From an uncultured Candidatus Saccharibacteria bacterium (lineage in GTDB: Bacteria; Patescibacteriota; Saccharimonadia; Saccharimonadales; Saccharimonadaceae): 64,000 bases of DNA. Location of the stretch: the NCBI GenBank assembly GCA_963515375.1, contig CAUPWE010000004.1, positions 1,080 through 65,079 on the forward strand, written 5' to 3'. Position numbers and translations under genes: made by a program. The notes under the pieces are model-generated. The model had not been told where the DNA came from, ran no database searches, and was given only the letters and a program-made list of their open reading frames with translations. Of this stretch, positions 1 through 64,000 are shown piece after piece; the stretch's first letter is position 1; each line of letters opens with the position of its first letter.

Positions 1-102
1 GTAACTGAGGAAATTATTTTACGCGGTGACATTTTTAAGCGCCAGGACGATGAGGCTCGCTTGGTGGCCCGAAATCTGCTCAATGATATAATGGACATAT
101 GA
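1..102 (+). CDS. 3' end of an upstream CDS (partial, product unknown)
   Basis: Frame 1 is open from base 1 (VTEEIILRGDIF...NDIMDI) to TGA at 100-102, overlapping the next ATG (ATGA). Confidence 0.5.
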   Translation, partial: VTEEIILRGDIFKRQDDEARLVARNLLNDIMDI

Positions 103-1472
103 GTTCAACAAAAACTCCAAAAAAGTTGGCAGTCAGACGCTTACAATCATCGAGAACATTTACCGCATTATTAGACCAAGTTTTCTTTATTTTCGCAGGC
201 TTGGCGTCGTTTTGGCTGGCCTGGTTGGTGCTTAGAGAAGGCTGGGCGAGCGGAGGCTGGTGGCTGGTTGGATTGTTTTTTGTGGTTTGGGCAATTGTCT
301 CTTACATAGCATTACCTCGATTGCATCGAATTCTAAGCAATGTTTACGTGCCAAATTATTTTATTGGTAGAACGAGAACGGCAGATGGAATATTGAGCGA
401 TCCGGTGAATTTAAGCGTTCGTGGTCCAGAGGAGAAATTACACAAGGCAATGACTACGGCGGGCTGGGCTCTGGCGGATGATATTACGCCGCGGTCGGCT
501 TGGCGGATGATACTAACAACGTTGGGTCGACGGAGTTACCCAAACGCACCAGTCTCGCCAGCTTTTTTATTTGGTAGGCGACAGGATTTTGCCTATCAGC
601 AAGAAGTTGATGGTAATCCAATGCGTCGGCACCATGTGCGGTTTTGGCGCTGTCCAGACGGTTGGTTGTTGCCGGGCGGGCATCGGGTGGATTGGCTGGC
701 GGCTGGTTCGTATGATAAAAGTGTCGGTTTATCGCTGTTTACTTTTCAATTGACGCATAAAATTGACGAAAATATTGATATTGAAAGAGACTATATTATC
801 GAATCAGTTAAAAATAGTGAGAAATATATCCGCGTGACGGTTCTGAAGGATTTCTCTACAGGCTATCATTCACGCAATGGTCATGGCGATTCAATTCGTA
901 CTGATGGTGATTTGCCAATTCTGGAAGTTGGTCGCGTAAAGCTTGATCGTCCGGTGACGACATTGAAGCGCTTCGGGATTATCATGGATGGGACAATTCA
1001 CGATCGTCATCCGCGAAATCACGAGACGTTAATTGAGGAATTATGGAGTCGCCGCCCGCCGCAGATTTTAATTGGTAGCGGTTTGATGGTTTTGGTATCG
1101 CTGTTTACGATTGGGCAAACGATGGTTAATTTTTCTAGCTGGCCAGAACTTTTGGCGCAGGTAACGAATATTGAGCAAATTGATATTAATCTGGCCAACA
1201 CGATACTGTCAATAACATCCGATCTGAACCTGCTGCTGGTGATAGTAGAGTTTGTATTGGTTGGGCTGCTGCTTCGGGGGAGTAGTCGGGCGCGGATATC
1301 GCTGTTGGCTGTGGCCACTTTGGCTATTATTACCGAGTCTCTGTCGGTGACGATTGAACGAATTAATATGTCGACCGTATTTCTTTTAACTTCAATTGGT
1401 GTGCATATTATGATTATGATGTTGTTTTCGTCAGATGCAGCACGCTATTTTACGGACCGGCGACGAAATTAA
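99..1472 (+). CDS. LssY C-terminal domain membrane protein
   Basis: SDPVNL, GWALAD, RRHHVRFW, WLAAGSYD and THKIDENIDIERD motifs; TM helices at both ends. Confidence 0.8.
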   Translation: MSSTKTPKKLAVRRLQSSRTFTALLDQVFFIFAGLASFWLAWLVLREGWASGGWWLVGLFFVVWAIVSYIALPRLHRILSNVYVPNYFIGRTRTADGILSDPVNLSVRGPEEKLHKAMTTAGWALADDITPRSAWRMILTTLGRRSYPNAPVSPAFLFGRRQDFAYQQEVDGNPMRRHHVRFWRCPDGWLLPGGHRVDWLAAGSYDKSVGLSLFTFQLTHKIDENIDIERDYIIESVKNSEKYIRVTVLKDFSTGYHSRNGHGDSIRTDGDLPILEVGRVKLDRPVTTLKRFGIIMDGTIHDRHPRNHETLIEELWSRRPPQILIGSGLMVLVSLFTIGQTMVNFSSWPELLAQVTNIEQIDINLANTILSITSDLNLLLVIVEFVLVGLLLRGSSRARISLLAVATLAIITESLSVTIERINMSTVFLLTSIGVHIMIMMLFSSDAARYFTDRRRN

Positions 1473-1476
1473 AATC

Positions 1477-1503
1477 CTAGCACTCTACTTGTACGAGTGC
1501 TAA
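1477..1503. promoter_or_regulatory. CIRCE operator upstream of hrcA, overlapping a sigma70 promoter
   Basis: cTAGCACTC-N9-GAGTGCTAA; -35 TTGTAC 1489-1494, 17-nt spacer, -10 TATAAT 1512-1517. Confidence 0.95.
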
Positions 1504-1523
1504 ACATGCGCTATAATTGATAT

Positions 1524-2234
1524 ATGACCGAACGTCAACAGGCGATTTTAGCTGCCATTATTGAGCAGTATGCCGAGATTGCGGCGCCAGTTGGCAGCGT
1601 GACGCTGGCCAAGTTGTTTGGCGTGTCCAGCGCCACGATTCGCAGCGAAATGGCCAAGCTCGAGGAGATGGGTTTTATTGAAGCGCCGCATACTAGCGCT
1701 GGGCGCATTCCTACTGACAAGGGCTATCGCTTTTATGTCAATGGCATCACCAATGCCCAGATGACGGAGCTGCCGAGCGGCATCGATCGCAGTGCGAGAG
1801 CGATCGAAGCGCATGTTAATTCGCACGTTGATAAGTCTGACCGAGCGATTCGCAGTGCCGTTGATAGTTTGGTGGAGCTGACGGGTAATTTCGGCTTTGC
1901 GTCGTTTGGTACGCACTTGTATATGAATGGTATGACGCAGTTGTTTAGCCAGCCGGAATTTATCGAGGGCGATCACGTGCAAGCGATTGCCAGACTGATT
2001 GATAATATCGAGCCGTGGCTGCACGAGGCTGCGCCGAACCAGCCGCTGAATGTGTTTATCGGCAGCGAAAACCCGATTGGTAAAAGTTCTGGCGCCACGC
2101 TGATCATCAGTAAATTCCGCTCGCAGTTTAGCGACGATAGCTATATCGGCGTGATCGGTCCGACGCGGCAAAATTATCGTCGGACGATGGAATTGGTGCG
2201 GCGAACCGGTGCTATGCTGGAGGGGATATTGTAG
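1524..2234 (+). CDS. hrcA: Heat-inducible transcription repressor HrcA (short, 236 aa)
   Basis: N-terminal wHTH with [35 protein letters not shown]-terminal [13 protein letters not shown] upstream. Confidence 0.95.
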
Positions 2235-2243
2235 GAGGAAAAA

Positions 2244-2768
2244 ATGACAAAGAATAAAGCTAAGAAAACTGAAGATTTAGAGCAGCAATTGGGCGAGTTG
2301 ACGCTGGATCTCCAGCGGACGCGGGCAGATTTTGAGAACTATCGCAAGCGTGTGGAGGCGGAGAAACAGTCGGCGCACCAAATGGGCCAGGCGAAGTCGG
2401 TGATGAAGCTATTGCCAGTGATTGATACGATTGAGCGAGCGATCGCCAACGTGCCAGAGGAATTGCAGGATAACGCGTGGGCCAATGGTGTGGCTAGCCT
2501 GGGCAGGCAACTCGACAAGCAGCTCGAAGGAATCGGCCTTAAGAAAATCGACGCCAAACCCGGTACACTATTTAACCCCGAACTGCACCAGGCTATTCAA
2601 TTTGACGAAGAAGCAGAGGGCGACAAAGAAGTTGTTGCCGAAGAGCTCCGCGCTGGCTATACGCTAGACGGCGCGGTTATCCGCGACGCGATGGTTAAGG
2701 TGACGCGCCAGTCATCGGAATCAACGCAGGCGGATGTCAAAGCAAGCACTGACATATCAGAGAAATAA
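2244..2768 (+). CDS. grpE: Nucleotide exchange factor GrpE
   Basis: LQRTRADFENYRKR, FNPELHQA and GYTLDGAVIRDAMVKV; AGGAGG SD. Confidence 0.97.
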   Translation: MTKNKAKKTEDLEQQLGELTLDLQRTRADFENYRKRVEAEKQSAHQMGQAKSVMKLLPVIDTIERAIANVPEELQDNAWANGVASLGRQLDKQLEGIGLKKIDAKPGTLFNPELHQAIQFDEEAEGDKEVVAEELRAGYTLDGAVIRDAMVKVTRQSSESTQADVKASTDISEK

Positions 2769-2787
2769 TTGGTTGTCACAAAATGAA

Positions 2788-2814
2788 TTAGCACTCTTGA
2801 CACCAGAGTGCTAA
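2788..2814. promoter_or_regulatory. CIRCE operator 1 of dnaK, containing the -35 element
   Basis: Perfect TTAGCACTC-ttgacacca-GAGTGCTAA; TTGACA 2797-2802, 17 nt, TATACT 2820-2825. Confidence 0.97.
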
Positions 2815-2832
2815 TTATTTATACTGAAATAG

Positions 2833-2859
2833 TTGGCACTCGACATAAAAGAGTGCTAA
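2833..2859. promoter_or_regulatory. CIRCE operator 2 of dnaK, just downstream of the predicted TSS
   Basis: TTgGCACTC-N9-GAGTGCTAA. Confidence 0.93.
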
Positions 2860-2909
2860 AATGAATATAAGAAAAACCAGATGTGATCGAAACAAGAAAG
2901 GGGAATCAT

Positions 2910-4823
2910 ATGGGTAAAATTATCGGAATCGACCTCGGTACAACCAACAGCGCCTTTGCGTATATGCTGGCGGGCAAACCAGAGGTTATCGCTAATGCTG
3001 AGGGTAATCGTACGACGCCGTCAGTGGTAGCAATTAATAAAAAGGGCGAACGCTTGGTTGGACAAGTGGCTCAGCGCCAACGTGTAACCAATCCAAAGAA
3101 CACGATTTACGGTGTCAAGCGGTTGATCGGTCGTAAATTTAATGACAAGGAAGTTCAAAAAGACTTGGATATCATGCCGTACCAGATTGTCAAAAAAGGC
3201 ACCGGCGTGGCCGTGAAAATGGGCGACAAGGAATACACGCCAGAAGAAGTTTCAGCCATGATCCTCAGTAAAATCAAAGCTGATGCTGAGGCATTCCTGG
3301 GTGAAAAAGTCACCGAAGCGGTCATCACTGTGCCGGCCTACTTCGACGATTCGCAGCGCCAGGCGACCAAGGATGCTGGTAAAATTGCTGGCCTGGAAGT
3401 CAAACGCATCATCAATGAGCCAACGGCCGCTGCTTTAGCGTACGGCCTGGAGAAAGGTAAAAATGACGAAACCATCGTGGTGTTTGACCTCGGTGGTGGT
3501 ACCTTTGACGTTTCCATTCTGGAGCTGGGCGACGGCGTGTTTGAGGTGAAGGCCACCAATGGTGACACCCACCTGGGCGGTGAGGACTTTGACAATATCA
3601 TCGTTAACTATTTCCTGGATGACTTCAAATCTAAAGAAGGCATCGACCTACGCAAAGACAATGCAGCCATGCAGCGCCTGAAGGACGAAGCCGAAAAGGC
3701 CAAGAAGGAGCTGTCGACAGTCACTGAATACGAAGTTAATATTCCGTTTATCACCGCTGATGCTGACGGGCCAAAGCACTTTGAGTTGAGCCTAACGCGG
3801 GCTAAATTGGAAGATTTGGTGAAAGATCTGCTAGCGCGCCTCGACGGTCCAGTTGAAAAAGCGCTCAAAGACGCCAAACTCTCTAAATCAGACATCCAAA
3901 ACGTGGTGATGGTTGGCGGTATGACCCGCATGCCAGCAGTGGTTGAGCGAGTGAAGAAGCTGTTCGGCAAAGACCCAATGCAGGGTGTTAACCCAGACGA
4001 AGTGGTAGCTGTCGGTGCAGCTATTCAGGGTGGTGTGCTAGCCGGCGACGTCAAAGATGTGCTACTGCTGGACGTAACACCATTGAGTCTTGGTATTGAG
4101 ACAATGGGCGGCGTGTCAACCAAGCTGATTGAGCGCAACACTACTGTGCCGACCAGCAAGAGCGAAGTGTTCTCAACCGCTGCCGACAACCAGCCGCAGG
4201 TGGAAATTCACGTCTTGCAGGGTGAGCGCGAATTCGCCAATGACAACAAGAGCTTGGGCCGCTTTGTGCTTGATGGTATCGCACCAGCACCACGCGGCGT
4301 GCCGCAGATTGAAGTGACGTTTAACATCGACGCTAACGGTATCCTCAATGTTACCGCCAAAGATAAAGGCACCGGCAAGGAACAATCAATTACCATCCAA
4401 AACTCTGGTAACATGAGCAAGGAAGACATCGAAAAAGCCCAGAAAGAGGCCGAGCTGCACGCCGACGAGGATAAGAAAAAGCGCGAAACCGTTGGCGCTA
4501 AAAACCAGCTGGAAAATGCCATCTATCAGGCAAAGAAAATGCCAGATGAGTTCAAGGATAAGATCTCTGACGATGATAAAAAGGCGATTGACGAAGCAGT
4601 CAAGGAAGCAGAAAAGCACAAAGACGCTGATGACAAGGACGAGCTAGAGGCGGCAGCCAAAGCACTGCAGGATGCCATCATGCCGATTGGTGCCAAAATG
4701 TATCAGCAAGCTGCTGAGGACAACAAGACTGATGAGTCCAAGGACGATAAAAAGTCTGACAAGGATGAGCCAGTCGAAGGCGAGGTGGTTGACGACGACA
4801 CCAAGAAAAAGGGTAAAAAGTAG
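2910..4823 (+). CDS. dnaK: Chaperone DnaK (Hsp70)
   Basis: [24 protein letters not shown] and [11 protein letters not shown]; start moved to ATG 2910 after the AAAGGGG SD. Confidence 0.99.
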
Positions 4824-4841
4824 GCTAATTATGTCGATATA

Positions 4842-4874
4842 TAAAATAGCCGGGAGTAAACACCGGCTATTTTA
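4842..4874 (+). terminator. Intrinsic (probably bidirectional) terminator after dnaK
   Basis: TAAAATAGCCGG-gagtaaaca-CCGGCTATTTTA. Confidence 0.85.
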
Positions 4875-5026
4875 GTGTAATACTAAGTGTTATGTGCTAT
4901 AATAAATCATGGAGCTACTAAGTAAACAACTACTCCGCACATAGATATAGGTAATTAACCATGGTGCAGCATAGGCACCATGTTTTTTATTATCAAAAAT
5001 CTGCATTCAAAATAGGAAGGAGATGC

Positions 5027-5157
5027 ATGAAATTATTGGAACAATCAATAGAAATAGCAGAAAAGCTCATCAGGGTGAGTATAGGCGAGATGGAACATTA
5101 TATATTGAACACCCTCTACGCGTTATGTCGGCTTGGTGTCTGTTCATTGAGAAGTAA
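5027..5157 (+). pseudogene. Frameshifted, truncated remnant of an HD-domain (p)ppGpp hydrolase-like (SpoT HD / Mesh1-like) gene
   Basis: SD plus ATG 5027 gives MKLLEQSIEIAEK; restoring one A at 5061-5064 continues AHQGEYRRDGTLYIEHPLRVM, then TAA 5155-5157; the HD motif is absent. Confidence 0.7.
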
Positions 5158-5293
5158 TTTGCTCTTTGAGTGTAGATGGTTAGGCTTTCTCGTACCTAGT
5201 ACAGTTTAGGGCTTAGTGTCTTTGTTTTGTTATTGCTGGCCAACACTATTCAGGATAATCAGTTTGATTATTGTGATGATGTAGTCAACTAAT

Positions 5294-5320
5294 CTAGCAC
5301 TCTTGCGTGTCGAGTGCTAA
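5294..5320. promoter_or_regulatory. CIRCE operator upstream of dnaJ
   Basis: cTAGCACTC-ttgcgtgtc-GAGTGCTAA; -35 TTGCGT 5303-5308, 17 nt, TATAAT 5326-5331. Confidence 0.95.
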
Positions 5321-5339
5321 AAGCGTATAATGAACGTAT

Positions 5340-6449
5340 ATGAGCAAGCGTGATTATTATGAAGTGTTAGGCGTGTCAAAATCGGCCTCAGAAGATGAGA
5401 TTAAGAAAGCTTTTCGCAAATTGGCGGTGAAATACCATCCGGATAAACAGGGCGGCGACGAGGCGAAATTCAAAGAAATCAATGAAGCATACGAAGTTCT
5501 GAAGGATAAGCAAAAGCGCCAGCGCTACGATCAATTTGGCCATGCTGGCGTCGGCGGTGCGTCGGGCGGCGGTTTTTCTGGCAATCCGTTTGAAGGGTTT
5601 GGTGGCTTTGGCGGGCAAAATATTCATTTTGACTTTGGCGACGGCGGCTTGGGAGATATTTTCAGCCAGTTTTTTGGCAGCGCGGCTGGCAGTTCGGGCG
5701 GCGGACGTCCGCGCGGGCGCGATATTGAAACGAATATAACATTAAGCTTTGAAGATGCAGTGTTTGGCGTGGAAAAGAAAATTAGCTTGAATCTGGAGGA
5801 TGAGTGCGAACACTGTCATGGCAATGGCGCCGAGCCGGGATTCGGTATGAAAACATGTCCGACCTGCAAAGGCGCCGGCCAGCAAACGCGGGTGATGAAT
5901 TCGTTGTTCGGGCAAATCCAGCAGGCGGTTACTTGTGAAACCTGTCGGGGCAAGGGGAAAATTCCGGAAAAAGAATGCTCGGTTTGCCGCGGCAAAGGTA
6001 CGACTCGCCAGCATCAAGATATTACTGTTAAGATTCCGGCGGGGATTGATGATGGCGCGACTATTCGCCTGCGTGAGCGCGGCGAGGCGGTAGCTGGCGG
6101 CAGTAAGGGAGATTTATATATCCATATCCGCGTTAAGGCGCATAAAAAGTTCACCCGCGAGGGCGATATTATCCTTTCAGAAGAGCATATTTCCATGGTT
6201 GATGCGGCATTGGGGACGGAAATTGACGTGGAGACTGTGGACGGCGTTATTACTATGAAAATTCCAGCTGGCACCCAGTCGGGGACTGATTTTAAGCTAT
6301 CCGGCCACGGCGTGCCGCATTTGCGCAGTGAATCGCGCGGTCCGCATATTGTGGGCGTAGTGGTTGATACGCCAACCAAATTAACGAAAAAACAGAAAGA
6401 ACTTTTAGAGCAGTTTAAGGGAACGAAGAAGCGCGGCTTGTTTTCGTAG
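5340..6449 (+). CDS. dnaJ: Chaperone DnaJ
   Basis: J domain with HPD, G/F region and four CxxCxGxG repeats. Confidence 0.99.
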
Positions 6450-6511
6450 TAAAATTTCTCCATGAAAATCCCTCTCGTGCTATACTAAAATTAGTATAAG
6501 AGGGATTAGGC

Positions 6512-9500
6512 GTGGAATTGATTTTTCTGTTAGTGATTATCATCGTGATAATTAAGGTGGCGCAGGGAGGCAGCAATCGGCTGTCTCGTCAATCTGAGGA
6601 TTATCAGCGCGGTTATTGGGATGGCGTGCGCGATGCGCAGAGCGGACGTGCAAAAATTGAAGATAGCGACGGTCAGGCCAAACTTATTACCGAGAATCAA
6701 GCTGCAGTTTCACAATCTACCGGCCTTGTATTAATTGGCGACGAAGAGGAAGAACCTGGCGATTCATCAGCTACTGATGCCGCGCCAATTGAAGAAAAGG
6801 CTAATATTCCTGACGAAAAGACGCAGATTGTCGAGTGGCTATCCCCAGCCAGTAATAAAGATAAAGAGAAAAATCGTCAAACCACCATCAATGTGGCGCT
6901 CTACACGGCATCATTATTGCTAACCGCTGGTATATTATTGTTGGCGCAAACGATTGAACTTTCAGCGCCGCTCAGGTTTAGTCTGGTGTGGCTGTTTATT
7001 TTTGTCTATTATGCCATTGGCCAGGTGCTATATGCTCGCCTACCAATCTTAAAGCCAGCCTCAACGGCGTTTATTGGTACGGCGTTGGCTGCTGTGCCGA
7101 TCGGCGGCTGGAGTATGCATTTACTGTTGGGGATTGATCCGGCATTGTGCTGGCTTATCACCTCCTTCATCGGCACTTTCTTATGCGTTGATGCTACGGT
7201 CAGACTCAATAGCCAACCGCTTGCCTATATTTCGCTGCTGTCGATGTTTACGATGACGACCAGCTTGCCGGCTGTTATGCATGCTCAGTTGGTGTGGTAT
7301 TATGCTGCGGTTCTATTGTTTGGGTGTCTGATGACCTTGGCCGCGTATTTTTCTAATCGTTTTCCACGCCAATTCACCGAGCCGTTGACGCTCATTAATC
7401 CATTTATCGTACCAGTAACCTTGTTTATCGCTCTTGGCTCAACGGCATATATGGGCACGCTTGATATCAGTATGCTGCTGCTCACTAGCGTTACTTATTA
7501 TTTTACTGTGGCCCTTGTCGAGAAATCAAAAAAGATGCGTACTTATGAGTTAACAACAGCGAGGATATTGCTATTGGCGATGACTGTTAGTTTCGCACTG
7601 TACTTATCAAATAACGACAGGCTGATTATGGGTGTAGCACTTGGGGTAGCGGCACTTGGTAATATGGTTTGGTCTATCGGGTCTATACGTGCCCAAAAGC
7701 AGCCCGATAAGCAGCACGAAATAGTACTGTGGGTTAGTTTTGTTGCTTTGCTGGTCGCTTTTTCGGTTATAGCTAGTGTCGAAATCCCACGGAGAAATAT
7801 AATCTCCTTTGCTTTGTTAAGTATGGTTTCGGTGGCGACTTTTGCGGCACTTTCATTGCTCCGTCGTGCCCGTTTTGGCGGTATGGTAGTGATAGCTGGA
7901 ATCTTATTAGTACCAGCTGGCATCAGGCTATTTGATCTCGACTTCGTAACAGCCTTACACGTACAGCACTCTATCTTTATGGTTATGGCCTTGCTGCCGG
8001 TTGTTTGTCGATTACTGGTTTTGAAACGTCCAAATATTACGAAAAGTCAAGCAATATTAGTGTATGGTGTTGCAGCTGCTTGGTGGTTAATGACGGTGTT
8101 TATTGCGACAGTTTTCTTGGCTGCTTATCCAGCAGAAGAAGGTTTGCTTTACCTATCAAATTCGGTGGCGATTGCCGCTATCGTCATGGGTATCGCTATG
8201 TGGCGCGAGAAAGCTTACGGTTTAGTGATTGGTGTTCATAGCTCTCTGCTTCTGATAGCATTAGTGCTGGCTTCGTATTTCAAGCTGGCTGGCGAAGAGC
8301 TTGCTATTTTGATGGCATGGTTGAACGGCTTGTCGTTGATATTATTAGTAGAGTGGCTGTACAATTACCGTAGCGAGGCAGCGGTTAAGTGCCGCGAATT
8401 GTTACTATATTCTGCCATTGGAGCGGCTGGTCTAATCGTCTTTTCGTCTATTCATCCGGCAGTTTGGCTGCCGTTAGCAGCATTATTGTATTATGCGTTT
8501 TATCGGCGGCGTGAGGATGGTTATCTGGGCGGAGCATACTTGGCGACAATTGCTTTGGTGTTGCTGTTCTTGCATTGGCTACGCGTGCCGCTAAGCGACA
8601 ATTTCACCATCACCGCTTGGGCGACGCTCGTCGGCTTCGGGGTAGTATATTGGTCATTAGCGATGAATAAGCGAGCGTCAATCGCTAGCGATATGACTCT
8701 ATTGGCTGCTACGGTACCAGCGGTGATATTACCGATAATAAATCTGTCGACGACATATGAATTGCCGTTCAAAATCTTGGGCTGGTTGGCGGCTGTCGCG
8801 GCACTTTATATGGTAGTGTATGCCAAGCGGGATTGGCGGTTGATGGCGATATTGGCGCATCCAAGTTTGGTATTGTTGTTCTACTTAACAGCGGAGTGGC
8901 TCGGCGTTAAGTCTGAGCTCATGTCGATCGTTTCGCTGATTATCTTTGCGGTGTTTTATGGCGCCGCTGTGGCTATGCGAACCAAGAAATTATCAGTTTA
9001 TTGGTATTATGCGTCATTTTGGAGCGCTATCGGTTGGTCGATGACTTTACTGCTGATGGCCATGCCAGCCAGTGTTGCGACGGAGGCGGTACTACTGGCA
9101 ACCTTGGCGTGGATAGTCAATGGCAGCGCCCTAATAGCCGAGGGGCTGCCGAAGAAGAATATCCTATACTTTGACTCGGGCGTGCTTTTAGTATTGTGCG
9201 GTATTTTATTTGCTATTCATATGTTAATTGCGCCTGTTCACGACATAGTGGTGCCATATCTGTGTTCAGTGGCAATTCTTTCGGGAGCGGTGATGTCGTG
9301 GCGCTGGCTGGGGTACGCTCATATATACACCATCGCGCACTTGGTGCCAGCACTCTCCGTGTTCAGCTTATCGACCCTTGTCCTGGCGCTAGCGGGTGAC
9401 AATGCCATGGAAATATTGTTCCTGGTCGAGCATTCGCTGATGGTTATCATCGGCTTGGCGCTTGGCAGACGGCTGATTACTATCTGGGGCGCTGTCGGCG

Positions 9501-9640
9501 TGACGCTAGCCTTAATCTATCTGCTGTCGGGTTACGCTTATGCGCTGGCTATTTTGGCTGGACTATCGATTATCACGGCAGTGGTGGTTGTGGTGGCCAG
9601 GGGGCAGAGAAATAAGCAGAACAAAGTTGCAAAAAAGTAG
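6512..9640 (+). CDS. Large polytopic membrane protein (1042 aa, more than 20 TM helices), function unknown
   Basis: Long uninterrupted ORF, almost continuously hydrophobic after an acidic N-terminal loop; GTG start with AGAGGG SD. Confidence 0.85.
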   Translation: MELIFLLVIIIVIIKVAQGGSNRLSRQSEDYQRGYWDGVRDAQSGRAKIEDSDGQAKLITENQAAVSQSTGLVLIGDEEEEPGDSSATDAAPIEEKANIPDEKTQIVEWLSPASNKDKEKNRQTTINVALYTASLLLTAGILLLAQTIELSAPLRFSLVWLFIFVYYAIGQVLYARLPILKPASTAFIGTALAAVPIGGWSMHLLLGIDPALCWLITSFIGTFLCVDATVRLNSQPLAYISLLSMFTMTTSLPAVMHAQLVWYYAAVLLFGCLMTLAAYFSNRFPRQFTEPLTLINPFIVPVTLFIALGSTAYMGTLDISMLLLTSVTYYFTVALVEKSKKMRTYELTTARILLLAMTVSFALYLSNNDRLIMGVALGVAALGNMVWSIGSIRAQKQPDKQHEIVLWVSFVALLVAFSVIASVEIPRRNIISFALLSMVSVATFAALSLLRRARFGGMVVIAGILLVPAGIRLFDLDFVTALHVQHSIFMVMALLPVVCRLLVLKRPNITKSQAILVYGVAAAWWLMTVFIATVFLAAYPAEEGLLYLSNSVAIAAIVMGIAMWREKAYGLVIGVHSSLLLIALVLASYFKLAGEELAILMAWLNGLSLILLVEWLYNYRSEAAVKCRELLLYSAIGAAGLIVFSSIHPAVWLPLAALLYYAFYRRREDGYLGGAYLATIALVLLFLHWLRVPLSDNFTITAWATLVGFGVVYWSLAMNKRASIASDMTLLAATVPAVILPIINLSTTYELPFKILGWLAAVAALYMVVYAKRDWRLMAILAHPSLVLLFYLTAEWLGVKSELMSIVSLIIFAVFYGAAVAMRTKKLSVYWYYASFWSAIGWSMTLLLMAMPASVATEAVLLATLAWIVNGSALIAEGLPKKNILYFDSGVLLVLCGILFAIHMLIAPVHDIVVPYLCSVAILSGAVMSWRWLGYAHIYTIAHLVPALSVFSLSTLVLALAGDNAMEILFLVEHSLMVIIGLALGRRLITIWGAVGVTLALIYLLSGYAYALAILAGLSIITAVVVVVARGQRNKQNKVAKK

Positions 9641-9707
9641 ATTTTATAAAATTTACAATATGGCAATTCGTGAATTGATGGGCTGAGCACGCAATATGTT
9701 ATAACGA

Positions 9708-11125
9708 GTGTCAATTGTGGACGAACGACCATTACCATCCGAATTAAAGAGATATTCCGTTGAATCTATAGAAAATCTTTATGCCCAGCTAATGGATTTG
9801 TCTCCAAAAATCGTTACGATGTTCACACTGTCAAATCGCGCTGAACAGGAGGAGAAATTTTTGTCTGGTGAGGTCAGGAACCCTCAGTTTGTTTATGAAA
9901 AATTGGGTACGGCTGATTTTGGAGCAGTGATAAAAACATCCAGCAGCTTGGCGATAGCATACTAAACCACCCTGATTTACCGTCAAGACATAGGAAGGTC
10001 TATGAAGAATTTATTAAAAACTATCAAAAGCAAACTGAGCTTCTTCTTTGCGCGCAGATGTATCACGTCGTCGGGTCAGAATATAGGCAGGATATTGCCG
10101 AGAGGTATGCGCGTCTGAATGTGGAGAATTATGGCGAACCAGAGGAAGAGACGTATCGTTCGTTGTTGGGTGAAAAATTGAAAAATATCCATAGTAAAAA
10201 ATTAACAGGAAAAGCAAGTAAATTGCGTGAAGAATTATTTGGCATGGTTGACTTCGATTCTGATATGGATATTCCAGAAAGGTTTCGTCCATCAGATGAG
10301 ACGGTGGAATGGATACATGACGTAGCAAGGTCTTTGTATGGAGGTATGTTGAGCCATGTTCCGGTTGATAAATCTGAATTTTGTCTACATGAACTACAGG
10401 AAATATTCGTCAATGTTATCCAAAATGAGTTTAATACATATGGAAATTCTGGTGGTGTTAGGTTTTATAATGGTGCAGCAGAAGGCTGGCGGGTTTCTGT
10501 AGAGGAGGCTGGTTCTATTAATGTAAGATCTTCTGAGAAAAAGATCGTTATTCCTGATAATGGTATGATGAGGTCTCGTGAAAAAGTTGAAGAGCTGATA
10601 GTTCATGAAATTGGCGTTCATATGCTCAGAGCTATTACGGGTGGAGAGACTGACGTTCCTCCTTTGGCAAATGGTTTAAGCGGATACTATGACACAGAAG
10701 AGGGTTTGGGCGTGGTGATGGAGCAGGCTCTGAGGGGGAAGTTTGCCGAACGGGGCGTCGATCATTATATAACAGCTGGACTAGCGCATTATGACAAAAA
10801 AGATTTTCGTGGGGCATTTGAAGTGAAGTGGAGGCTGTCGCTGCTTAATTCCATTAAGGATGGTGATGAGATTAGTGATAAAAAAATAAAAAAGGCAAAA
10901 AAGACAGCTTTTGCTCAGACCTTGCGAAGCTTCCGTGGAACAAATGATATGCCTTTATTTAAGGATTTGAGCTATTATAATGGCTCGGTAGAGGCTTGGA
11001 GATATATAGATTCCATAATGGAGACTGTAGATAATCGCGACCTTAAGCTATTCCTGTTGTTGGCGGGTAAGGCGAGTATCTCAGTGGAGCATAGAGGAAT
11101 TGTTCTTGATTCTAAAACGAAGTAA
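9708..11125 (+). pseudogene. DUF1704 (MATCAP-like) metallo-carboxypeptidase split by a 1-nt frameshift (real or sequencing error)
   Basis: HEIGVH, TEEGLG and FKDLSYY in ORF 10058-11125; ORF 9708-9965 joins it if one A is added at the A-run 9932-9936 (VIK-NIQQLGDSILNHPD...AQMYHVV). Confidence 0.75.
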
Positions 11126-11180
11126 GCGCCAACTGTCATGTATTTGATATATATCGAAAAATATGCCATAATATTTACGC

Positions 11181-11687
11181 ATGAAAGAAAAAACCGTTAT
11201 TGGATCGACTGAATTCGTGGATTTCGGCAAACGAGCGCAAAAAGTCCCAGCTAAGATTGATACGGGGGCTGATTCAAGTGTAGTGTGGGCGAGCAATATT
11301 CGTATTGATAAAGATGGAGTACTAAAGTTTTCGCTGTTTGGTGAAGGGTCTCCTTATTATAACGGTAAAATCTTTAAGAGGACGGATTATTCTGTGGCTA
11401 GTGTACGTTCCGCCATGGGACAAGAGCAAGTTCGCTATCGTACACATTTTTGGGTAAAAATTGGCGGTCGAAAAATTAAAATATTGATGAATTTATCCGA
11501 TCGATCAAAAAATGAATTTCCAGTGCTAATTGGAAGACGATCGATTTCTGGAAAATTCATAGTGGACGTATCGAGGAAAAATATCCGTAGAAAAAAACCG
11601 TCCGTAACTATTAGTCTTAATGAAGAAATAAAACAAGACCCATATAAATTTTATAAAAAATATCATCAAAAAGGTGGAGAGAAATAA
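11181..11687 (+). CDS. RimB-like retropepsin-fold protease ('ATP-dependent zinc protease' family)
   Basis: PAKIDTGADSS, VRSAMG and LSDRSKNEFPVLIGR; directly upstream of rimK. Confidence 0.9.
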   Translation: MKEKTVIGSTEFVDFGKRAQKVPAKIDTGADSSVVWASNIRIDKDGVLKFSLFGEGSPYYNGKIFKRTDYSVASVRSAMGQEQVRYRTHFWVKIGGRKIKILMNLSDRSKNEFPVLIGRRSISGKFIVDVSRKNIRRKKPSVTISLNEEIKQDPYKFYKKYHQKGGEK

Positions 11688-12604
11688 TGCGAATTGCGAT
11701 CTTATCTAACGGGAATGCTAATTATTCTACACTCCGCCTAAAAGAAGAAGCCGAAAAACGTGGGCATCAGGTTAAGGTTATTAAATATAAAAATTGCTAT
11801 GTTTCAATTGACGAAAAACATCCGACGGTTATTTATAAAGGTAAGGAAATTGGTGAGTTTGATGTGGTGATTCCGAGAATTGCTAGTTACATGACGAAGT
11901 ACGGTACGGCAGTCTTGCGCCAATTGGAGATGATGTATCCGAAAGCTTTTTTCATGAATCGGTCTATTGCTATTACGCGGGCGCGGGATAAATTGCGTTC
12001 AACGCAGTTACTAGTTAAAGCGGGTGTGTCAATTCCAAAGACGGTTTTCTCGCGGAATGCGACGGATATCGACTCGTTGATTGAAGAAATTGGTGGCATG
12101 CCAGCGATTATCAAATTGGCGCGCGGCACACACGGTAATGGCGTCGTCTTAGCCGAGACAAAGAAGGCAGCCAAGTCGGTTCTTCAGGCGTTTTATCTGA
12201 CAAATTCTGATGGTACCAACGTGCTACTTCAGGAATTTATTAGAGAATCGGCAGGCGTTGATATTCGAGCATTTGTGGTTGGTAGCCAAGTAGTGGCAAG
12301 TATGAAGCGCCAGAGTCTGGACGATGATTTTCGGAGTAATTTGCATAAAGGCGGTCTCGGCGAATCAATCAAGCTTACTGATACTGAGCGAAAAATGTGC
12401 GTTAAGGCTGCTAGAGCTATGGGTTTGACGATCGCTGGTGTCGATTTTATGCGATCGGGTCGCGGCGCGTTGGTATTGGAGGTCAACGCTAGTCCAGGAT
12501 TTGGTATTGAGAAAGTAACACGTCGGAATGTGGCGAGTAGAATAATTGATTATATTGAGCGCAATGCTAAGCGCGGCAATAAAAAAGATAAAATCGGCGC
12601 TTAA
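11687..12604 (+). CDS. rimK: RimK-family alpha-L-glutamate ligase (ATP-grasp)
   Basis: DVVIPRI, ARDKLRS, QEFIRES.GVDIRAFVVG, DFRSNLHKGG and LEVNASPG. Confidence 0.93.
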   Translation: MRIAILSNGNANYSTLRLKEEAEKRGHQVKVIKYKNCYVSIDEKHPTVIYKGKEIGEFDVVIPRIASYMTKYGTAVLRQLEMMYPKAFFMNRSIAITRARDKLRSTQLLVKAGVSIPKTVFSRNATDIDSLIEEIGGMPAIIKLARGTHGNGVVLAETKKAAKSVLQAFYLTNSDGTNVLLQEFIRESAGVDIRAFVVGSQVVASMKRQSLDDDFRSNLHKGGLGESIKLTDTERKMCVKAARAMGLTIAGVDFMRSGRGALVLEVNASPGFGIEKVTRRNVASRIIDYIERNAKRGNKKDKIGA

Positions 12605-12628
12605 GCATAAACTTGATATAATAAATAT

Positions 12629-13120
12629 ATGAGCGAGCTGCTGCATCCGGCAAGAACTCGGGCTGCTATTAAATGGCTGTTTATCTGTGGCGTGCTGATA
12701 GCTATTGGTGCAGCAATTTTTTATGCGTTTCGAGCGGTTACGCCAAAAACAGAGATGCTTTATCTTAATAAAACGATGCTTCGAGCGGAAGTCGCTGACG
12801 ACGAAGAGTCGCGGCGCAAGGGGCTAGGCGGTCGCTTGGGGATGGATGAAAATTATGCGATGCTGTTTGTGTTTGATAATAGCGATCGACACCAAATGTG
12901 GATGAAAGATATGAATTTCTCAGTCGATATTATTTGGATTAATGAACGTAAACGTGTTGTTCATGTGCGACATAACGTTAAGCCAGATACTGAGCCTTAT
13001 GAAAAATATAGCCCAACAGTTCCGGCAAGGTATGTGTTGGAGGTAAAGGCGGGTGTTGCTAAACGGGCAGGTGTGACGGTTGGGTCGCCGGTAAAATTTG
13101 ATTTGGAGGAGAACAGATGA
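12629..13120 (+). CDS. DUF192 domain protein with N-terminal anchor
   Basis: AEVAD..SRRKGLGGR, MLFVF, MWMKDMNFSVDIIWI and YVLEVKAG. Confidence 0.9.
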   Translation: MSELLHPARTRAAIKWLFICGVLIAIGAAIFYAFRAVTPKTEMLYLNKTMLRAEVADDEESRRKGLGGRLGMDENYAMLFVFDNSDRHQMWMKDMNFSVDIIWINERKRVVHVRHNVKPDTEPYEKYSPTVPARYVLEVKAGVAKRAGVTVGSPVKFDLEENR

Positions 13121-13596
13121 GCGTAATAATTTTATTTGGGGCAATTTTAGTGGCGGTTTTTATGATTGCATTCGTGTCGTCTCGGCGATTTGGTCCGTTG
13201 GCGTTGTCGTTGGCGGCGGGGTTTTTGTTGTCAGAGTGGTGGGCAAGTTGGCTGACGGGTTTGCTGGATGGATTAAAATTGGCGGTTAGCTGGCTACCTA
13301 ACGGAGTAATTGCGGCGTTAATCCTAACATTGATTCCGCTATTTACGCTATTGCTGGGCGGACCGAAATATCAACGTAAACACGAAAAGATTGTTTCTGC
13401 GGTGGCAATTGCGTTTTTAACGGCAGCATTGTTGGTGGTGCCATTAGGAAAGTACGTATCATTAGATGGCCAAGCGATGGATTTATATAAGGTATTTGCA
13501 AATAGCTGGCGGTATATTGCGACGGCAGGATTGGTGTTTGGGCTGGTAGATTTGTTCTTGCTACACACGGGTGGACATAAATCTAGCAAGCATTGA
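13117..13596 (+). CDS. Small multi-pass membrane protein (possibly CvpA-like)
   Basis: About 5 hydrophobic segments; ATGA overlap with the previous gene. Confidence 0.75.
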   Translation: MSVIILFGAILVAVFMIAFVSSRRFGPLALSLAAGFLLSEWWASWLTGLLDGLKLAVSWLPNGVIAALILTLIPLFTLLLGGPKYQRKHEKIVSAVAIAFLTAALLVVPLGKYVSLDGQAMDLYKVFANSWRYIATAGLVFGLVDLFLLHTGGHKSSKH

Positions 13597-13651
13597 CCTC
13601 ATGGGTGTTTTGTGCTAGGATAAAGAAAGCGGATTTTCCGTTTTTATGGAT

Positions 13652-13728
13652 GGGCCCATAGCTCAGCTGGTTAGAGCACCTGCCTTTTAAGCAGGGTGTC
13701 CCGGGTTCAAGCCCCGGTGGGCCCTCCA
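13652..13728 (+). tRNA. tRNA-Lys(UUU)
   Basis: Cloverleaf, anticodon arm CCTGC-CTTTTAA-GCAGG, CCA end; promoter TTGACC-17-TAGGAT. Confidence 0.97.
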
Positions 13729-13739
13729 GTTTTGAAATC

Positions 13740-13761
13740 GACTCCTTTTGGAGTCTTTTTT
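13740..13761 (+). terminator. Intrinsic terminator after tRNA-Lys
   Basis: GACTCC-tttt-GGAGTC followed by a T-run. Confidence 0.8.
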
Positions 13762-13790
13762 CTTACCTGTAATCTGGTTATACTTTAACT

Positions 13791-15242
13791 ATGAGTAGCC
13801 ACTTATTTGAGAAAATTCATATTTCTTGGTTGGTGGCGGCGTGGTGCTTGGGGCTGACGGTTGGCGTAATTGCGGTTCATCATTTGCCGCGGTCGGTTGA
13901 ATTTAACGTGCTGGCGTTATTTAGCGGGATAATATTGTTTGTGCCAGTACTTGTCTGGCGGTGGCGGTTATTGATGATTGCGGCAATTATTTCTGGCGGT
14001 TTGGCGGGGCTGTGGCGCGGTGAAATGGGCCGAGCCGGTTTGGAGGTTTATGACTCGCTCATTGGCAAAAGTGCGGTTATTCAGGGCCGCGTTTTGGAAG
14101 ATCCTGACATTGATAAGAAAGGGCAAACGGTGCTGCGGTTGAGTGACTTGCGGATCAACGGCAATAAATTAGCGGGGCAACTGTGGGTGGTAACGGCTGA
14201 CAAGCGTCCCATTAAACGCAGCGACATCGTTCAGGCTCAAGGAAAATTGACGGCGGGTTTTGGTGCTTTTTCGGCGAGCATGTATCGGGCGAAAATTGGC
14301 AGCGTCGAGCGTCCAGTCCCCGGCGACGTGGCGGTTGGAGTGCGGGATTGGTTTGCCGAGCGAGTGCGCAAGCATATTCCAGAGTCCGAGTCGGCGCTGG
14401 GTTTGGGATTTTTGTTGGGACTACGGCGAGCTATGCCGACGGAACTGAGCGATAATTTAAAGATTGCTGGACTGACGCACATTGTGGTAGCCAGTGGTTA
14501 TAATTTGACAATTTTAGTACGCCTGGCGCGGCGGCTGTTTGCCAAGCGTTCAAAATATTTGGCAATGCTCAGCGCGGCAACGATGATCCTTGGCTTCATG
14601 GCGGTAACGGGTTTGAGTCCGAGCATGTCACGGGCTGGGCTGGTGGCGGGCTTGAGCCTGGCAGCGTGGTATTATGGCCGGACGATTCATCCGCTGGTAC
14701 TGCTGCCAGTCTCAGCAGCGATTACACTACTGGTCAATCCGCAATTTGGCTGGGGCGATTTGGGTTGGCAACTGAGCTTCGCGTCGTTTACTGGCGTGAT
14801 CATTATGGCACCGCTGCTGCACAAATATTTCTTTGGCGACAAAGACCCTGGCACATTTCGACAAATTTTGATCGAGACGCTGTCGGCGCAGCTTGCGACA
14901 CTGCCGCTATTGATGATGAGCTTCGGCGTGGTTAGTAATGTAGCGCTGATCGCTAATATGCTGATTTTGCCGTTTGTGCCGCTGGCGATGCTATTGACCT
15001 TTGCGTCAGGTGTGCTGGCGATGGTGCCGATGATTGGCGCGGCCATTGCCCTGCCGACGACCTGGCTGCTCAGCTATATGATTCAGGCGGCTAATTGGCT
15101 GGCGAGACTGGAATGGGCGCAGATGGAAGTGAATATTACTTGGTGGCAGTGCGGTTTGATGTATGCGGCGATGATTGGCGCTATGTGGTGGATGAAGAAA
15201 CAGACGAAATTAGATCTCATTCAGGTGAATATCGTGGAGTAG
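13791..15242 (+). CDS. comEC: ComEC/Rec2 DNA-uptake channel (no C-terminal metallo-beta-lactamase domain)
   Basis: AGLTHIVVASGYN, SPSMSRAG and DLGWQLSF; multiple TM helices. Confidence 0.92.
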   Translation: MSSHLFEKIHISWLVAAWCLGLTVGVIAVHHLPRSVEFNVLALFSGIILFVPVLVWRWRLLMIAAIISGGLAGLWRGEMGRAGLEVYDSLIGKSAVIQGRVLEDPDIDKKGQTVLRLSDLRINGNKLAGQLWVVTADKRPIKRSDIVQAQGKLTAGFGAFSASMYRAKIGSVERPVPGDVAVGVRDWFAERVRKHIPESESALGLGFLLGLRRAMPTELSDNLKIAGLTHIVVASGYNLTILVRLARRLFAKRSKYLAMLSAATMILGFMAVTGLSPSMSRAGLVAGLSLAAWYYGRTIHPLVLLPVSAAITLLVNPQFGWGDLGWQLSFASFTGVIIMAPLLHKYFFGDKDPGTFRQILIETLSAQLATLPLLMMSFGVVSNVALIANMLILPFVPLAMLLTFASGVLAMVPMIGAAIALPTTWLLSYMIQAANWLARLEWAQMEVNITWWQCGLMYAAMIGAMWWMKKQTKLDLIQVNIVE

Positions 15243-15290
15243 TGTATAATAGTAACAGATTGAAATAGCAAATAAACGGTAGGAGATAAT

Positions 15291-16007
15291 ATGTCAGGAC
15301 ATAGTAAGTGGGCAACGACGCATCGGCAGAAGGCAGTTGTGGACGCCAAACGCGGTGCGATTTTTACGAAATTGGGTAATCAAATTGCAATTGCTGCCCG
15401 CGGCGGTACCGACCCGACGCTAAATTCAAGTTTAGCAATGGCCATCGAAAAAGCTAAAGCAGCCAATATGCCAAGCGCTAACATTCAGCGGGCAATTGAC
15501 CGCGTGGCGGATAAGAACGCGGCGGCACTGGAGGAAATTACCTATGAAGGTTACGGCCCGGGCGGCGTTGGTATCATCATCGAAACAGCGACCGACAATC
15601 GCAACCGCACCTTACCAGAAGTCAAAACGGCGTTGGTGAAAAACGGCGGGCGCATTGCTGACGCTGGCAGCGTGGCGTTTCAGTTTACTCGTAAGGGGGT
15701 GATCGCCGTGGAAGGCACAGGCGAGGAATTGCTATTACAAGTGCTGGATGCTGGTGCTGAGGATGCGGTCGAAGAAGACGGCGAGATTATTGTTTACACG
15801 GAGTTGAAGGATTTGGCGAGCGTTAGAAATCAGTTGGTTGAGCAGGGTTTGAACGTAAAAGACGCCGAGCTGCGCTACATTGCCAATACGCCAGTTGAGA
15901 TTGCTGATTCGGAAACAGCACAGAAATTGATGAAGGTCGTTGACGCGCTGGATGATTTGGACGATGTGGTGGATGTCCACACAAATGCTGATATTACCGC
16001 AGAATAA
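15291..16007 (+). CDS. yebC: YebC/PmpR family protein
   Basis: MSGHSKWAT, YEGYGPGG, TDNRNRT and DDLDDV. Confidence 0.97.
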   Translation: MSGHSKWATTHRQKAVVDAKRGAIFTKLGNQIAIAARGGTDPTLNSSLAMAIEKAKAANMPSANIQRAIDRVADKNAAALEEITYEGYGPGGVGIIIETATDNRNRTLPEVKTALVKNGGRIADAGSVAFQFTRKGVIAVEGTGEELLLQVLDAGAEDAVEEDGEIIVYTELKDLASVRNQLVEQGLNVKDAELRYIANTPVEIADSETAQKLMKVVDALDDLDDVVDVHTNADITAE

Positions 16008-16020
16008 AAATTAATATCAG

Positions 16021-16058
16021 AAAAAAATCGCCTCATTTTCCGAGGCGGTTTTTATTTT
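16021..16058 (+). terminator. Intrinsic terminator after yebC
   Basis: AAAATCGCCTC-attttcc-GAGGCGGTTTTT. Confidence 0.8.
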
Positions 16059-16123
16059 GGTGTTTTTATTTTAGTAAAAAGTACGCTACACTAAGGGTAG
16101 TCAAACATAAGCAAGGGGCGAGC

Positions 16124-17875
16124 ATGAAATATTTGCGATACACACTACTTATGATACTAATTACGGCGTTGATCATGCCGTCGCCGTCAGTTTTGGCGGT
16201 TGGTGATACGGGATCTAATATGAAATCCGAGGGCGGCATATCTCAGACTATTGATAAATCAACTGACAATATGCCCCCTAGCAAGGATCTGACTACGGAC
16301 ACGCCGCCATCTCAATTGAATAATGATCCAAAACAAAATCCTGACAAAGAACAGTCATCGCCAGAAAAACAGCCTGAAGTCAATCCGCCAACTGCTGAGC
16401 CGCCAAAGCAGGAATTGCAGACACCCAATCAGGGTAATGATTCATTAGACAACATGTCGCAAATTTTGATATCAAAAGTTAGCCCCGACAAGAAGTATAT
16501 TGAGATATATAATCCAACAGACAGTAATGTGAAGCTAGCAGGTTGGAAAATTGAACACTATAAGGCTGATGTGAAGACCGGCGGAAAAGAGTTCAAGGAT
16601 AAGGTTATTCTGGCGAATGATTTTCTGGTGCTGTCAAATGATCCGGCACTAACAAAAGCGGTGAAGTTTGACAAGGCGCCGAATATGATTCAGGGTGAAG
16701 GGTCGGTGATATTGTTGCGGGCTGATGGATCGATTGCGGATGTTGTTGGCTGGGGCGAGGCAAAGAAATTTTTGGGTACGCCCGTAACTGGCGGTGTAAA
16801 AACTGTCTGGCGCTGTTTTGCTGGCGGCCTCATCGTTGACTCAAAAAATAATCTGGCTGACTTTTCGTCAAACAAAACAGATAATAATCAGGAAGTCTCG
16901 CCATATGAGCGCCCGCAGTGTAAAGCTCCTGAGCCGCCAAAACCACTCAACAAATGTGAAGGTTTGAAGCTGAATGAAGTTGCTTCTCATGTTGACGAGC
17001 CGTTCATCGAACTAGTAAATGTGAGCGACAAGGCTATCAAGATAGCTGGCTGCAAGCTGGAGACTAGCAGTAGTAATTCGCAAGAGGTACTTGGTGATAT
17101 TGAGCTGAAGCCTGGTGAATTATGGGCGGTCGAAGTGAATCATGTGGGATTAAAATTACCAAAAATGAAAGGTAAGGTGCGTATCCTGGACGAGGCTGGC
17201 GCGGAAATTAATGCTACTACATATGACAAAATAGCAAAGGGCGCTTCTTGGAGTTTGTTTGATGGTGAATGGATGCAGACGTTTGCGGTGACTGAGAATT
17301 CTGCTAATGTGTTTAAGGAATATGCGGATTGTCAGAGTGGGTATGAGCGTAGCGCACTGGGCAAATGTGTGAAGATTTCGGTGCCGCCTGCTGCGTCTGA
17401 TGTGTTGGCGCCGTGCCCAACTGGTCAATATCGGCACCCTGAAACTCGTCGCTGTCGGAAGGTTGAAACCACCAAAGTCAAGCCCGTGACGCCGTGTAAA
17501 GAGGGCTATTACCGCAGTGAAGCGACGGGTCGCTGTCGCTCAATCGCCTCGGCCGCCGCTAAAACCTTGAAGCCATGTCCTGATGGTCAATTTCGTAACC
17601 CAGCAACTGGCCGCTGCAAGAAAATTGCTGCCGCAGATGACATTCTAAAAGACTGTCCGGAAGGATTTGAGCGCAACCCAACCACCCGGCGTTGTCGGAA
17701 AATAAAAACTGCCAGTATACCAGTTGTTGGCTCGGCGACAGCGGGCGTTCAACAAGTCACTGGCGCGACCTGGGGCTGGTGGGTGTTTGGTGGCGTTAGT
17801 TTGTTAGCGGCAGGCTACGGCGCATGGCAGTGGCGCTGGGAGCTTTCGCAATTGATACGAAAATTGCGAAGATGA
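16124..17875 (+). CDS. Surface protein: signal peptide, two lamin-tail (LTD) domains, five Cys-pair repeats, C-terminal TM anchor
   Basis: ILISKV..YIEIYNPT..KLAGWKI and LKLNEV..FIELVN; CxxGxxRxxxTxRCxK repeats; WGWWVFGGVSLLAAGYGAW. Confidence 0.85.
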   Translation: MKYLRYTLLMILITALIMPSPSVLAVGDTGSNMKSEGGISQTIDKSTDNMPPSKDLTTDTPPSQLNNDPKQNPDKEQSSPEKQPEVNPPTAEPPKQELQTPNQGNDSLDNMSQILISKVSPDKKYIEIYNPTDSNVKLAGWKIEHYKADVKTGGKEFKDKVILANDFLVLSNDPALTKAVKFDKAPNMIQGEGSVILLRADGSIADVVGWGEAKKFLGTPVTGGVKTVWRCFAGGLIVDSKNNLADFSSNKTDNNQEVSPYERPQCKAPEPPKPLNKCEGLKLNEVASHVDEPFIELVNVSDKAIKIAGCKLETSSSNSQEVLGDIELKPGELWAVEVNHVGLKLPKMKGKVRILDEAGAEINATTYDKIAKGASWSLFDGEWMQTFAVTENSANVFKEYADCQSGYERSALGKCVKISVPPAASDVLAPCPTGQYRHPETRRCRKVETTKVKPVTPCKEGYYRSEATGRCRSIASAAAKTLKPCPDGQFRNPATGRCKKIAAADDILKDCPEGFERNPTTRRCRKIKTASIPVVGSATAGVQQVTGATWGWWVFGGVSLLAAGYGAWQWRWELSQLIRKLRR

Positions 17876-17916
17876 GTTAGTGACCGAGCGGTCAAATAAT
17901 TGCTATAATACAACAC

Positions 17917-18390
17917 ATGAGAATTATTGGTATTGATCCAGGAACGGGGATTTTGGGATTTGGTGTGATTGATTTTTCGGGCGGTAAGTTTAAGCTGGTG
18001 ACAGCGGGAGTTGTCAGAACGCCAGCACACACGCCAATTGATGAGCGACTGGAAGAAATTTTTGACAGTTTGACGGAGATCATTACTGAGACTAAGCCTG
18101 ACGTGATGTCGATTGAGAAATTGTTTTTTGCTCGTAACGTCACGACAGCAATTTCCGTGGCAGAAGCGCGTGGTGTAGCGATGCTCACGGGGAGAAAAGC
18201 GGGCTTGCCAATCGCCGAATATACGCCGCTGCAAATAAAACAGACGCTGACGGGCTATGGCAAGGCTGATAAAAAGCAAGTGCAGGAAATGGTTCGCCTG
18301 AATTTGGGACTCAAGGATGTGCCGAAGCCAGACGACTGTGCTGATGCTCTGGCAGCGGCAATTACTCATGCGGCGATGAATCGGGTATAA
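17917..18390 (+). CDS. ruvC: Holliday junction resolvase RuvC
   Basis: IIGIDPG, EYTPLQIK, GYGKADKKQV and DDCADALA. Confidence 0.97.
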   Translation: MRIIGIDPGTGILGFGVIDFSGGKFKLVTAGVVRTPAHTPIDERLEEIFDSLTEIITETKPDVMSIEKLFFARNVTTAISVAEARGVAMLTGRKAGLPIAEYTPLQIKQTLTGYGKADKKQVQEMVRLNLGLKDVPKPDDCADALAAAITHAAMNRV

Positions 18391-18397
18391 TTAGAAT

Positions 18398-18973
18398 ATG
18401 ATTGCACATGTTTTTGGAAAAGTTGCCGAGAAGTTTAACGGGTCGTTGGTGATTGACGTTCACGGCGTTGGCTATGAAGTTAGCGTGGCGGCTGGTGATT
18501 TTGATGCGGTGATGCTGGATCAGGATGTGAAGTTTTATACCTATCATCATGTTCGCGAGCAGGCAGAAGAATTGTTTGGTTTTTCGAGTCTGGCGGCAAA
18601 GAAGCTGTTTGAAATGCTCATCACGGTTCAGGGTGTCGGTCCGAAAGCAGCGTTGGCAATTCTCAGCCTGGGTGACGCAGAGCACGTGCGCAATGCCATT
18701 GCTAATGCCGACAGTGCTTTTGTGCAAAAAGCTGCTGGCGTCGGCAAAAAAACTGCTGAGCGCGTAGTGGTTGATTTGAGTGATAAGGTTGGCTTGCCAA
18801 CGCGGTATGGTCGAGCGGACACGCCAGTCCAGGTTGAACTGAATACTTCTGATGAGGCACTGGAGGCACTGATGGCGCTGGGCTACACTTTGGCTGACGC
18901 TACCAAGGCGCTGGAAAATATCGATGTCAATCTGCCAACGGCGCAGCGGGTGACCGAGGCGCTGAAGAAATAG
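18398..18973 (+). CDS. ruvA: Holliday junction branch migration protein RuvA
   Basis: DVHGVGYEV, VQGVGPKAAL, GVGKKTAER and ALMALGY. Confidence 0.97.
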   Translation: MIAHVFGKVAEKFNGSLVIDVHGVGYEVSVAAGDFDAVMLDQDVKFYTYHHVREQAEELFGFSSLAAKKLFEMLITVQGVGPKAALAILSLGDAEHVRNAIANADSAFVQKAAGVGKKTAERVVVDLSDKVGLPTRYGRADTPVQVELNTSDEALEALMALGYTLADATKALENIDVNLPTAQRVTEALKK

Positions 18974-18982
18974 CGGATATAG

Positions 18983-19010
18983 AAAAAGGACGCTAAAAGC
19001 ATAGCGTCCT
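18983..19010 (-). terminator. Terminator between convergent ruvA and the DUF4352 gene
   Basis: AGGACGCTA-N6-TAGCGTCCT, followed by a T-run on the minus strand. Confidence 0.8.
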
Positions 19011-19030
19011 CATAATGATAATTAGTTTTC

Positions 19031-19579
19031 TTACGGCTCAATAATAATTTTCTTATTTGACCAGAATGACGGTTGGTAATGAATTTTGATTTTTGAATCT
19101 TTTGCAACCTCAAAAATGACAGAACCCTCTTTTTTACCGTTGACTGCCAGGTCGCCAGATCCCAGGCTATCGCTTGCGGTGAAGGCTGTACCACTTGGTC
19201 CTTCAATAGCACCGTTTGCATCCTCAATTTTCCAATCGAATGTATTGAAAGACAATTCGCTATTTGATTTGTTAACGATTGAAACGTTTGCTTTAACATA
19301 TTCTTTGCCATCGCTAGCTTTAATGAATTGATTGCCAGAGTTCCAATTGCGATCAATTGACTTGATTGTTACTTCTTTGCCGTCAAAAGCGATAGTTTCG
19401 CCAACTTTGAAAGTGGTCTTTTCGGATGGTTTATTCTCCGAAGTAGCGTTATTATTGTTCGAATTAACTACAGTGGCTTTGTTTTGCTGCGATGCGCTGT
19501 ATGCTCCAATCACAATAATAACAACAACTACCCAAAACCAAGCCTTTTTAAAAACTGGTTTTTTCTCTTTTGTGTTCAT
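19031..19579 (-). CDS. DUF4352 (Ig-like) membrane-anchored surface protein
   Basis: KKPVFKKAWFW plus TM; FKVGET, GKEYVKANVSIVN and LGSGDLAVNGKKEGSVIFEV. Confidence 0.85.
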   Translation of the reverse strand: MNTKEKKPVFKKAWFWVVVVIIVIGAYSASQQNKATVVNSNNNNATSENKPSEKTTFKVGETIAFDGKEVTIKSIDRNWNSGNQFIKASDGKEYVKANVSIVNKSNSELSFNTFDWKIEDANGAIEGPSGTAFTASDSLGSGDLAVNGKKEGSVIFEVAKDSKIKIHYQPSFWSNKKIIIEP

Positions 19580-19610
19580 TTTATCCCCTCCTATGAGATA
19601 TGCTGTCTAA

Positions 19611-19730
19611 CAAAAAGGACAGCCGTTAAATTTGGCTGTCTACACCTAGAACGCAAGTTTACGCTCAATAACGGCTGCCCATTATGCACGTAAACAATGC
19701 GCTCAAAACGCTTGGTTCTAGATGTAGACA
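19611..19730 (-). ncRNA. Structured 5' leader RNA / attenuator upstream of the DUF4352 gene
   Basis: 16-bp closing stem, nested hairpin, U-tailed terminator and 12-nt antiterminator complementarity; TACAAT -10 at 19736-19741. Confidence 0.7.
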
Positions 19731-19763
19731 CTCCTATTGTACTACAAATGATATAATTAGTTT

Positions 19764-20762
19764 ATGGCAATTCAAAGAATAGTCGATACCAGTCCGCACA
19801 GTGATGACGCCGAGGAGCAGCGGATTGAAGTCAGTCTGCGCCCGCAGAGTTTTAGCGAGTATGTCGGTCAGGAGCGATTGAAGCGTAATCTGCGGTTGGC
19901 GATTGAAGCGGCAAAGAAACGCGGCGAGCCGCTGGATCATGTGCTATTGTACGGCCCGCCAGGACTAGGCAAGACCACCATGGCGACAGTGATCGCCAAT
20001 GAGATGGGCACGAATTTACGGATTACCAGCGGCCCGGCCATTGAAAAGGCGGGTGATTTGGCGTCAATTTTGACGAATTTGGCGGACGGCGACATTTTGT
20101 TCATCGATGAAATTCATCGACTCGGCCGGGCAGTGGAAGAGATTTTATATTCGGCCATGGAAGATTTCAAGCTGGACATTGTCATCGGCAAGGGGCCGGC
20201 AGCTCGGTCGATTCGGCTGGATCTGCCGCGGTTTACGGTGATTGGTGCGACGACGCGGACGGGTAGTTTGGCGGCGCCACTGCGCGATCGATTCGGGCAT
20301 ATTTACCGCTTGGAGTTTTACGAGCCAGAGGATATCGCTAAAATTGTGACGCGGAGTGCGGCTATTTTAGAATCGTCAATTCGGCATGAAGCAGCAACCT
20401 TACTATCGACGCGGGCTCGCCTGACGCCGCGCATCGCCAACCGTCTGCTCAAGCGCGTGCGCGACTACGCCGACGTCAACGGTGATGGCATAATTGATGT
20501 GAAAACAACAACGAGCGCTTTGGAAATGCTAGAAGTGGATGAGCTGGGATTAGACCCAGCCGACCGTAATTTACTACAATCAATCCTGGAAAATTATGGC
20601 GACAATCCGGTGGGTCTAACCACCATTGCTGCGCTAACAGGCGACGAAGCGACAACGATTGAGGATTTTTATGAGCCGTATTTACTGCAAATCGGCTTCA
20701 TCGAGCGTACACCGCGCGGCCGCCGGGTAACGATTAAGGCGAAGCGGCATCTTCAGAAATAA
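19764..20762 (+). CDS. ruvB: Holliday junction branch migration helicase RuvB
   Basis: [29 protein letters not shown] and ERTPRGR. Confidence 0.99.
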
Positions 20763-20830
20763 GATTGTGTTTTGAGGTAGATGTCACTAAGACAATAAAA
20801 GTTTGCTATGGATCATGATATAATGTGGTC

Positions 20831-21661
20831 ATGAAGCCACAATTGTCAGAAGATCTAACGCAGCCAGTAGCCTACGATGCTGATGGGCGTCCGCTATATC
20901 ATCATCCACAGCAGACTGGTCAGCCAGCTCCGGTGGTGGCGCAGACTGAGTCTCATGTGACTTCGCGTCCAGAGATAATTGATGGCGAGAATTTTGACCC
21001 GCGTTTACGCAGTCAATACGCGAACGAGCCGCAGGTTGTGCATGTTGGTCGTGAACTTGAACGAAAACCGTTTACTATTAGCGATGAGTTAAAGCGTAAG
21101 CATGAAAGGTCAGTCCAGCAATATCCAAATCTCAACTTGAGTGAAGGGGAGTATGTTATTTTGGATATCAAGCGTCACCCTATTGGTATGCTGATTCCTG
21201 CGAGTATTGCAATTTTTTTGGTGTTGATAATTATGGTATTTGTGCTGATGTATCCGTCGCTAGCTCGTGATTTAATTATCTCACCTATGCCATCAGTAAC
21301 TGATGTGTTTGGCGTCGCGATGTTACTAATTGGTTTGGTAGTTTTGGGCGGCGCGGTAGCACTATGGATTTATTTACAAAATCAATTCTTTTTAACTAAT
21401 GAAAGTGTCATTCAGGAGATTCAAGAGAGCCTATTTTCTCGGCACGAACAAACCGTAAGTTTAGGTAGTATTGAGGATGCTAGTTTCCGTCAATCGGGTA
21501 TCATTCAGACAGTCTTCAATTATGGGACCATCCGCCTAAGTACCGAGGGCGAAGAAACTACATATATTTTTCATTTTGTAGCAAGGCCGCGCGAGCAGAT
21601 TGCGGTGATCAATAACGCTATTGAAGATTTCAAAAACGGACGCCCTGTCTGTGATGATTAG
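20831..21661 (+). CDS. Bacterial PH (bPH_2) domain membrane protein
   Basis: Two TM helices then LTNESVI...SLGSIEDASFRQSG..FNYGTIRLST; ATG 20831 lies 6 nt after TATAAT. Confidence 0.8.
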   Translation: MKPQLSEDLTQPVAYDADGRPLYHHPQQTGQPAPVVAQTESHVTSRPEIIDGENFDPRLRSQYANEPQVVHVGRELERKPFTISDELKRKHERSVQQYPNLNLSEGEYVILDIKRHPIGMLIPASIAIFLVLIIMVFVLMYPSLARDLIISPMPSVTDVFGVAMLLIGLVVLGGAVALWIYLQNQFFLTNESVIQEIQESLFSRHEQTVSLGSIEDASFRQSGIIQTVFNYGTIRLSTEGEETTYIFHFVARPREQIAVINNAIEDFKNGRPVCDD

Positions 21662-21662
21662 A

Positions 21663-22055
21663 TTATTTGTGACGACTATTTTTAATGTAATCGTCTTCGC
21701 CAACTAGTGTTGCTACGAGCTTGTACGACTTGCATTTTCCATCTTTGCAATTTGTTGATTCGTAACGATAGCTGCTGTCTTTTTCGCCAACTTTCTTACC
21801 GTTTGGATCTTTCAACAGTTCGGCATCCATGGTTTTTAGTGTTGTGTCTTCCAACTTCTCTGGATAATAGCCGTTCTTAACGTAGAAACTTTCCTCTAAG
21901 CTATAATAAATGGCATTAATTGCGGTGCGTTTTTTAGTATTGTTTGATTCATTGATTAATTTGGTGTACTGCGAAAAGCCTAAAATTGCGATGGCGATCA
22001 AAAAAGCTATGACGACCAATAATTCAATAACAGTAAAACCATTTCGCTTATTCAT
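21663..22055 (-). CDS. Type IV pilin / pseudopilin (GspG-like)
   Basis: Prepilin site NG|FTVIELLVVI; YYP..L, KDP and a C-terminal Cys pair. Confidence 0.9.
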   Translation of the reverse strand: MNKRNGFTVIELLVVIAFLIAIAILGFSQYTKLINESNNTKKRTAINAIYYSLEESFYVKNGYYPEKLEDTTLKTMDAELLKDPNGKKVGEKDSSYRYESTNCKDGKCKSYKLVATLVGEDDYIKNSRHK

Positions 22056-22122
22056 AGACTAATTATAGCAAATATAGCAACAAATCGGTATAATAAAAGT
22101 AACAACTAAGGAGGGGAGCGTT

Positions 22123-23169
22123 ATGGCGAAAGCAGACGGTAAAAAATCAGATAAGACAGTGGCGGCTGAGAAAAAAGTTGATGATGGGAAGTTGAAAGCG
22201 CTGGGTCTGGCTATGGATCAAATTACCAAGCAGTTTGGTGATGGCTCAATCATGAAGCTCGGCGAGGCGCACAAAGTCGATGTTGAAGTGATTCCGTCGG
22301 GTTCACTAAGCCTCGATTTGGCACTAGGCGGCGGTTATCCAAAGGGGCGCATCATTGAGATTTACGGCCCGGAGTCTAGCGGTAAAACGACCCTGACGCT
22401 GCACGCCATTGCCGAAATTCAAAAGCAGGGCGGTACGGCAGCGTTCATCGACGCTGAGCACGCGCTTGACCCGGCCTACGCCAAGCGGTTGGGTGTGGAT
22501 ACCGAAAACCTATTGGTATCGCAGCCAGACAACGGCGAGCAGGCGCTGGAAATTACTGAAACCTTGGTGCGTTCAAACGCGGTGGACCTCATCGTAGTGG
22601 ACTCGGTGGCAGCACTGACCCCGCAAGCAGAGATTGACGGCGACATGGGTGATTCGCACATGGGTCTGCAAGCACGGCTGATGAGCCAGGCGCTGCGTAA
22701 ATTGACCGGCATCATCAATAAATCGAAAGCCACGGTGATTTTCATCAACCAGATTCGCATGAAGATTGGCGTGATGTTTGGCAATCCTGAGACCACGACG
22801 GGTGGTAACGCACTGAAGTTTTATGCCTCGCAGCGGGTGGATATTCGCCGGATCGGGCAGATCAAGGTTGGTGATGATATCCTCGGTAACCGTACCAAGA
22901 TCAAGGTGGTGAAGAATAAGATTGCGCCGCCGTTCCGCATCGCTGAGTTTGACATTATGTATAATGAAGGCATTTCTAAAACTGGCGATATTCTTGACCT
23001 GGCAGCTACGCACGGTATCGTCGAAAAATCTGGTGCCTTTTACAAATATAATGGCGAGACCATTGGTCAAGGCCGCGATAAAACCAAATTGTATCTGAAA
23101 GAAAACCCTGAGGTTCTGGCAGAAATTGATCAGAAGGTTCGCGACAAGGTCAAAGAAGCAGACAGCTGA
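22123..23169 (+). CDS. recA: Recombinase RecA
   Basis: [15 protein letters not shown] and [17 protein letters not shown]. Confidence 0.99.
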
Positions 23170-23693
23170 TGCGCGCAGCAGAAACCGCATATCCAGTCGA
23201 AAAACATATGGCGTCAGTTAGCCTCGTCTTTGATGATGAGCAGAATGCATATCTTCGAGAATTGTCAGAAGCAATGAACCTTGACTTTGGCGAGTTTATC
23301 CCACACGTGACATTGATTAACGTGACTGAGCAGGATATGCCACGCCTCAAAGCAGCCGCTGCGGCACTGCCGGCCCTCGATAAGTTGGTGCTTGATGGAG
23401 TTAATTTCCTGCCAGATAAAGCGGGCAACTGTGTTTGGGTGGAGCTGCGCACGCAGAAAACTGCCTGGATGGTTGAGGCGCGCCAGCAATTACTCGCGGC
23501 ACTGGATGGTATTCATCCGGGGCTGGATGTCGATGGCTTCCGCCCGCACATCACGCTTGGTTGCGTCGAGGCCGGTACGCTTGACGACGTTAATACGAGC
23601 GCTATTCCAGGGCAACTACCGGTCATCACCGAGCCGCGTGCTGCTGCTTGCTACAACGGCGTGCATGGCAAGGTTGTCGAGGTAGTCGAGTAG
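23169..23693 (+). CDS. 2H phosphoesterase (LigT/ThpR-like)
   Basis: Two HxT motifs (PHVTL, PHITL); TGATG coupling to recA. Confidence 0.85.
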   Translation: MRAAETAYPVEKHMASVSLVFDDEQNAYLRELSEAMNLDFGEFIPHVTLINVTEQDMPRLKAAAAALPALDKLVLDGVNFLPDKAGNCVWVELRTQKTAWMVEARQQLLAALDGIHPGLDVDGFRPHITLGCVEAGTLDDVNTSAIPGQLPVITEPRAAACYNGVHGKVVEVVE

Positions 23694-23737
23694 TCGCTAT
23701 AGTAGCCGGCCGGTTATCTTCGCGTTATAATAGTTTT

Positions 23738-24394
23738 ATGAAAATCACCGACATCTCTCTCCAAGCTCGCGATAAAAACCGCGTTAATGTTAGTGTTGAT
23801 GGCAAGTACCGCTTTAGCCTCGATGTCTTTCAGGTGGGCGAGCTGGGGATTAAGGTTGGGCGCGAATATAGCGACGAAGAACTGACAGCACTAGAGGACG
23901 AGAGCCAGTTTGGTAAGTTGTACGCCCGGGCCATGGAGTATTGCTTGACGCGGCCGCGCTCGGTTAAAGAACTGCGCGATTATCTGTGGCGTAAAACCAG
24001 GCCGACTAAAAAACGTTCGCCAAAGACTGGTGAAATTACCGAGCGTCCAGGCGTGAAGCCGGAAATTACCGAGCGGGTGCTCGCGCGGCTGATCGAGAAA
24101 AAGTACCTCGATGATGAGAAGTTTGCCCGCTTTTGGTTGGAGCATCGTTTTTTACAGAAAGGCACCAGTGTCAGGCGGCTAAAATTGGAACTAGCGCAAA
24201 AGGGGATTGAGCGCGAGACGATAGAGCAACTAATCAGCGAAAATATCCGCTCCGATGACGAGGAGCTGCGAAAAATTATCGCTAAAAAACGCTACAAGTA
24301 TGCTGGAGACCAGCAAAAATTTATGGCCTATCTGGCGAGGCAAGGGTTTTCATACGATGATATTAAGACGGCACTTGAAGAAACTGGAGTCTAA
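23738..24394 (+). CDS. recX: Regulatory protein RecX
   Basis: RPRSVKELRDYL, YLDDEKFA, ELAQKGI and YLARQGF; start set at ATG 23738. Confidence 0.9.
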   Translation: MKITDISLQARDKNRVNVSVDGKYRFSLDVFQVGELGIKVGREYSDEELTALEDESQFGKLYARAMEYCLTRPRSVKELRDYLWRKTRPTKKRSPKTGEITERPGVKPEITERVLARLIEKKYLDDEKFARFWLEHRFLQKGTSVRRLKLELAQKGIERETIEQLISENIRSDDEELRKIIAKKRYKYAGDQQKFMAYLARQGFSYDDIKTALEETGV

Positions 24395-24981
24395 TCAATT
24401 TTTACGGATTCGGGTTGTGTACGTGGTTGCTTGCGGAACGGATTATCGTAGGAATTTATGCGCGGAGTTGGCATTTTCTTCTCGGTTGCGTGGGAAACTG
24501 TTGCTGATTTTACAATAATTTTTTCATCAGTTATTTTAACAATTTGTGAGCGATGAATTAGCAGCTCTGTGTCCCCGAAGCTTTTTAAAAGTGGTCGGCG
24601 GATGCGTAATTGTTGAATAACAAAACTACCTGCAGCCAACGTGTAACCAATGACCCGACCAATTTTATGTTTCTTTTCATCAATAACCAACTTATTCTTC
24701 AAAGTGAAACCGATATCATAGATCTCTTTAAGGCTAATCACGTCATCTACACCAACGATTTCATCAGTTGAGTCAATGATCATACCCAATGGGCCTATTT
24801 CGCGAATATCATCAACGCGTAGTAAACTAGGATGCTGGTCTAAAAGTCGCCCCTCTAGTTCGTAGGCAGCTACGGATAGATTCTTTGGGTTGATAACTTC
24901 GCGTGAGGTTCGCGCCAATTCCGAGCCGGTCTGAAGACTCATGACGGGCGTGTTGAGAAATCTGTCATCAGATATAAGCAT
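24391..24981 (-). CDS. Tandem PRC-barrel domain protein
   Basis: PVMSLQTGSEL..VINPKNL and VIDEKKHKIGRV..LLIHRSQI. Confidence 0.75.
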   Translation of the reverse strand: MLISDDRFLNTPVMSLQTGSELARTSREVINPKNLSVAAYELEGRLLDQHPSLLRVDDIREIGPLGMIIDSTDEIVGVDDVISLKEIYDIGFTLKNKLVIDEKKHKIGRVIGYTLAAGSFVIQQLRIRRPLLKSFGDTELLIHRSQIVKITDEKIIVKSATVSHATEKKMPTPRINSYDNPFRKQPRTQPESVKID

Positions 24982-25005
24982 ATTATTAGTATATACGGTT
25001 ATGGT

Positions 25006-25290
25006 TTATTCAGCAAACGGATTCGACCGCCCAGCAGGCAGGGCAAATGAGTCTTTGGCGGAAGTTGATGAGTGGAAATTCTCAATTGACTTCATGGTTT
25101 TTTTATCAAAACTTGTAGATGAATTTTGTGGTGTTTCTGTAGAGATTGCTAAAAGTCCGCTAAGTAGGAATATTGCGATTGCTACGCCACCGATTACCAC
25201 TACGCTATAAAGTATAACGTGAAATCGCCACAAGAACTTAGATAGCGGTTTTACGATTGGTTCGAGCTGTTCTGAGATTGATGGTTTCAT
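25006..25290 (-). CDS. Small TM protein at the end of the pil operon (PilP-position hypothetical)
   Basis: One TM helix, C-terminal GRSNPF; overlaps the upstream pilO-like stop. Confidence 0.75.
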   Translation of the reverse strand: MKPSISEQLEPIVKPLSKFLWRFHVILYSVVVIGGVAIAIFLLSGLLAISTETPQNSSTSFDKKTMKSIENFHSSTSAKDSFALPAGRSNPFAE

Positions 25291-25883
25291 CGTGTGTACA
25301 CCTTTACTTCAAGAGCTTGGACTAATAATTCATGATTGTTGGCTCCTCTGGAGATTGAAATTCCAGAGAGCTGCATCCGGGTAACGTTCTTTTCAATCAG
25401 GTCAAGGAAGTGTAGGAATCGGACGTAATCAATATTTTCGCCCAATTGGATTGATACGAAGGTACTTTTCACACCAGCTGGAGTTGCGCCGGTTGGTTTT
25501 TTACTAGTGGAGGTCGTTGACTTGGCGGCGGTTGATTCGGTTTGGAAGGTGAATGAGCGAATTGGTATGCCTGCGCGATCAGCATAGGTTGATAAGTCTT
25601 GAACAATTTGATTCTGATATTGGTACATCTTTGATTCAGAGACAATATTTTTAGCCTTTTTTGCAATCTCAGAATTTTTATCCAGTTGGGACTTTAGAGC
25701 AAGTAAATTCTGGATTTTTGATTCAATGGCTATTGCCTCAGTCTGTAGTTTGCCAACGTCGTCTGAGGTTTTACTGAGAAATGAGTAGGCAACAATTACT
25801 GAGCCAACCATTGCTGCCAGAATAACTAGAAGCAGTAGCGCCATGATGATACGCGCAACGCTGGCATTTAGTGTTTTTTTCAT
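25287..25883 (-). CDS. PilO-like type IV pilus alignment protein
   Basis: TM helix, coiled coil and YVRFLHFLDLIEKNVTRM; follows pilN. Confidence 0.75.
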   Translation of the reverse strand: MKKTLNASVARIIMALLLLVILAAMVGSVIVAYSFLSKTSDDVGKLQTEAIAIESKIQNLLALKSQLDKNSEIAKKAKNIVSESKMYQYQNQIVQDLSTYADRAGIPIRSFTFQTESTAAKSTTSTSKKPTGATPAGVKSTFVSIQLGENIDYVRFLHFLDLIEKNVTRMQLSGISISRGANNHELLVQALEVKVYTR

Positions 25884-26452
25884 CTCTTTAAGACCTCCGG
25901 TTTTGGTGTGACGCTGATAGTAATGGTAATTGGGTAATCATTAGATTTTTTATCCGATTTGCCATCACTATACACGATACTTTCTAGGTGGACATCTTTA
26001 AATATTTCCGACTCTTCTAGGCTTGTCTTTAACCGAATGGCGTCGTCCTTGTTTTTTCCGAGTGCCACCAGGGATAGTGGCTTGTCTAGGGCTGATGTGT
26101 CTAAGGTTAGTGACTCTAACACCATCCCATACGGTACGCGCTGGGCGATTTTAGGGATAATTGATGAGTAGTGGGCCTCACCGCTGATTATAGATTTAGC
26201 AGCATTTAAATCCTTGGTGAAATCGTTAACATCTTTTTGTACTGACCGGTATTGAGCAAGTTTTTCATTTCCTTCATTAATTTTGTTTTGAGCGGCCGAC
26301 CGGCTACTCTCTAAGAATAGATAAAAACCGCCAATTGTTAAAAATAACAGTCCAGCGAACATTAACGATACCACGCAGTATCGCCTGAGGATTACGTTGA
26401 CGCGTCCAGCGCTAATCTGCTTTTTTTCTTGAGGAGGCAGAAGGTTAATCAT
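25880..26452 (-). CDS. pilN: Type IV pilus assembly protein PilN
   Basis: N-terminal INLLP motif, TM helix and coiled coil. Confidence 0.88.
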   Translation of the reverse strand: MINLLPPQEKKQISAGRVNVILRRYCVVSLMFAGLLFLTIGGFYLFLESSRSAAQNKINEGNEKLAQYRSVQKDVNDFTKDLNAAKSIISGEAHYSSIIPKIAQRVPYGMVLESLTLDTSALDKPLSLVALGKNKDDAIRLKTSLEESEIFKDVHLESIVYSDGKSDKKSNDYPITITISVTPKPEVLKR

Positions 26453-27497
26453 AGATATCCTCCTGTTTGATGAGTGCTAATCCCGCAACGGGTGACAATT
26501 GAGAGCGCAGTTGCTTAGGTGGTTGTTCAAGATTGCCAAAGTTCAGGATCTGCCATGGACTTGCTACACGCGCTGGCATCAATAATTCGTTAGTGAAAAA
26601 TTCTCCAATTCCCGGTAAGTTTCCTCCGCCACCAACGATTAGAACCTGCTCAATTTTTCTATCATTTGGAAAACGATCAGTATAATATCGCATAACACGC
26701 TTAACTTCATTGGTCATTTTTTGTAGGCTTGGCTGCAGGGCACCAGCAATTCGTGCTTGCCTCGGTCCAGGATTAAGTCCATTTAGCACCTTAAACTGAT
26801 GGGCGGTTTCGATTGGCACGTTCATCTTTTTCGCTAGACTTAAGGTTAAGGTGTAACCACCGACGTTCAAGCCCCCTGTCACGCGAATATCAGAATCCAG
26901 GATTGCAATATCTGTCGCTGATGTCCCGATGTCAACAATAATTGTCGGTAGCATTCCTTCTTCTGTTCGTTTCAATAGCCTAGCAATTGCGCTGATATTT
27001 GGTTCGATTATTGCTACTTCCAGTCCACACTGTTGGGCAGCACTCAGCATATTGTCAATCATTTTTTTCGGAGCAGCACACATTAGCACGGTTAATTCAT
27101 CTTTTGTGCGATTGATAATCCGATAATCCATATAGAGTGAATCTAGCGGAGCTGGGATGTATTGTTCGGCTTCCAGATTCACCGCGCTGCGCACGTTACT
27201 TTCCTCTTTTATCGGCAGTGTGAATGTGCGGGAAAAAGTTCGGTTGGTTGGGATACCAAGTGATACGCGATTACTATCAATCTGTCCAATGATATTTTTC
27301 TGCAATAAGTCTTTTATGTTACGAGCCAAATACTCGGTGTTGTCGCCAGAATCGCTGTCGTTTTTTTGAGAATCGAGGTTAACTGAACCGTAGCCATGAA
27401 CCAGCATTCGATTTTTATCAATCGACATAATTTTAATGCTAGTTCGGCTAATTTCTAGTCCGACAATTGGTTTCTTTCTATAAAATATACTTGACAC
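26445..27497 (-). CDS. pilM: Type IV pilus assembly protein PilM
   Basis: VGLEISRTSIK, EAEQYIP, IVDIG and LIVGGG (actin/FtsA fold). Confidence 0.92.
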   Translation of the reverse strand: MSSIFYRKKPIVGLEISRTSIKIMSIDKNRMLVHGYGSVNLDSQKNDSDSGDNTEYLARNIKDLLQKNIIGQIDSNRVSLGIPTNRTFSRTFTLPIKEESNVRSAVNLEAEQYIPAPLDSLYMDYRIINRTKDELTVLMCAAPKKMIDNMLSAAQQCGLEVAIIEPNISAIARLLKRTEEGMLPTIIVDIGTSATDIAILDSDIRVTGGLNVGGYTLTLSLAKKMNVPIETAHQFKVLNGLNPGPRQARIAGALQPSLQKMTNEVKRVMRYYTDRFPNDRKIEQVLIVGGGGNLPGIGEFFTNELLMPARVASPWQILNFGNLEQPPKQLRSQLSPVAGLALIKQEDIYD

Positions 27498-27549
27498 TTT
27501 TATTTTCCCACCTATATACGAGTATTATAACATAAGCTTTTTTGAAAAA

Positions 27550-28776
27550 CTACCCCTTAACTTGACCCGCCATACTGGTAATTGGGCCCATCACACTGAC
27601 TGCCACCAGAGCAATCACGCCACCCATTGCTACGATCATCACTGGTTCAATAATAGAACTGACGCCATCAATTGCGGTATCAACTTCTTCTTCATAAAAA
27701 TCAGCGACCTTAATAAGCACTTTGTCAGTTTGACCAGTTTCTTCACCGACTGATAACATCTGGGCAACAATTGGCGGATATAGATCGTCACGCTCGGCGA
27801 TAATTCTTGATAAAACCTCGCCGTTCTGAACGCGTTTAGTGGCGTCTCTCAGGGAGTCTTCGTAAACAACATTACCGACTGCACGGGAGGTTACGTCTAG
27901 AGCCTCGAGCACTGCTACACCTGCACCGATGAGGGCAGAGAAAGTTCGTGTAAAGCGAGCAATTGCCACTTTTCTTACAATCGCTCCAACGGCAGGTACT
28001 TTAATAATGACATGGTGGAATTTAATACGCCCCTTTGGGGTTTTAATATAGCGAATTAGCGCCCAGATGCCACCGATGAATGCTGGCACAATTAAATACC
28101 AAAACGACACCATAAAGTCACTAATGCCGAGCATAATTTCGGTTAGTAGCGGTAATTTAGCGTCCGGTCCACCCATATCTTTGATGGTTTTACCAATGAC
28201 TGGAATAATGAAAGTCATGAGGATGAAGAAGGCGATAATGGTAATTACCAGTAGCACAATCGGATAAGTCATGGCTCCTTTAATTTTCTTTTTCATGGAT
28301 GAGTTTTTTTCTTGCTGTAGAGCCAGTCTCTTTAGAATATCGTCTAAAATACCACCAGTTTCACCAGCGGCGACCATATTGACGTAGATGTCGTTGAAGG
28401 TTTCAGGATGTTTTCCTAGGGCGTCGGCAAATGACATGCCGCCTTCAATATCTCTTATGACGGAATTAATCGTCTCTCGGAAACCAGCACTTTCAGCGTG
28501 TTTGGACATTGAGTTCAGTGAGCGGAGAATAGGTACGCCGGCTGAGACCATGGCACTTAATTGGCGAGTAAACATCACCAACTCATCAGTTTTAGCGCCT
28601 TTCTTTTTCTTGCTGAATGAAAAGCTAAGTTCTTTTTTGGCATTTTTTTCTTCAATTTTTATCAATTGTCCGTGCGATTTTAAGCTATTGACGGCAGACA
28701 ATTTATCGGTCGCCTCAATTGTCGAAGCGACAGTCTCTTTCTTTTTATTGACAAGTAGATACTCAAAAACTGGCAT
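27550..28776 (-). CDS. pilC: Type IV pilus platform protein PilC (GspF family)
   Basis: FTRQLSAMVSAGVP, AGETGG, AMTYP, VGEETG and IEP. Confidence 0.95.
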   Translation of the reverse strand: MPVFEYLLVNKKKETVASTIEATDKLSAVNSLKSHGQLIKIEEKNAKKELSFSFSKKKKGAKTDELVMFTRQLSAMVSAGVPILRSLNSMSKHAESAGFRETINSVIRDIEGGMSFADALGKHPETFNDIYVNMVAAGETGGILDDILKRLALQQEKNSSMKKKIKGAMTYPIVLLVITIIAFFILMTFIIPVIGKTIKDMGGPDAKLPLLTEIMLGISDFMVSFWYLIVPAFIGGIWALIRYIKTPKGRIKFHHVIIKVPAVGAIVRKVAIARFTRTFSALIGAGVAVLEALDVTSRAVGNVVYEDSLRDATKRVQNGEVLSRIIAERDDLYPPIVAQMLSVGEETGQTDKVLIKVADFYEEEVDTAIDGVSSIIEPVMIVAMGGVIALVAVSVMGPITSMAGQVKG

Positions 28777-28780
28777 TTTA

Positions 28781-30559
28781 TTACTCCCTCGTTGCCCTCA
28801 ATACTTCCTCAACGGTAGTGATACCGCGTAGAGATTTAATTAATCCATCCATCTGCATGGTTACCATGCCTTCGGAAATTGCTTGATCTTGGATGTCGTT
28901 ACTGGTGGCGTTGGCGGTAATCATTTTTTGAATCGGAATAGAAATACCCAGAACTTCATAAATGCCAACCCGACCCTTAAACCCGTTATGTCCACATTCA
29001 TCGCAGCCGTCGGGATTTGGCCGCCATAGATGCTCGATAGTGATCTCGGTTGAACCCATCGGTGTATCTCCGCCAATTTTATCATCAAAGGCTTGCTGCT
29101 CGAGATTGTGGATTTTTTTAATTGACTCGGTATTTATATTAAACATCTCAGCAACGTATTTTATCTCTTCTTGATTTGGTGTATATTCCTGTCGGCAATT
29201 CATACACAATCGCCGCACCAAGCGCTGTCCAATCACCGCCTTAACCGTCGAAGCGATCAAGAAGGGTTCAATTCCCATATCCAATAGACGCGGCAAACAG
29301 GTGGCTGCGTTGTTGGTGTGCAGGGTAGAAAACACCAAGTGTCCAGTCAGTGCCGCCTGCACGCCCAGATTGGCAGTCTCGCCGTCGCGAATCTCGCCAA
29401 CCATGATGATATTCGGGTCTTGGCGAAGTAGCGCGCGTAGTCCCGAGGCAAAGGTCATGCCAGCTTTGGCGTTAGTCTGGGTTTGGTTGACGCCGGGGAT
29501 TTTATACTCGACTGGGTCTTCAATAGTTGAAATATTAACGTCTGGCGTATTAAGTTCCGACAGCACGCTGAACAGGGAAGTTGATTTTCCCGAACCAGTC
29601 GGCCCAGTCACCAAAATCATACCGTTTGGCTGTGCCATGGCGTCTTTTACGGTAGCTAGCGACAATCCCCAGTAGCCAAGTTTGTCGAGCGAAATTGCCT
29701 GGTTTGACTCGTCCAGAATACGCATCACCACCTTTTCGCCGTCGGCAATTGGCAGGGTCGAGACGCGCAGCGCGTATTGCTTGCCGGAAACTTTTATCTT
29801 AAAGCGTCCGTCTTGCGGCACGCGGCGTTCGTCAATCTTCAGATTTGATAAAATTTTAATACGGCTAACCAATGCGCCGTGAACATTGCGCGGCAGCTTG
29901 TTGACCTCTTTTAATACACCGTCGATACGGTAGCGGACTTGGACGTAATCCTCGCGCGGCTCGATATGAATGTCAGATGCATTGGATTTGATGGCGTATT
30001 CCAGTAACAAATTAACCGTCTGGGCAATCGGTGAATTTTCCGCAAAATCATCTTGGCTAACGTTTTGGTCTTCGGCAGAAGCGTCTTTCTGAACTGCAAT
30101 AACCTCATCTAGCTCGGCGTCAATATTACCACGGTAATTCTCTAAACAGTCCAAGATATTGCTTCTTGTCGCCAGAAAAACCTTAGTGTTGTAGCCGATT
30201 TCCTTCTGAATAAAGTTCAGCGCCTGTACATCATCTGGATCTTCCATCGCCAGCGACAGGCTTTCGTCTTCGTTCTTTTCAAATAGTACAACGTTATATT
30301 GTCTGGCAATATGCTCAGGAATTCTCTTTAAGATTTCATCGGGAATATCTTTTGGGTCAATCTTCGCAAAAGGCACGCCAATATAATCGCTGATTAGCTT
30401 CGTTAAATCCTCTTCAGAAATGGCTTTTTGCTCAATGGCAGTTTCTTGTAACGTTTGTTTTGATCGTTCAGCAATCACTTTCAAATCAGCAAGCTGCGGT
30501 TCATCGACAACCCCACCCTGTTTCAGAATCTTCTCAATTGTTTCGTCTGAAACGCGCAT
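28781..30559 (-). CDS. pilB: Type IV pilus extension ATPase PilB (GspE family)
   Basis: ASDIHIEP, GPTGSGKS, EDPVE, LRQDP, TGHLVFSTLH and Zn CxxC motifs. Confidence 0.96.
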   Translation of the reverse strand: MRVSDETIEKILKQGGVVDEPQLADLKVIAERSKQTLQETAIEQKAISEEDLTKLISDYIGVPFAKIDPKDIPDEILKRIPEHIARQYNVVLFEKNEDESLSLAMEDPDDVQALNFIQKEIGYNTKVFLATRSNILDCLENYRGNIDAELDEVIAVQKDASAEDQNVSQDDFAENSPIAQTVNLLLEYAIKSNASDIHIEPREDYVQVRYRIDGVLKEVNKLPRNVHGALVSRIKILSNLKIDERRVPQDGRFKIKVSGKQYALRVSTLPIADGEKVVMRILDESNQAISLDKLGYWGLSLATVKDAMAQPNGMILVTGPTGSGKSTSLFSVLSELNTPDVNISTIEDPVEYKIPGVNQTQTNAKAGMTFASGLRALLRQDPNIIMVGEIRDGETANLGVQAALTGHLVFSTLHTNNAATCLPRLLDMGIEPFLIASTVKAVIGQRLVRRLCMNCRQEYTPNQEEIKYVAEMFNINTESIKKIHNLEQQAFDDKIGGDTPMGSTEITIEHLWRPNPDGCDECGHNGFKGRVGIYEVLGISIPIQKMITANATSNDIQDQAISEGMVTMQMDGLIKSLRGITTVEEVLRATRE

Positions 30560-30620
30560 AATACTTATGGTTATTGTACTATTGTCGCTAAAAAAAAGCT
30601 AGCATAGTATAATACAAAGT

Positions 30621-31079
30621 GTGAGAATTGATAACGAAGCAAGAATGAAGCAGCTGGGCGAGGCGATCGGCCAGCTGCTTTCTGGCGGTGAAGTTTTGGA
30701 ATTGGTCGGCGATATTGGCGCGGGAAAAACCACGTTGACTAAGGGTATTGCGCGGGCGCTAGGGATTAACGAGCCAGTGCAAAGTCCGACTTTCACGATT
30801 TCACGCGTGTATGATTCGCCCAAAGGGCTGCGTTTGGTGCACTATGATTTTTATCGTTTGAGCGAAGCGGGTATTATGGGCGATGAGATTCGCGAAGCTA
30901 TGGACGATGATTCGGTGGTAGTAGTTGAGTGGGCGGGCGCGGTTGATGATGATTTGCCGAAAGATCGCTTGGTGGTAAAAATTACAACAATTAGCGAGGA
31001 AGAGCGGCTAGTGGAGTTTCATCCCGGCGGTAAAAAGTCAACTGAACTTTGGCAGAAGATAAAGGAGAATCTGGCGTGA
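30621..31079 (+). CDS. tsaE: t6A biosynthesis ATPase TsaE
   Basis: GDIGAGKTT, SPTF, HYDFYRL and VEW. Confidence 0.95.
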   Translation: MRIDNEARMKQLGEAIGQLLSGGEVLELVGDIGAGKTTLTKGIARALGINEPVQSPTFTISRVYDSPKGLRLVHYDFYRLSEAGIMGDEIREAMDDDSVVVVEWAGAVDDDLPKDRLVVKITTISEEERLVEFHPGGKKSTELWQKIKENLA

Positions 31080-31450
31080 TAATTTTATTAGATACATCGA
31101 CGGCAACTTGTTTTTTGACGGTGGTTGATGATGAGGCTCGGCAGGATTTTGAGTGGCAAGCGGGGCGGACATTGGCGCGCGGTTTATTGAAATTTTTGGA
31201 AGAAAAAACCGGCGATTTGCATAATATCAGCGGTATCGGCGTAATGAAAGGGCCGGGCAGTTTTACTGGATTGAGGATTGGACTGACGGTTGCCAATACC
31301 CTGGCGGATAGCCTGAATATACCAATTGTCGGTGCAATGGGCGAAGATTGGCGGGAGATGGCGCTTAAAAAACTGCGCGCTGGCGAGAGTGAGAGAATCG
31401 TTATGCCAGAATATGGCGCCGTCGCTCATATTACCGCGCCGCGAAAATGA
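31076..31450 (+). CDS. tsaB: t6A biosynthesis protein TsaB (short form)
   Basis: LLDTS and GPGSFTGLRIG; GTG start overlaps the tsaE stop. Confidence 0.9.
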   Translation: MIILLDTSTATCFLTVVDDEARQDFEWQAGRTLARGLLKFLEEKTGDLHNISGIGVMKGPGSFTGLRIGLTVANTLADSLNIPIVGAMGEDWREMALKKLRAGESERIVMPEYGAVAHITAPRK

Positions 31451-31474
31451 TTACGGTTATGCTATAATTGCGGC

Positions 31475-32287
31475 ATGACAGAGCGCGCCATAAAACCAAA
31501 ACAGCCCGTAAAACGTAAAAAGAAAGCTATAAAAGCTGCGAAAGTTGATACCCCTCAGCCAAACAGCGCGGCGGAAGCGGCTATTTTTGTTGGCAGTTTG
31601 GGGATGGCGTTGTATGCGATTTTTGTATTTGTAATGTCGGTGGTCGCTGTAGCGTTCAACGACACTGGCGCTAAAGGCGTAGAATTAATTAGTTTTGCGA
31701 TATTCTTGTTTGGGGTTAATATTTTAGCTCAGAGTATTCTCGTGTCTAAAGAGATACGCCGGGTTGATCGTTATGGTCAAAGGATTATTGCTGTATTTAT
31801 GACAATTGCTCCGCTTCTAGTCAGTGTGGTGTTAATGCCGATTGTGTTATTTTATAACTCTAGCGATTGTAAATATGATGAAGCGTCAAGTGTAGTTTGC
31901 GGTATTTTACGCGAGGTGCATTATATAGCGAATATGCAATATGTGTTTGTTATTACATCGATAGCTGGATCTGCTTACTTATGGTTTTTACTAAAGCGTA
32001 AAGATAAATTATTCTGGATATATGATAAATCTCCAAAAAATAAAATTGCCAGTGAAAAAATAATAGAGCGATCAAAAAGTTTTCGCAGAATTGGCATCAT
32101 ACTCATGACTATACCAGTGGTACTTTACGCAATTAAACTAATTGTGACCATATTTGGCGGGTATAATGGCATAGAGGGAAATTTGCTTCAGGCTACTGTG
32201 ATCTGGGTGATTGATTATTTCTTTGCCTCTATGGTTTGGGTAATATTCATTATTGCTGGAATTATATTTTTCATAAAAAGTAAGTAG
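31475..32287 (+). CDS. Hypothetical membrane protein (about 6 TM helices)
   Basis: Basic N-terminus then hydrophobic segments; AT-rich. Confidence 0.75.
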   Translation: MTERAIKPKQPVKRKKKAIKAAKVDTPQPNSAAEAAIFVGSLGMALYAIFVFVMSVVAVAFNDTGAKGVELISFAIFLFGVNILAQSILVSKEIRRVDRYGQRIIAVFMTIAPLLVSVVLMPIVLFYNSSDCKYDEASSVVCGILREVHYIANMQYVFVITSIAGSAYLWFLLKRKDKLFWIYDKSPKNKIASEKIIERSKSFRRIGIILMTIPVVLYAIKLIVTIFGGYNGIEGNLLQATVIWVIDYFFASMVWVIFIIAGIIFFIKSK

Positions 32288-32457
32288 CCGCTCGGTGATT
32301 TTTCTACCAACTTTCCGTGCGAAAACTTCTAAAACCGTGTATAATTAAATTACGGCGGTTTGTAAGTTTTGACTCGCCGGATTAGATAGTTTGAAGTTGA
32401 TTGGCTGTTGATATATTTCCTTGAGGCGAATACTCCGGGGCAGTCGGTCGGAAAGGA

Positions 32458-33954
32458 ATGACAATGATAGAGATAATTATCGCCGCTGCCATTGGAGCTG
32501 GTGCTGGTGTTGGTGGTTTCATGGGTTATCAGCGAACTCGTCAAATTAATGGTAAAAATCAGATTGAGCGTGATTTGGCGGATGCTAAGACGAAGGCTAG
32601 TGATATCGTTTTGAAAGCCAAAGACGAGGCGCTGAAAATCGAGAACGAACGCCGACGCGAATGGCAAAAAACCGAGAATCGCTTGGCTGACCGAGAAAAG
32701 ACGCTTGACAATAAACTAGAGGAATTGGATCGTCGGGCGGAGAAGCTGCGCGCTCATGAGGATGAGGTCGATAGCCTTAAAAATGAGATTCGTGATATCC
32801 GTACGCGTCAGCAGGAAAAACTTGAAAAAATTGCTGGGCTAAAAAAGAAAGATGCTGCTGATAAACTCATGCAGATGACTGAGCGTGATATTAAACAAGA
32901 TTTAGCGGGTCTAGTGTCAAAATTACAACATGACGCAATGGATGACGCTGAAGAGCGGGCGCAAATGATTCTAGTTACCGCCATGGAACGGATGAGTAGT
33001 GAAGTGACAGCCGAGCGTACAGTTACTGCGGTTAAGCTGACTGACGACGAGATGAAGGGCCGGATTATTGGTAAAGAAGGCCGCAATATTCAGGCATTGC
33101 AGCGTGAAACTGGTGTTGATATTTTAGTGGATGACACGCCGGGTATGATTGTGTTGTCGAGCTTTGATCCGATTCGTCGACAGGTTGCTCGCCTAAGCTT
33201 GGAAATGCTGATGAAAGACGGTCGTATCCATCCAGCACGTATCGAGGAAGTGGTCGCTAAGGCAAAAAAACAGATTGATAAAGAAGTCAAGCAGGCTGGC
33301 GAGGATGCGGCACGCGAAGTCGGCGTGGTCGGTATTCCTAAGGAAATGCTGCGAATGCTCGGTGAGTTGAAATTCCGTACTAGCTTCGGCCAGAACGTAC
33401 TAAAGCATTCAACGGAGATGGCACAAATTGCTGGTATGATTGCTGAGGAAATTGGCGCGGATGTGCGTATTACAAAAATTGCTACACTATTGCATGACGT
33501 TGGTAAGGCAGTGACTCATAAAATTGAGGGCAAGCATCATCATATTGGTGCGGAATTGGCACGTAAATACGGCATGGACGAGAGAATTGTACATGCAATT
33601 GAGGCTCATCATGATGACATCGAGGCAACTACGCCAGAAGCGATTATTGTGCGGGTTTGTGATGCAGCTTCGGCGGCGCGTCCAGGTGCGCGTAATGTTT
33701 CAGCTGAGAACTTTGCTGAACGAATGCGCGATTTGGAGAATGTGGCGACCAGCTTTGAGGGAATTGATAAGGCATATGCAATATCTGCTGGCCGTGAAGT
33801 TCGGGTGATTGTTAAACCGCAAACAATTGATGATTTATCAGCAATTAAATTAGCGCGAGACATTGCTACGAAGATTGAGTCGACTATGCAATATCCTGGT
33901 ACGATTAAGGTTAATGTTATTCGCGAAACGCGAGCAATTGAGTTTGCAAAATAA
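32458..33954 (+). CDS. rny: Ribonuclease Y
   Basis: TM helix, coiled coil, KH (KGRIIGKEGRNI), HD (LLHDVGK) and YAISAGREVRV. Confidence 0.98.
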   Translation: MTMIEIIIAAAIGAGAGVGGFMGYQRTRQINGKNQIERDLADAKTKASDIVLKAKDEALKIENERRREWQKTENRLADREKTLDNKLEELDRRAEKLRAHEDEVDSLKNEIRDIRTRQQEKLEKIAGLKKKDAADKLMQMTERDIKQDLAGLVSKLQHDAMDDAEERAQMILVTAMERMSSEVTAERTVTAVKLTDDEMKGRIIGKEGRNIQALQRETGVDILVDDTPGMIVLSSFDPIRRQVARLSLEMLMKDGRIHPARIEEVVAKAKKQIDKEVKQAGEDAAREVGVVGIPKEMLRMLGELKFRTSFGQNVLKHSTEMAQIAGMIAEEIGADVRITKIATLLHDVGKAVTHKIEGKHHHIGAELARKYGMDERIVHAIEAHHDDIEATTPEAIIVRVCDAASAARPGARNVSAENFAERMRDLENVATSFEGIDKAYAISAGREVRVIVKPQTIDDLSAIKLARDIATKIESTMQYPGTIKVNVIRETRAIEFAK

Positions 33955-34481
33955 TGAAATTTACTGACGAGCAGCGGCGAACTTGGTTGGCTAGTTTAGA
34001 TAGGCGTTTTTCCAGTGCGGCAGTATTGATAGAAAACGAGCAGGGCGAATTATTAATCGTCAAATCTGACTACAAAGACCACTGGTCGCTGCCTGGCGGA
34101 ATTGTTGATCCCGGAGAATCTCCCTTGAAAGCGGCAGTGCGCGAAGTTGAGGAAGAAGTGGGAATTCGAATTGAGCCCAAAGATTTACGCCTTGCCATGG
34201 TCGCGTCGCGCCATTCGGATGAGTTTTTAACGCATCAGTTTGTATTTTTTACGCAGTTGGAAAATAACGTCTTGTCTGAAATAAAGCTTCAGGAGTCAGA
34301 AATTGTTTCTAGTAAACTTATTTCTAAGAGTGAAGTTGACTCTGACGACGCGTCGTTATTGTGGGCGATTCGTACTTGGGCGGCTGATAAATTCGGTTAC
34401 GTAAATACGAAAATAATTGATGAAAACGGTGTGAAAAATGAGCAAATAGAGTTTTTTGCGCCAATGTTTGGAGGAAAATAA
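33954..34481 (+). CDS. NUDIX hydrolase
   Basis: Nudix box GGIVDPGESPLKAAVREVEEEVG. Confidence 0.92.
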   Translation: MKFTDEQRRTWLASLDRRFSSAAVLIENEQGELLIVKSDYKDHWSLPGGIVDPGESPLKAAVREVEEEVGIRIEPKDLRLAMVASRHSDEFLTHQFVFFTQLENNVLSEIKLQESEIVSSKLISKSEVDSDDASLLWAIRTWAADKFGYVNTKIIDENGVKNEQIEFFAPMFGGK

Positions 34482-35116
34482 TGGGAACATTAGTTATTAG
34501 TCGACACGGCGAGAGTGAATGGAATCTGCTTGGCAAGTGGACGGGCTGGACTGACGTGGGGCTTACGGAGAAGGGGCGAGCTGACACGGTGCGACTGGGC
34601 GCGCTACTGAAGGATATCAAGCTTGATGAGGCGTATACGTCAGCGCTGCAGCGGACGCATCAAACGCTGGAGGCGCTGCTTGAAGGGCGCGGTATGGGCA
34701 GTTTACCGACGATACAAGCGGCCGAGCTAAACGAGCGTGATTATGGTGATTTGACCGGTAAAAATAAATGGGAAGTTAAGGCTGAGATTGGCGAGGAGGC
34801 GTTCAATGGCATCCGGCGCGGTTGGGATTATCCGGTGCCGGGCGGCGAAACGCTTAAAGACGTCTATGCGCGGGTCGTGCCATACTTTGAGCGAGAAATT
34901 CTACCGAAATTACAGACGGGCAAGAATATTCTATTAGTAGCGCACGGCAATTCTATCCGCGCGCTGATGAAGCGCCTCGACCGCGTACCAGAAGCAGATA
35001 TGGCACATGTGGAAATGCCGTTTGGCCAGCTACTAGTTTATAAATTTGAGTCAGGTCAGCCGATGCCAGTTCATAAGGAAGTTCGCTCAGTTGAAATTGA
35101 TAAAGTGAACGCGTAG
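34481..35116 (+). CDS. gpmA: 2,3-BPG-dependent phosphoglycerate mutase
   Basis: RHGESEWN, TGWTDV, LNERDYGDLTG and AHGNSIR. Confidence 0.93.
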   Translation: MGTLVISRHGESEWNLLGKWTGWTDVGLTEKGRADTVRLGALLKDIKLDEAYTSALQRTHQTLEALLEGRGMGSLPTIQAAELNERDYGDLTGKNKWEVKAEIGEEAFNGIRRGWDYPVPGGETLKDVYARVVPYFEREILPKLQTGKNILLVAHGNSIRALMKRLDRVPEADMAHVEMPFGQLLVYKFESGQPMPVHKEVRSVEIDKVNA

Positions 35117-35425
35117 CTAGCCGCGTAGAATTTCATAGGCGCTCAGTGCTGATAAGAATTGTTGAAATCTAACCGTGTTCTCACCGTGATATGGCCAGGT
35201 AGCGTGATTTAGCCAAAAGCCGATGAGTTTTAGGCAGTGATTTAGATTAATCATATCACGATACAGTGAAATATCGTGGCCGCTTTTATGTAAATCAATC
35301 AACAGGCTTGTAATATCGCTGCCCGGCTCGCCCGGTCCAGACCAACTCCAATCTACTAGCTTGCTGCCATGTTCTGGATGCCAGGCGATGTTTGATTGCC
35401 TAATGTCGTGATGACAAATGCGGTG
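35117..35425 (-). pseudogene. C-terminal remnant of an APH/choline-kinase-family phosphotransferase
   Basis: Open frame CHHDIRQSNIAW...KLVDWSW...SDITSLL...ILRG* with HxDxxxxN and DW motifs; in-frame stop at 35426-35428 and no N-lobe. Confidence 0.75.
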
Positions 35426-35530
35426 TCATTATAATTTCAAGATTGATCTAGGCTGAAGTTGCTAGTTTATTATGTACTTATTTCACGATATATGATAGGA
35501 TAATGAAAGACGGATGATAGTGTCATCTTT

Positions 35531-35607
35531 CGGGGTGTGGCGCAGTTGGCTAGCGCGCGCGGTTTGGGACCGTGAGGTCGAAGGTTCGAGTCCTTTCACC
35601 CCGACCA
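35531..35607 (+). tRNA. tRNA-Pro(UGG)
   Basis: CGGGGTG...CACCCCG-A-CCA with anticodon loop TTTGGGA. Confidence 0.97.
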
Positions 35608-35695
35608 ACTTAATGATCATTCGAAATATTAAAATAGCTGAAAGTTTGGTCGGCTATTCTATTTTTTTAATTTATCTATTATTATATACAGTATC

Positions 35696-35959
35696 ATGAG
35701 TGTCGAATACAACCCATCGCAGAAGAGTAGTGGAGATACCCCCGAAGACGATGATTACCTTCCTCCATATTCGGAGATATTTCGGCCGGGATTGCCTGGA
35801 TCGCGCACGGTTATAGGCGTGGCGCAAATGACATATTATCCACGGACACCAGATTTTGAGGCCGCCATGCTGGAGCACCTTCCATATCTAGACGAAGTTA
35901 CTCCAGATACTGTGAGAAAGTGGCTCGGTCTTGACGATAGCAGTGATAAAGAGAATTAA
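35696..35959 (+). CDS. Small acidic hypothetical protein
   Basis: 87-aa ORF filling the gap between tRNA-Pro and the convergent GT gene. Confidence 0.55.
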   Translation: MSVEYNPSQKSSGDTPEDDDYLPPYSEIFRPGLPGSRTVIGVAQMTYYPRTPDFEAAMLEHLPYLDEVTPDTVRKWLGLDDSSDKEN

Positions 35960-37479
35960 AGCTTATTTACATATAGCCCAATAATCAAATCACCCTCATG
36001 ATATTCCTGTTGTAATTGCCAATATGACGGCACTTGCTTCTTATACTCATCATAAGTTTTTGTGCGTAGAATTAACCAAACTCGCGGACTTTTTATTGTA
36101 TTTAATGAAGTTATTTCTGGAGTATTAAGCTTTTTCATTAGACCCCATTCGCCAACCCAATCCAACTCCTCTGCCGGTTTTAGTAAAATAATTTCCTTAC
36201 CAGAGAGGTTATAGTATGAGGTATGAAAATAGGTGTAGATTTCACCAGAAATAATCGTATCGCTGCCTTTGATGTTTTTATTTATATAACTCATGGCGGT
36301 ATTGGTGTTATTCCAGGACGCTTCTGTAATATTTTTATTGCCGATCTGCCACATATAATGTCCGATGGATAAAATAAGAATAATTGAAGTGCCAAGTTTC
36401 CACCATTCTTTATTAGAGAAGCCACTAGAGAAAATAAGCCCCACGTAAACCGCTAGTAAACTATAAAAAGCTGGTGCTGAGTAAGTAAAATAACGGTCTA
36501 GGTAAATCGGTCGGCCTTGACTGAGGAGATAGACGATAACCATTGGCAAGAATGCCCAGGTTGTCAGCAGCCAAATTGCTGCTTGGTGTTTGCGGAATTT
36601 TCTGACCAATATGAATGACATAAAGACCATCATCGGCAGTAATAGTAAGCCAAAATATTGAACTAGTCTCTCGTCGTATGTTAAGAACATTGATAAGGTT
36701 ATTGGTATGGTAAGCTTGGTGACCTCCGGAATCCAAAACCCGCCGCTTACTCGATTGGTTTGAGAAACCATAACGGGTAGCCATGGCAAAAATAGTAAAA
36801 AGCAAAACCCTCCGGCGAGCCAGATATTTTTATTTTTGGCAATTTGCACTATCGCCGCTCGAGTTCCGCCAAGTTTTAGCCATAAATATACAAAATGTGC
36901 CGGTAGTAGCAATGCCAAAAAATACTGCGTATAAAAGCCAGCTGCTATTAATGCGCCGTAGAGAAACCACCAGTATTTTTTATTCTTTTTCTCAATCGCT
37001 ACAACAAATACATACGTTGCCGCTACAGCTAATAATGCCGCCAATGCGTACATTCGGGCTTCATCGCTATAGCGAATTAGGAATGGTCCTAGCGCTGCTA
37101 AAAACGACCCGAATATTGCAATTCTTTTTGAGAAGAGTTTTTGTAGTAGAAAAAACAACAGAGAAATTGTTGCAACACCACAAACCATACTAAACCCTCT
37201 GAGTGAAACAGCAGAAACACCAAACACTAATTGCCAGACGTGCATAATAACGTAATATAATGGCGGATGAACGTCGGTGGTGGTGATGGTGACAATGTCA
37301 TGAAGTGGTTGCTGGATGATTGCGGCAGTATAGCCTTCATCGTGCCAAATATCAGCCTTCGTTAAATATAGCAGGCGAACGTGGGTAGCTAAAAGTAAAA
37401 TTGGAATTAGCCAAACCCAGCTGGGTATTCTATGAAAAAATAAGTTGAGTTTAATAAGTTGTTTGTCTATGCTTTTCAT
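35956..37479 (-). CDS. GT-C fold (family 39/83, PMT/ArnT-like) glycosyltransferase
   Basis: IWHDE, DVHPPLYY and YSDEARMYAL; multiple TM helices. Confidence 0.9.
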   Translation of the reverse strand: MKSIDKQLIKLNLFFHRIPSWVWLIPILLLATHVRLLYLTKADIWHDEGYTAAIIQQPLHDIVTITTTDVHPPLYYVIMHVWQLVFGVSAVSLRGFSMVCGVATISLLFFLLQKLFSKRIAIFGSFLAALGPFLIRYSDEARMYALAALLAVAATYVFVVAIEKKNKKYWWFLYGALIAAGFYTQYFLALLLPAHFVYLWLKLGGTRAAIVQIAKNKNIWLAGGFCFLLFLPWLPVMVSQTNRVSGGFWIPEVTKLTIPITLSMFLTYDERLVQYFGLLLLPMMVFMSFILVRKFRKHQAAIWLLTTWAFLPMVIVYLLSQGRPIYLDRYFTYSAPAFYSLLAVYVGLIFSSGFSNKEWWKLGTSIILILSIGHYMWQIGNKNITEASWNNTNTAMSYINKNIKGSDTIISGEIYTYFHTSYYNLSGKEIILLKPAEELDWVGEWGLMKKLNTPEITSLNTIKSPRVWLILRTKTYDEYKKQVPSYWQLQQEYHEGDLIIGLYVNKL

Positions 37480-37483
37480 TATA

Positions 37484-38206
37484 TTATCGGGGCAATCTTA
37501 AGGATATATCTCGTGCTTGGCGTGCGAAATTATCGTCAATTTTTTTCACTTGATTTATATCAATTCCGCGCCGCTTTAAAGCTTCATTGATTAGAAAATC
37601 AGCAATTTGCGGATTCTTTGGCAGAATTGGTCCGTGAAGATAGGTGGCGATAATATTATGATAGCGCACTCCCTCATAAGGGTCGCTCATGTTGTTGCCT
37701 GCACCTTTTATTACGTCACCGAGCGGCGTGGTTTCTTTATCCAAAAAGGTTTGGCCACTGTGATTCTCATATCCAACAATCTCGCCAAATTCATGACTTT
37801 TGATAACAATATTACCAATCATTCGCTCATTGCCAGCAATTGTCTCAATTGGTAAAATATTTGCGCCGATAATTTCTTCGCCTTTGAGTGTACGGAAAAA
37901 CCGACCGAATAGTTGGTACATTCCGCAAATCATCAACATCGGTACGCCGCTTGTTGCTAGTTGCTTGAGCTCGTCTGATCGCTTTAGTAGGTCGTTTTGG
38001 ATAATCGTCTGCCCAGAATCTTGTCCACCTCCACCAGTAAAGAGATCAATGTCAGAAAAATTAGTCTTATCGCCTGGATTATGATCAATAATCTCCACCG
38101 TAAAGCCACGCCATTCTAGTCGCTTTTTGAGAGTCAGTGTGTTGCCCCAGTCGCCATATAAACTCATATCTCGTGGATAAAGTTGGGCAATTTTTATCTT
38201 GGTCAT
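37484..38206 (-). CDS. gatD: Lipid II isoglutaminyl synthase, glutaminase subunit GatD
   Basis: LYGDWGN, GGGQD, ICGMYQ, GYENHSG and TYLHGPILPKNP. Confidence 0.93.
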   Translation of the reverse strand: MTKIKIAQLYPRDMSLYGDWGNTLTLKKRLEWRGFTVEIIDHNPGDKTNFSDIDLFTGGGGQDSGQTIIQNDLLKRSDELKQLATSGVPMLMICGMYQLFGRFFRTLKGEEIIGANILPIETIAGNERMIGNIVIKSHEFGEIVGYENHSGQTFLDKETTPLGDVIKGAGNNMSDPYEGVRYHNIIATYLHGPILPKNPQIADFLINEALKRRGIDINQVKKIDDNFARQARDISLRLPR

Positions 38207-39465
38207 TATATTTCCTCCACGTCAGTTTTTTCACTAAGTAAGCGCCGAATTGTAGTCATAGCGGTATAACTACAGAATATCTGTTTTGGTTCATCGTTGT
38301 GTTTATTAATGAAATTATCCAGTGCTTTTGGAAGATTAGTGTCGACCTCTTCAATTGAGACCTCATCATATTGTAGGCGTAACGCCATGTCATATGCTCG
38401 TGTTCCGCTAATCATTGCGACGTTTTTTAAGGAAGAAAAATCAACATCCCAAAACCAACTGACATCACGCCCGTCAGCATAATTATCATTAACAGCAATC
38501 ATTGTAGCTGTACCACCTTTAGCGAATGACAAAAGAGCCAGTCGGAATCCGCTCGGATTTTTTACTAATATAAGTTCAATTGGCGTGCCGTCTAGGAAAA
38601 TAGTTTCACCTCGACCAAAGGCTGGCTTGATATTTTCAAGTGCCGCTAAAATTGTGCTGGTAACTTCTGGGCCAGTGATTTGTCGAACTAAAGCTACGGC
38701 TGCCGCTGCGTTAAGTAGATTATAAACACCCGTTAGCTGTAGAGCGACATCAACCTTTCTGTTGTCAATTTGCAAAGTTGCTTGCTGGGTATCGATTTTT
38801 GTCAAGAGCACATCGGCGGAGGTATTTTTATTAGCGGTAGCGTTGCCATATTTTAAATTATCATCGGTTGGCATTAGCTGTAGTAATTTGCTAGTTGTAC
38901 CAAAGAATGCTTTTTTTGCTTTAATATGCTTACTGATATTGAAAATTCGTGGATCATCACGGTTAAGAACAACCGTATCTGTAGTCGCTTCGGCTATTTT
39001 TTGAAGTAACGATGCTGTATTATCAATTTCTCCAAATCGGTCTAGCTGGTCGCGCATCACGTTTAGTAGCAGCGAGAATCGTGGACGAACCATTTTTACA
39101 AATTTCACCGCCCAAGCCTCGTCGAGCTCCAAGACTGCAATATCAGCCTCTAGTTTACCGCGAAGATTAACCTCATCCAGCAGCGCCGCCGCAACGCCTC
39201 GGGAAAAATTGCTGCCAGTCCGATTCGTAAAGACTTTCAGGCCCACAGATTCAAGCAATTCCACGACAATTTTTGTTGTCGTTGTTTTTCCATTCGTGCC
39301 GCTAATAATCACCACGCCCTGTGGTAAATTTCTCAATGTCCGTTGAATATACTTTGGGTCAATTTTTTCAATCACCAAGCCCGGCAGGGCTGAGCCGCCG
39401 CCGCGTAATTTCGCAACTTTCTTGACACTCTTGCCAATAATAGTACTAATCATTTGTCTTGCCAT
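38206..39465 (-). CDS. murT: Lipid II isoglutaminyl synthase, Mur-ligase subunit MurT
   Basis: GGSALPG, GTNGKTTT, RDQLDRFGE, LVKNP and DGRDVSW; start ATG 39465 (7 nt after TATAAT). Confidence 0.93.
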   Translation of the reverse strand: MARQMISTIIGKSVKKVAKLRGGGSALPGLVIEKIDPKYIQRTLRNLPQGVVIISGTNGKTTTTKIVVELLESVGLKVFTNRTGSNFSRGVAAALLDEVNLRGKLEADIAVLELDEAWAVKFVKMVRPRFSLLLNVMRDQLDRFGEIDNTASLLQKIAEATTDTVVLNRDDPRIFNISKHIKAKKAFFGTTSKLLQLMPTDDNLKYGNATANKNTSADVLLTKIDTQQATLQIDNRKVDVALQLTGVYNLLNAAAAVALVRQITGPEVTSTILAALENIKPAFGRGETIFLDGTPIELILVKNPSGFRLALLSFAKGGTATMIAVNDNYADGRDVSWFWDVDFSSLKNVAMISGTRAYDMALRLQYDEVSIEEVDTNLPKALDNFINKHNDEPKQIFCSYTAMTTIRRLLSEKTDVEEI

Positions 39466-39509
39466 AGTGTCCATTATACTCTGTCGGGCTAATATGCTAC
39501 AATATCAAT

Positions 39510-39884
39510 ATGTTTTTGGTGGGAATCTTTCAGTGGTGGTATGGTGATGGGTTGCTGCGCTACATTCGACAAAGTTTTCTGGGCGTCTTAAGGACGGCGG
39601 ATTTTTTCTCAGTTGGATTGTTATTGCAGACACTTTTTAACCCATTTCGACAAATTTCAGCCGCACCAGTCGGCGGGGCTATGTCGGTACAATTATCCGC
39701 CTTTTTCGATAAATTATTCTCGCGGGCGGTCGGTACTGTGGTACGTTCTGGTGTGATAATTGTCGGAATTTTAATGATAGTATTAAGATTTTTGTGGATG
39801 GTTCTGGGGGTACTTCTATGGCTAACACTGCCGATATTTCCGATTATCAGCATTGTGTTGTGGCAGACGGGAGTTTCATTATGA
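39510..39884 (+). CDS. Small membrane protein translationally coupled to the Clp ATPase
   Basis: WWY, DFFSVGLLLQTLFNPFR and C-terminal TM; ATGA overlap. Confidence 0.8.
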   Translation: MFLVGIFQWWYGDGLLRYIRQSFLGVLRTADFFSVGLLLQTLFNPFRQISAAPVGGAMSVQLSAFFDKLFSRAVGTVVRSGVIIVGILMIVLRFLWMVLGVLLWLTLPIFPIISIVLWQTGVSL

Positions 39885-42319
39885 ACATTCAGCCGAAGTT
39901 TAATTATGACAGCTTACGGGCGCAAAAGGCTCGGTTCTCAGTAAAATTCGGTAACGCTTGGCACGTGGTGACGGTAGTGGCTGCCATTGCATTAACGATA
40001 TTGGGTGTGTGGGCGCTAATTGAGCACGGGGCAGTTGGCTGGCTATTATTGGGTCTTAGTGGTCCGATGGTTATGATATCAATTTGGTGGCAGGAGGATC
40101 TTAAGACTGCGGAAATTAGCCGAAATCCTCAGACAATTGACGATGTAATGGCGGCGGATATTTTAGGCAAGCTGCCGCGCCGACCAACACCGACGGATAT
40201 TGCAGAGGCAATTACTGGTACTCGAGCAGGACAATTCTTAGCAGTGCGCGTAGGTCTAACTCCAAACTTCTTACATAATATTTCTATTGATGATCCAGAT
40301 CGAACCGAGCAAGTTTGGCAGGAGGCTATTGAGATTTGGCAGGATACCAAAAGTCCAAAGATCACCAGCGCAGTTTTGGCGGCAGCAATAGTGAAGCAGC
40401 TGCCTCAGCATGATGCTTTACTGGCAAATATGAAAATTGATTTTAATGATATTAAAGAGGCGATTCGGTGGTATGAGCGAATAAAATCATTGATTGAGCA
40501 ATACAAAAAAAAGCCGCTGCGAACGGGCGGTATTGCTAGAGATTGGTCATTTGGGTATACACCGCTGCTGAGTCGATTTGCGCAGAATATTAGCGTTCGG
40601 GTGTCTGGCGGTGCGATGGCGACCAAGTTAGCGGCACATGAAGAAGCGCTGGGACAAATGTTAAAAATATTTGGTTCGGGCGGGCGACAAAATATTACGC
40701 TGGTTGGTGCAGATGGCGCAGGAAAAAGTACTGTGGTGTCGGCGTTTGCGGAGATGTTGATTGATGGTCATCAGGGTGTGCCTAGATCGCTTCTTTATCA
40801 GCAGGTTTTTATGCTTGATGCATCGTCATTAATTAGTGTAGCGGCGGGGCGTGGTGAGTTGGAGAATCTGGTCACTATGATCCTGAATGAAGCCTTTTTA
40901 TCAAAGAATGTGATTTTATGTTTGGATAACGCGCAATTGTTCTTTGAAGAAGGGGTTGGCTCGGTTGACTTAAGTAATGTGTTGCTGCCAATTTTGGAGG
41001 CGGGCAATCTTCGGATGATTTTAACGATGGACGACCAGCGGTTTTTACAGATTTCTCAAATGAAGCCGCAATTAGCACACGCTTTGAACACCATTGCCAT
41101 CCAGCCATCAACCGAAGCAGAGACTATGAAAATTATACGTGATCAATTAGTGATATTTGAGGCCCAGCATAAAGTGACTTATATGTATCAAGCTTTGGCG
41201 GAGGCCTATCGCGTCGGTGATCGCTACATCCAAGATTTGGCAATGCCAGGTAAAGCGCTGAAAATTTTGGAGGCGGCAGCGAGTTATGCTAGCGGCGGGC
41301 TGGTGACAGCGCAATCAGTTGACGATGCAATCGAAAAAACGCTTGGTATAAAAATTTCCGTTGCATCTTCTGGCGATGAGCGTGAGAAATTGCTTAATTT
41401 GGAAACACTGATTCATCAGCGGATGATTAATCAGTCGCGGGCGGTGACAGTTGTTTCCGATGCTATTCGCCGCGCCCGTACTGGCGTTAGAAACCAAAAT
41501 CGGCCGATTGGCGCTTTCCTGTTTCTCGGCCCGACTGGAGTTGGTAAAACTGAATTATCCAAAGCGCTGGCGGATGTTTATTTTGGCGGCGAGGGCAGTA
41601 TGATTCGGTTGGATCTTAACGAGTTTGTCCGCCCAGATGACGTAGCGCGGCTGATTGCTGATGGCGCGCATGATCCAGGCAGTTTGACTGCCCAGGTGCA
41701 GAAACGACCATTTTCTGTTGTGCTGCTGGATGAGATTGAGAAGGCCCATCCGCAAGTTTTAACAACACTGCTGCAGTTGCTGGACGAAGGTATCCTACGC
41801 GATGAGAATAACCGGGAAATTAGTTTTCGCGATACGATTGTCATCGCTACATCGAACGCTGGAGCGGATAGGATTCGCGAATATATTGAACGCGGTTACC
41901 AGTTGGAGCAGTTTGAACAAACGTTTATCAACGAGCTGATTAATGCCAATTTGTTCCGCCCAGAGTTTTTGAACCGTTTTGACGAAATTGTCTTATTCCG
42001 TCCGCTGGGCAAGGAAGAGCTATTGCAGGTTGTCGATTTAATTTTGGCTGGCGTTAATAAAACTTTGGCGCCGCAGAAAATTCAGGTTGCGGTTGAGGAG
42101 GAAGGTAAGAGATTATTGGTTGAAGCTGGTTACGATCCGCGCCTGGGCGCCCGTCCGATGCGCCGCGTTGTCCAGCGAGCAGTTGAGAATACTGTCGCTA
42201 AACAGATGCTAGCTGGTACCGTTGCACCTGGATCAACTACGATTATCACTACTGAACAAATTCGTCAAATTCTGAGCAGTCGAACTCCTCAAACTCCAGT
42301 CATCCCGCCAAGTAGCTAG
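39881..42319 (+). CDS. Membrane-anchored ClpA/ClpB-family double AAA+ ATPase
   Basis: Two N-terminal TM helices; D1 GADGAGKS; D2 GPTGVGKT, DEIEKAH, FRPEFLNRFD and GARPMRR. Confidence 0.9.
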   Translation: MNIQPKFNYDSLRAQKARFSVKFGNAWHVVTVVAAIALTILGVWALIEHGAVGWLLLGLSGPMVMISIWWQEDLKTAEISRNPQTIDDVMAADILGKLPRRPTPTDIAEAITGTRAGQFLAVRVGLTPNFLHNISIDDPDRTEQVWQEAIEIWQDTKSPKITSAVLAAAIVKQLPQHDALLANMKIDFNDIKEAIRWYERIKSLIEQYKKKPLRTGGIARDWSFGYTPLLSRFAQNISVRVSGGAMATKLAAHEEALGQMLKIFGSGGRQNITLVGADGAGKSTVVSAFAEMLIDGHQGVPRSLLYQQVFMLDASSLISVAAGRGELENLVTMILNEAFLSKNVILCLDNAQLFFEEGVGSVDLSNVLLPILEAGNLRMILTMDDQRFLQISQMKPQLAHALNTIAIQPSTEAETMKIIRDQLVIFEAQHKVTYMYQALAEAYRVGDRYIQDLAMPGKALKILEAAASYASGGLVTAQSVDDAIEKTLGIKISVASSGDEREKLLNLETLIHQRMINQSRAVTVVSDAIRRARTGVRNQNRPIGAFLFLGPTGVGKTELSKALADVYFGGEGSMIRLDLNEFVRPDDVARLIADGAHDPGSLTAQVQKRPFSVVLLDEIEKAHPQVLTTLLQLLDEGILRDENNREISFRDTIVIATSNAGADRIREYIERGYQLEQFEQTFINELINANLFRPEFLNRFDEIVLFRPLGKEELLQVVDLILAGVNKTLAPQKIQVAVEEEGKRLLVEAGYDPRLGARPMRRVVQRAVENTVAKQMLAGTVAPGSTTIITTEQIRQILSSRTPQTPVIPPSS

Positions 42320-43080
42320 TTAAGTTTCTTAACAATAGATTTAGCGAACTCTCTATTGAATGGTGCCACGGCTGCCACAGCTACCGTGCCAACACCTCTT
42401 ACAGACGCGCGAGCCTTAGCTTTGAAGCGTTCTGTAATGGACAGCTTCGGATTTGAAGTATCAATCTTTGGTGATTCAGACCAGAATGCCAGCCATACAG
42501 CCCTGGCTCCAAGTGCTAAGCTTCTCTTTGTATTGCCAGCCAGTGCTTCAGCGAAGCTGGTGCGAGCAGTAAAGTTAATATCATATTGGTCAATCTTGCT
42601 GTTCTTGTTTGTAGTATATTCGCGAGACTCTTCAATGTAGCGCAGACCTTTGCTTAGGTTTTCTGCTGCTCGTTGAGAGTTTTCCTGATTATCATAAGAA
42701 GGGTCTGTTGCAATACGCTGCAGCTGCAGGGTCCCGAGCGTCACGACACTCGCGCCCAGCTCACGTAGCGTACTGCGATTCTCTCCTTCTTCGACCAAAG
42801 CCTCATGTTGCTCCACTGCTTCAGTAGCCCATTTTTCGGATTCATCGTAGTCGCCTTGATGGCGGTAGGCGGCACTTAAATCACGAGCAGCACGGGCTTG
42901 TTCGGATAAGTTTGGCGCCAGATTGTGGGCCAGGGAGGCTAATATAGCCGCTTGTCCGAACTTTTTCTCGCGTACTGCTTTTAGAACGGCTTCCATTACA
43001 CTACGGAAGTCGTTAATAGGCCTTTGTTCATTAGCCTCCAGAATACTCCTATTTATACCACTATTTAATATAAAAAGCAA
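42316..43080 (-). CDS. Hypothetical helical (TPR-like) protein; start uncertain
   Basis: 254-aa Ala-rich helical ORF. Confidence 0.65.
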   Translation of the reverse strand: MLFILNSGINRSILEANEQRPINDFRSVMEAVLKAVREKKFGQAAILASLAHNLAPNLSEQARAARDLSAAYRHQGDYDESEKWATEAVEQHEALVEEGENRSTLRELGASVVTLGTLQLQRIATDPSYDNQENSQRAAENLSKGLRYIEESREYTTNKNSKIDQYDINFTARTSFAEALAGNTKRSLALGARAVWLAFWSESPKIDTSNPKLSITERFKAKARASVRGVGTVAVAAVAPFNREFAKSIVKKLN

Positions 43081-43126
43081 GCAATTTATAGATATAATTA
43101 AAACCCGTCACAATAACGGGCTAATC

Positions 43127-43203
43127 TGGTACCCCGCACAGGAATCGAACCTGCAACCTTTGGTACCGGAAACCAACGCTCTATCCAGTTGAGCTAACGG
43201 GGC
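43127..43203 (-). tRNA. tRNA-Arg(CCG)
   Basis: Anticodon arm TTGGT-TTCCGGT-ACCAA; CCA end. Confidence 0.95.
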
Positions 43204-43251
43204 ATTTGGTGCGCTGATAGGGTAATGTCTGGTGAAAATAGCGCCAATTAA

Positions 43252-43328
43252 TGGTACACCCGGCAAGATTCGAACTTGCGACCCCTTGGTTCGAAGCCAA
43301 GTACTCTAATCCGCTGAGCTACGGGTGC
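43252..43328 (-). tRNA. tRNA-Arg(UCG)
   Basis: Anticodon arm CTTGG-CTTCGAA-CCAAG; CCA end. Confidence 0.95.
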
Positions 43329-43384
43329 GTACAGAGGTATTATAGCATAGATGACTATTGAGCAAAATGTTATACTATATATCT

Positions 43385-44410
43385 ATGGATATCATGACAA
43401 ATATATCACTGAAGCAATATACAACAATGAAACTGGGTGGTGAAACGCGCTATATGGCGGCGGCAGCTTCTGCTGATGATGTAGTATCTTTATATCGGGA
43501 CGCTCGGAGAGAAGGCTTACCGGTTTTTGTGTTGGGCGGCGGTAGTAATGTAATTACGCGCGATGAAGTATTTGAGGGGATTGTTCTGCTGAATAAAATC
43601 AAAGGATTTGAAATTGTTGCTGATAATGACGATACGACAGATATCAAGATTGGCGCTGGTGAAGTTTGGGATGAAGCGGTTGAGCGAACGGTCGGTATGG
43701 GATTACAAGGAGTCGAGGCTATGTCGGGAATCCCGGGAACTGCCGGTGCGGCGCCAGTACAGAATATTGGCGCTTATGGCCAGGAGGTTGCCGATACGTT
43801 GGTGAGCCTGGAAGCTTACGATTCTCATGCTGATTCAATTGTAACCATTACGGCGGATGAGTGTGATTTTTCGTATCGTAACAGTATATTTCGCGGCACT
43901 CAAAGAGGTAGATATTGTATTTTGAATATTACCCTGCGTCTATATAAAGCGGAACCAAAACCGCCGTATTATACTTCATTGCAGCAATATATTGACAAGA
44001 ATGATATTCGTGAAGTTAATTTATCAGTAATTCGGGTAGCAGTACTTAATATCCGTTCAGAAAAATTACCAGACCCAGCTGAGTTACCTAACGCAGGATC
44101 TTTCTTTAAGAATGCTTTGATTGAAAAGTGGCAATTAGAGAACCTACAAAAAGAATATCCTGACATACCGAACTACGCCATGTCTGATGGAAAATATAAG
44201 ATTCCGTCTGGTTGGTTGATTGAACAGGCGGGTCTTAAGGGGATGCGTAGTCATGGTATGAGAGTGTATGAAAAGAACGCGCTGGTGTTGGTGAATGATA
44301 CAGCTACAGGCTATGCTGATTTGGCAGCAATTCGTGGACAAATCATCCAAACAGTATATGATAAGTTTGGTATAAAAATCGAACAAGAACCGTTAGAACT
44401 TTCTTTGTAA
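43385..44410 (+). CDS. murB: UDP-N-acetylenolpyruvoylglucosamine reductase
   Basis: LGGGSN, GIPGTAGAAPVQNIGAYG, FSYRNS, NAGSFFKN and ALVLVN. Confidence 0.96.
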   Translation: MDIMTNISLKQYTTMKLGGETRYMAAAASADDVVSLYRDARREGLPVFVLGGGSNVITRDEVFEGIVLLNKIKGFEIVADNDDTTDIKIGAGEVWDEAVERTVGMGLQGVEAMSGIPGTAGAAPVQNIGAYGQEVADTLVSLEAYDSHADSIVTITADECDFSYRNSIFRGTQRGRYCILNITLRLYKAEPKPPYYTSLQQYIDKNDIREVNLSVIRVAVLNIRSEKLPDPAELPNAGSFFKNALIEKWQLENLQKEYPDIPNYAMSDGKYKIPSGWLIEQAGLKGMRSHGMRVYEKNALVLVNDTATGYADLAAIRGQIIQTVYDKFGIKIEQEPLELSL

Positions 44411-44452
44411 TAAGCATAGGCTTTTTTGCAAATCTACGCTACAATATGAAAT

Positions 44453-44938
44453 ATGAATCGTGGGATGGGCGGCTATACGCTGATGGAAATGATGGTGATT
44501 GTTGTAGTTGTGTCAATTTTGGCAGGTATTACTTTCGTTGGCGGTGAGCGTTTTTTAAGCCGAACTAGAGATGAACGCCAGCGGGCGAATGTTTCGGTAT
44601 TGTCATTAAAGTTAGAGCGATATTATAAATACCATAGCGATAATCACATTGGTCATGAATATCCTTCATGTAAGGATTTACTTAAGAATTTTAAGTCAAT
44701 TATTGGCGACGATTCGTTAAAGGAGGAATTGGTAAAGTGCAATCGCAGTGATTGGGCTGGCGGCAACAAGGGTGAGTTACTTTATGAAACCTCAAATATT
44801 GATAATGGCGACTGCACCAAGCCAACACATGGCTTACCGGCTGACATCGTGGCTGCGACATGTGTGAAATATAGCATTATCTATAAAGAGCGTTCAACGG
44901 GAATAGAAAAAAAGGTGGATAGTATATGGCGCGACTAG
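44453..44938 (+). CDS. Minor type IV pilin
   Basis: G|YTLMEMMVIVVVVSILA. Confidence 0.88.
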   Translation: MNRGMGGYTLMEMMVIVVVVSILAGITFVGGERFLSRTRDERQRANVSVLSLKLERYYKYHSDNHIGHEYPSCKDLLKNFKSIIGDDSLKEELVKCNRSDWAGGNKGELLYETSNIDNGDCTKPTHGLPADIVAATCVKYSIIYKERSTGIEKKVDSIWRD

Positions 44939-45363
44939 CGGGCGGAAGTGACGGTTTTACTATTGTTGAGGTAGTGGTGACGCTGGTCATTATTGGTATT
45001 TTTTCGATTGTTATTTTAAATATGCAGGCCCAAGTCAGCACGATATCTATTTTTGAGGTGCAACACACGAGGGCAAGCTACTTGGCCTATGATAATATGC
45101 GGGCTTATGTAAATGATTCGCCGCCATCATGGTTTAAGTGTAATGCGTCGGCCAGTACAGGATATAAGGTTATGACGAAGTCGGGTCATGTCGATGGTCT
45201 GCCGGGGGTGGTTAAACAAGAGGTGGTTGCCTCAGCGCCATATGGCTGTAAGGATTCTAAGGGTATGCCAATTAAAGTAGAGTCGATAGTGGAATACGGA
45301 TTGCCAAGTTCTGGCTCGGGTAGTGGAAGAAAGGTGACACATGCAACGTACGCGGCATTCTAG
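44926..45363 (+). CDS. Minor type IV pilin (PilV-like)
   Basis: G|FTIVEVVVTLVII. Confidence 0.88.
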   Translation: MARLAGGSDGFTIVEVVVTLVIIGIFSIVILNMQAQVSTISIFEVQHTRASYLAYDNMRAYVNDSPPSWFKCNASASTGYKVMTKSGHVDGLPGVVKQEVVASAPYGCKDSKGMPIKVESIVEYGLPSSGSGSGRKVTHATYAAF

Positions 45364-46168
45364 GGAAAATGGTTTTACGCTGGCTGAATTAGCGGTGGTG
45401 ATGGTGATTATTGCTATGGTTGTGGGTGTATTTAGCCAAATGTTAATTACCTCAAATCAAAACGCTTCCACCAGTAAGGCTATGGTTGATATTAATCGCA
45501 ATCTCCATAATTCCATGGACGCGATTGAGGTAGACGTACGCCAGGCGGTTCGCTTTAAGGCTAGCGGCTACGATGGCTATGATACGTTTGCCAGCGATAA
45601 GAGTATTTCTGGGATAACTCACAAGTGGAGTTATATGAATACGCCATATGTCAATGGAACGAAAGTCGCCCTCATATTATTACAGTACGCCACTACGACT
45701 GGCCGTGGCTCCGATGCTCGGGAGATTGTTTACCTAAGAACGCCGCGGTTTGATTGTGCGGCAAATAAAAGTCAGCAGCCAAAGTATAAAAAAATAGTTG
45801 TGTATTTTTTGGTGGACGGGCAGCTACATCGACGTACTGTCTATAACGATTTACTTGACACCTATGGTCATGTATACACTGGTGCTGCGGGGAATTATTT
45901 CTGCATGAATCACTCAGAGGCTGATAAGTTTAAGGATCGTGCCATGAAAACTCGCCAAGACTCAATTTTAGCAACTGGCGTATCGGAGTTCAAAGTCGAA
46001 TATTATGAAGGCAGCAGGCCGGTACAGCACCAATATGATGTTGCTAAAAGCCACCCAAAAATCCTTGACGCTTCTGATAGTATAAAAGTCACTTTAAAGT
46101 TGCAGTCACCATCTAAAAATGTTTCTGATTCACAAACATTAACCATACGAAAGATAAATAACTTATGA
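45341..46168 (+). CDS. Minor type IV pilin (PilW-like)
   Basis: G|FTLAELAVVMVII; IEVDVRQA. Confidence 0.88.
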   Translation: MQRTRHSRENGFTLAELAVVMVIIAMVVGVFSQMLITSNQNASTSKAMVDINRNLHNSMDAIEVDVRQAVRFKASGYDGYDTFASDKSISGITHKWSYMNTPYVNGTKVALILLQYATTTGRGSDAREIVYLRTPRFDCAANKSQQPKYKKIVVYFLVDGQLHRRTVYNDLLDTYGHVYTGAAGNYFCMNHSEADKFKDRAMKTRQDSILATGVSEFKVEYYEGSRPVQHQYDVAKSHPKILDASDSIKVTLKLQSPSKNVSDSQTLTIRKINNL

Positions 46169-47901
46169 TTCGACAAAAAGACGGCTATTCTCTGGTTTTA
46201 ATCGTGCTAATGAGTACTTTCATTTTGGCGGTTTTAGCGGGAGCGTTAAGAATTGTTACCCAATCCTATATTTATTCTCAAGAAGAATATTATTATAAGT
46301 TAGCCCAAGAGGCGGGCGAGGCGGGTACTGCATATGCGAACGCTTGTTTGGATGCTAATAATGCGGAGCAATCGTGGAGTTCGGCTCCTGGTGGTATCGG
46401 TCCTCTGCGGCCAAATACTAATTGTAAGGGAGCAGCGGCATTTCATAGCAATAATTATGTACTTGATAATGGTAAAGTACGGACGACGTTTGAGGTTGGC
46501 AATTTGGAAGCGTCAACGAAGAGCTCGGCGCTATCGGCTGCTACCGCCCAGATTTCTGCTACTGGTCGAGTTGAGGTTGTAGGTGGCGGGTCTAAGACTT
46601 ATGTGGCGGTCGTAAAAAAGTCTGTTACTTGGCCGGCCGACCTTGACGCTACACGGACAGTTAGTGGGACAGGGCGTACCTGTGCTATTTTGTCGAATAA
46701 TGTATGGTGCTGGGGTGAAAATAATAAGGGTCAATTGGGAGATGGTACAACTACCAGCTCTGAGACGCCAGTAAAAGTACGTTCAATTGGCGATATGATT
46801 TATGGAAAAATTATTGATATGTTTGCTGCGCAGTATCACAACTGTGTCCTAACTCAGCTGGGAACCGCAAAAAAGGTTTACTGTTGGGGTGGTAACGAAC
46901 ATGGGCAATTGGGCAACGGACTATCGGGTACTGGTGAATATTCCAATGTTCCAGTGGAGGTTGGTGGGGCTATTGTTGGCAAAAATGTGACAGCAATCGG
47001 TGGCAGCGGCGATGTATCTTGTGCGATTGCGGATGGTAAAATTTATTGCTGGGGAAGGAATGACTATGGTCAGCTAGGCTCTGGCTCTCCTGGTAATCCG
47101 GCTCGTTCTGTCACGCCCGTGGAGGTGGCTTCAGGTACTGATCCTACCTGGAGGTTACCTGCTGGATATACTGCGAAAAAACTCTCTACTAGTGGCTCTC
47201 GTGCGCATAGTATGTGTGCGATCATCACCACTGGTAATGCGTATTGTTGGGGTCAGGCTACCTACGGCCAAAACGGGAGTGGTCCAGTGTCTAGTACATA
47301 CAATTACGGACAGCCGGTTCGTGTTGTTGACATTTCTAACGTAACCGATATATCCCAAGATGGTTACACGTGGGCTAGTTATGAAGCAATTCCATACCTC
47401 GTACATGTTTGCGCAGTTGCCTCTGGTAAGGTGTATTGCTGGGGTGGATCTGGTCGCGGACAATCTGGCTCTGGCTCTTATGGAAGTGGTTCGTATCAAA
47501 GTTTTGATAAGCCTGTTCAGGTTAAGGATTTGCCTGGCACGGCGTTGCGAGTTGAAGTGGGAATTGCTCATTCTTGTGCTTTGGTGAATGATGCTGGCAA
47601 GAGAAAAATGTATTGCTGGGGTACAAACCATTGGGGACAGTTGGGGGTAAATAATTCTGGAGTCAATCACGTCACAAAGCCGCGTCCTGTCTATGTTGGA
47701 ACGGACGGTCTGCCAGCGACAGAGGAAGTGGTAGACATAGCAGCTGGAGCAAACCGCGGCTGTGCGCTTATGACAAACAAGCGGGCGTATTGCTGGGGAT
47801 TAAACCACACTGGGCAGATTGGCGACGGGACAAAGGATAATCGATATAACCCGACAGAATCATTGTTCTTGCGCCCGCTCCAAAATCGCTATATCTATTA
47901 A
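46165..47901 (+). CDS. PilX-like tip pilin fused to a seven-repeat RCC1 beta-propeller
   Basis: G|YSLVLIVL (no Glu5), LAQEAGEAG and seven CWG....GQ.G repeats. Confidence 0.88.
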   Translation: MIRQKDGYSLVLIVLMSTFILAVLAGALRIVTQSYIYSQEEYYYKLAQEAGEAGTAYANACLDANNAEQSWSSAPGGIGPLRPNTNCKGAAAFHSNNYVLDNGKVRTTFEVGNLEASTKSSALSAATAQISATGRVEVVGGGSKTYVAVVKKSVTWPADLDATRTVSGTGRTCAILSNNVWCWGENNKGQLGDGTTTSSETPVKVRSIGDMIYGKIIDMFAAQYHNCVLTQLGTAKKVYCWGGNEHGQLGNGLSGTGEYSNVPVEVGGAIVGKNVTAIGGSGDVSCAIADGKIYCWGRNDYGQLGSGSPGNPARSVTPVEVASGTDPTWRLPAGYTAKKLSTSGSRAHSMCAIITTGNAYCWGQATYGQNGSGPVSSTYNYGQPVRVVDISNVTDISQDGYTWASYEAIPYLVHVCAVASGKVYCWGGSGRGQSGSGSYGSGSYQSFDKPVQVKDLPGTALRVEVGIAHSCALVNDAGKRKMYCWGTNHWGQLGVNNSGVNHVTKPRPVYVGTDGLPATEEVVDIAAGANRGCALMTNKRAYCWGLNHTGQIGDGTKDNRYNPTESLFLRPLQNRYIY

Positions 47902-47907
47902 AAATGC

Positions 47908-47936
47908 TTGCGCTTTTAAAAACGTTGTAGTATTAT
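47908..47936 (+). promoter_or_regulatory. Sigma70 promoter of the probable major pilin
   Basis: TTGCGC-17-TATTAT; AGGGGG SD downstream. Confidence 0.65.
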
Positions 47937-47980
47937 CAAATTACAAATCAAATTAACACAATTTTAGGGGGCACATTATC

Positions 47981-48406
47981 GTGACTACAAAAAATATTAA
48001 AAATCAAGGTTTTACGCTCGTCGAGCTTTTGATTGTTATCGTTATCATCGCGATTTTGACAGTTGTTTCTTTGGTTGCATACAACGGTTTGCAAAACCAA
48101 GCGAAGACTTCGGCTGCTAAATCAACAGTTGACTCCGTTGCTAAGAAGGCTGAACTATACAACACTGAAGAAGGTAAGTATCCAGCTCAGGTTTCAGATT
48201 TGACTGGTGCAGACACAAAGAAGTCTTACTACATTGCTCCAGCCAATGTTGCTGAATTAGGTACTGGTACTTTTGGTTCAACCACTCCAACTACAACAGT
48301 TAAATACACTAAGTGTGGTACCGGTGACCCAACAGGCGCGAAGATTGAATACTACGACTACAGTAAGAATACTGTTGAGACTCGCGTAGTTGGTACTGGC
48401 TGTTAA
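47981..48406 (+). CDS. Probable major type IV pilin
   Basis: G|FTLVELLIVIVIIAIL, C-terminal Cys pair, own promoter, SD and terminator. Confidence 0.9.
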   Translation: MTTKNIKNQGFTLVELLIVIVIIAILTVVSLVAYNGLQNQAKTSAAKSTVDSVAKKAELYNTEEGKYPAQVSDLTGADTKKSYYIAPANVAELGTGTFGSTTPTTTVKYTKCGTGDPTGAKIEYYDYSKNTVETRVVGTGC

Positions 48407-48425
48407 TTAGCTCTATGCCAATAGA

Positions 48426-48453
48426 AAACTCCGGTCATAGTGCCGGAGTTTTA
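48426..48453. terminator. Bidirectional terminator between the pilin and glyA
   Basis: AAAACTCCGG-tcatagtg-CCGGAGTTTT. Confidence 0.85.
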
Positions 48454-48467
48454 TTGTGTTTTAGGAA

Positions 48468-49736
48468 TTAAATGGCGCCTAATGTTTGGCAGAAATATTT
48501 GACTTCTTGGCGGAGTTCGGTCAACTCTTCGTCGTTATTGCGATTATTGATTGCTTGCTTCATCCATTCAGCTATTTTTTCCATATCCGTATCTTTGGCG
48601 CCGCGTGTGGTAACGGCGGGAGTCCCCAGGCGAATACCGCTTGGTCGAAATCGTGGTAATTTATCATTAGGTATAGCATTGGCATTTAATGTCAGGCCAG
48701 TCTTATCCATAGCAATTTCCGCCTCCTTGCCGTCAATTCCAAAACTATCGTAAATATCTGCCAAAATAAGATGGTTGCTAGTACCTCCAGTCACCAGTTT
48801 AAAATCTCGTTTTTGCAGTTCTTCTGCTAGCTTTTCTGCATTCTTAACAATCTGCCGAGCATAATTCTTAAATTCTGGCTGTAATGCTTCGCCAAAGGCC
48901 ACTGCCTTGGCAGCGATGGTGTGCATGTGCGGGCCGCCTTGAGTGCCAGGGAAGACCGCCCGGTCAATCAGCGTCGGCAAGTTTTCCAAAGTCTTCTCTG
49001 GCTGTTTCAAAGGGTTGCCGACTATGCCCCTCGACAAAATCAAGCCGCCACGCGGGCCGCGCAAGGTTTTGTGCGTGGTAGTGGTGATAACGTGAAAGCC
49101 GTAGTCAAACGGATTTTTGGCTACGCCGCCGACGATTAGCCCAGCGATATGGCTCATGTCTGCCATTAGCATCGCACCGACTTCATTGCCAATCTCGGCA
49201 AACTTGGCGTAATCCAGTTCCCGCGGATAGGCCGAGAAGCCCGCCAAGATGATTTTTGGCCGATGTTCTAGCGCCAAACGGCGAATTTCTTCATAGTCAA
49301 TTTCGCCGGTTTCGACATTCTTGATGCTGTAGCGGACGAAGTTATATTCGCGGGCCGAACGAGTGACTGGAGCGCCGTGTGTCAGGTGTCCGCCGTGCGC
49401 CAAATCCATCGCCAGAATGGTATCGCCTGGCTCGCACCACGCATAATACACCGCCTCGTTGGCTTGGGCGCCGGAGTGCGGCTGGACATTGGCGTGATCA
49501 GCGCCGAATAGTTTTTTAGCGCGGTCAATCGCCAGCTGCTCAATTTGGTCGGTGTTTTCTTGTCCTCCGTAATAGCGTCGTCCGGGGTAACCCTCAGAAT
49601 ATTTGTTAGTAAAGACGCTGCCCAGCGCCTTCAGCACATCTGGTGAGACGTAATTTTCACTCGGAATTAGCTCCAGCCCATCAGTCTGTCGATTTTTTTC
49701 TGCTTTTATGAGTTGCTCAACTTGCTTATCTTTCAT
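48468..49736 (-). CDS. glyA: Serine hydroxymethyltransferase
   Basis: LELIPSEN, NKYSEGYPGRRYYGG and TTTHKTLRGPRGG. Confidence 0.98.
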   Translation of the reverse strand: MKDKQVEQLIKAEKNRQTDGLELIPSENYVSPDVLKALGSVFTNKYSEGYPGRRYYGGQENTDQIEQLAIDRAKKLFGADHANVQPHSGAQANEAVYYAWCEPGDTILAMDLAHGGHLTHGAPVTRSAREYNFVRYSIKNVETGEIDYEEIRRLALEHRPKIILAGFSAYPRELDYAKFAEIGNEVGAMLMADMSHIAGLIVGGVAKNPFDYGFHVITTTTHKTLRGPRGGLILSRGIVGNPLKQPEKTLENLPTLIDRAVFPGTQGGPHMHTIAAKAVAFGEALQPEFKNYARQIVKNAEKLAEELQKRDFKLVTGGTSNHLILADIYDSFGIDGKEAEIAMDKTGLTLNANAIPNDKLPRFRPSGIRLGTPAVTTRGAKDTDMEKIAEWMKQAINNRNNDEELTELRQEVKYFCQTLGAI

Positions 49737-49766
49737 AGATATACCTCCAATATTCTCATTATACCA

Positions 49767-49795
49767 TTGCCTAAATATATCATTAGTGATATAAT
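49767..49795 (+). promoter_or_regulatory. Promoter of HTH-murA with an overlapping palindromic operator
   Basis: TTGCCT-17-TATAAT; palindrome TATATCA-ttag-TGATATA at 49776-49793. Confidence 0.7.
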
Positions 49796-49801
49796 CCGGG
49801 C

Positions 49802-51325
49802 ATGATCAAAGATAAGTATCTCCAAAAAATTGGCAATTTAATTGCAGAAAATCGTCAAAAACAGGGCCTTACGCAGACACAGCTGGCCGAGGCGATTGGT
49901 ACGTCACAGAGCGCTATTAACCGGATTGAAAACGGGGGTCAGAATATTAGCATTGAAATGGTGGCGCGCATTAGCGAGGTGCTTAATAGTAACATTGTGA
50001 CGGTTAATCATTCAGGAAAAATGAATTTTAAAGTACATGGTGGTAAAAAACTGTCTGGTGAGATACGAGTTAAAACAAGTAAAAATGCCGCCGTGGCGCT
50101 ACTTTGCGCCAGCTTGCTAAATAAAGGAAAAACTACCTTCAGGAAAGTGGCAAGAATTGAGGAGGTTAATCGTATTATTGAGGTGTTAAATTCTATTGGC
50201 GTAAAAACTCGTTGGCTGGATGGTAACGATTTGGAGATTATGCCACCAGCCAGATTAAGGCTGGAGGATATGGATATTGAGGCTGCCAAGCGAACGCGTA
50301 CGGTGATTATGTTTCTTGGTCCGTTACTTTATCAGTACGATGATTTTAAATTGCCATTTGCAGGTGGCTGTAATCTCGGTAAGCGCACAGTAGAACCACA
50401 TTTGAGTGGTTTGAGGCATTTTGGCATGAATGTTACGGCAGAAACTGATTATTATCACGCAAAAACTAATACTGATTCTGGTAATCGGACAATTCTTCTA
50501 ACGGAGCGTGGCGACACAGTAACTGAAAATATTATTATGGCGGCGGCGCTTTCTCCAGATACGACGATTATTCGCAATGCCAGCCCTAACTACATGGTGC
50601 AAGATGTTTGCTTTTTCTTGAAAAAGCTGGGAGTGAAAATTGAGGGAATTGGCACAACCACGCTGAAGATCACAGGACGTAAACATATAAATAAAAACAT
50701 AGATTACTACCCAAGCGAAGATCCGATCGAGGCGATGAGTTTTATCGCTGCGGCAGTTGTGACCGATTCAGAGATCACTATTCGTCGGGCGCCAATTGAA
50801 TTTTTGGAGATTGAGCTAGCGACGCTGGCAGAAATGGGTCTGAAATTTGATTTGAGTGAAGAATATTTTGCTAATAATGGGCAGACGCGTTTGGTAGATA
50901 TTACACTCCATCATTCTGAGCTTAAAGCCGCTAAAGATAAGTTACACGCCCTGCCGTTCCCAGGGATAAATATGGACAACCTGCCATTTTTGGGGTTGAT
51001 TGCTACGGCTGCTAAAGGTCGGACATTAGTGCACGACTGGAGCTATGAAAATCGGGCAATTTATTTTACCGAGCTTAGTAAGTTAAATGCGCAAATTGAG
51101 CTGGTTGACCCGCACCGCGTTTATATCACTGGCCCCACCAGGTGGAAGCCGGCTGATGTCGTAGCGCCGCCCGCCTTAAGGCCGTCAGTGGTAGTTTTGT
51201 TAGCAATGCTGGCAGCACCGGGTACGTCAATCCTGCGTGACGTGTATTCGATTAACCGTGGCTACGAAGAATTGGCCGCCCGCTTAAATTCCTTGGGTGC
51301 TGAAGTTGAAGTGGTTATTGAATAG
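49802..51325 (+). CDS. murA: XRE-HTH fused UDP-N-acetylglucosamine 1-carboxyvinyltransferase
   Basis: LTQTQLAEAIGTSQSAINRIENG followed by SKNAAVA, GGCNLGKR and INRGYE. Confidence 0.92.
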   Translation: MIKDKYLQKIGNLIAENRQKQGLTQTQLAEAIGTSQSAINRIENGGQNISIEMVARISEVLNSNIVTVNHSGKMNFKVHGGKKLSGEIRVKTSKNAAVALLCASLLNKGKTTFRKVARIEEVNRIIEVLNSIGVKTRWLDGNDLEIMPPARLRLEDMDIEAAKRTRTVIMFLGPLLYQYDDFKLPFAGGCNLGKRTVEPHLSGLRHFGMNVTAETDYYHAKTNTDSGNRTILLTERGDTVTENIIMAAALSPDTTIIRNASPNYMVQDVCFFLKKLGVKIEGIGTTTLKITGRKHINKNIDYYPSEDPIEAMSFIAAAVVTDSEITIRRAPIEFLEIELATLAEMGLKFDLSEEYFANNGQTRLVDITLHHSELKAAKDKLHALPFPGINMDNLPFLGLIATAAKGRTLVHDWSYENRAIYFTELSKLNAQIELVDPHRVYITGPTRWKPADVVAPPALRPSVVVLLAMLAAPGTSILRDVYSINRGYEELAARLNSLGAEVEVVIE

Positions 51326-53120
51326 TAATTTGTTTAGTTTCTGGTAATTTTTTTGGCTGAGTTTGCGACTTTGGAAAGAGGAATTTTAAATAATCTTTTA
51401 TCATTCGAGCGCCAGAAATTATTGGCAAGTAGCTGCCTAATTGGTGACGAATGTGATGTTCTAATAATTGACCATCTTGTAATATAGTGGCGGCTTTATG
51501 CATATTAACGTATAGTGATGAAATTTCTGCCTCGTAGTTTTTCCCTGTCACTTCCAAGCAGGCAATTGGCTGTACATCTGCTACTCCGCCATCGCTTGTG
51601 GAGATCAGTAGTTTTAAATTGGCGATATCTTTCTCCCATGACGTACCGCAGGCTTCTAAACCAATAATAGGCACATTGATGGCAATATCCGAACCGACCG
51701 CTAAAGCCCGACCTAACTCTTCGTCATAATCTTGGATATAGTGAACTCGTTCGCGTAGAACAGGGTCATGATCAATTAATTTTAACACTTCCAGCAGTTT
51801 CTGGTACATTGTCGTGTCGCCCTGATGGACTTTTCCCGCTAAGATATAATGCGCGTTATGACTAATAAGGATTTGGCGTAGCGTGTCGGGATTTTCAAAA
51901 GGCATATAAGGGCGCTTGTAATTTGCAAATCGCCGCTTAAAATCAAACAATATTGCATCTTCTGGAATTTGTACAGGCTGATTATATTGATTTTTGCGCT
52001 TTGACAAGACTCGATTAAGTTCCAGGCGCCCATGCTTTTTCAAACGTTTTATGTCTGCACTAAGGAGTTTATTTACTTGTTCAGCGAATTTCTCTGTTGG
52101 TAAACCAAACTTGTCTATGATGTTGTATTCGCGATACGATTGTAAGATTTCTGGTAGCACCCATGTCTCTAAATCAATTCCATTGGTGATGGCGTGAAAC
52201 TTGACCTTGTCGTTGTTGCGGTCGCGGAAATTTGCCACTCGTGCGTGCAGTTTGCTGACGCCATTTTTGGCTTCAGTCAGCTCAATTGCTAGCAAGTTTG
52301 GTCGCAAGCGATCATTACGAAATTGTTCCATCAGCCAGCAGCGCACGGCGTTGCTTTTGAGATTTGGCAGCACTAATTTTTCAAATTGTGAGCGGTGAAA
52401 TTCTGGTTCAGCTGCTTGGAGCAGTGTGTGGTTGGTGTAGAGTGTGTGTTTGCGCACATAAACGATTGCTTCGTACAGATTCATACCGTTGGCACACAGC
52501 TCGTCCAATCGAGCCAACGCCGCAAAAATTGTTGCGGTTTCGTTGAGCTGGATGACGGCTGGCTTGATGCCGAGTAATTTCAAGGCTTTATAGCCGCCAA
52601 ACCCAAGCGCCACTTCTTGATACAGCCGGTGATCACCCGAGCCTTCACCTTCGTACAATTGTCCAAAGTTTGGCTCTGAGATGGTAACAAATTGAGTTGA
52701 GCCGAGTACCTTTTTGAAAATACTTAAACTAGCATCGGGAAAGCCGGCGGAGCTAACCGAAACCTCATCAATATAATGAAAGCCATACTCTTGGGGCGAG
52801 ACCTTCTCAACGTATTCAGTTTGTGCGAGGTCGGTAATTTTTTGGTGCAACTCGCTACGATAAAATGGCGTAACCACCACAAACGGTACCTCTAACTTTT
52901 CGGCCACCCGTCGAGTATCCGCCGCCAATACGCCGAGACCGCCGCCACCCTTTATGCCATTTGATTTGTCATAAATTTCCATTGTCCAGTAGATGTACGG
53001 CCTGGAGTCAGACAACTGATGAGTCAAACTACTACGTTCAATGACGTCATAAAATTCAGAGGCGTCTTCGATGTCGTGTGGTCGGTATTTTGGTTTTTCT
53101 GTGTAAAAATATGGATCCAT
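51315..53120 (-). CDS. glgP: Alpha-glucan (glycogen/starch) phosphorylase family
   Basis: GGLGVLAAD, ITNGIDL..W, RRFANYKR, AGKVH and EACGTS..K. Confidence 0.88.
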   Translation of the reverse strand: MDPYFYTEKPKYRPHDIEDASEFYDVIERSSLTHQLSDSRPYIYWTMEIYDKSNGIKGGGGLGVLAADTRRVAEKLEVPFVVVTPFYRSELHQKITDLAQTEYVEKVSPQEYGFHYIDEVSVSSAGFPDASLSIFKKVLGSTQFVTISEPNFGQLYEGEGSGDHRLYQEVALGFGGYKALKLLGIKPAVIQLNETATIFAALARLDELCANGMNLYEAIVYVRKHTLYTNHTLLQAAEPEFHRSQFEKLVLPNLKSNAVRCWLMEQFRNDRLRPNLLAIELTEAKNGVSKLHARVANFRDRNNDKVKFHAITNGIDLETWVLPEILQSYREYNIIDKFGLPTEKFAEQVNKLLSADIKRLKKHGRLELNRVLSKRKNQYNQPVQIPEDAILFDFKRRFANYKRPYMPFENPDTLRQILISHNAHYILAGKVHQGDTTMYQKLLEVLKLIDHDPVLRERVHYIQDYDEELGRALAVGSDIAINVPIIGLEACGTSWEKDIANLKLLISTSDGGVADVQPIACLEVTGKNYEAEISSLYVNMHKAATILQDGQLLEHHIRHQLGSYLPIISGARMIKDYLKFLFPKSQTQPKKLPETKQITIQ

Positions 53121-53153
53121 GATGCCCTTTATGGATGGGAATTATCTTAAAAT

Positions 53154-53228
53154 TGGTGCGGGTGCGGAGAATCGAACTCCGATCTCAAGTTTGGAAAACT
53201 TGCATACTAGCCGCTGTACTACACCCGC
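53154..53228 (-). tRNA. tRNA-Gly(UCC)
   Basis: Anticodon arm CAAGT-TTTCCAA-ACTTG; CCA end. Confidence 0.95.
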
Positions 53229-53271
53229 AAGCTTGCACTATTGTAGCAGAAAGATGCTATAATGTGAATAC

Positions 53272-53348
53272 GCCCTGATAGCTCAGCTGGATAGAGCAGA
53301 GGACTTCTAAGCCTAAGGTCGTAGGTTCGAATCCTACTCGGGGCGCCA
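53272..53348 (+). tRNA. tRNA-Arg(UCU)
   Basis: Cloverleaf with anticodon loop CTTCTAA and CCA end; anticodon stem imperfect. Confidence 0.88.
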
Positions 53349-53371
53349 TTTCATATAACAATAGGGGGTAT

Positions 53372-53782
53372 ATGGATGCAAATCGGAAACCGCAGATGAC
53401 GCGGGAAATGGTGATAAGATTATCTGGTTCCAGGAATGGGTCAGTTGATGGATTTAAATCGTATGGTGCAACAGGTAGAAGTCTAAGCGCAAATCGCCAA
53501 GCAGACTCAGACCGGCGGTATATTGAGAATTATCGGACTTCCATGGCGGCAAATAACTCTACGAATATACGACGATTTGGTGCGGAAATGGGAATAGTTG
53601 CTCCGGCGAATAATACTGCCGATGGACTGCTGCCTAAGAACAATCGACAAATAAACGTCGTAAAGCCTTCTCGTAATAAAAATCCTGCCACATCATGTAG
53701 TCCTCGTCAGCCATTCAACGCTTCCAGCTCACGACCAGTTTTTCGTGAGCCACCACCACGTCGTTATAATCCATTTGGGTAA
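53372..53782 (+). CDS. Hypothetical basic, low-complexity protein
   Basis: 136-aa ORF with AGGGGG SD; ends RRYNPFG. Confidence 0.65.
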   Translation: MDANRKPQMTREMVIRLSGSRNGSVDGFKSYGATGRSLSANRQADSDRRYIENYRTSMAANNSTNIRRFGAEMGIVAPANNTADGLLPKNNRQINVVKPSRNKNPATSCSPRQPFNASSSRPVFREPPPRRYNPFG

Positions 53783-53816
53783 AATAAAAATCCTCACGGA
53801 TAGTGAGGTTATTTTT

Positions 53817-53893
53817 TGGAGGGCCAGGAGGGGCTCGAACCCTCGACACCCTGCTTAAGAGGCAGGTGCTCTAACCAGCTGAGCTACTGGCCC
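53817..53893 (-). tRNA. tRNA-Lys(CUU)
   Basis: Anticodon arm CCTGC-CTCTTAA-GCAGG; CCA end. Confidence 0.96.
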
Positions 53894-53978
53894 ACAATCT
53901 AATTATACGACAATCGATAAAAATGTCTATACTTTTATTATATCACAATTTTCTAGAAAAGTAAATTGCGATAGGACT

Positions 53979-54057
53979 TGGGGCGAATGATGGGGTTCGA
54001 ACCCACGGCCTCCGGAGCCACAATCCAGCGCTCTAACCAAACTGAGCTACATCCGCC
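53979..54057 (-). tRNA. tRNA-His(GUG)
   Basis: Anticodon loop TTGTGGC, encoded G-1 and CCA end. Confidence 0.96.
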
Positions 54058-54132
54058 AAGATCCAAGCTCCTCGAATTATAACATACATCCTCTCTGTAC
54101 TCAAGGCGATAAAGTTGCTATACTTAAGGGCA

Positions 54133-54945
54133 ATGAAAGAACTAAACGGCTCAGAATTGGCTAGTTTTATTAAGGAGCGGCAGGCAAAACAAGTACGCGC
54201 CCTACGTCAGTCTTGGCGTATTCAGCCGTGTTTGGCAATTGTGACGGATGTTCAGAATCCAGTTATCGAGACATATATGCGCTTAAAACAGCGGTACGGT
54301 GCGGATATTTTAATTGATGTAGAGATTCATCGGGCTGCTGCCGGTCAGGCATTGGGGGTAATTGACGAGTTGAATCATCGGGAAGACATTCGGGGGATAA
54401 TTGTACAACTTCCAGTTAGCGATCTTGCACAAACCGAGGAGCTATTGGAGAGCGTTCAAAAAGAGAAGGATGTTGATGGTTTGTGTCAGAAATCGAACTT
54501 CCAAGCAGCAACGCCAACGGCGATAAGCTGGCTGCTGGCTGGATATGGTGTTGAGCTTAAAGGTAGAAAAGTAGCAATTGTTGGACGGGGACGTTTAGTG
54601 GGTGCTCCTCTGGAACGTATGTGGCTAAAATCTGGCGTTGATGTGACAGTTTTTGAGAAAGGCGATGACCTTATACAATTAACTAACTATGATGTCATAG
54701 TATCGGCGACAGGCGTACCAGGTTTAATTACTAGCCAGATGGTTAAACCAAAAGCAGTAGTTATTGATGCGGGTACAGCGTCGGAAGATGGAAAAATTGT
54801 CGGCGACGTAGCCAAGGAAGTGCGTCTACGTAGGGATGTTGTCATTACGCCAAAAAAGGGGGGCGTTGGTCCGCTGACGGTGTCGGCGTTATTTGATAAT
54901 GTAATTACGGCCTGTCTGAAAATTGCTAATCAGGTGAAAAATTAA
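54133..54945 (+). CDS. folD: Methylene-THF dehydrogenase/cyclohydrolase FolD
   Basis: GIIVQLP, EKDVDG, VGRGRLVG, VIDAG and TP..GGVGPLTV. Confidence 0.93.
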   Translation: MKELNGSELASFIKERQAKQVRALRQSWRIQPCLAIVTDVQNPVIETYMRLKQRYGADILIDVEIHRAAAGQALGVIDELNHREDIRGIIVQLPVSDLAQTEELLESVQKEKDVDGLCQKSNFQAATPTAISWLLAGYGVELKGRKVAIVGRGRLVGAPLERMWLKSGVDVTVFEKGDDLIQLTNYDVIVSATGVPGLITSQMVKPKAVVIDAGTASEDGKIVGDVAKEVRLRRDVVITPKKGGVGPLTVSALFDNVITACLKIANQVKN

Positions 54946-55313
54946 GAAGTTTTTATTGCAGATTTGACCTGTTCGACAACCTGCCGTGGCGTAAGATTTG
55001 CTTTAACAATATAGCTATGTACGCCAAGCTCCTTTATCTCGCGTGGCGCTTCTTCCTCGCCGAGGTTAGTTAAAACAATGACTGGAATAGTCTTTCCCCA
55101 ATCTTTAGATCTAATATGTCGCAGAGCTTCTGTCCCGTTCATCTCTGGCATTTGTAAATCTAGGAGAATGATATCTGGTTGGAATTTTTCAACAACTTCC
55201 ACGCCAATTTGACCATTAGCTGCTAGCCGCACCTCAAAACCGTCTGATTCAAATTTCATGCGGTACATTTGGCTGATGGTTGGATCGTCTTCAATGATGG
55301 CAATTTTTATCAT
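54942..55313 (-). CDS. Stand-alone response regulator receiver
   Basis: IIEDD, PDIILLDLQMPEMNG, VIVLTN and YIVK. Confidence 0.95.
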   Translation of the reverse strand: MIKIAIIEDDPTISQMYRMKFESDGFEVRLAANGQIGVEVVEKFQPDIILLDLQMPEMNGTEALRHIRSKDWGKTIPVIVLTNLGEEEAPREIKELGVHSYIVKANLTPRQVVEQVKSAIKTS

Positions 55314-55353
55314 GCTTTAAGTATAGCATACAAATTATGGTATAATTTTTGGC

Positions 55354-56706
55354 ATGGAAAAATTTGGGAATAATTGTGGCGGTCGCGAGCTTGTTGATGG
55401 GTTTGACGTCGAAGCTAATGAAAAATTAAATAGAGAAATTGCAGACCTCAGAGCTCAAGGATATAAGGTTCGGGTGGGTGAAAATAATGATCCTGCATAT
55501 GATAACCCAGAGAAGATTGAAAAAGTATATAGGTATCTGGAAAGAGGTGGAAGAGAATTAAGAGAAGTGCGAAATAGTTTTATTCGCAGTAATATGGGTA
55601 GGGCTGCAGTTGCTGATGTTGTGAGTAAAATTCCTTTTATAAGTAAATTGGCGGGTGGTTGGAACAAAGAACTTGATGACTTCTTGGAGCCTTACCGCGA
55701 TGAGTTGCTGTACGGTGAGAAAGAGACTAACTCTCGGCCGTGGCATAAGCAACGAGGTTCAGCTTCAACGTTCTTGTCAATTGGGCCGGCATTTTCTTTG
55801 GCGGTTATAGAGGGTGGCAAGTTGGCCTTTCCGGGAAGATATCCAACAATGAGCGGTCCAATAGATGAATCGTTATTTGACGAGAAGATTGACGGCATGC
55901 CGTTGAGAGATATGATGATTAAAGCCGAAGTGGCAAATCATGATAAAACTCAACAAGAAGCGGCGCGAGCGGTAGATGAGAGAATCAATAACGTCCGCGA
56001 GTTCATCAACGCGCCAGTGACACCAAAGTTTGCTGAGGTTATTAAATATTGTACGGATTCCCTGAGCATTCGTGAGCGGGGAGATTTGGTGAAAAAAATA
56101 ACCATTGGTCACATATTGGATATTGATATGCGAAATGATAATCGGTCAATTGACGATATGCTAGTCATGAGCTTTGGCTGCGGAACCGGATTGCCGACCC
56201 TAGAGATGCTAAAAGAGCTAAAAGAAGAAACTGGTCAGGCTCCAACGGCTATTTTAATCGATCAAGATCCGCTGGCTTTAGCGGCAGCGCAGAATCTAGC
56301 GAAGAAAATGGGACTGGAAAATAATGTGGAGATTCATTGCCATAGACTTTTTAGTAAGTTTGGACGCCCGTTGGGGCTGAAAAAAGTTTTAAAAGGTCGG
56401 CAAGTAGATGTCATGGAGGATTCTGGCTTGCGCGAATATCTTCCTGATATGGTGCATAAAAAATTAACGGAGGAATCTTGGGGATTCTTGCGAGATGGCG
56501 GTCTAATAATTACCGGCAATATGAATGAAAATCGTCCACAAAAAGATTTTCTCCATGGCTTAATGGGTTGGACACCAAGGGTGACTATGCGTAAGATTAA
56601 GCGGAGCTTTGAGCTACTTATAGAATCTGGCGTGCCAAGGGAAGCTATCTCTGCAGAAGTTGCACCGAGTGGTGTTTATACAATTTTTACCGCTGAAAAA
56701 CCATAG
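55354..56706 (+). CDS. Class I SAM-dependent methyltransferase with a long N-terminal extension
   Basis: MSFGCGTG, LIDQDPLAL, SGLREYL and LRDGGLIITGN. Confidence 0.8.
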   Translation: MEKFGNNCGGRELVDGFDVEANEKLNREIADLRAQGYKVRVGENNDPAYDNPEKIEKVYRYLERGGRELREVRNSFIRSNMGRAAVADVVSKIPFISKLAGGWNKELDDFLEPYRDELLYGEKETNSRPWHKQRGSASTFLSIGPAFSLAVIEGGKLAFPGRYPTMSGPIDESLFDEKIDGMPLRDMMIKAEVANHDKTQQEAARAVDERINNVREFINAPVTPKFAEVIKYCTDSLSIRERGDLVKKITIGHILDIDMRNDNRSIDDMLVMSFGCGTGLPTLEMLKELKEETGQAPTAILIDQDPLALAAAQNLAKKMGLENNVEIHCHRLFSKFGRPLGLKKVLKGRQVDVMEDSGLREYLPDMVHKKLTEESWGFLRDGGLIITGNMNENRPQKDFLHGLMGWTPRVTMRKIKRSFELLIESGVPREAISAEVAPSGVYTIFTAEKP

Positions 56707-56728
56707 ATGATGCTATAATAGCATTAGC

Positions 56729-58888
56729 ATGATGGTTCGAGCGTTAGTACTGGGCTTGATCGCGCTGATGGCGTTGATTTTGGGTATGTTGGTACTCAGA
56801 AAATCGAAACGTCGCCAGGGTGTCAAATGGTGGTTCTTTTTGGTTTGTCTGTGTCTGGGGGTATGGTCAGCTGGCCTTGAGCTGTTTTCCTTAGCGGATA
56901 ATGCGATGGTCTTAGATATTGCTTCAAGGTGGTTTTATGTCGCTTCGGCGATTTTTTGTCCAGCGCTCGCCATTTTTACTGCCAAGTCATTTCTACCGCC
57001 GACCAAATCGGTAAAAAGTTTTATCTATATATCTAGTGCGATGTTCGTTGTTTTTGCGATATACATTGCTTTAGCGCCAGAGTTCATTATTAATACTTCA
57101 GAAATTTACACGCCAATAGATTTCTCGCAAATTCCAATTAACGCTATTCATTATACAATTTTTGCTACCTTTTTTATGACATTTTTCTTGATTGCAATGT
57201 GGTTTGGCCATAGGGCTTGGAAGAACTCTGATACTATTCGCCGTAAACAAGTTGCAATATATATGGTTGGTTTATTTATATCTAGCATTCCTGGGTTTGT
57301 GGTTGATTTACTGCTGCCAGCGCTTGGGGATTATAGATATATATGGATTGGGCCAGTGGCTACGGTTATTTTCCTCTTTGCGATTATGTATAGTATTGTG
57401 CGGTATCGTCTGATGGATGTAAAGACGGCGGTAGCTCGGAGCGTTTCGTACATACTGCTATTAATTGCCTTAGCGGCTATTTATGCAGTTTCCGCGTACG
57501 TTATTTCAATTGTTGTCTTCCAACGTACTTTAACTGTTGATAGTCATGTCAGTCTGCTAAATATGATTTTGGCGCTGATTTTGGCGTTTTTATATCAGCC
57601 AGTCAAGCGGTTTTTTGACAAATTCACTGATAAAATCTTCTATTACGGCGAATATGATACAGATGCTTTTGCCCGCGAAATTAGTAAAATATTAACTTAT
57701 ACTGCGGATTTACAATTATTGACGCGGCGAGTTAGTAATTATATCGCTAGGGCGCTAAAGGCGGAAAAAGTGACATTTTGCATTCCAGAGAAGGGCATTT
57801 ATGGACGAACAGGGCGTCGCCGCCTGTCGGTTATTGAAGAAGATGTACGTAGAATTATGGATTATTATCATGAACATTATGATTTTCCAGAGGTGATTTT
57901 AGCAAACCAAGTTAAAGACCCGGAATTAAAGAAGATTTTGGATATTCACCGGACAAAAATTATTGTGCCACTTCTACATCAAAATCAGGAGGTGGGAATC
58001 TTATTTCTAGGTGAGCATAAGAGCTTGGGGTATAGTTCACGGGATATTGAAATGTTGGAGTCAATCGCTGGTGAGCTGGCAGTATCGATTCGGAATTCGC
58101 TGTCGATGGAGGAAATCAATGAATTGAATAAGAGTCTGCAGCGAAGAATTGATGAGTCAACGAAAGAATTGAGGTTTAGTAATCGGCAATTACAGAGGCT
58201 GGACGAGGCGAAAAACGAATTTATTTCTATGGCGTCACATCAGCTTAGGACGCCATTGACTAGTATTAAAGGCTATCTGGACATGATTTTGGAGGGCGAT
58301 TTGGGAAAAATTTCGCCAACACAACGGGCAGTTCTGAGAGAAGCATTCTCCTCAAGTGAGCGTATGGTGCGCTTAATCAATGATTTTCTTAATGTATCAC
58401 GACTACAGACGGGGCGGTTTGCCATTGATAAGCAAAAAATAGATATTGCGCGCGTTCTTCGTGATGAAATTTCGCTATTGCAGGTTGTGGCAGATCAGCG
58501 TTCGGTTGAGCTGAATGTGAAGATTGATAAAAAGATACCACTGGCGACAATAGACTCTGAGAAGATTCGTCAGGTTATGCTAAATATGATTGATAATGCA
58601 ATCTATTATTCTAACCCGCACGCAAAGGTGACTATTACGTTAAAAAATAGCGATAAAGTAATTGAGTTTACTGTGAAAGACTCAGGAATTGGTGTACCAA
58701 AATCAGAGCAAGCAAGGCTGTTTAGTAAGTTTTTCCGTGGAGCTAATGCCAGAAAAAGACGACCAGACGGAACAGGTGTTGGGCTGTTCTTGGCAAAGAA
58801 AGTCGTTTTATTACACGATGGCGAGATGATTTTTGAATCAGAAGAAGGAAAGGGTAGTACTTTTGGGTTTAAGCTGCCAGTTCGCTAG
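56729..58888 (+). CDS. Sensor histidine kinase (7TM-type N-terminal sensor, GAF, HisKA, HATPase)
   Basis: Multi-TM N-terminus, ASHQLRTPLT, NMIDNAIYY, DSGIG and GTGVGL. Confidence 0.95.
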   Translation: MMVRALVLGLIALMALILGMLVLRKSKRRQGVKWWFFLVCLCLGVWSAGLELFSLADNAMVLDIASRWFYVASAIFCPALAIFTAKSFLPPTKSVKSFIYISSAMFVVFAIYIALAPEFIINTSEIYTPIDFSQIPINAIHYTIFATFFMTFFLIAMWFGHRAWKNSDTIRRKQVAIYMVGLFISSIPGFVVDLLLPALGDYRYIWIGPVATVIFLFAIMYSIVRYRLMDVKTAVARSVSYILLLIALAAIYAVSAYVISIVVFQRTLTVDSHVSLLNMILALILAFLYQPVKRFFDKFTDKIFYYGEYDTDAFAREISKILTYTADLQLLTRRVSNYIARALKAEKVTFCIPEKGIYGRTGRRRLSVIEEDVRRIMDYYHEHYDFPEVILANQVKDPELKKILDIHRTKIIVPLLHQNQEVGILFLGEHKSLGYSSRDIEMLESIAGELAVSIRNSLSMEEINELNKSLQRRIDESTKELRFSNRQLQRLDEAKNEFISMASHQLRTPLTSIKGYLDMILEGDLGKISPTQRAVLREAFSSSERMVRLINDFLNVSRLQTGRFAIDKQKIDIARVLRDEISLLQVVADQRSVELNVKIDKKIPLATIDSEKIRQVMLNMIDNAIYYSNPHAKVTITLKNSDKVIEFTVKDSGIGVPKSEQARLFSKFFRGANARKRRPDGTGVGLFLAKKVVLLHDGEMIFESEEGKGSTFGFKLPVR

Positions 58889-59100
58889 CGAAAAAGGCTG
58901 ATAATTCCAGAGATGATCAGTACTAGCGAGATTACTACTAAAATGACAGCTCCGATTGCGCGAAGAAACTTTTTCCGATCAAAAATCCACTGTGATAGTT
59001 TGGAGCGGTTAGTTGCTGTAATTTGAATTACTTTTGGTCGTTGAGTCGCAGCATCTGCTCCGGTATATTTTTTATTGCGCCTTTTCTTCTGCTTTATCAT
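58885..59100 (-). CDS. Small basic protein with C-terminal TM helix
   Basis: KKRRNKKYTGADA...; ATG 59100 lies 6 nt after TATAAT. Confidence 0.75.
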   Translation of the reverse strand: MIKQKKRRNKKYTGADAATQRPKVIQITATNRSKLSQWIFDRKKFLRAIGAVILVVISLVLIISGIISLFR

Positions 59101-59116
59101 GGGGTTATTATACATG

Positions 59117-59146
59117 AAAACACTCCCTGGGAGTAGGGAGTGTTTT
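59117..59146 (-). terminator. Terminator after the LPXTG gene
   Basis: AAAACACTCCCT-N6-AGGGAGTGTTTT. Confidence 0.85.
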
Positions 59147-59190
59147 GTCTGAAACTGAGCGCTTCAGATAGGGTATGGAGCGGTCAATCT

Positions 59191-60759
59191 CTATAGTTGT
59201 CGCCGGCTAGCAACGTAAGCTAATCCTGCCGTCAGCAGTGCGCCAACCCCTAGTCCGCTCATTAACAGGTCGCTGGAACCAGTTTGTGGCAGGGATGATG
59301 GTGTAGCTGACTTTGGATTTGATGGCGTCGTTTCTGGGTTTGTTGGTGTCTGAGCTGAAGGTTTGGTTGGACTACTTGGGCTTGTTGGTGTAGTTGGTTT
59401 GGCTGGAGATGACGGATTCGATGGTTTTTCTGGAACAGTGGGATTTGTCGGTTTTGAAGGCTCAGTTGGCTTATTTGGATTACTAGGGTTCGTTGGTGTA
59501 GTTGGCTTGCTAATCTCAACAGTAGCGTCATCGCAGGAGTCTGGGGTGTTTGCATTCGGATTTGCGACGCCTGGCGCATCGACGCAAGCGGTATTTTTAA
59601 TCTTACCATCCTGGGCTGTAGGGATTTTTGCGGTAATGGTAAAGTTAGCAGACTGGCCGGATTTTAGCTCAGTGATAGTATGCGTCCATTTATTGTCTTT
59701 TATAGCGCCGGCACTTGCCTTTACGAAAGTAACTCCCTTTGGTGCGTCGTCGGTAGCGGCAATATTTTTCAAGTCAGTTTCACCAGTATTGGTGACTTTA
59801 ATCTGGTAGGTAAATTCGGTATTGAGATTGACAACTTTATGTTTAGCACCGTCAGCTAGTTTTTCAACTTTCACACCAGATTTCTTTGGGGTTGGCGCTT
59901 CACCATCTCCAATAACAAAGGCTTTTGTGCAATCTTCGCTGGTAACGGTTTTCTCTGAATCCTTCAAGGCTACAGTAATAAAGGCCTTCACGGTGTATTT
60001 GCCTGGCTTGAAGCCCTCAAACTTACCGTTGTCTGAGCTGTAAACTTCATTATTTGCAGAGTCGTAGACTTTATACGTGACTTTCTTGAAAATTGCGCCG
60101 TTATTGGCGGTGTATTTGACAGAGAACTTAAAACTGTCTTGGGAGATTTTATCAATGGAAAGAGCATTACACTGGTAAACAGGAGTTTGCTCGCAGCTTT
60201 TTTCAACTTTTACGCTGGCTTCGGCGTGTTTAGTGCCTTCCTGAATCGCTGCGCCAGCGGTACTTGAGAAGGAAACGCTACTACCGCAGGTCAGATTATC
60301 AACAGTAACTTTAGCTTGGTAGGTGATGATGGCGTTGGTGTTTGGCGCGTAGTTACCAAGATTAAGTGTTTTATTGAATATATCGCCATTTAATGTCGTG
60401 CCTTGAGGATTGTTACTATTGGTGAGCTTTGTTGAGCCGTCAATATATGTTAGTCCGCTTGGTAATTTATCCTTAACGAGGACATCACGCTGTTCGGTCG
60501 TGCTGGTATTTTTATACTCTAGGCGGTATTCAATAGTGTCGCCAGGGTTAACGGTTACGCTTTTTTGCCAAGCAGTGTCACCTTGTTTACGAACTTGCTT
60601 GGTAAAAGAAAAATTCGGCTGACCAGTATTGGTGTTGTTTTGGTTTGCTGTGCCCAGTGCGTTCAGTGCCGCTGGTAAGGATATAGCCATAATTGTAGCC
60701 ATGGCTAATGCGTAAAATCGCTTTGGAATGCTCCGCAGCCAATCAAAACTTTTATGCAT
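59191..60759 (-). CDS. LPXTG cell-wall-anchored surface protein with two DUF11-type Ig domains
   Basis: Signal peptide; VNPGDTIEY..DKLPSGLTY and FTYQIKVTNTG..DDAPKGVTF; P/T/S stalk; LPQTG, TM helix and RR tail. Confidence 0.9.
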   Translation of the reverse strand: MHKSFDWLRSIPKRFYALAMATIMAISLPAALNALGTANQNNTNTGQPNFSFTKQVRKQGDTAWQKSVTVNPGDTIEYRLEYKNTSTTEQRDVLVKDKLPSGLTYIDGSTKLTNSNNPQGTTLNGDIFNKTLNLGNYAPNTNAIITYQAKVTVDNLTCGSSVSFSSTAGAAIQEGTKHAEASVKVEKSCEQTPVYQCNALSIDKISQDSFKFSVKYTANNGAIFKKVTYKVYDSANNEVYSSDNGKFEGFKPGKYTVKAFITVALKDSEKTVTSEDCTKAFVIGDGEAPTPKKSGVKVEKLADGAKHKVVNLNTEFTYQIKVTNTGETDLKNIAATDDAPKGVTFVKASAGAIKDNKWTHTITELKSGQSANFTITAKIPTAQDGKIKNTACVDAPGVANPNANTPDSCDDATVEISKPTTPTNPSNPNKPTEPSKPTNPTVPEKPSNPSSPAKPTTPTSPSSPTKPSAQTPTNPETTPSNPKSATPSSLPQTGSSDLLMSGLGVGALLTAGLAYVASRRQL

Positions 60760-60916
60760 GCGTTTTCCTCCTCGTTATATGCCAATTTAAAGTTGGCTGA
60801 TTAAATGCATTGAATGTAGCTATTATATACAAAATATTAAGAAAAGTCAATAACAGATGAGCGTTTTACATACTATAGACATTTTTATGATAATTTGCTA
60901 TGATACCTGAAGTCGT

Positions 60917-60991
60917 GGCCTTATCGTCTAACGGTTAGGACACCAGGTTTTCATCCTGGCAATCCGGGTTCGATTCCCGGTAAGGTCACCA
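60917..60991 (+). tRNA. tRNA-Glu(UUC)
   Basis: Anticodon arm CCAGG-TTTTCAT-CCTGG; CCA end; terminator at 61002-61024. Confidence 0.96.
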
Positions 60992-61104
60992 TGTGACAGA
61001 CAGAAGACCTTACTGGTCTTTTTTATTTGTTTTTAATCTTGCAAGGAACTTATGCTTACTATAAAATGATGCTAAGATAGTAGTAATAGCAGGGTAGGGA
61101 TCTA

Positions 61105-61917
61105 ATGATAAAGAGTAGCGCGATAAAAACAAAACACGCAAACGTTAGAAAGGTCCAGGACGGTAAAAGATCGCCTAAAGACACTCCTGTGCAAAAAGTA
61201 CACTCTAGACTAAAATCCACCCGAAAGCGTATATCAAAATTCTGGATTATAGCTGGAGTTGCTATATTAATAGCTGCTATCTACCTGCTCATCAATGGCG
61301 GTGCCTTGGTAGAGCAACATAAAATGGCGCAATACCTTAAGGAAAAGTATGGGAAAGAGTTTATAGTAGAAAATTATCGCATTGAGGGTGGCGGTATTGG
61401 AGTTGAGGGCGATCCGTATGTGGATGCTTATCCGGTTGATGATAGTAGTCTTAGGTTTGAAGTGTGGAATAGAGCTGACTATAGAAAAGGCGAGAGTGCT
61501 TACTCTGATACCTATCCAGATCGTATTTGGGAAAGAGAGTCTAGGAATGATATAGCTAACCTAGTTAGCAAGCAGTTTGGCGGTAGAGCTAGACTCAAAT
61601 CAATAAGAATAAACAGCGATATAGAGGTTGGCAGAGCTATTACGAAAAACATACCCTCCTATAAAGATGCATTTAATAAATTTGGCAGAAAAATATATAT
61701 GACAATATCTTTAGAGAATGACGTTAATTTTGATGATTTGTCAGAGCATATATATAGAGTGACTTCTGAAATAAGAAAGCAAATGGGCGTAATGCTGGCT
61801 ATAGACTATCATGATTCACTACATAAGCTATGGCTGGAGGATCAGGACATTAGCAATATGAAATCTTCGAGTGACGTAGATAAATATATAAAGAGGAGGT
61901 GGAGTGAACATAACTAA
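61105..61917 (+). CDS. Membrane-anchored extracytoplasmic protein; candidate immunity or anchor partner of the downstream lipase
   Basis: Basic N-terminus, one TM helix, YLKEKYGKEFIV..D.Y pattern; overlaps the next gene's start. Confidence 0.8.
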   Translation: MIKSSAIKTKHANVRKVQDGKRSPKDTPVQKVHSRLKSTRKRISKFWIIAGVAILIAAIYLLINGGALVEQHKMAQYLKEKYGKEFIVENYRIEGGGIGVEGDPYVDAYPVDDSSLRFEVWNRADYRKGESAYSDTYPDRIWERESRNDIANLVSKQFGGRARLKSIRINSDIEVGRAITKNIPSYKDAFNKFGRKIYMTISLENDVNFDDLSEHIYRVTSEIRKQMGVMLAIDYHDSLHKLWLEDQDISNMKSSSDVDKYIKRRWSEHN

Positions 61918-64000
61918 TGAGCAATATTTGGCCTTAAGCGCGCTGGCGTATTCGGATATAAGCACATATTACAATAAGAAACAGACAACAATAGGCTATC
62001 TTATAGGTAATAATAGAATCAAGGACTATTTAGGTAAAGATGGTTCTGTCTCTCCGGAATTTTCTGCTTTATCTACCCTTAAGGACTGGATTATTATTGA
62101 TACCTATTCAAATAGTTCATCAGGTTTTTATGGTATCGCTATTCAAGATCCCGCAACAAAAGATATAGTGTTTGCTTATAGGGGTACTCAGGCGGACATA
62201 TTGGGTAATGACTTTAGTCCTAGTGATATATTCACAGACTTGCAAATAGGGTTGAGGATACTACCGCAACAGTTTGTCGATGCGGTAAATTTTTATCATC
62301 AAGTAAGTCAAACATATGGATCACAATATTTGGTAGACTACAGTTTTACTGGGCATTCTTTAGGAGGCGCTATTGCCCAGTTTATGACGTATTCAAGCGC
62401 AACAGACGACAAGATATATGACTCAGTTACTTTTAATGCTGTCAGCCCCGTCCCTATTATTAAATCTATGGATAGTGATTTTAATAAAAAATGGAGCCGT
62501 TTTTATAACTATAGCACGGATCATGTCAACTCCCTTGACTGGGTCGGTATGTATTATGGTGCGGACTTAGGAAAGACTATTCGACACATCAATAATACCG
62601 AAATTGATTATAAAAGGGTTAATTTTGAAGCTGTGTCAAAAATGTTATTGATAAAGCTTCAGGTTGTCAAGGGCATAATTAGCAATGCTGAAGGCTATAA
62701 GCGAATACAGGATTTTATAAAAAATGTAGATGGCTCTATATCAAATGGGTCTGATGGATATTCAGTAGAAGATACATTGATGTTTTATAGAGGACAAGCT
62801 GGAGGTGTTAGTGGTGAGCTTGGAGGTGGCTTTCTAGATTTCTCACATCACCACTTAAGCCAGTTTTTACGAGATGACCCTAACAAGGCGGGCTTCCAGT
62901 ATGCTATGACAAGTACAGTTGATTCCCAATACGAGTTTGCTGACAATAGTGATATTCTGCAATTTATCAACGCCTTAACTGTTATTGAGATAGCAAAAGC
63001 CAATGACAGCGCTCGTTTTAATAAAATTATGCCTTCAGACACACCTCCTCTAGGCGCGTATTCAAGTGGGGGCGTCCTTTATATTTTGCCTGACGGAACT
63101 TATAGTTGGGGAACTTATTCCGATGCGTCGATTGCTTACGCTAAATATATTGTCCAAAAATATGAGCGTCTTCTTGTTTCGGGCGAATTTATGAAGTCGT
63201 ATGTTGATATGCAGAAAGCCCAAGCCGAACAGAACCGACGTATTGATCCATTGATATTTGATTTGGACGGCGATGGAATAACGACAATTTCACTTGAAGA
63301 ATCAAACGCTTTCTTTGATTTGGATAACAACGGTTTCGCTGAAAAAACCTCGTGGGTTGGTGCCAAAGAAGGTTTGCTGGCGTACGATAAAAATGGCGAC
63401 GGGATAATTAATGGCGGTAACGAACTGTTTGGCGACCGTACTTTAATGAAGGATGGTAAGACATTGGCGTCAAGCGGTTTTGCTGCCTTGGCAGAGTATG
63501 ATGATAATAAGGATGGCAAGATCGACAGTAATGACGCAATATATACGCTGTTACGGATTTGGCAAGATTCTGACGGTGATGGTATTACTTCTGCTGGCGA
63601 GTTAAGGCGATTGGTTGATCTGGGGATTGTGTCTATCGGGTTGTCGTATAGCAACACTGGTGTGACCGATAGTGCTAATAACATCCAAGTGCGGACAGGA
63701 ACGTTTACCTTGGCAGATGGCAGTTCTCGGGCAGTTGGAGAATACCTACTAAATCGTAATCCAGTACATTCGGTAGATTCGTCGCCGATAGAGATTTCTG
63801 ATAGCGTTGCGTTATTGCCAAATGTGCAGGGAGCAGGAAATGTTGGCTCACTGCATAAAGCGATAATGCAGGATAAATCCGGTTCTTTGCGTGGCTTGGT
63901 TGAGCAATTTATTACAGAAAAGGATGTCGCAAAACGCGAGGCGTTGACTGAAGGTATTTTGGCGCACTGGGCGGGAGTGGATTCTGTTGATCCGAAAAGC
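61904..64000 (+). CDS. Class-3-type lipase fused to a FrpC-type Ca2+-dependent self-processing module (partial, runs off the window)
   Basis: GTG 61904 after AGGAGGT, with no stop to the window end; FAYRGT, FTGHSLGG (62351), IDPLIFDLDGDG (63245), FDLDNNG, DKNGDGIINGGNELFGD and WQDSDGDG. Confidence 0.9.
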   Translation, partial: MNITNEQYLALSALAYSDISTYYNKKQTTIGYLIGNNRIKDYLGKDGSVSPEFSALSTLKDWIIIDTYSNSSSGFYGIAIQDPATKDIVFAYRGTQADILGNDFSPSDIFTDLQIGLRILPQQFVDAVNFYHQVSQTYGSQYLVDYSFTGHSLGGAIAQFMTYSSATDDKIYDSVTFNAVSPVPIIKSMDSDFNKKWSRFYNYSTDHVNSLDWVGMYYGADLGKTIRHINNTEIDYKRVNFEAVSKMLLIKLQVVKGIISNAEGYKRIQDFIKNVDGSISNGSDGYSVEDTLMFYRGQAGGVSGELGGGFLDFSHHHLSQFLRDDPNKAGFQYAMTSTVDSQYEFADNSDILQFINALTVIEIAKANDSARFNKIMPSDTPPLGAYSSGGVLYILPDGTYSWGTYSDASIAYAKYIVQKYERLLVSGEFMKSYVDMQKAQAEQNRRIDPLIFDLDGDGITTISLEESNAFFDLDNNGFAEKTSWVGAKEGLLAYDKNGDGIINGGNELFGDRTLMKDGKTLASSGFAALAEYDDNKDGKIDSNDAIYTLLRIWQDSDGDGITSAGELRRLVDLGIVSIGLSYSNTGVTDSANNIQVRTGTFTLADGSSRAVGEYLLNRNPVHSVDSSPIEISDSVALLPNVQGAGNVGSLHKAIMQDKSGSLRGLVEQFITEKDVAKREALTEGILAHWAGVDSVDPKS

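Follow-up and report, generated by a model that had tools for sequence, protein, structure and literature searches.

A structured leader RNA of Saccharibacteria with a guide complementary to its own tail, a candidate attenuator of accessory genes

Why should the gene of a membrane-anchored protein lying between ruvA and ruvB be preceded by an RNA that folds into a long rod and encloses, within that rod, a segment complementary to its own 3' tail? The question arises from the window, as we call the whole 64,000-nt stretch of Saccharibacteria DNA analyzed here, which is part of a genome of 785 kb with an estimated completeness of 98%. We find that the leader is a real structured RNA and one copy of a family that has no match in Rfam 15, and very probably it controls a terminator.

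The leader cassette and its fold

The cassette lies on the minus strand between two plus-strand genes that are not part of it, ruvA on its left (18398..18973) and the divergent ruvB on its right (19764..20762), and comprises the leader RNA and a DUF4352 gene, with its own promoter and a terminator that closes it (18986..19011, minus strand). A -10-like box is also seen about 10 nt ahead of the ruvB start codon (window 19747-19764), and neighboring genes show the same arrangement, which suggests that ruvB and its neighbors may have leaderless or very short-leader messages.

All further features are on the minus strand. From the conserved spacing to the -10 box TACAAT (19736..19741), transcription is predicted to start at G19729, the first base of the rod; the motif TAnnnT precedes the first G by 6-7 nt in 69 of the 73 homologs and in 42 of 45 new metagenome sequences, and this G is invariant in 73/73 homologs, but it served as the anchor of the alignment script. 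The rod is closed by stem P1, with its 5' strand at 19715..19729 and its 3' strand at 19638..19652, the final 3 nt of the latter being also the foot of a local hairpin. Within P1 the fold places a second stem, P2 (19689..19695 with 19657..19663), the 5' strand of which shows a compensatory change in locus L007, and a small side hairpin (19699..19711) that is variable and missing from minimal phage copies. The guide, GGGCAGCCGUUA (19669..19680), is preceded by a conserved AA and would represent the displaced 5' arm of a split terminator, the proposed 3' arm of which is the target, UAACGGCUGUCC (19617..19628). The target abuts the U-tract, five U after a C (19612..19616), and overlaps the local hairpin, GACAGCC-N9-GGCUGUC, which has 7 bp and a 9-nt loop (19618..19640) and is found in cargo-type copies only. 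A Shine-Dalgarno sequence (19585..19592) and the cargo gene follow, the latter encoding a 182-aa membrane-anchored DUF4352 protein (19031..19579; PF11611, E 8e-19). Part of the arm recurs a third time 3' of the U-tract, as GACAGC (19602..19607), and inspection by eye shows arm-like words after the U-tract and just ahead of the Shine-Dalgarno sequence in many homologs; once the polymerase has read through, such a copy could pair with the tail again and influence translation.

A sequence-only reading of this DNA had named most of these elements, and all those it named, including TACAAT, GUUUACG/CGUAAAC, AUAAUGG/CCGUUAU, the hairpin, the Shine-Dalgarno sequence and the DUF4352 gene, are found on the minus strand exactly where it had seen them. 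Its long stem of 16 bp also stands for the strands 19730/29-15 and 19652-38/37, with one G-U pair, but shortens to 15 bp if transcription starts at G19729, as is most likely.

The predicted free energy of the leader fold is -51.1 kcal/mol, with a z-score of -5.85 (0/200 shuffles). A detector based on architecture alone, namely a -10 box, a stem closing the 5' end and, inside it, a segment able to pair with the bases that precede a U-tract, retrieves the window leader as its single site in the whole genome and nothing in a block-shuffled copy. The RNA is present in this genome in a single copy, for which reason we rejected a repeat or a miniature transposon. On the transcribed strand, P1 contains 94 G-U versus 2 A-C combinations among the 73 homologs, and it covaries at pairs 6-15. 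The invariant columns, several of them fixed by the search pattern, are all in helices or in the U-tract, and variants alter most of them; since every conserved base can be explained by base-pairing, there would be little left for a ligand pocket. The small apical hairpin, AUAAUGG/CCGUUAU, was discarded as a candidate for a conserved helix, its outer pairs showing no covariation.

Rod and local hairpin had been regarded in the sequence-only reading as mutually exclusive folds. In the usual sense they are not: no more than 3 bp (GUC/GAC/GUC) are common to P1 and the hairpin, and the rod fold and the local-hairpin fold are 0.5 kcal/mol apart in the window copy and 0.6 kcal/mol on average. The same reading had assigned the role of antiterminator to the guide and that of terminator to the local hairpin, an assignment not supported by the sister form described below, which mostly lacks the hairpin, or by the cost of a nested cis refold that pairs the guide with the tail, on average 12.8 kcal/mol worse.

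Homologs, cargo genes and guide/target covariation

BLAST matched 7 of 36 genomes of the genus (one by the promoter and first 8 nt only) and, at E up to 0.05, 28 of 300 genomes of the family; among 20 BLAST loci inspected, 17 were genuine and 3 spurious. A pattern scan produced 6 viral, at least 118 genome and at least 116 metagenome matches. The titles of the 118 genome matches listed indicate 97 Saccharibacteria, 11 other Patescibacteria, 5 records with no group and 5 labeled as another phylum, one of which has a neighbor 65% identical to the window's genome; near-identical cassettes occur in records labeled Nanosynbacter or TM7. The 152 loci collected contained 112 distinct sequences, of which 109 could be anchored, and these were reduced to 73 representatives with <92% identity. 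With E limited to 1e-4, a covariance model detected the family in 43 of the 149 genomes of Saccharimonadales; outside this order it matched 4 of 143 genomes; 15 weak loci with E >1e-3 turned out to be ordinary terminators or coding DNA, and match L285, which sits in a coding region, was likewise set aside. Four virus records, estimated to be near complete, contain one copy apiece, and in L047 the cassette lies on the opposite strand within the tail genes, between those for an assembly chaperone and the tape measure. A phage collection outside Patescibacteria contained no match to the leader RNA.

Upstream of ruvB, 10 other genomes of the genus contain unrelated sequence in nine cases and, in one, a remnant driving another gene. 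Two remnants, L008:1480-1540 and L290 (upstream of ruvB), retain the same promoter and approximately the first 8 nt of the rod, followed by an unrelated gene for 181-189 aa, that of L008 having no Pfam or PHROG match; this looks like deletion of the leader combined with a gene swap. The cassette possesses its own promoter, gene and terminator and varies in insertion site, as do phage morons, and it stands alone in the window's 785-kb genome, where no recombinase domain was detected. We infer that it is a stand-alone accessory, moron-like remnant of Patescibacteria mobile elements.

A co-directional ORF begins within 150 nt of 68 of the 73 leaders, the other five having no called downstream ORF, and 43 of these 68 ORFs have an early hydrophobic segment, compared with 29% of the long ORFs in the window's genome. 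The cargo families comprise DUF4352, Ltp, DUF4190, DUF805, bPH_2, SHOCT, DUF2726, DNA methylases and an ArsR regulator, and the majority of the cargo genes have no Pfam match; because so many unrelated genes follow the homologs, the leader is not tied to DUF4352. The window's DUF4352 protein matches phrog_806 (E 5e-29), and also superinfection-exclusion PHROGs, weakly and along its N-terminal anchor only (E 5e-7 and 2e-6). The cargo of L007, a locus adjoining lepA, has the N-terminal anchor in common with that of the window and a swapped C-terminal domain. Behind the leaders of L043, L045, L046 and L062, in phages as well as genomes, there is a family of 51-61-aa membrane proteins, phrog_14499, of the moron class.

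In the window copy, the guide is complementary to the target over 12 bp with one G-U pair, as the sequence-only reading had noticed, and across the family the guide has its complement in the 11-13 nt that precede the U-tract. The search pattern had fixed guide positions 1-8 and their partners, leaving positions 9-12 as the unbiased test. Positions 9, 10, 11 and 12 are paired in 71, 72, 66 and 55 of the 73 homologs, against 38, 41, 51 and 33 after shuffling, in counts that ignore kinship and hence treat relatives, which are not independent, as separate cases. The covariation score of guide and target is 0.911 versus 0.215 (0/500 shuffles; slid controls no higher than 0.204), and no pairing signal extends past guide position 12 in the 73 homologs. 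The result was replicated with 45 new metagenome sequences, in which positions 9-12 are paired in 44, 44, 43 and 40; 34 different words occur at these positions. RNAalifold selects the guide/target helix unaided, and variants found by the model, free of the pattern, covary also at the 5' end, at the pair adjoining the U-tract and through indels; locus L190 has an unrelated guide that is yet complementary to its own tail. The homologs and covariation by which the sequence-only reading could be checked were thus found, in 73 representatives for which downstream genes were also listed.

The local hairpin of cargo-type copies covaries too, its variable pairs being formed in 71-73 of 73 copies at positions that are partly pattern-fixed; L208, L221 and L190 have mismatches in this hairpin and retain the guide match. 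At L265:1353-1461 the guide is complementary over 18 nt, including the whole U-tract.

Leaders of large serine recombinases

Three of the weakest true matches (L175, L239 and L240) precede large serine recombinases, enzymes present in 115 of 351 genomes of the phylum. We took the best 30 recombinase loci of the 115 genomes with matches, 29 of which had enough upstream DNA (L241-L269), and found with a motif-free detector the same architecture within 240 nt upstream of the recombinase in 19 of 29; none of 87 shuffled sequences showed it, and 2 of the 29 reverse complements did. These sister leaders belong to tRNA-adjacent elements in many Patescibacteria families and lie 9-55 nt ahead of the matched recombinase start. 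In 13 of 16 loci scanned, a tRNA gene, which is the likely insertion site of the element, lies beside the 3' end of the recombinase, the leader being at its 5' side. Recombinase-type leaders have 17 distinct guides, with a duplex energy of -20.7 kcal/mol on their own target versus -11.2 on foreign ones; most of them lack the local terminator hairpin, and in 13 of 19 the target follows the rod with no intervening nucleotide. In two small integrated elements a recombinase-type leader occurs together with one of cargo type, and the guides of the two do not match.

RNAalifold returned no consensus on the recombinase-type alignment, a failure that we attribute to its misaligned guides, those of 10 and 11 nt being shifted against each other; model R2 mostly recovered its own training set. 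A plasmid collection outside Patescibacteria gave no match to a recombinase-type RNA, and no viral relatives of the recombinase or its leader pattern were found; phage recombinases were <27% identical. In L243:1026-1221 and L257:3115-3355, group I intron-like matches just below cut-off are located where other loci carry the tRNA gene.

Proposed mechanism, its rivals and known systems

The conserved core of both forms is a GC-rich helix ending at the U-tract, with A residues ahead of the guide. Because the sister form mostly lacks the local hairpin, which leaves the guide/target duplex as the main strong helix at the U-tract, we read this duplex as what looks like the terminator itself, with its arms split, and the rod as a putative antiterminator. 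The rod would fold first and keep the guide away from its own tail, so that a lone transcript mostly reads through; a copy made earlier, either a read-through message or a released short RNA, would then pair its guide with the nascent tail of a later transcript and stop transcription. The predicted outcome is a burst of expression on entry of the DNA into a naive cell, followed by a self-imposed shut-off specific to the guide sequence, a pulse that would suit an integrase or a costly membrane protein. In cargo-type copies the local hairpin may shield finished tails from one another and set a basal rate of stopping. We hold this complete scheme, in which the guide of an earlier transcript stops nascent copies, only tentatively and at somewhat less than even chances.

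The median net energy of binding in trans is -12.4 kcal/mol on an unfolded nascent tail and -7.0 kcal/mol on a finished cargo-type tail. Cells of Saccharibacteria measure 0.2-0.3 um, a size at which one molecule per cell computes to 0.1-0.4 uM. A duplex formed in trans next to a U-tract reportedly releases the polymerase in oligonucleotide studies. RNase III, a candidate for processing the leader, is encoded in the window's genome. In favor of the trans mechanism we count the guide/target covariation, the long and hinge-poor rod, which encloses the guide by a median of 28 bp and has no hinge-capable loop in 59 of 73 copies, the precedent of phage P4 CI (see below), the non-matching guides of the two leader types in two elements, and the lack of an antisense promoter. 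Across 73 + 19 copies, no conserved antisense -10 box forms a positional peak inside or after the leader, a test that weak promoters would escape, and for this reason we also reject a countertranscript reading. Against it we count the cost of opening the guide, about 6.6 kcal/mol and 8.7 in the window copy, the small energy gap of a pseudoknot formed in cis, and the cross-reaction of guides, for no more than 32 of 73 of which the own target was the best match or shared first place. The absence of the hinge in just 9 of 19 recombinase-type leaders and the missing RNAalifold consensus there count in the same direction.

The cis pseudoknot is at the center of the main rival, a two-state switch in which opening of the P1 foot lets the guide form the terminator with its own tail, and a protein, an RNA or a ligand, for instance from a helper phage, tips the balance. 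Covariation of guide and target is equally expected here, every guide matches its own tail, and in many recombinase-type leaders the guide continues directly into the 3' strand of the stem around it, resembling an H-type pseudoknot; a rough calculation with the P1 foot open puts this state at a median of merely 5.6 kcal/mol above the best fold, at 3 kcal/mol or less in 17 of 73 copies and at +2.5 in the window copy. However, P1 and P2 are finished before the tail is transcribed, the 0-nt linker between rod and target in 13/19 suggests that both helices coexist and stack, a non-systematic look at the neighbors of the leaders showed no shared partner gene, the 73 + 19 copies yielded no antisense promoter, and the window's genome contains a lone cassette with no recombinase. 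We consider the cis switch less likely than not, if still to be taken seriously. Clearly less probable is an ON switch of riboswitch type, in which the local hairpin terminates and the guide antiterminates by capturing its 3' arm, even though the 7-bp hairpin is retained and covaries in cargo-type copies (at partly pattern-fixed positions) and the guide duplex outweighs it in strength. The sister form, mostly without a hairpin, has nothing to antiterminate; the hairpins of L208, L221 and L190 are mismatched while the guide match stays; a helix ending at the U-tract has the geometry of a terminator; and a freely varying guide argues against a ligand pocket.

We find it just as improbable that the RNA is the product of a stand-alone sRNA gene, with guide/tail pairing protecting the 3' end or building dimers and the downstream gene expressed by leakage. 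The promoter, the paired 5' end and the U-tract would fit a stable RNA, the analogous LOOT RNA is filed by Rfam as 'Gene; sRNA', and 5/73 leaders have no called downstream ORF; but 68/73 have a co-directional one within 150 nt, the recombinase form lies only 9-55 nt ahead of the matched recombinase start, and in the remnants L008 and L290 the promoter persists in the absence of the RNA and drives another gene. That the element acts as DNA, as an attachment site, a cassette end or a miniature inverted-repeat element, is very improbable indeed: the long inverted repeat, patchy distribution and proximity to recombinases invite such a view, and against it are the excess of G-U (94) over A-C (2) in P1 on the transcribed strand, the constant spacing to the -10 box, the one copy in the window's genome and the position of the leader at the 5' side of the recombinase, with the tRNA gene, the likely insertion site, at the 3' end in 13/16.

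Returning to the split terminator completed in trans, we compared the leader with known RNAs. Rfam 15 recognizes only 9 tRNAs in the window and nothing over the leader at E up to 10, and in 20 + 10 + 16 homolog loci there is no match near cut-off over the RNA, which upholds the earlier opinion that this structured, conserved leader is no known riboswitch. Resemblances to SRP, 6S, 5S, retron and attC elements were dropped, there being no Rfam match or partner gene, and so was a metabolite riboswitch, with no invariant unpaired core and functionally unrelated genes downstream. In fluoride, ZTP and guanidine-IV riboswitches a pseudoknot competes with the terminator, a loop pairing with terminator sequence; the leader differs from them by having no Rfam match, a freely varying guide and no metabolic theme downstream. 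The antisense RNA of pT181-type attenuators is a countertranscript that binds upstream and frees a normal hairpin. Base-pairing decides termination in the leaders of these mobile elements and loop sequence can change specificity, but a separate antisense RNA is required (PMC3753616); such a countertranscript has its own promoter, whereas no conserved antisense -10 box accompanies our leader.

By analogy, the nearest mechanistic precedent is P4 CI, an RNA that derives from the phage's own leader and pairs with sites in that leader, causing early termination (PMC4825925). As in P4 CI and P1 c4, a likeness that the sequence-only reading had aptly drawn for the probable logic, the leader RNA is complementary to a site within itself. 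P4 CI is, however, processed out, uses sites on both sides and precedes replication genes, whereas our leader has one guide matching the strand that touches the U-tract and precedes cargo or integrase genes; Rfam models of C4 type do not match the window leader or the homolog loci tested.

LOOT RNA (RF03000) also occurs in Saccharimonadales, above cut-off in 22 of 150 genomes and at other loci, is similar in size and has the same sort of membrane genes downstream. In 20 of 28 LOOT loci, counted with no shuffle control, a segment of the long hairpin pairs over 8-14 nt with the tail that precedes a U-tract and falls outside Rfam's model (L419-L448, e.g. L425, L427 and L448). The LOOT fold is nevertheless a row of several hairpins and not one rod closing the 5' end; the best LOOT match in the window's genome has 11.8 bits, on another contig, for a cut-off of 46.4, and reciprocally the covariance model of the leader matches 0 of 29 LOOT loci. 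The two are different families with a like loop/tail pairing. LOOT function is not discussed in the main text of its source paper (PMC5737381), and the present comparison offers a testable function for this orphan motif. It is possible, if speculative, that Patescibacteria mobile elements share a protein-free, 'self-counting' attenuator in at least three unrelated folds (leader family, recombinase leader and LOOT), the guides of which would act as orthogonal immunity types and which would be workable where one RNA per ultrasmall cell amounts to 0.1-0.4 uM.

The leader belongs to an uncatalogued, widespread regulatory RNA family and is probably a novel form of RNA-guided attenuation. RNA-based regulation in Patescibacteria is almost undescribed. 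Present in over one quarter of the Saccharimonadales genomes searched, a family that gates integrases, methylases and surface proteins would give these epibionts a principal point of control over the genes they acquire horizontally; if the trans mechanism is true, it would also constitute a compact, sequence-programmable, protein-free module of negative feedback with natural orthogonal variants. The literature searched, mostly without supplements, holds no description of the motif, and two preprints (bioRxiv 10.64898/2026.10.21.760802 and 10.64898/2026.10.06.756255) do not mention it. The candidates HMP2_132 and HMP2_384, listed with 76 and 54 nt in the tabulated part of another study (Fremin and Bhatt 2021, PMC8040213), are situated near Ltp, DUF4352 and tape-measure genes, one of them being labeled as Saccharibacteria. 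This gene setting resembles that of L046 and L047, and as compared by table description the two candidates may be fragments of the leader family.

Follow-up and report, generated by a model that had tools for sequence, protein, structure and literature searches.

Organisation of the locus

The analysed window is a stretch of 64,000 nucleotides from an oral Candidatus Nanosynbacter (Saccharibacteria), whose genome (G000) is 98.5% complete with an estimated contamination of 0.34%, in an assembly of 6 contigs. Near the downstream end of the window, directly 3' of a tRNA-Glu gene as the initial annotation had placed it, lie a gene for a membrane protein, hereafter the partner gene, and the 5' part of a gene for an RTX protein. 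The features of this region are listed below.

60917..60991, + strand: tRNA-Glu (UUC), called by ARAGORN; left border of the variable locus
61002..61022, + strand: terminator-like hairpin 3' of tRNA-Glu, from a consensus scan only
61039..61067, + strand: promoter-like site TTGCAA-17-TAAAAT 5' of the partner gene, from a consensus scan (9 of 12 matches; no evidence of function)
61105..61917, + strand: partner gene, 270 aa, predicted single-pass membrane protein (ORF call; topology from sequence)
61893..61899, + strand: Shine-Dalgarno motif GAGGAGG for the RTX gene, read from the sequence within the 3' end of the partner gene
61904..64000, + strand: RTX gene, 5' part (ORF call), continuing past the window end
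61904..63247, + strand: N-terminal cargo (aa 1-448), a probable class-3/Mbeg1-like lipase domain with Asp448 as its last residue (Pfam, Foldseek, profile search)
61904..62068, + strand: first ~55 RTX codons, co-inherited with the partner gene, 5' of a recombination breakpoint (locus comparisons)
63245..63250, + strand: predicted scissile bond Asp448-Pro449, from alignment to FrpC Asp414-Pro415
63248..63778, + strand: self-processing module (aa 449-625) with EF-hand-like DxDxDG loops, Trp484 and Trp553 (phmmer against 6sjw; key residues after the available part of PMC7078468)
63779..64000, + strand: first part of a conserved linker domain 3' of the self-processing module (sequence comparison)

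The partner stop overlaps the GTG start of the RTX gene by 14 nt, with the GAGGAGG motif 4 nt 5' of the GTG, and the coupled partner gene with a single transmembrane segment that had been described from the letters alone is indeed present. On balance, the window appears to hold the promoter-proximal part of a four-gene accessory operon in the order partner, RTX-lipase, hlyB and hlyD.

The RTX gene and its full length

The initial annotation had described an open reading frame from 61904 to the window end that carried a series of lipase and calcium-binding motifs and lacked a signal peptide, and both parts of this description hold. From its GTG start the frame is open for 699 aa within the window, with FAYRGT (R93-G94-T95), GHSLGG, DWVG (Asp212), HHHLSQF (His316) and DPLIFDLDGDG all present, and the protein has no hydrophobic segment (best 19-residue hydropathy window, 1.27). 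Beyond the window the RTX blocks begin at about aa 830, and the frame continues to aa 1052, where contig C4 stops. The last 130 aa, ending QYWTAPTA, were found at the start of the next contig, C5; this tail is identical to the ends of complete orthologues of 2056 and 2063 aa and close to the end of a third complete protein, P0044. When the 55 nt at the end of C4 and the 55 nt at the start of C5 are placed on the repeat within this gene, they fall 24 nt apart, for a length of 1052+9+130 = 1191 aa. This is the exact length of P0044, which is 98% identical. With the C4-C5 join inferred from the sequence ends, the full RTX protein is thus probably 1191 aa long.

An RTX gene that runs off a contig end in an assembly of several contigs could be an artefact, through contamination with a foreign contig, chimeric assembly or decay into a pseudogene, and stubs of the gene, some with a stop codon, do occur in six related genomes. 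Against this stand the frame that is open across all 1052 aa, the match in length to a complete protein, a GC content of 0.43 against 0.435-0.475 for the contigs, the low estimated contamination, the finding that all close relatives found are Saccharibacteria, and the presence of the same operon in the same chromosomal context in related genomes. The contig break itself is due to the repeat (55-nt exact), and a chimera is not its cause. We regard an artefactual origin as highly improbable.

A self-processing module of the FrpC type

The RTX protein had been proposed to carry a FrpC-type self-processing module (SPM) opening at D448-P449, and an alignment of residues ~448-620 against that of FrpC had been suggested as a check. 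Taking as reference for membership an SPM of about 177 residues (FrpC 415-591), the alignment was positive and confirmed the module end to end: with phmmer, residues 449-623 matched chain residues 1-175 of the solved FrpC module 6sjw (E 8.4e-36) and also 6sjx (E 2.6e-35), a likeness well outside what chance would give. Asp448-Pro449 falls on FrpC Asp414-Pro415; across a set of 28 sequences Asp448 does not vary at all, and the Pro after it hardly does. Among the residues singled out in the available part of PMC7078468 are the tryptophan pair W451/W519 and the narrow-port and calcium-site residues L475, G477, D478, G491 and D579-L582. W451, L475, G477, D478, G491 and W519 are kept in our alignment, as are L581 and L582, while D579 is replaced by Glu and L580 by Tyr. 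Divergent SPM homologues have been assayed elsewhere, and in the portion of that report available every one tested cleaved with calcium (PMC12538545). By homology, calcium is expected to make the RTX protein cut off its lipase part, which could then become covalently linked to surfaces close by.

A lipase-like N-terminal cargo

The lipase-like domain that had been read from the N-terminal motifs was recovered by Pfam, by Foldseek and in its conserved motifs. Pfam Lipase_3 (PF01764) matched marginally, at 23.6 bits with the 699-aa query and 22.8 bits with the 1052-aa query against a cut-off of 22; the Mbeg1-like Pfam family gave no match for this protein and was matched by its relatives. Foldseek returned a probability of 1.0 to M37, Rhizomucor, Thermomyces and other lipases (E 4e-5 to 1e-3), and all 25 listed matches at E<=0.001 were lipases, feruloyl esterases or a lipase effector, the last being the type VI secretion effector 9cys_A. 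In the profile search, the RGT oxyanion strand and the nucleophile elbow aligned to SFRGS and FTGHSLGGALA of Thermomyces lipase. GHSLGG with Ser152 (codon 62357-62359), Asp212 (62537-62539), which lies at the end of the Pfam match, and FAYRGT with the RGT motif were invariant in every alignment made. The candidate His316 (62849-62851) was invariant in 28 of 28 sequences and unaligned in four more distant relatives; its HLSQF context is one that we take to resemble the His motif of fungal lipases. The model of the domain is weak (mean pLDDT 64.8) and falls below 50 at residues 207-233 and 298-347, around Asp212 and His316, so that we treat the geometry of the triad as putative. We describe the cargo as probably a class-3/Mbeg1-like lipase domain, with Ser152, Asp212 and His316 as the putative triad.

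If the domain were not a lipid hydrolase in vivo, it might have esterase or acyltransferase activity on substrates of the cell wall or on others, or might serve for binding, and the system would then be a clip-and-link adhesin with no lipid role, much as FrpC has been proposed to be. Many activities occur on the alpha/beta-hydrolase fold, the sequence likeness to class-3 lipases is confined to the oxyanion strand and nucleophile elbow, the target-normalised TM-scores are only 0.3-0.46, and the Pfam score is marginal. In the parts of the literature available, no cytotoxicity was found for RTX proteins with an SPM (PMC7078468) and Frp proteins had no known biological activity (PMC3034196). However, the invariance of Ser152, Asp212 and RGT argues for catalysis, and the listed fold matches, all of them lipases, feruloyl esterases or a lipase effector, also speak against this reading. 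A non-lipolytic cargo is in our judgement quite unlikely.

The RTX tail and its exporter

Extension of the search beyond the window, which the initial annotation had called for, led to RTX repeats, a C-terminal signal and then the type I secretion genes hlyB and hlyD. HemolysinCabind matched the part of the protein on contig C4 (E 8e-16), and the tail on C5 matched HCBP_related and, weakly, RTX_C. The predicted domain order of the RTX protein is thus lipase domain, self-processing module, linker, two RTX blocks and C-terminal signal. The exporter genes scored well above their cut-offs, with 951.9 bits against 725.55 for HlyB (TIGR01846) and 281.8 bits against 208.65 for HlyD (TIGR01843). The N-terminal C39-like domain of HlyB is closest to the E. 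coli HlyB domain 3zua (E 9.5e-12) and is degenerate, reading DPG where E. coli HlyB has DYG (Pro at Tyr9), a position that we take to be the site of the lost catalytic Cys. The nearest named relatives of HlyB outside Saccharibacteria are from Bacillota/Clostridia, at 64-70% identity, and not from Proteobacteria. No TolC/OEP protein (PF02321) was found in the 98.5% complete source genome by a search that matched 8 of 14 reference genomes as a control; for a Gram-positive bacterium, the available part of PMC3034196 notes that a TolC homologue is unneeded without an outer membrane.

The partner protein

Residues 1-45 of the partner form a basic tail on the cytoplasmic side and residues 46-64 the transmembrane segment; the rest is an ectodomain of two domains. 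As the tail carries 15 K/R against 2 D/E, the body of the protein should face outwards. The partner matched no Pfam family at E<=0.1 and no NCBIfam family, and no Pfam family scored over cut-off in 34 relatives. Its family, large and unnamed, comprises 800 clusters at E<=1e-3, and the nearest Atlas clusters are hypothetical proteins of Bacillota, some of them YfjL-like. An AF2 model (pLDDT 76) matched 4gl6 in VIA with Z 11.5 and rmsd 5.7 over 196 aligned residues (next match, Z 7.0) and in Foldseek with E 1.3e-5, at a sequence identity of 14-16%; the first ectodomain has a weakly cystatin-like fold (Z 6-7). No likeness to FrpD appeared among the Foldseek matches listed or the best 50 VIA matches. 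Lys81 is invariant in the partner.

In 20 of 20 loci the gene next to the RTX gene on its 5' side belongs to the partner family and lies -20 to +18 nt from the RTX start; a member was also present upstream in every Saccharibacteria locus examined, often in tandem arrays of 2 to 4 divergent paralogues. Partner genes also accompany lipase-RTX genes that have no self-processing module, which indicates that the role of the partner is not tied to clip-and-link chemistry. In three Bacillota loci, members of the family stand beside Mbeg1-like lipases that have no RTX part.

Distribution and recombination of the operon

The operon is accessory. It occurs in 24 of 131 Candidatus Nanosynbacter genomes, in 1 of ~397 genomes from other genera of the order, and almost nowhere else that we found in Patescibacteria; it is therefore not a general lipid-supply route of Saccharibacteria. 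HlyB scored above cut-off in 23 of the 24 genomes with the RTX gene. The order partner, RTX, hlyB, hlyD, pyk, pgk, tpi is seen in G009 and G027 and matches contig C5 of the source genome. Partner genes are more widespread: of 48 genomes with one, 26 have no RTX gene, and in 23 of these no HlyB was found either. At the same site before pyk, G062 keeps three partner paralogues and G011 one with an 86-aa RTX stub, and RTX stubs of 56-87 aa survive beside orphan partner genes.

Such a pattern would fit a toxin-immunity pair, in which the lipase would be an antibacterial phospholipase directed at the host Actinobacterium or at rival Saccharibacteria, and the partner an outward-facing immunity protein shielding the membrane of the producer. 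This is the main rival on the role of the partner. Tli proteins shield against Tle lipases in this manner, and here too a lipase-like domain with a lipase effector (9cys_A) among its fold matches is encoded beside a partner that occurs in divergent arrays, that has a topology suited to outer-leaflet protection and, weakly, a cystatin-like first ectodomain, and that is found without its RTX gene as well as beside RTX-less lipases in Bacillota. The orphan copies were intact in 11 of 11 cases examined, with a median dN/dS of 0.34, which is weak evidence because dS is only about 0.06. The partner also diverges faster than the lipase (45% against 82% identity for G141).

If the partner conferred classical immunity, then the immunity type should travel with the toxin type. 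As the locus comparisons show, this was not observed. Partner identity tracks RTX aa 1-55 (rho 0.59) and not the rest of the protein (rho 0.22), the Spearman coefficient between partner and lipase core being only 0.22-0.24, and all 23 locus pairs with partners >=60% identical are also >=60% identical in aa 1-55. G018 and G022 have RTX proteins that differ only in the first ~60 residues, with cores 95% identical; the partners next to them, however, are 28% identical, and their arrays have no member in common. Conversely, between G074 and G079 a partner identity of 93% goes with a core identity of only 37%. Judging from these comparisons, the SPM is conserved and the lipase core is a swappable cassette exchanged without the partner gene; under strict immunity, such an exchange would make the recombinant poison itself. 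That the partner co-varies with no more of the RTX protein than its first ~55 residues speaks against classical cognate immunity, and we consider a toxin-immunity pair somewhat unlikely.

Proposed mechanism

Our preferred reading, held with moderate confidence, is that the operon encodes a FrpC-like clip-and-link RTX protein with lipase cargo and type I export. The predicted domain order, Asp-Pro site, RTX repeats, C-terminal signal and HlyB/HlyD are shown by homology and synteny. HlyB/HlyD would thread the unfolded RTX protein, C-terminus first, across the single membrane, and calcium outside would fold the RTX blocks and the self-processing module. The strained Asp448-Pro449 bond would then break, freeing a 448-residue lipase with a reactive C-terminal aspartic anhydride. 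Hydrolysis of the anhydride would yield free lipase, and attack by a nearby amine would give an isopeptide link to a protein on the closest surface. The lipase or phospholipase might then work on lipids at the contact zone between epibiont and host. That the locus is recombining and strain-variable makes conflict with, or exploitation of, particular hosts or competitors more likely than a part in core metabolism.

The partner is predicted to be translated together with the RTX protein and to sit in the epibiont membrane, its body outside. Of its possible roles we tentatively favour, by a narrow margin over self-protection against the lipase, that it grips the exported protein at the N-terminus and so keeps it on the surface of the producer, with FrpD-like logic on an unrelated fold. 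The link between the partner and RTX aa 1-55 may also be plain physical linkage of neighbouring DNA and not binding. Docking leaves unexplained the 23 genomes with intact partner genes in which neither an RTX gene nor a HlyB-type exporter was found, as well as the arrays of up to four partner paralogues.

With regard to lipids, no ketoacyl synthase, DegV or PlsY was found in the source genome, and two PlsC-like acyltransferases are present; the lack of a ketoacyl synthase makes dependence on outside lipids plausible. A more elaborate form of the clip-and-link reading, which we think rather unlikely as a whole, would be a covalent interface tool. A type I-exported lipase, held on the partner at its N-terminal end, would be clipped by the calcium-triggered SPM and its anhydride caught by an amine, fixing the enzyme permanently in the contact zone, where it would feed lipid to a cell without ketoacyl synthase. 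Candidate amines would be a lysine on a surface protein of the host, a Lys/Orn side chain left free in the peptidoglycan of the host Actinobacterium, or Lys81 of the partner. The SPM with the partner and N-terminus would serve as a fixed chassis for recombined lipase cores, and in bacteria that lack an outer membrane, proteins of the partner family would generally accompany Mbeg1-like lipases. That the locus is recombining and strain-variable makes conflict with, or exploitation of, particular hosts or competitors more likely than a part in core metabolism.

Comparison with known systems

Only one fold match of the partner ectodomain is clear, and it is also the best: the DUF5037 protein RUMGNA_01148 (4gl6). 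Unlike a DUF5037 member, the partner has no Pfam match over cut-off, and since neither the DUF5037 nor the YfjL-like proteins of Bacillota have an assigned function, the fold match is silent on mechanism. The arrangement resembles the Tle/Tli pairs of type VI secretion, in which a lipase-fold protein is likewise encoded beside a small, outward-facing, membrane- or lipid-anchored protein, with arrays and orphans. However, the export route differs, the partner here is encoded 5' of the lipase, with whose core it does not co-vary, and we saw no likeness of the partner to Tli in sequence or fold.

Family I.3 lipases (Pseudomonas sp. MIS38, Serratia LipA type, 2z8x) are also type I-exported lipases with a C-terminal RTX beta-roll, and the RTX part aligns to them at E 2e-8. 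In contrast, the cargo here is of another lipase family, with only a weak fold match (2z8x at Foldseek rank 36), and family I.3 lipases have no SPM, hence neither release nor covalent linkage, and no upstream partner. Closer in setting are FtxA of Filifactor alocis and the RTX-HlyB-HlyD operon of Streptococcus sanguinis SK36, both from oral bacteria without an outer membrane, which we compared by their descriptions. The excerpt available on FtxA reports a region similar to the FrpC self-processing module, and that on S. sanguinis reports an RTX protein with HlyB/HlyD and no TolC (PMC7692872; PMC3034196, respectively). The same excerpt reports that FtxA has no detected conserved domain at its N-terminus and that its GXSXXG motif does not qualify as a nucleophile elbow (PMC7692872), whereas the lipase signature is conserved here.

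The closest comparison is with FrpC/FrpD of Neisseria meningitidis and ApxIVA of Actinobacillus pleuropneumoniae. The present system differs from FrpC in that its cargo is recognisably lipase-like, while FrpC residues 1-414 resemble nothing known, in that it belongs to a Patescibacterium whose genome yielded no TolC, and in that the nearest named relatives of its exporter are from Bacillota and not Proteobacteria. FrpD is an outer-membrane lipoprotein, whereas the partner here is a single-pass membrane protein with a DUF5037-like fold. The likenesses are a homologous full-length SPM with Asp-Pro at the same position, RTX blocks followed by a C-terminal type I secretion signal, and a surface-anchored protein encoded immediately upstream in the same operon. 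Like the Frp family, for which the available part of PMC3034196 describes unrelated N-terminal parts and varying RTX block numbers in FrpA and FrpC, the system is polymorphic, with unrelated N-terminal parts and a varying number of RTX blocks.

Gene start and neighbourhood

An open reading frame at the right end of the window had been proposed to join an N-terminal lipase to an FrpC-type self-processing module, to lack a signal peptide, and to be translationally coupled, just after tRNA-Glu, to the gene of an upstream protein with a single membrane segment. This observation was confirmed as a whole and is extended here. All of the motifs quoted for the RTX protein in the initial annotation were found at their positions, the protein has no hydrophobic leader, its upstream partner has one transmembrane segment (residues 46-64), and the coupling is visible as an overlap of stop and start.

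Features of the locus in the window
60917-60991, + strand: tRNA-Glu
61105-61917, + strand: partner ORF, 270 aa, stop overlapped 14 nt by the RTX ORF
4 nt before the RTX GTG, + strand: ribosome-binding site GAGGAGG, read from the sequence
61904 to window end, + strand: RTX ORF, GTG start, 699 aa within the window

A terminator-like hairpin and then a promoter-like site lie downstream of the tRNA. Just left of it, on the minus strand (59191-60759), lies the gene of a surface protein of 522 aa that combines two DUF11 repeats, a stalk rich in proline and threonine, and an LPXTG-type anchor made up of LPQTGS and a hydrophobic tail; the anchor means that the cell also has a sortase-type surface-display route.

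The complete gene and its exporter

The genome assembly consists of six contigs (785 kb, 98.5% complete). On the first of the two contigs concerned here, C4, which holds the window at 1080-65079, the RTX frame is open to the contig end (1052 aa), with RTX nonapeptide repeats from about residue 830. Matching sequence occurs at a single other contig end, the start of C5, which encodes the final 130 residues of an RTX protein (ending QYWTAPTA) and, immediately after them, an ABC exporter of 713 aa and an adaptor of 466 aa. The 55 nt that close C4 and the 55 nt that open C5 are exact copies of sequence within the first repeat block of the RTX gene, where they lie 24 nt apart, and across the presumed C4-C5 join the implied full length is 1052 + 9 + 130 = 1191 codons. 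A complete, 98%-identical protein from a public collection (P0044) has the same length, 1191 aa. The complete orthologues of two related genomes (G009 and G027) have more RTX blocks and reach 2056 and 2063 aa. The gene order in both of these genomes is partner, RTX, hlyB, hlyD, pyk, pgk, tpi, and the order on C5 agrees with it. Given the repeat copies at the contig ends, the length shared with P0044 and the shared gene order, we therefore regard the RTX gene as whole and the break as an effect of the repeats on assembly; the two ends are typical of a k-mer assembly break. Synteny, GC content, the structure of the repeat and the taxonomic placement of the relatives led us to reject contamination or a chimera. 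Extension of the contig, which the initial annotation had proposed as a search for RTX repeats and a secretion system, turned up both, the repeats on C4 and hlyB/hlyD on C5. Between hlyD and pyk, C5 also carries a 467-aa ORF on the opposite strand (3945-5348, minus), which matched no Pfam or NCBIfam family and is missing at the same site in G009 and G027.

The ABC exporter scored 952 bits as HlyB (NCBI curated cut-off 726) and the adaptor 282 bits as HlyD (curated cut-off 209). The ABC protein begins with a domain whose closest match is the C39-like, non-catalytic domain of E. coli HlyB; a proline stands at the position of HlyB Tyr9, which we take to be that of the lost catalytic cysteine of the C39 domain. 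No member of the TolC/OEP family was found in the genome at its 98.5% completeness. Outside Saccharibacteria, the named proteins closest to the exporter come from Bacillota (Clostridia, Syntrophomonas, Anaerocolumna; 64-70% identity).

The self-processing module

Alignment of residues ~448-620 to the FrpC module had been suggested, and residues 449-623 matched the solved module over its entire length (6sjw, E 8.4e-36; 6sjx, E 2.6e-35), with Asp448-Pro449 aligned to FrpC Asp414-Pro415. The clip-and-link chemistry of this module is well understood and in use as the protein-ligation tool NeissLock, while its natural purpose is obscure because the FrpC cargo resembles nothing. The module was reportedly called exclusive to Gram-negative bacteria in a 2020 paper; its range now widens to Patescibacteria, alongside a TolC-less HlyB/HlyD exporter. 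Structurally important residues of the FrpC module are named in the available text of Kuban et al. (PMC7078468). FrpC-module residues retained here are both tryptophans, L475, G477, D478 and G491; D579 is replaced by Glu and L580 by Tyr. According to the available portion of PMC12538545, all divergent modules assayed in that study cleaved with calcium. We consider Ca2+-dependent cleavage of the present protein likely. The precomputed Pfam accessions PF26745 and PF26363 are present on all close relatives and may be existing names for the module or for the linker that follows it.

A variable lipase-like domain on a conserved module

We compared identities across the 20 loci that hold both the RTX gene and the partner.

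Identity across 20 loci (range; median)
Self-processing module: 54-99%; 85%
N-domain (RTX residues 1-448): 16-100%; 34%
Adjacent partner: 9-100%; 19%

The RTX proteins of two genomes, G018 and G022, differ in about the first 60 residues only and are ~96% identical beyond. The lipase core, the part of the N-domain beyond the first ~55 residues, thus behaves like a cassette that is exchanged within two conserved borders, a stretch near residue 55 and the self-processing module.

The N-domain matched Pfam Lipase_3 barely above the cut-off. An AF2 model of the lipase domain built from 28 sequences had a mean pLDDT of 64.8, with good values for residues 1-205 and poor ones in the stretches 207-233 and 298-347; triad geometry could not be taken from it because pLDDT was below 50 at Asp212 and His316. 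Foldseek matches of the model were uniformly class-3 lipases, feruloyl esterases and one T6SS lipase effector (probability 1.0). A profile of 11 N-domains picked up fungal lipases, that of Thermomyces among them, at E 1e-3 to 1e-2, aligning to the Thermomyces lipase at the RGT strand and FTGHSLGGALA. Ser152 and Asp212 were invariant in all alignments made, and His316 was invariant in 28 of 28 sequences and ambiguous in four distant relatives. Unlike that of FrpC, the cargo here and in a few Proteobacteria is a recognisable enzyme, a putative lipase. Such a cargo would give clip-and-link a testable purpose, the planting of an active lipase on a neighbouring surface.

Distribution

The closest record to the RTX protein is labelled Candidatus Nanosynbacter sp. 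(99% identity), and the relatives spanning the entire N-domain are all Saccharibacteria. We surveyed 131 genomes of the genus, the source genome included, with RTX residues 1-625 as query. The query matched in 32, and the match included the module in 24; the other eight were six N-terminal stubs of only 36-87 residues and two partial or weak matches. HlyB scored over its cut-off in 28 of the 131 genomes, including 23 of the 24 with the module. Among about 397 genomes from other genera of the order, one had the module (38% identity), and 400 genomes sampled across the phylum gave a single weak match (E 4.5e-4). Among the Patescibacteria searched, the system is accessory and nearly genus-restricted.

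The stubs (locus L017 in G011:C1, 7366-8425; also in G078, G086, G013, G101 and G005) are 85-96% identical to the query. Two of the six carry a TAA stop, and five adjoin intact partner genes that are 94-97% identical. Since pyk follows directly after the stub in G011 and HlyB over the cut-off is missing from all six stub genomes, hlyBD and the remainder of the RTX gene have apparently been lost; the stubs come in three different lengths, which points to separate events or to erosion afterwards.

A second locus with RTX gene and module lies elsewhere in the chromosome of some genomes (L091 in G141:C3, 2295-10081; also G096:C2, G131:C6, G094:C1 and G142:C5). Its N-domain, again lipase-like, is more distant (26-27% identity), and the locus has an array of 2-3 partner paralogues to itself. 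No hlyBD was seen downstream of L091, and G142 has the second-locus gene and no HlyB over the cut-off. In a sister group within Saccharibacteria (L027, L030-L037), lipase-RTX proteins of ~850 aa stand behind up to four tandem partner paralogues; a check of L027 against the PDB gave no self-processing module, and a pattern search of L030-L037 gave no Asp-Pro motif.

Three further records (L054, L055 and L083; Alphaproteobacteria, Parvibaculum, Methylococcaceae) combine an N-terminal Lipase_3-like signature with RTX, and the FrpC-type module was confirmed in L054. This Alphaproteobacterial protein is Lipase_3/Mbeg1-like at its N-terminus and has RTX repeats in addition to the module, which lies at 870-1039 (E 3e-31). 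No partner-family gene was found within 4 kb of any of the three. Given these Proteobacterial proteins, with the module in L054, lipase cargo on clip-and-link therefore reaches beyond Saccharibacteria.

The partner family and its possible role

With one transmembrane segment behind a strongly basic tail, the body of the partner should face outwards. Pfam and NCBIfam gave no family for the protein; a profile built from 12 members retrieved 800 clusters at E<=1e-3 and 382 at E<=1e-10, the members listed being about 110-285 aa each. In the model (pLDDT 76), two alpha/beta domains come after a long membrane helix; the model's sole clear fold match was the DUF5037 structure 4gl6 (Z 11.5 over 196 residues, the next match at 7.0), and the first domain is cystatin-like (Z 6-7). 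FrpD was not among the Foldseek matches listed or the best 50 VIA matches. The analysis brings out a large unnamed membrane-protein family, with a member beside every Saccharibacteria lipase-RTX gene examined: one lies -20 to +18 nt from the RTX start in 20 of 20 loci, and one lies upstream in all Saccharibacteria loci examined among the N-domain relatives, often as 2-4 tandem paralogues. In three Bacillota loci (L044, Acidaminobacteraceae; L052, Halanaerobacter; L059, Kroppenstedtia), partner-family genes (HMM E 1e-7 to 6e-18) adjoin Mbeg1-like/Lipase_3 proteins without RTX repeats, which suggests an older two-gene module of partner and lipase in Bacillota.

Within the genus the partner occurs in 48 of 131 genomes, 26 of them without an RTX gene with the module and 23 of those also without HlyB. 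At the site before pyk, G062 retains three paralogues, and G011 one together with an 86-aa RTX stub. All 11 orphan copies examined are intact; their dN/dS (median 0.34) carries little weight because dS is only about 0.06. The partner type of the window is found in sixteen species-level genomes, the source genome included (94-97% protein identity, dS about 0.03-0.06), and in G022, G074 and G079 it takes the distal place in an array, with a lipase of another type behind the array.

Arrays and orphan copies resemble immunity genes, and strict cognate immunity against the lipase was at first favoured on these grounds. It was down-weighted since partner type does not follow the lipase core: the correlation between the two is low (rho 0.22-0.24), with clear discordant pairs, whereas that with the first 55 RTX residues is rho 0.59. 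Among locus pairs whose partners are at least 60% identical, 23 of 23 share RTX residues 1-55 at 60% or more, and only 13 of 23 share the core. The correlation with residues 1-55 is stronger for the membrane-proximal half of the partner (0.60) than for the half adjacent in the DNA to the RTX gene (0.34), which is not as plain linkage would predict. We take the correlation as a hint and not a test, because the loci are kin and the distal half of the partner is hypervariable. Complex prediction, run twice on residues 1-448 of the lipase and residues 84-270 of the partner ectodomain, scored 0.00 both times and gives no verdict for or against binding. Because partner type follows RTX residues 1-55 and not the core, we lean, tentatively, to a partner that would dock the N-terminal end of the RTX protein, and rank this only slightly above self-protection, neither reading being more likely than not; the remaining probability goes to a helper in folding or to a surface protein with no link to the system.

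The most conserved stretch of the family, M74-x3-L78-x2-K81-Y82-x3-F86, lies just outside the membrane helix, and its lysine is invariant. Lys81 (codon at window 61345-61347) is a candidate acceptor for the aspartic anhydride.

Lipid context and comparison with known systems

The genome yielded two PlsC-like acyltransferases but neither a ketoacyl synthase nor DegV or PlsY; this fits a dependence on outside lipid. Given its patchy distribution, the operon cannot be a general lipid-supply route. Saccharibacteria live attached to Actinobacteria, and genetics is now feasible in them. The operon offers a concrete candidate for an effector of epibiont-host or epibiont-epibiont interaction, one that varies between strains.

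We found no description of this operon in the literature on Saccharibacteria RTX, type I secretion, lipase or TM7x hemolysin, and none of a lipase cargo in the clip-and-link literature. Of the papers on RTX in Saccharibacteria, PMC7739484 alone mentions, in the available text, an RTX-related gene cluster in oral TM7, and PMC10633639 makes no mention of RTX, lipase, phospholipase, T1SS or calcium. RTX with HlyB/HlyD and without TolC is already on record in the available text on Streptococcus sanguinis (PMC3034196), as is an FrpC-like module in that on FtxA of Filifactor alocis (PMC7692872). In kind, the system belongs to the known polymorphic family of FrpC-like clip-and-link RTX proteins with type I secretion. 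What appears to be new, as read from the genes, is the putative enzymatic lipase cargo, its cassette-like exchange and the unnamed partner family, together with a Patescibacterial host and an exporter without TolC that, Saccharibacteria aside, has its closest named relatives in Bacillota.
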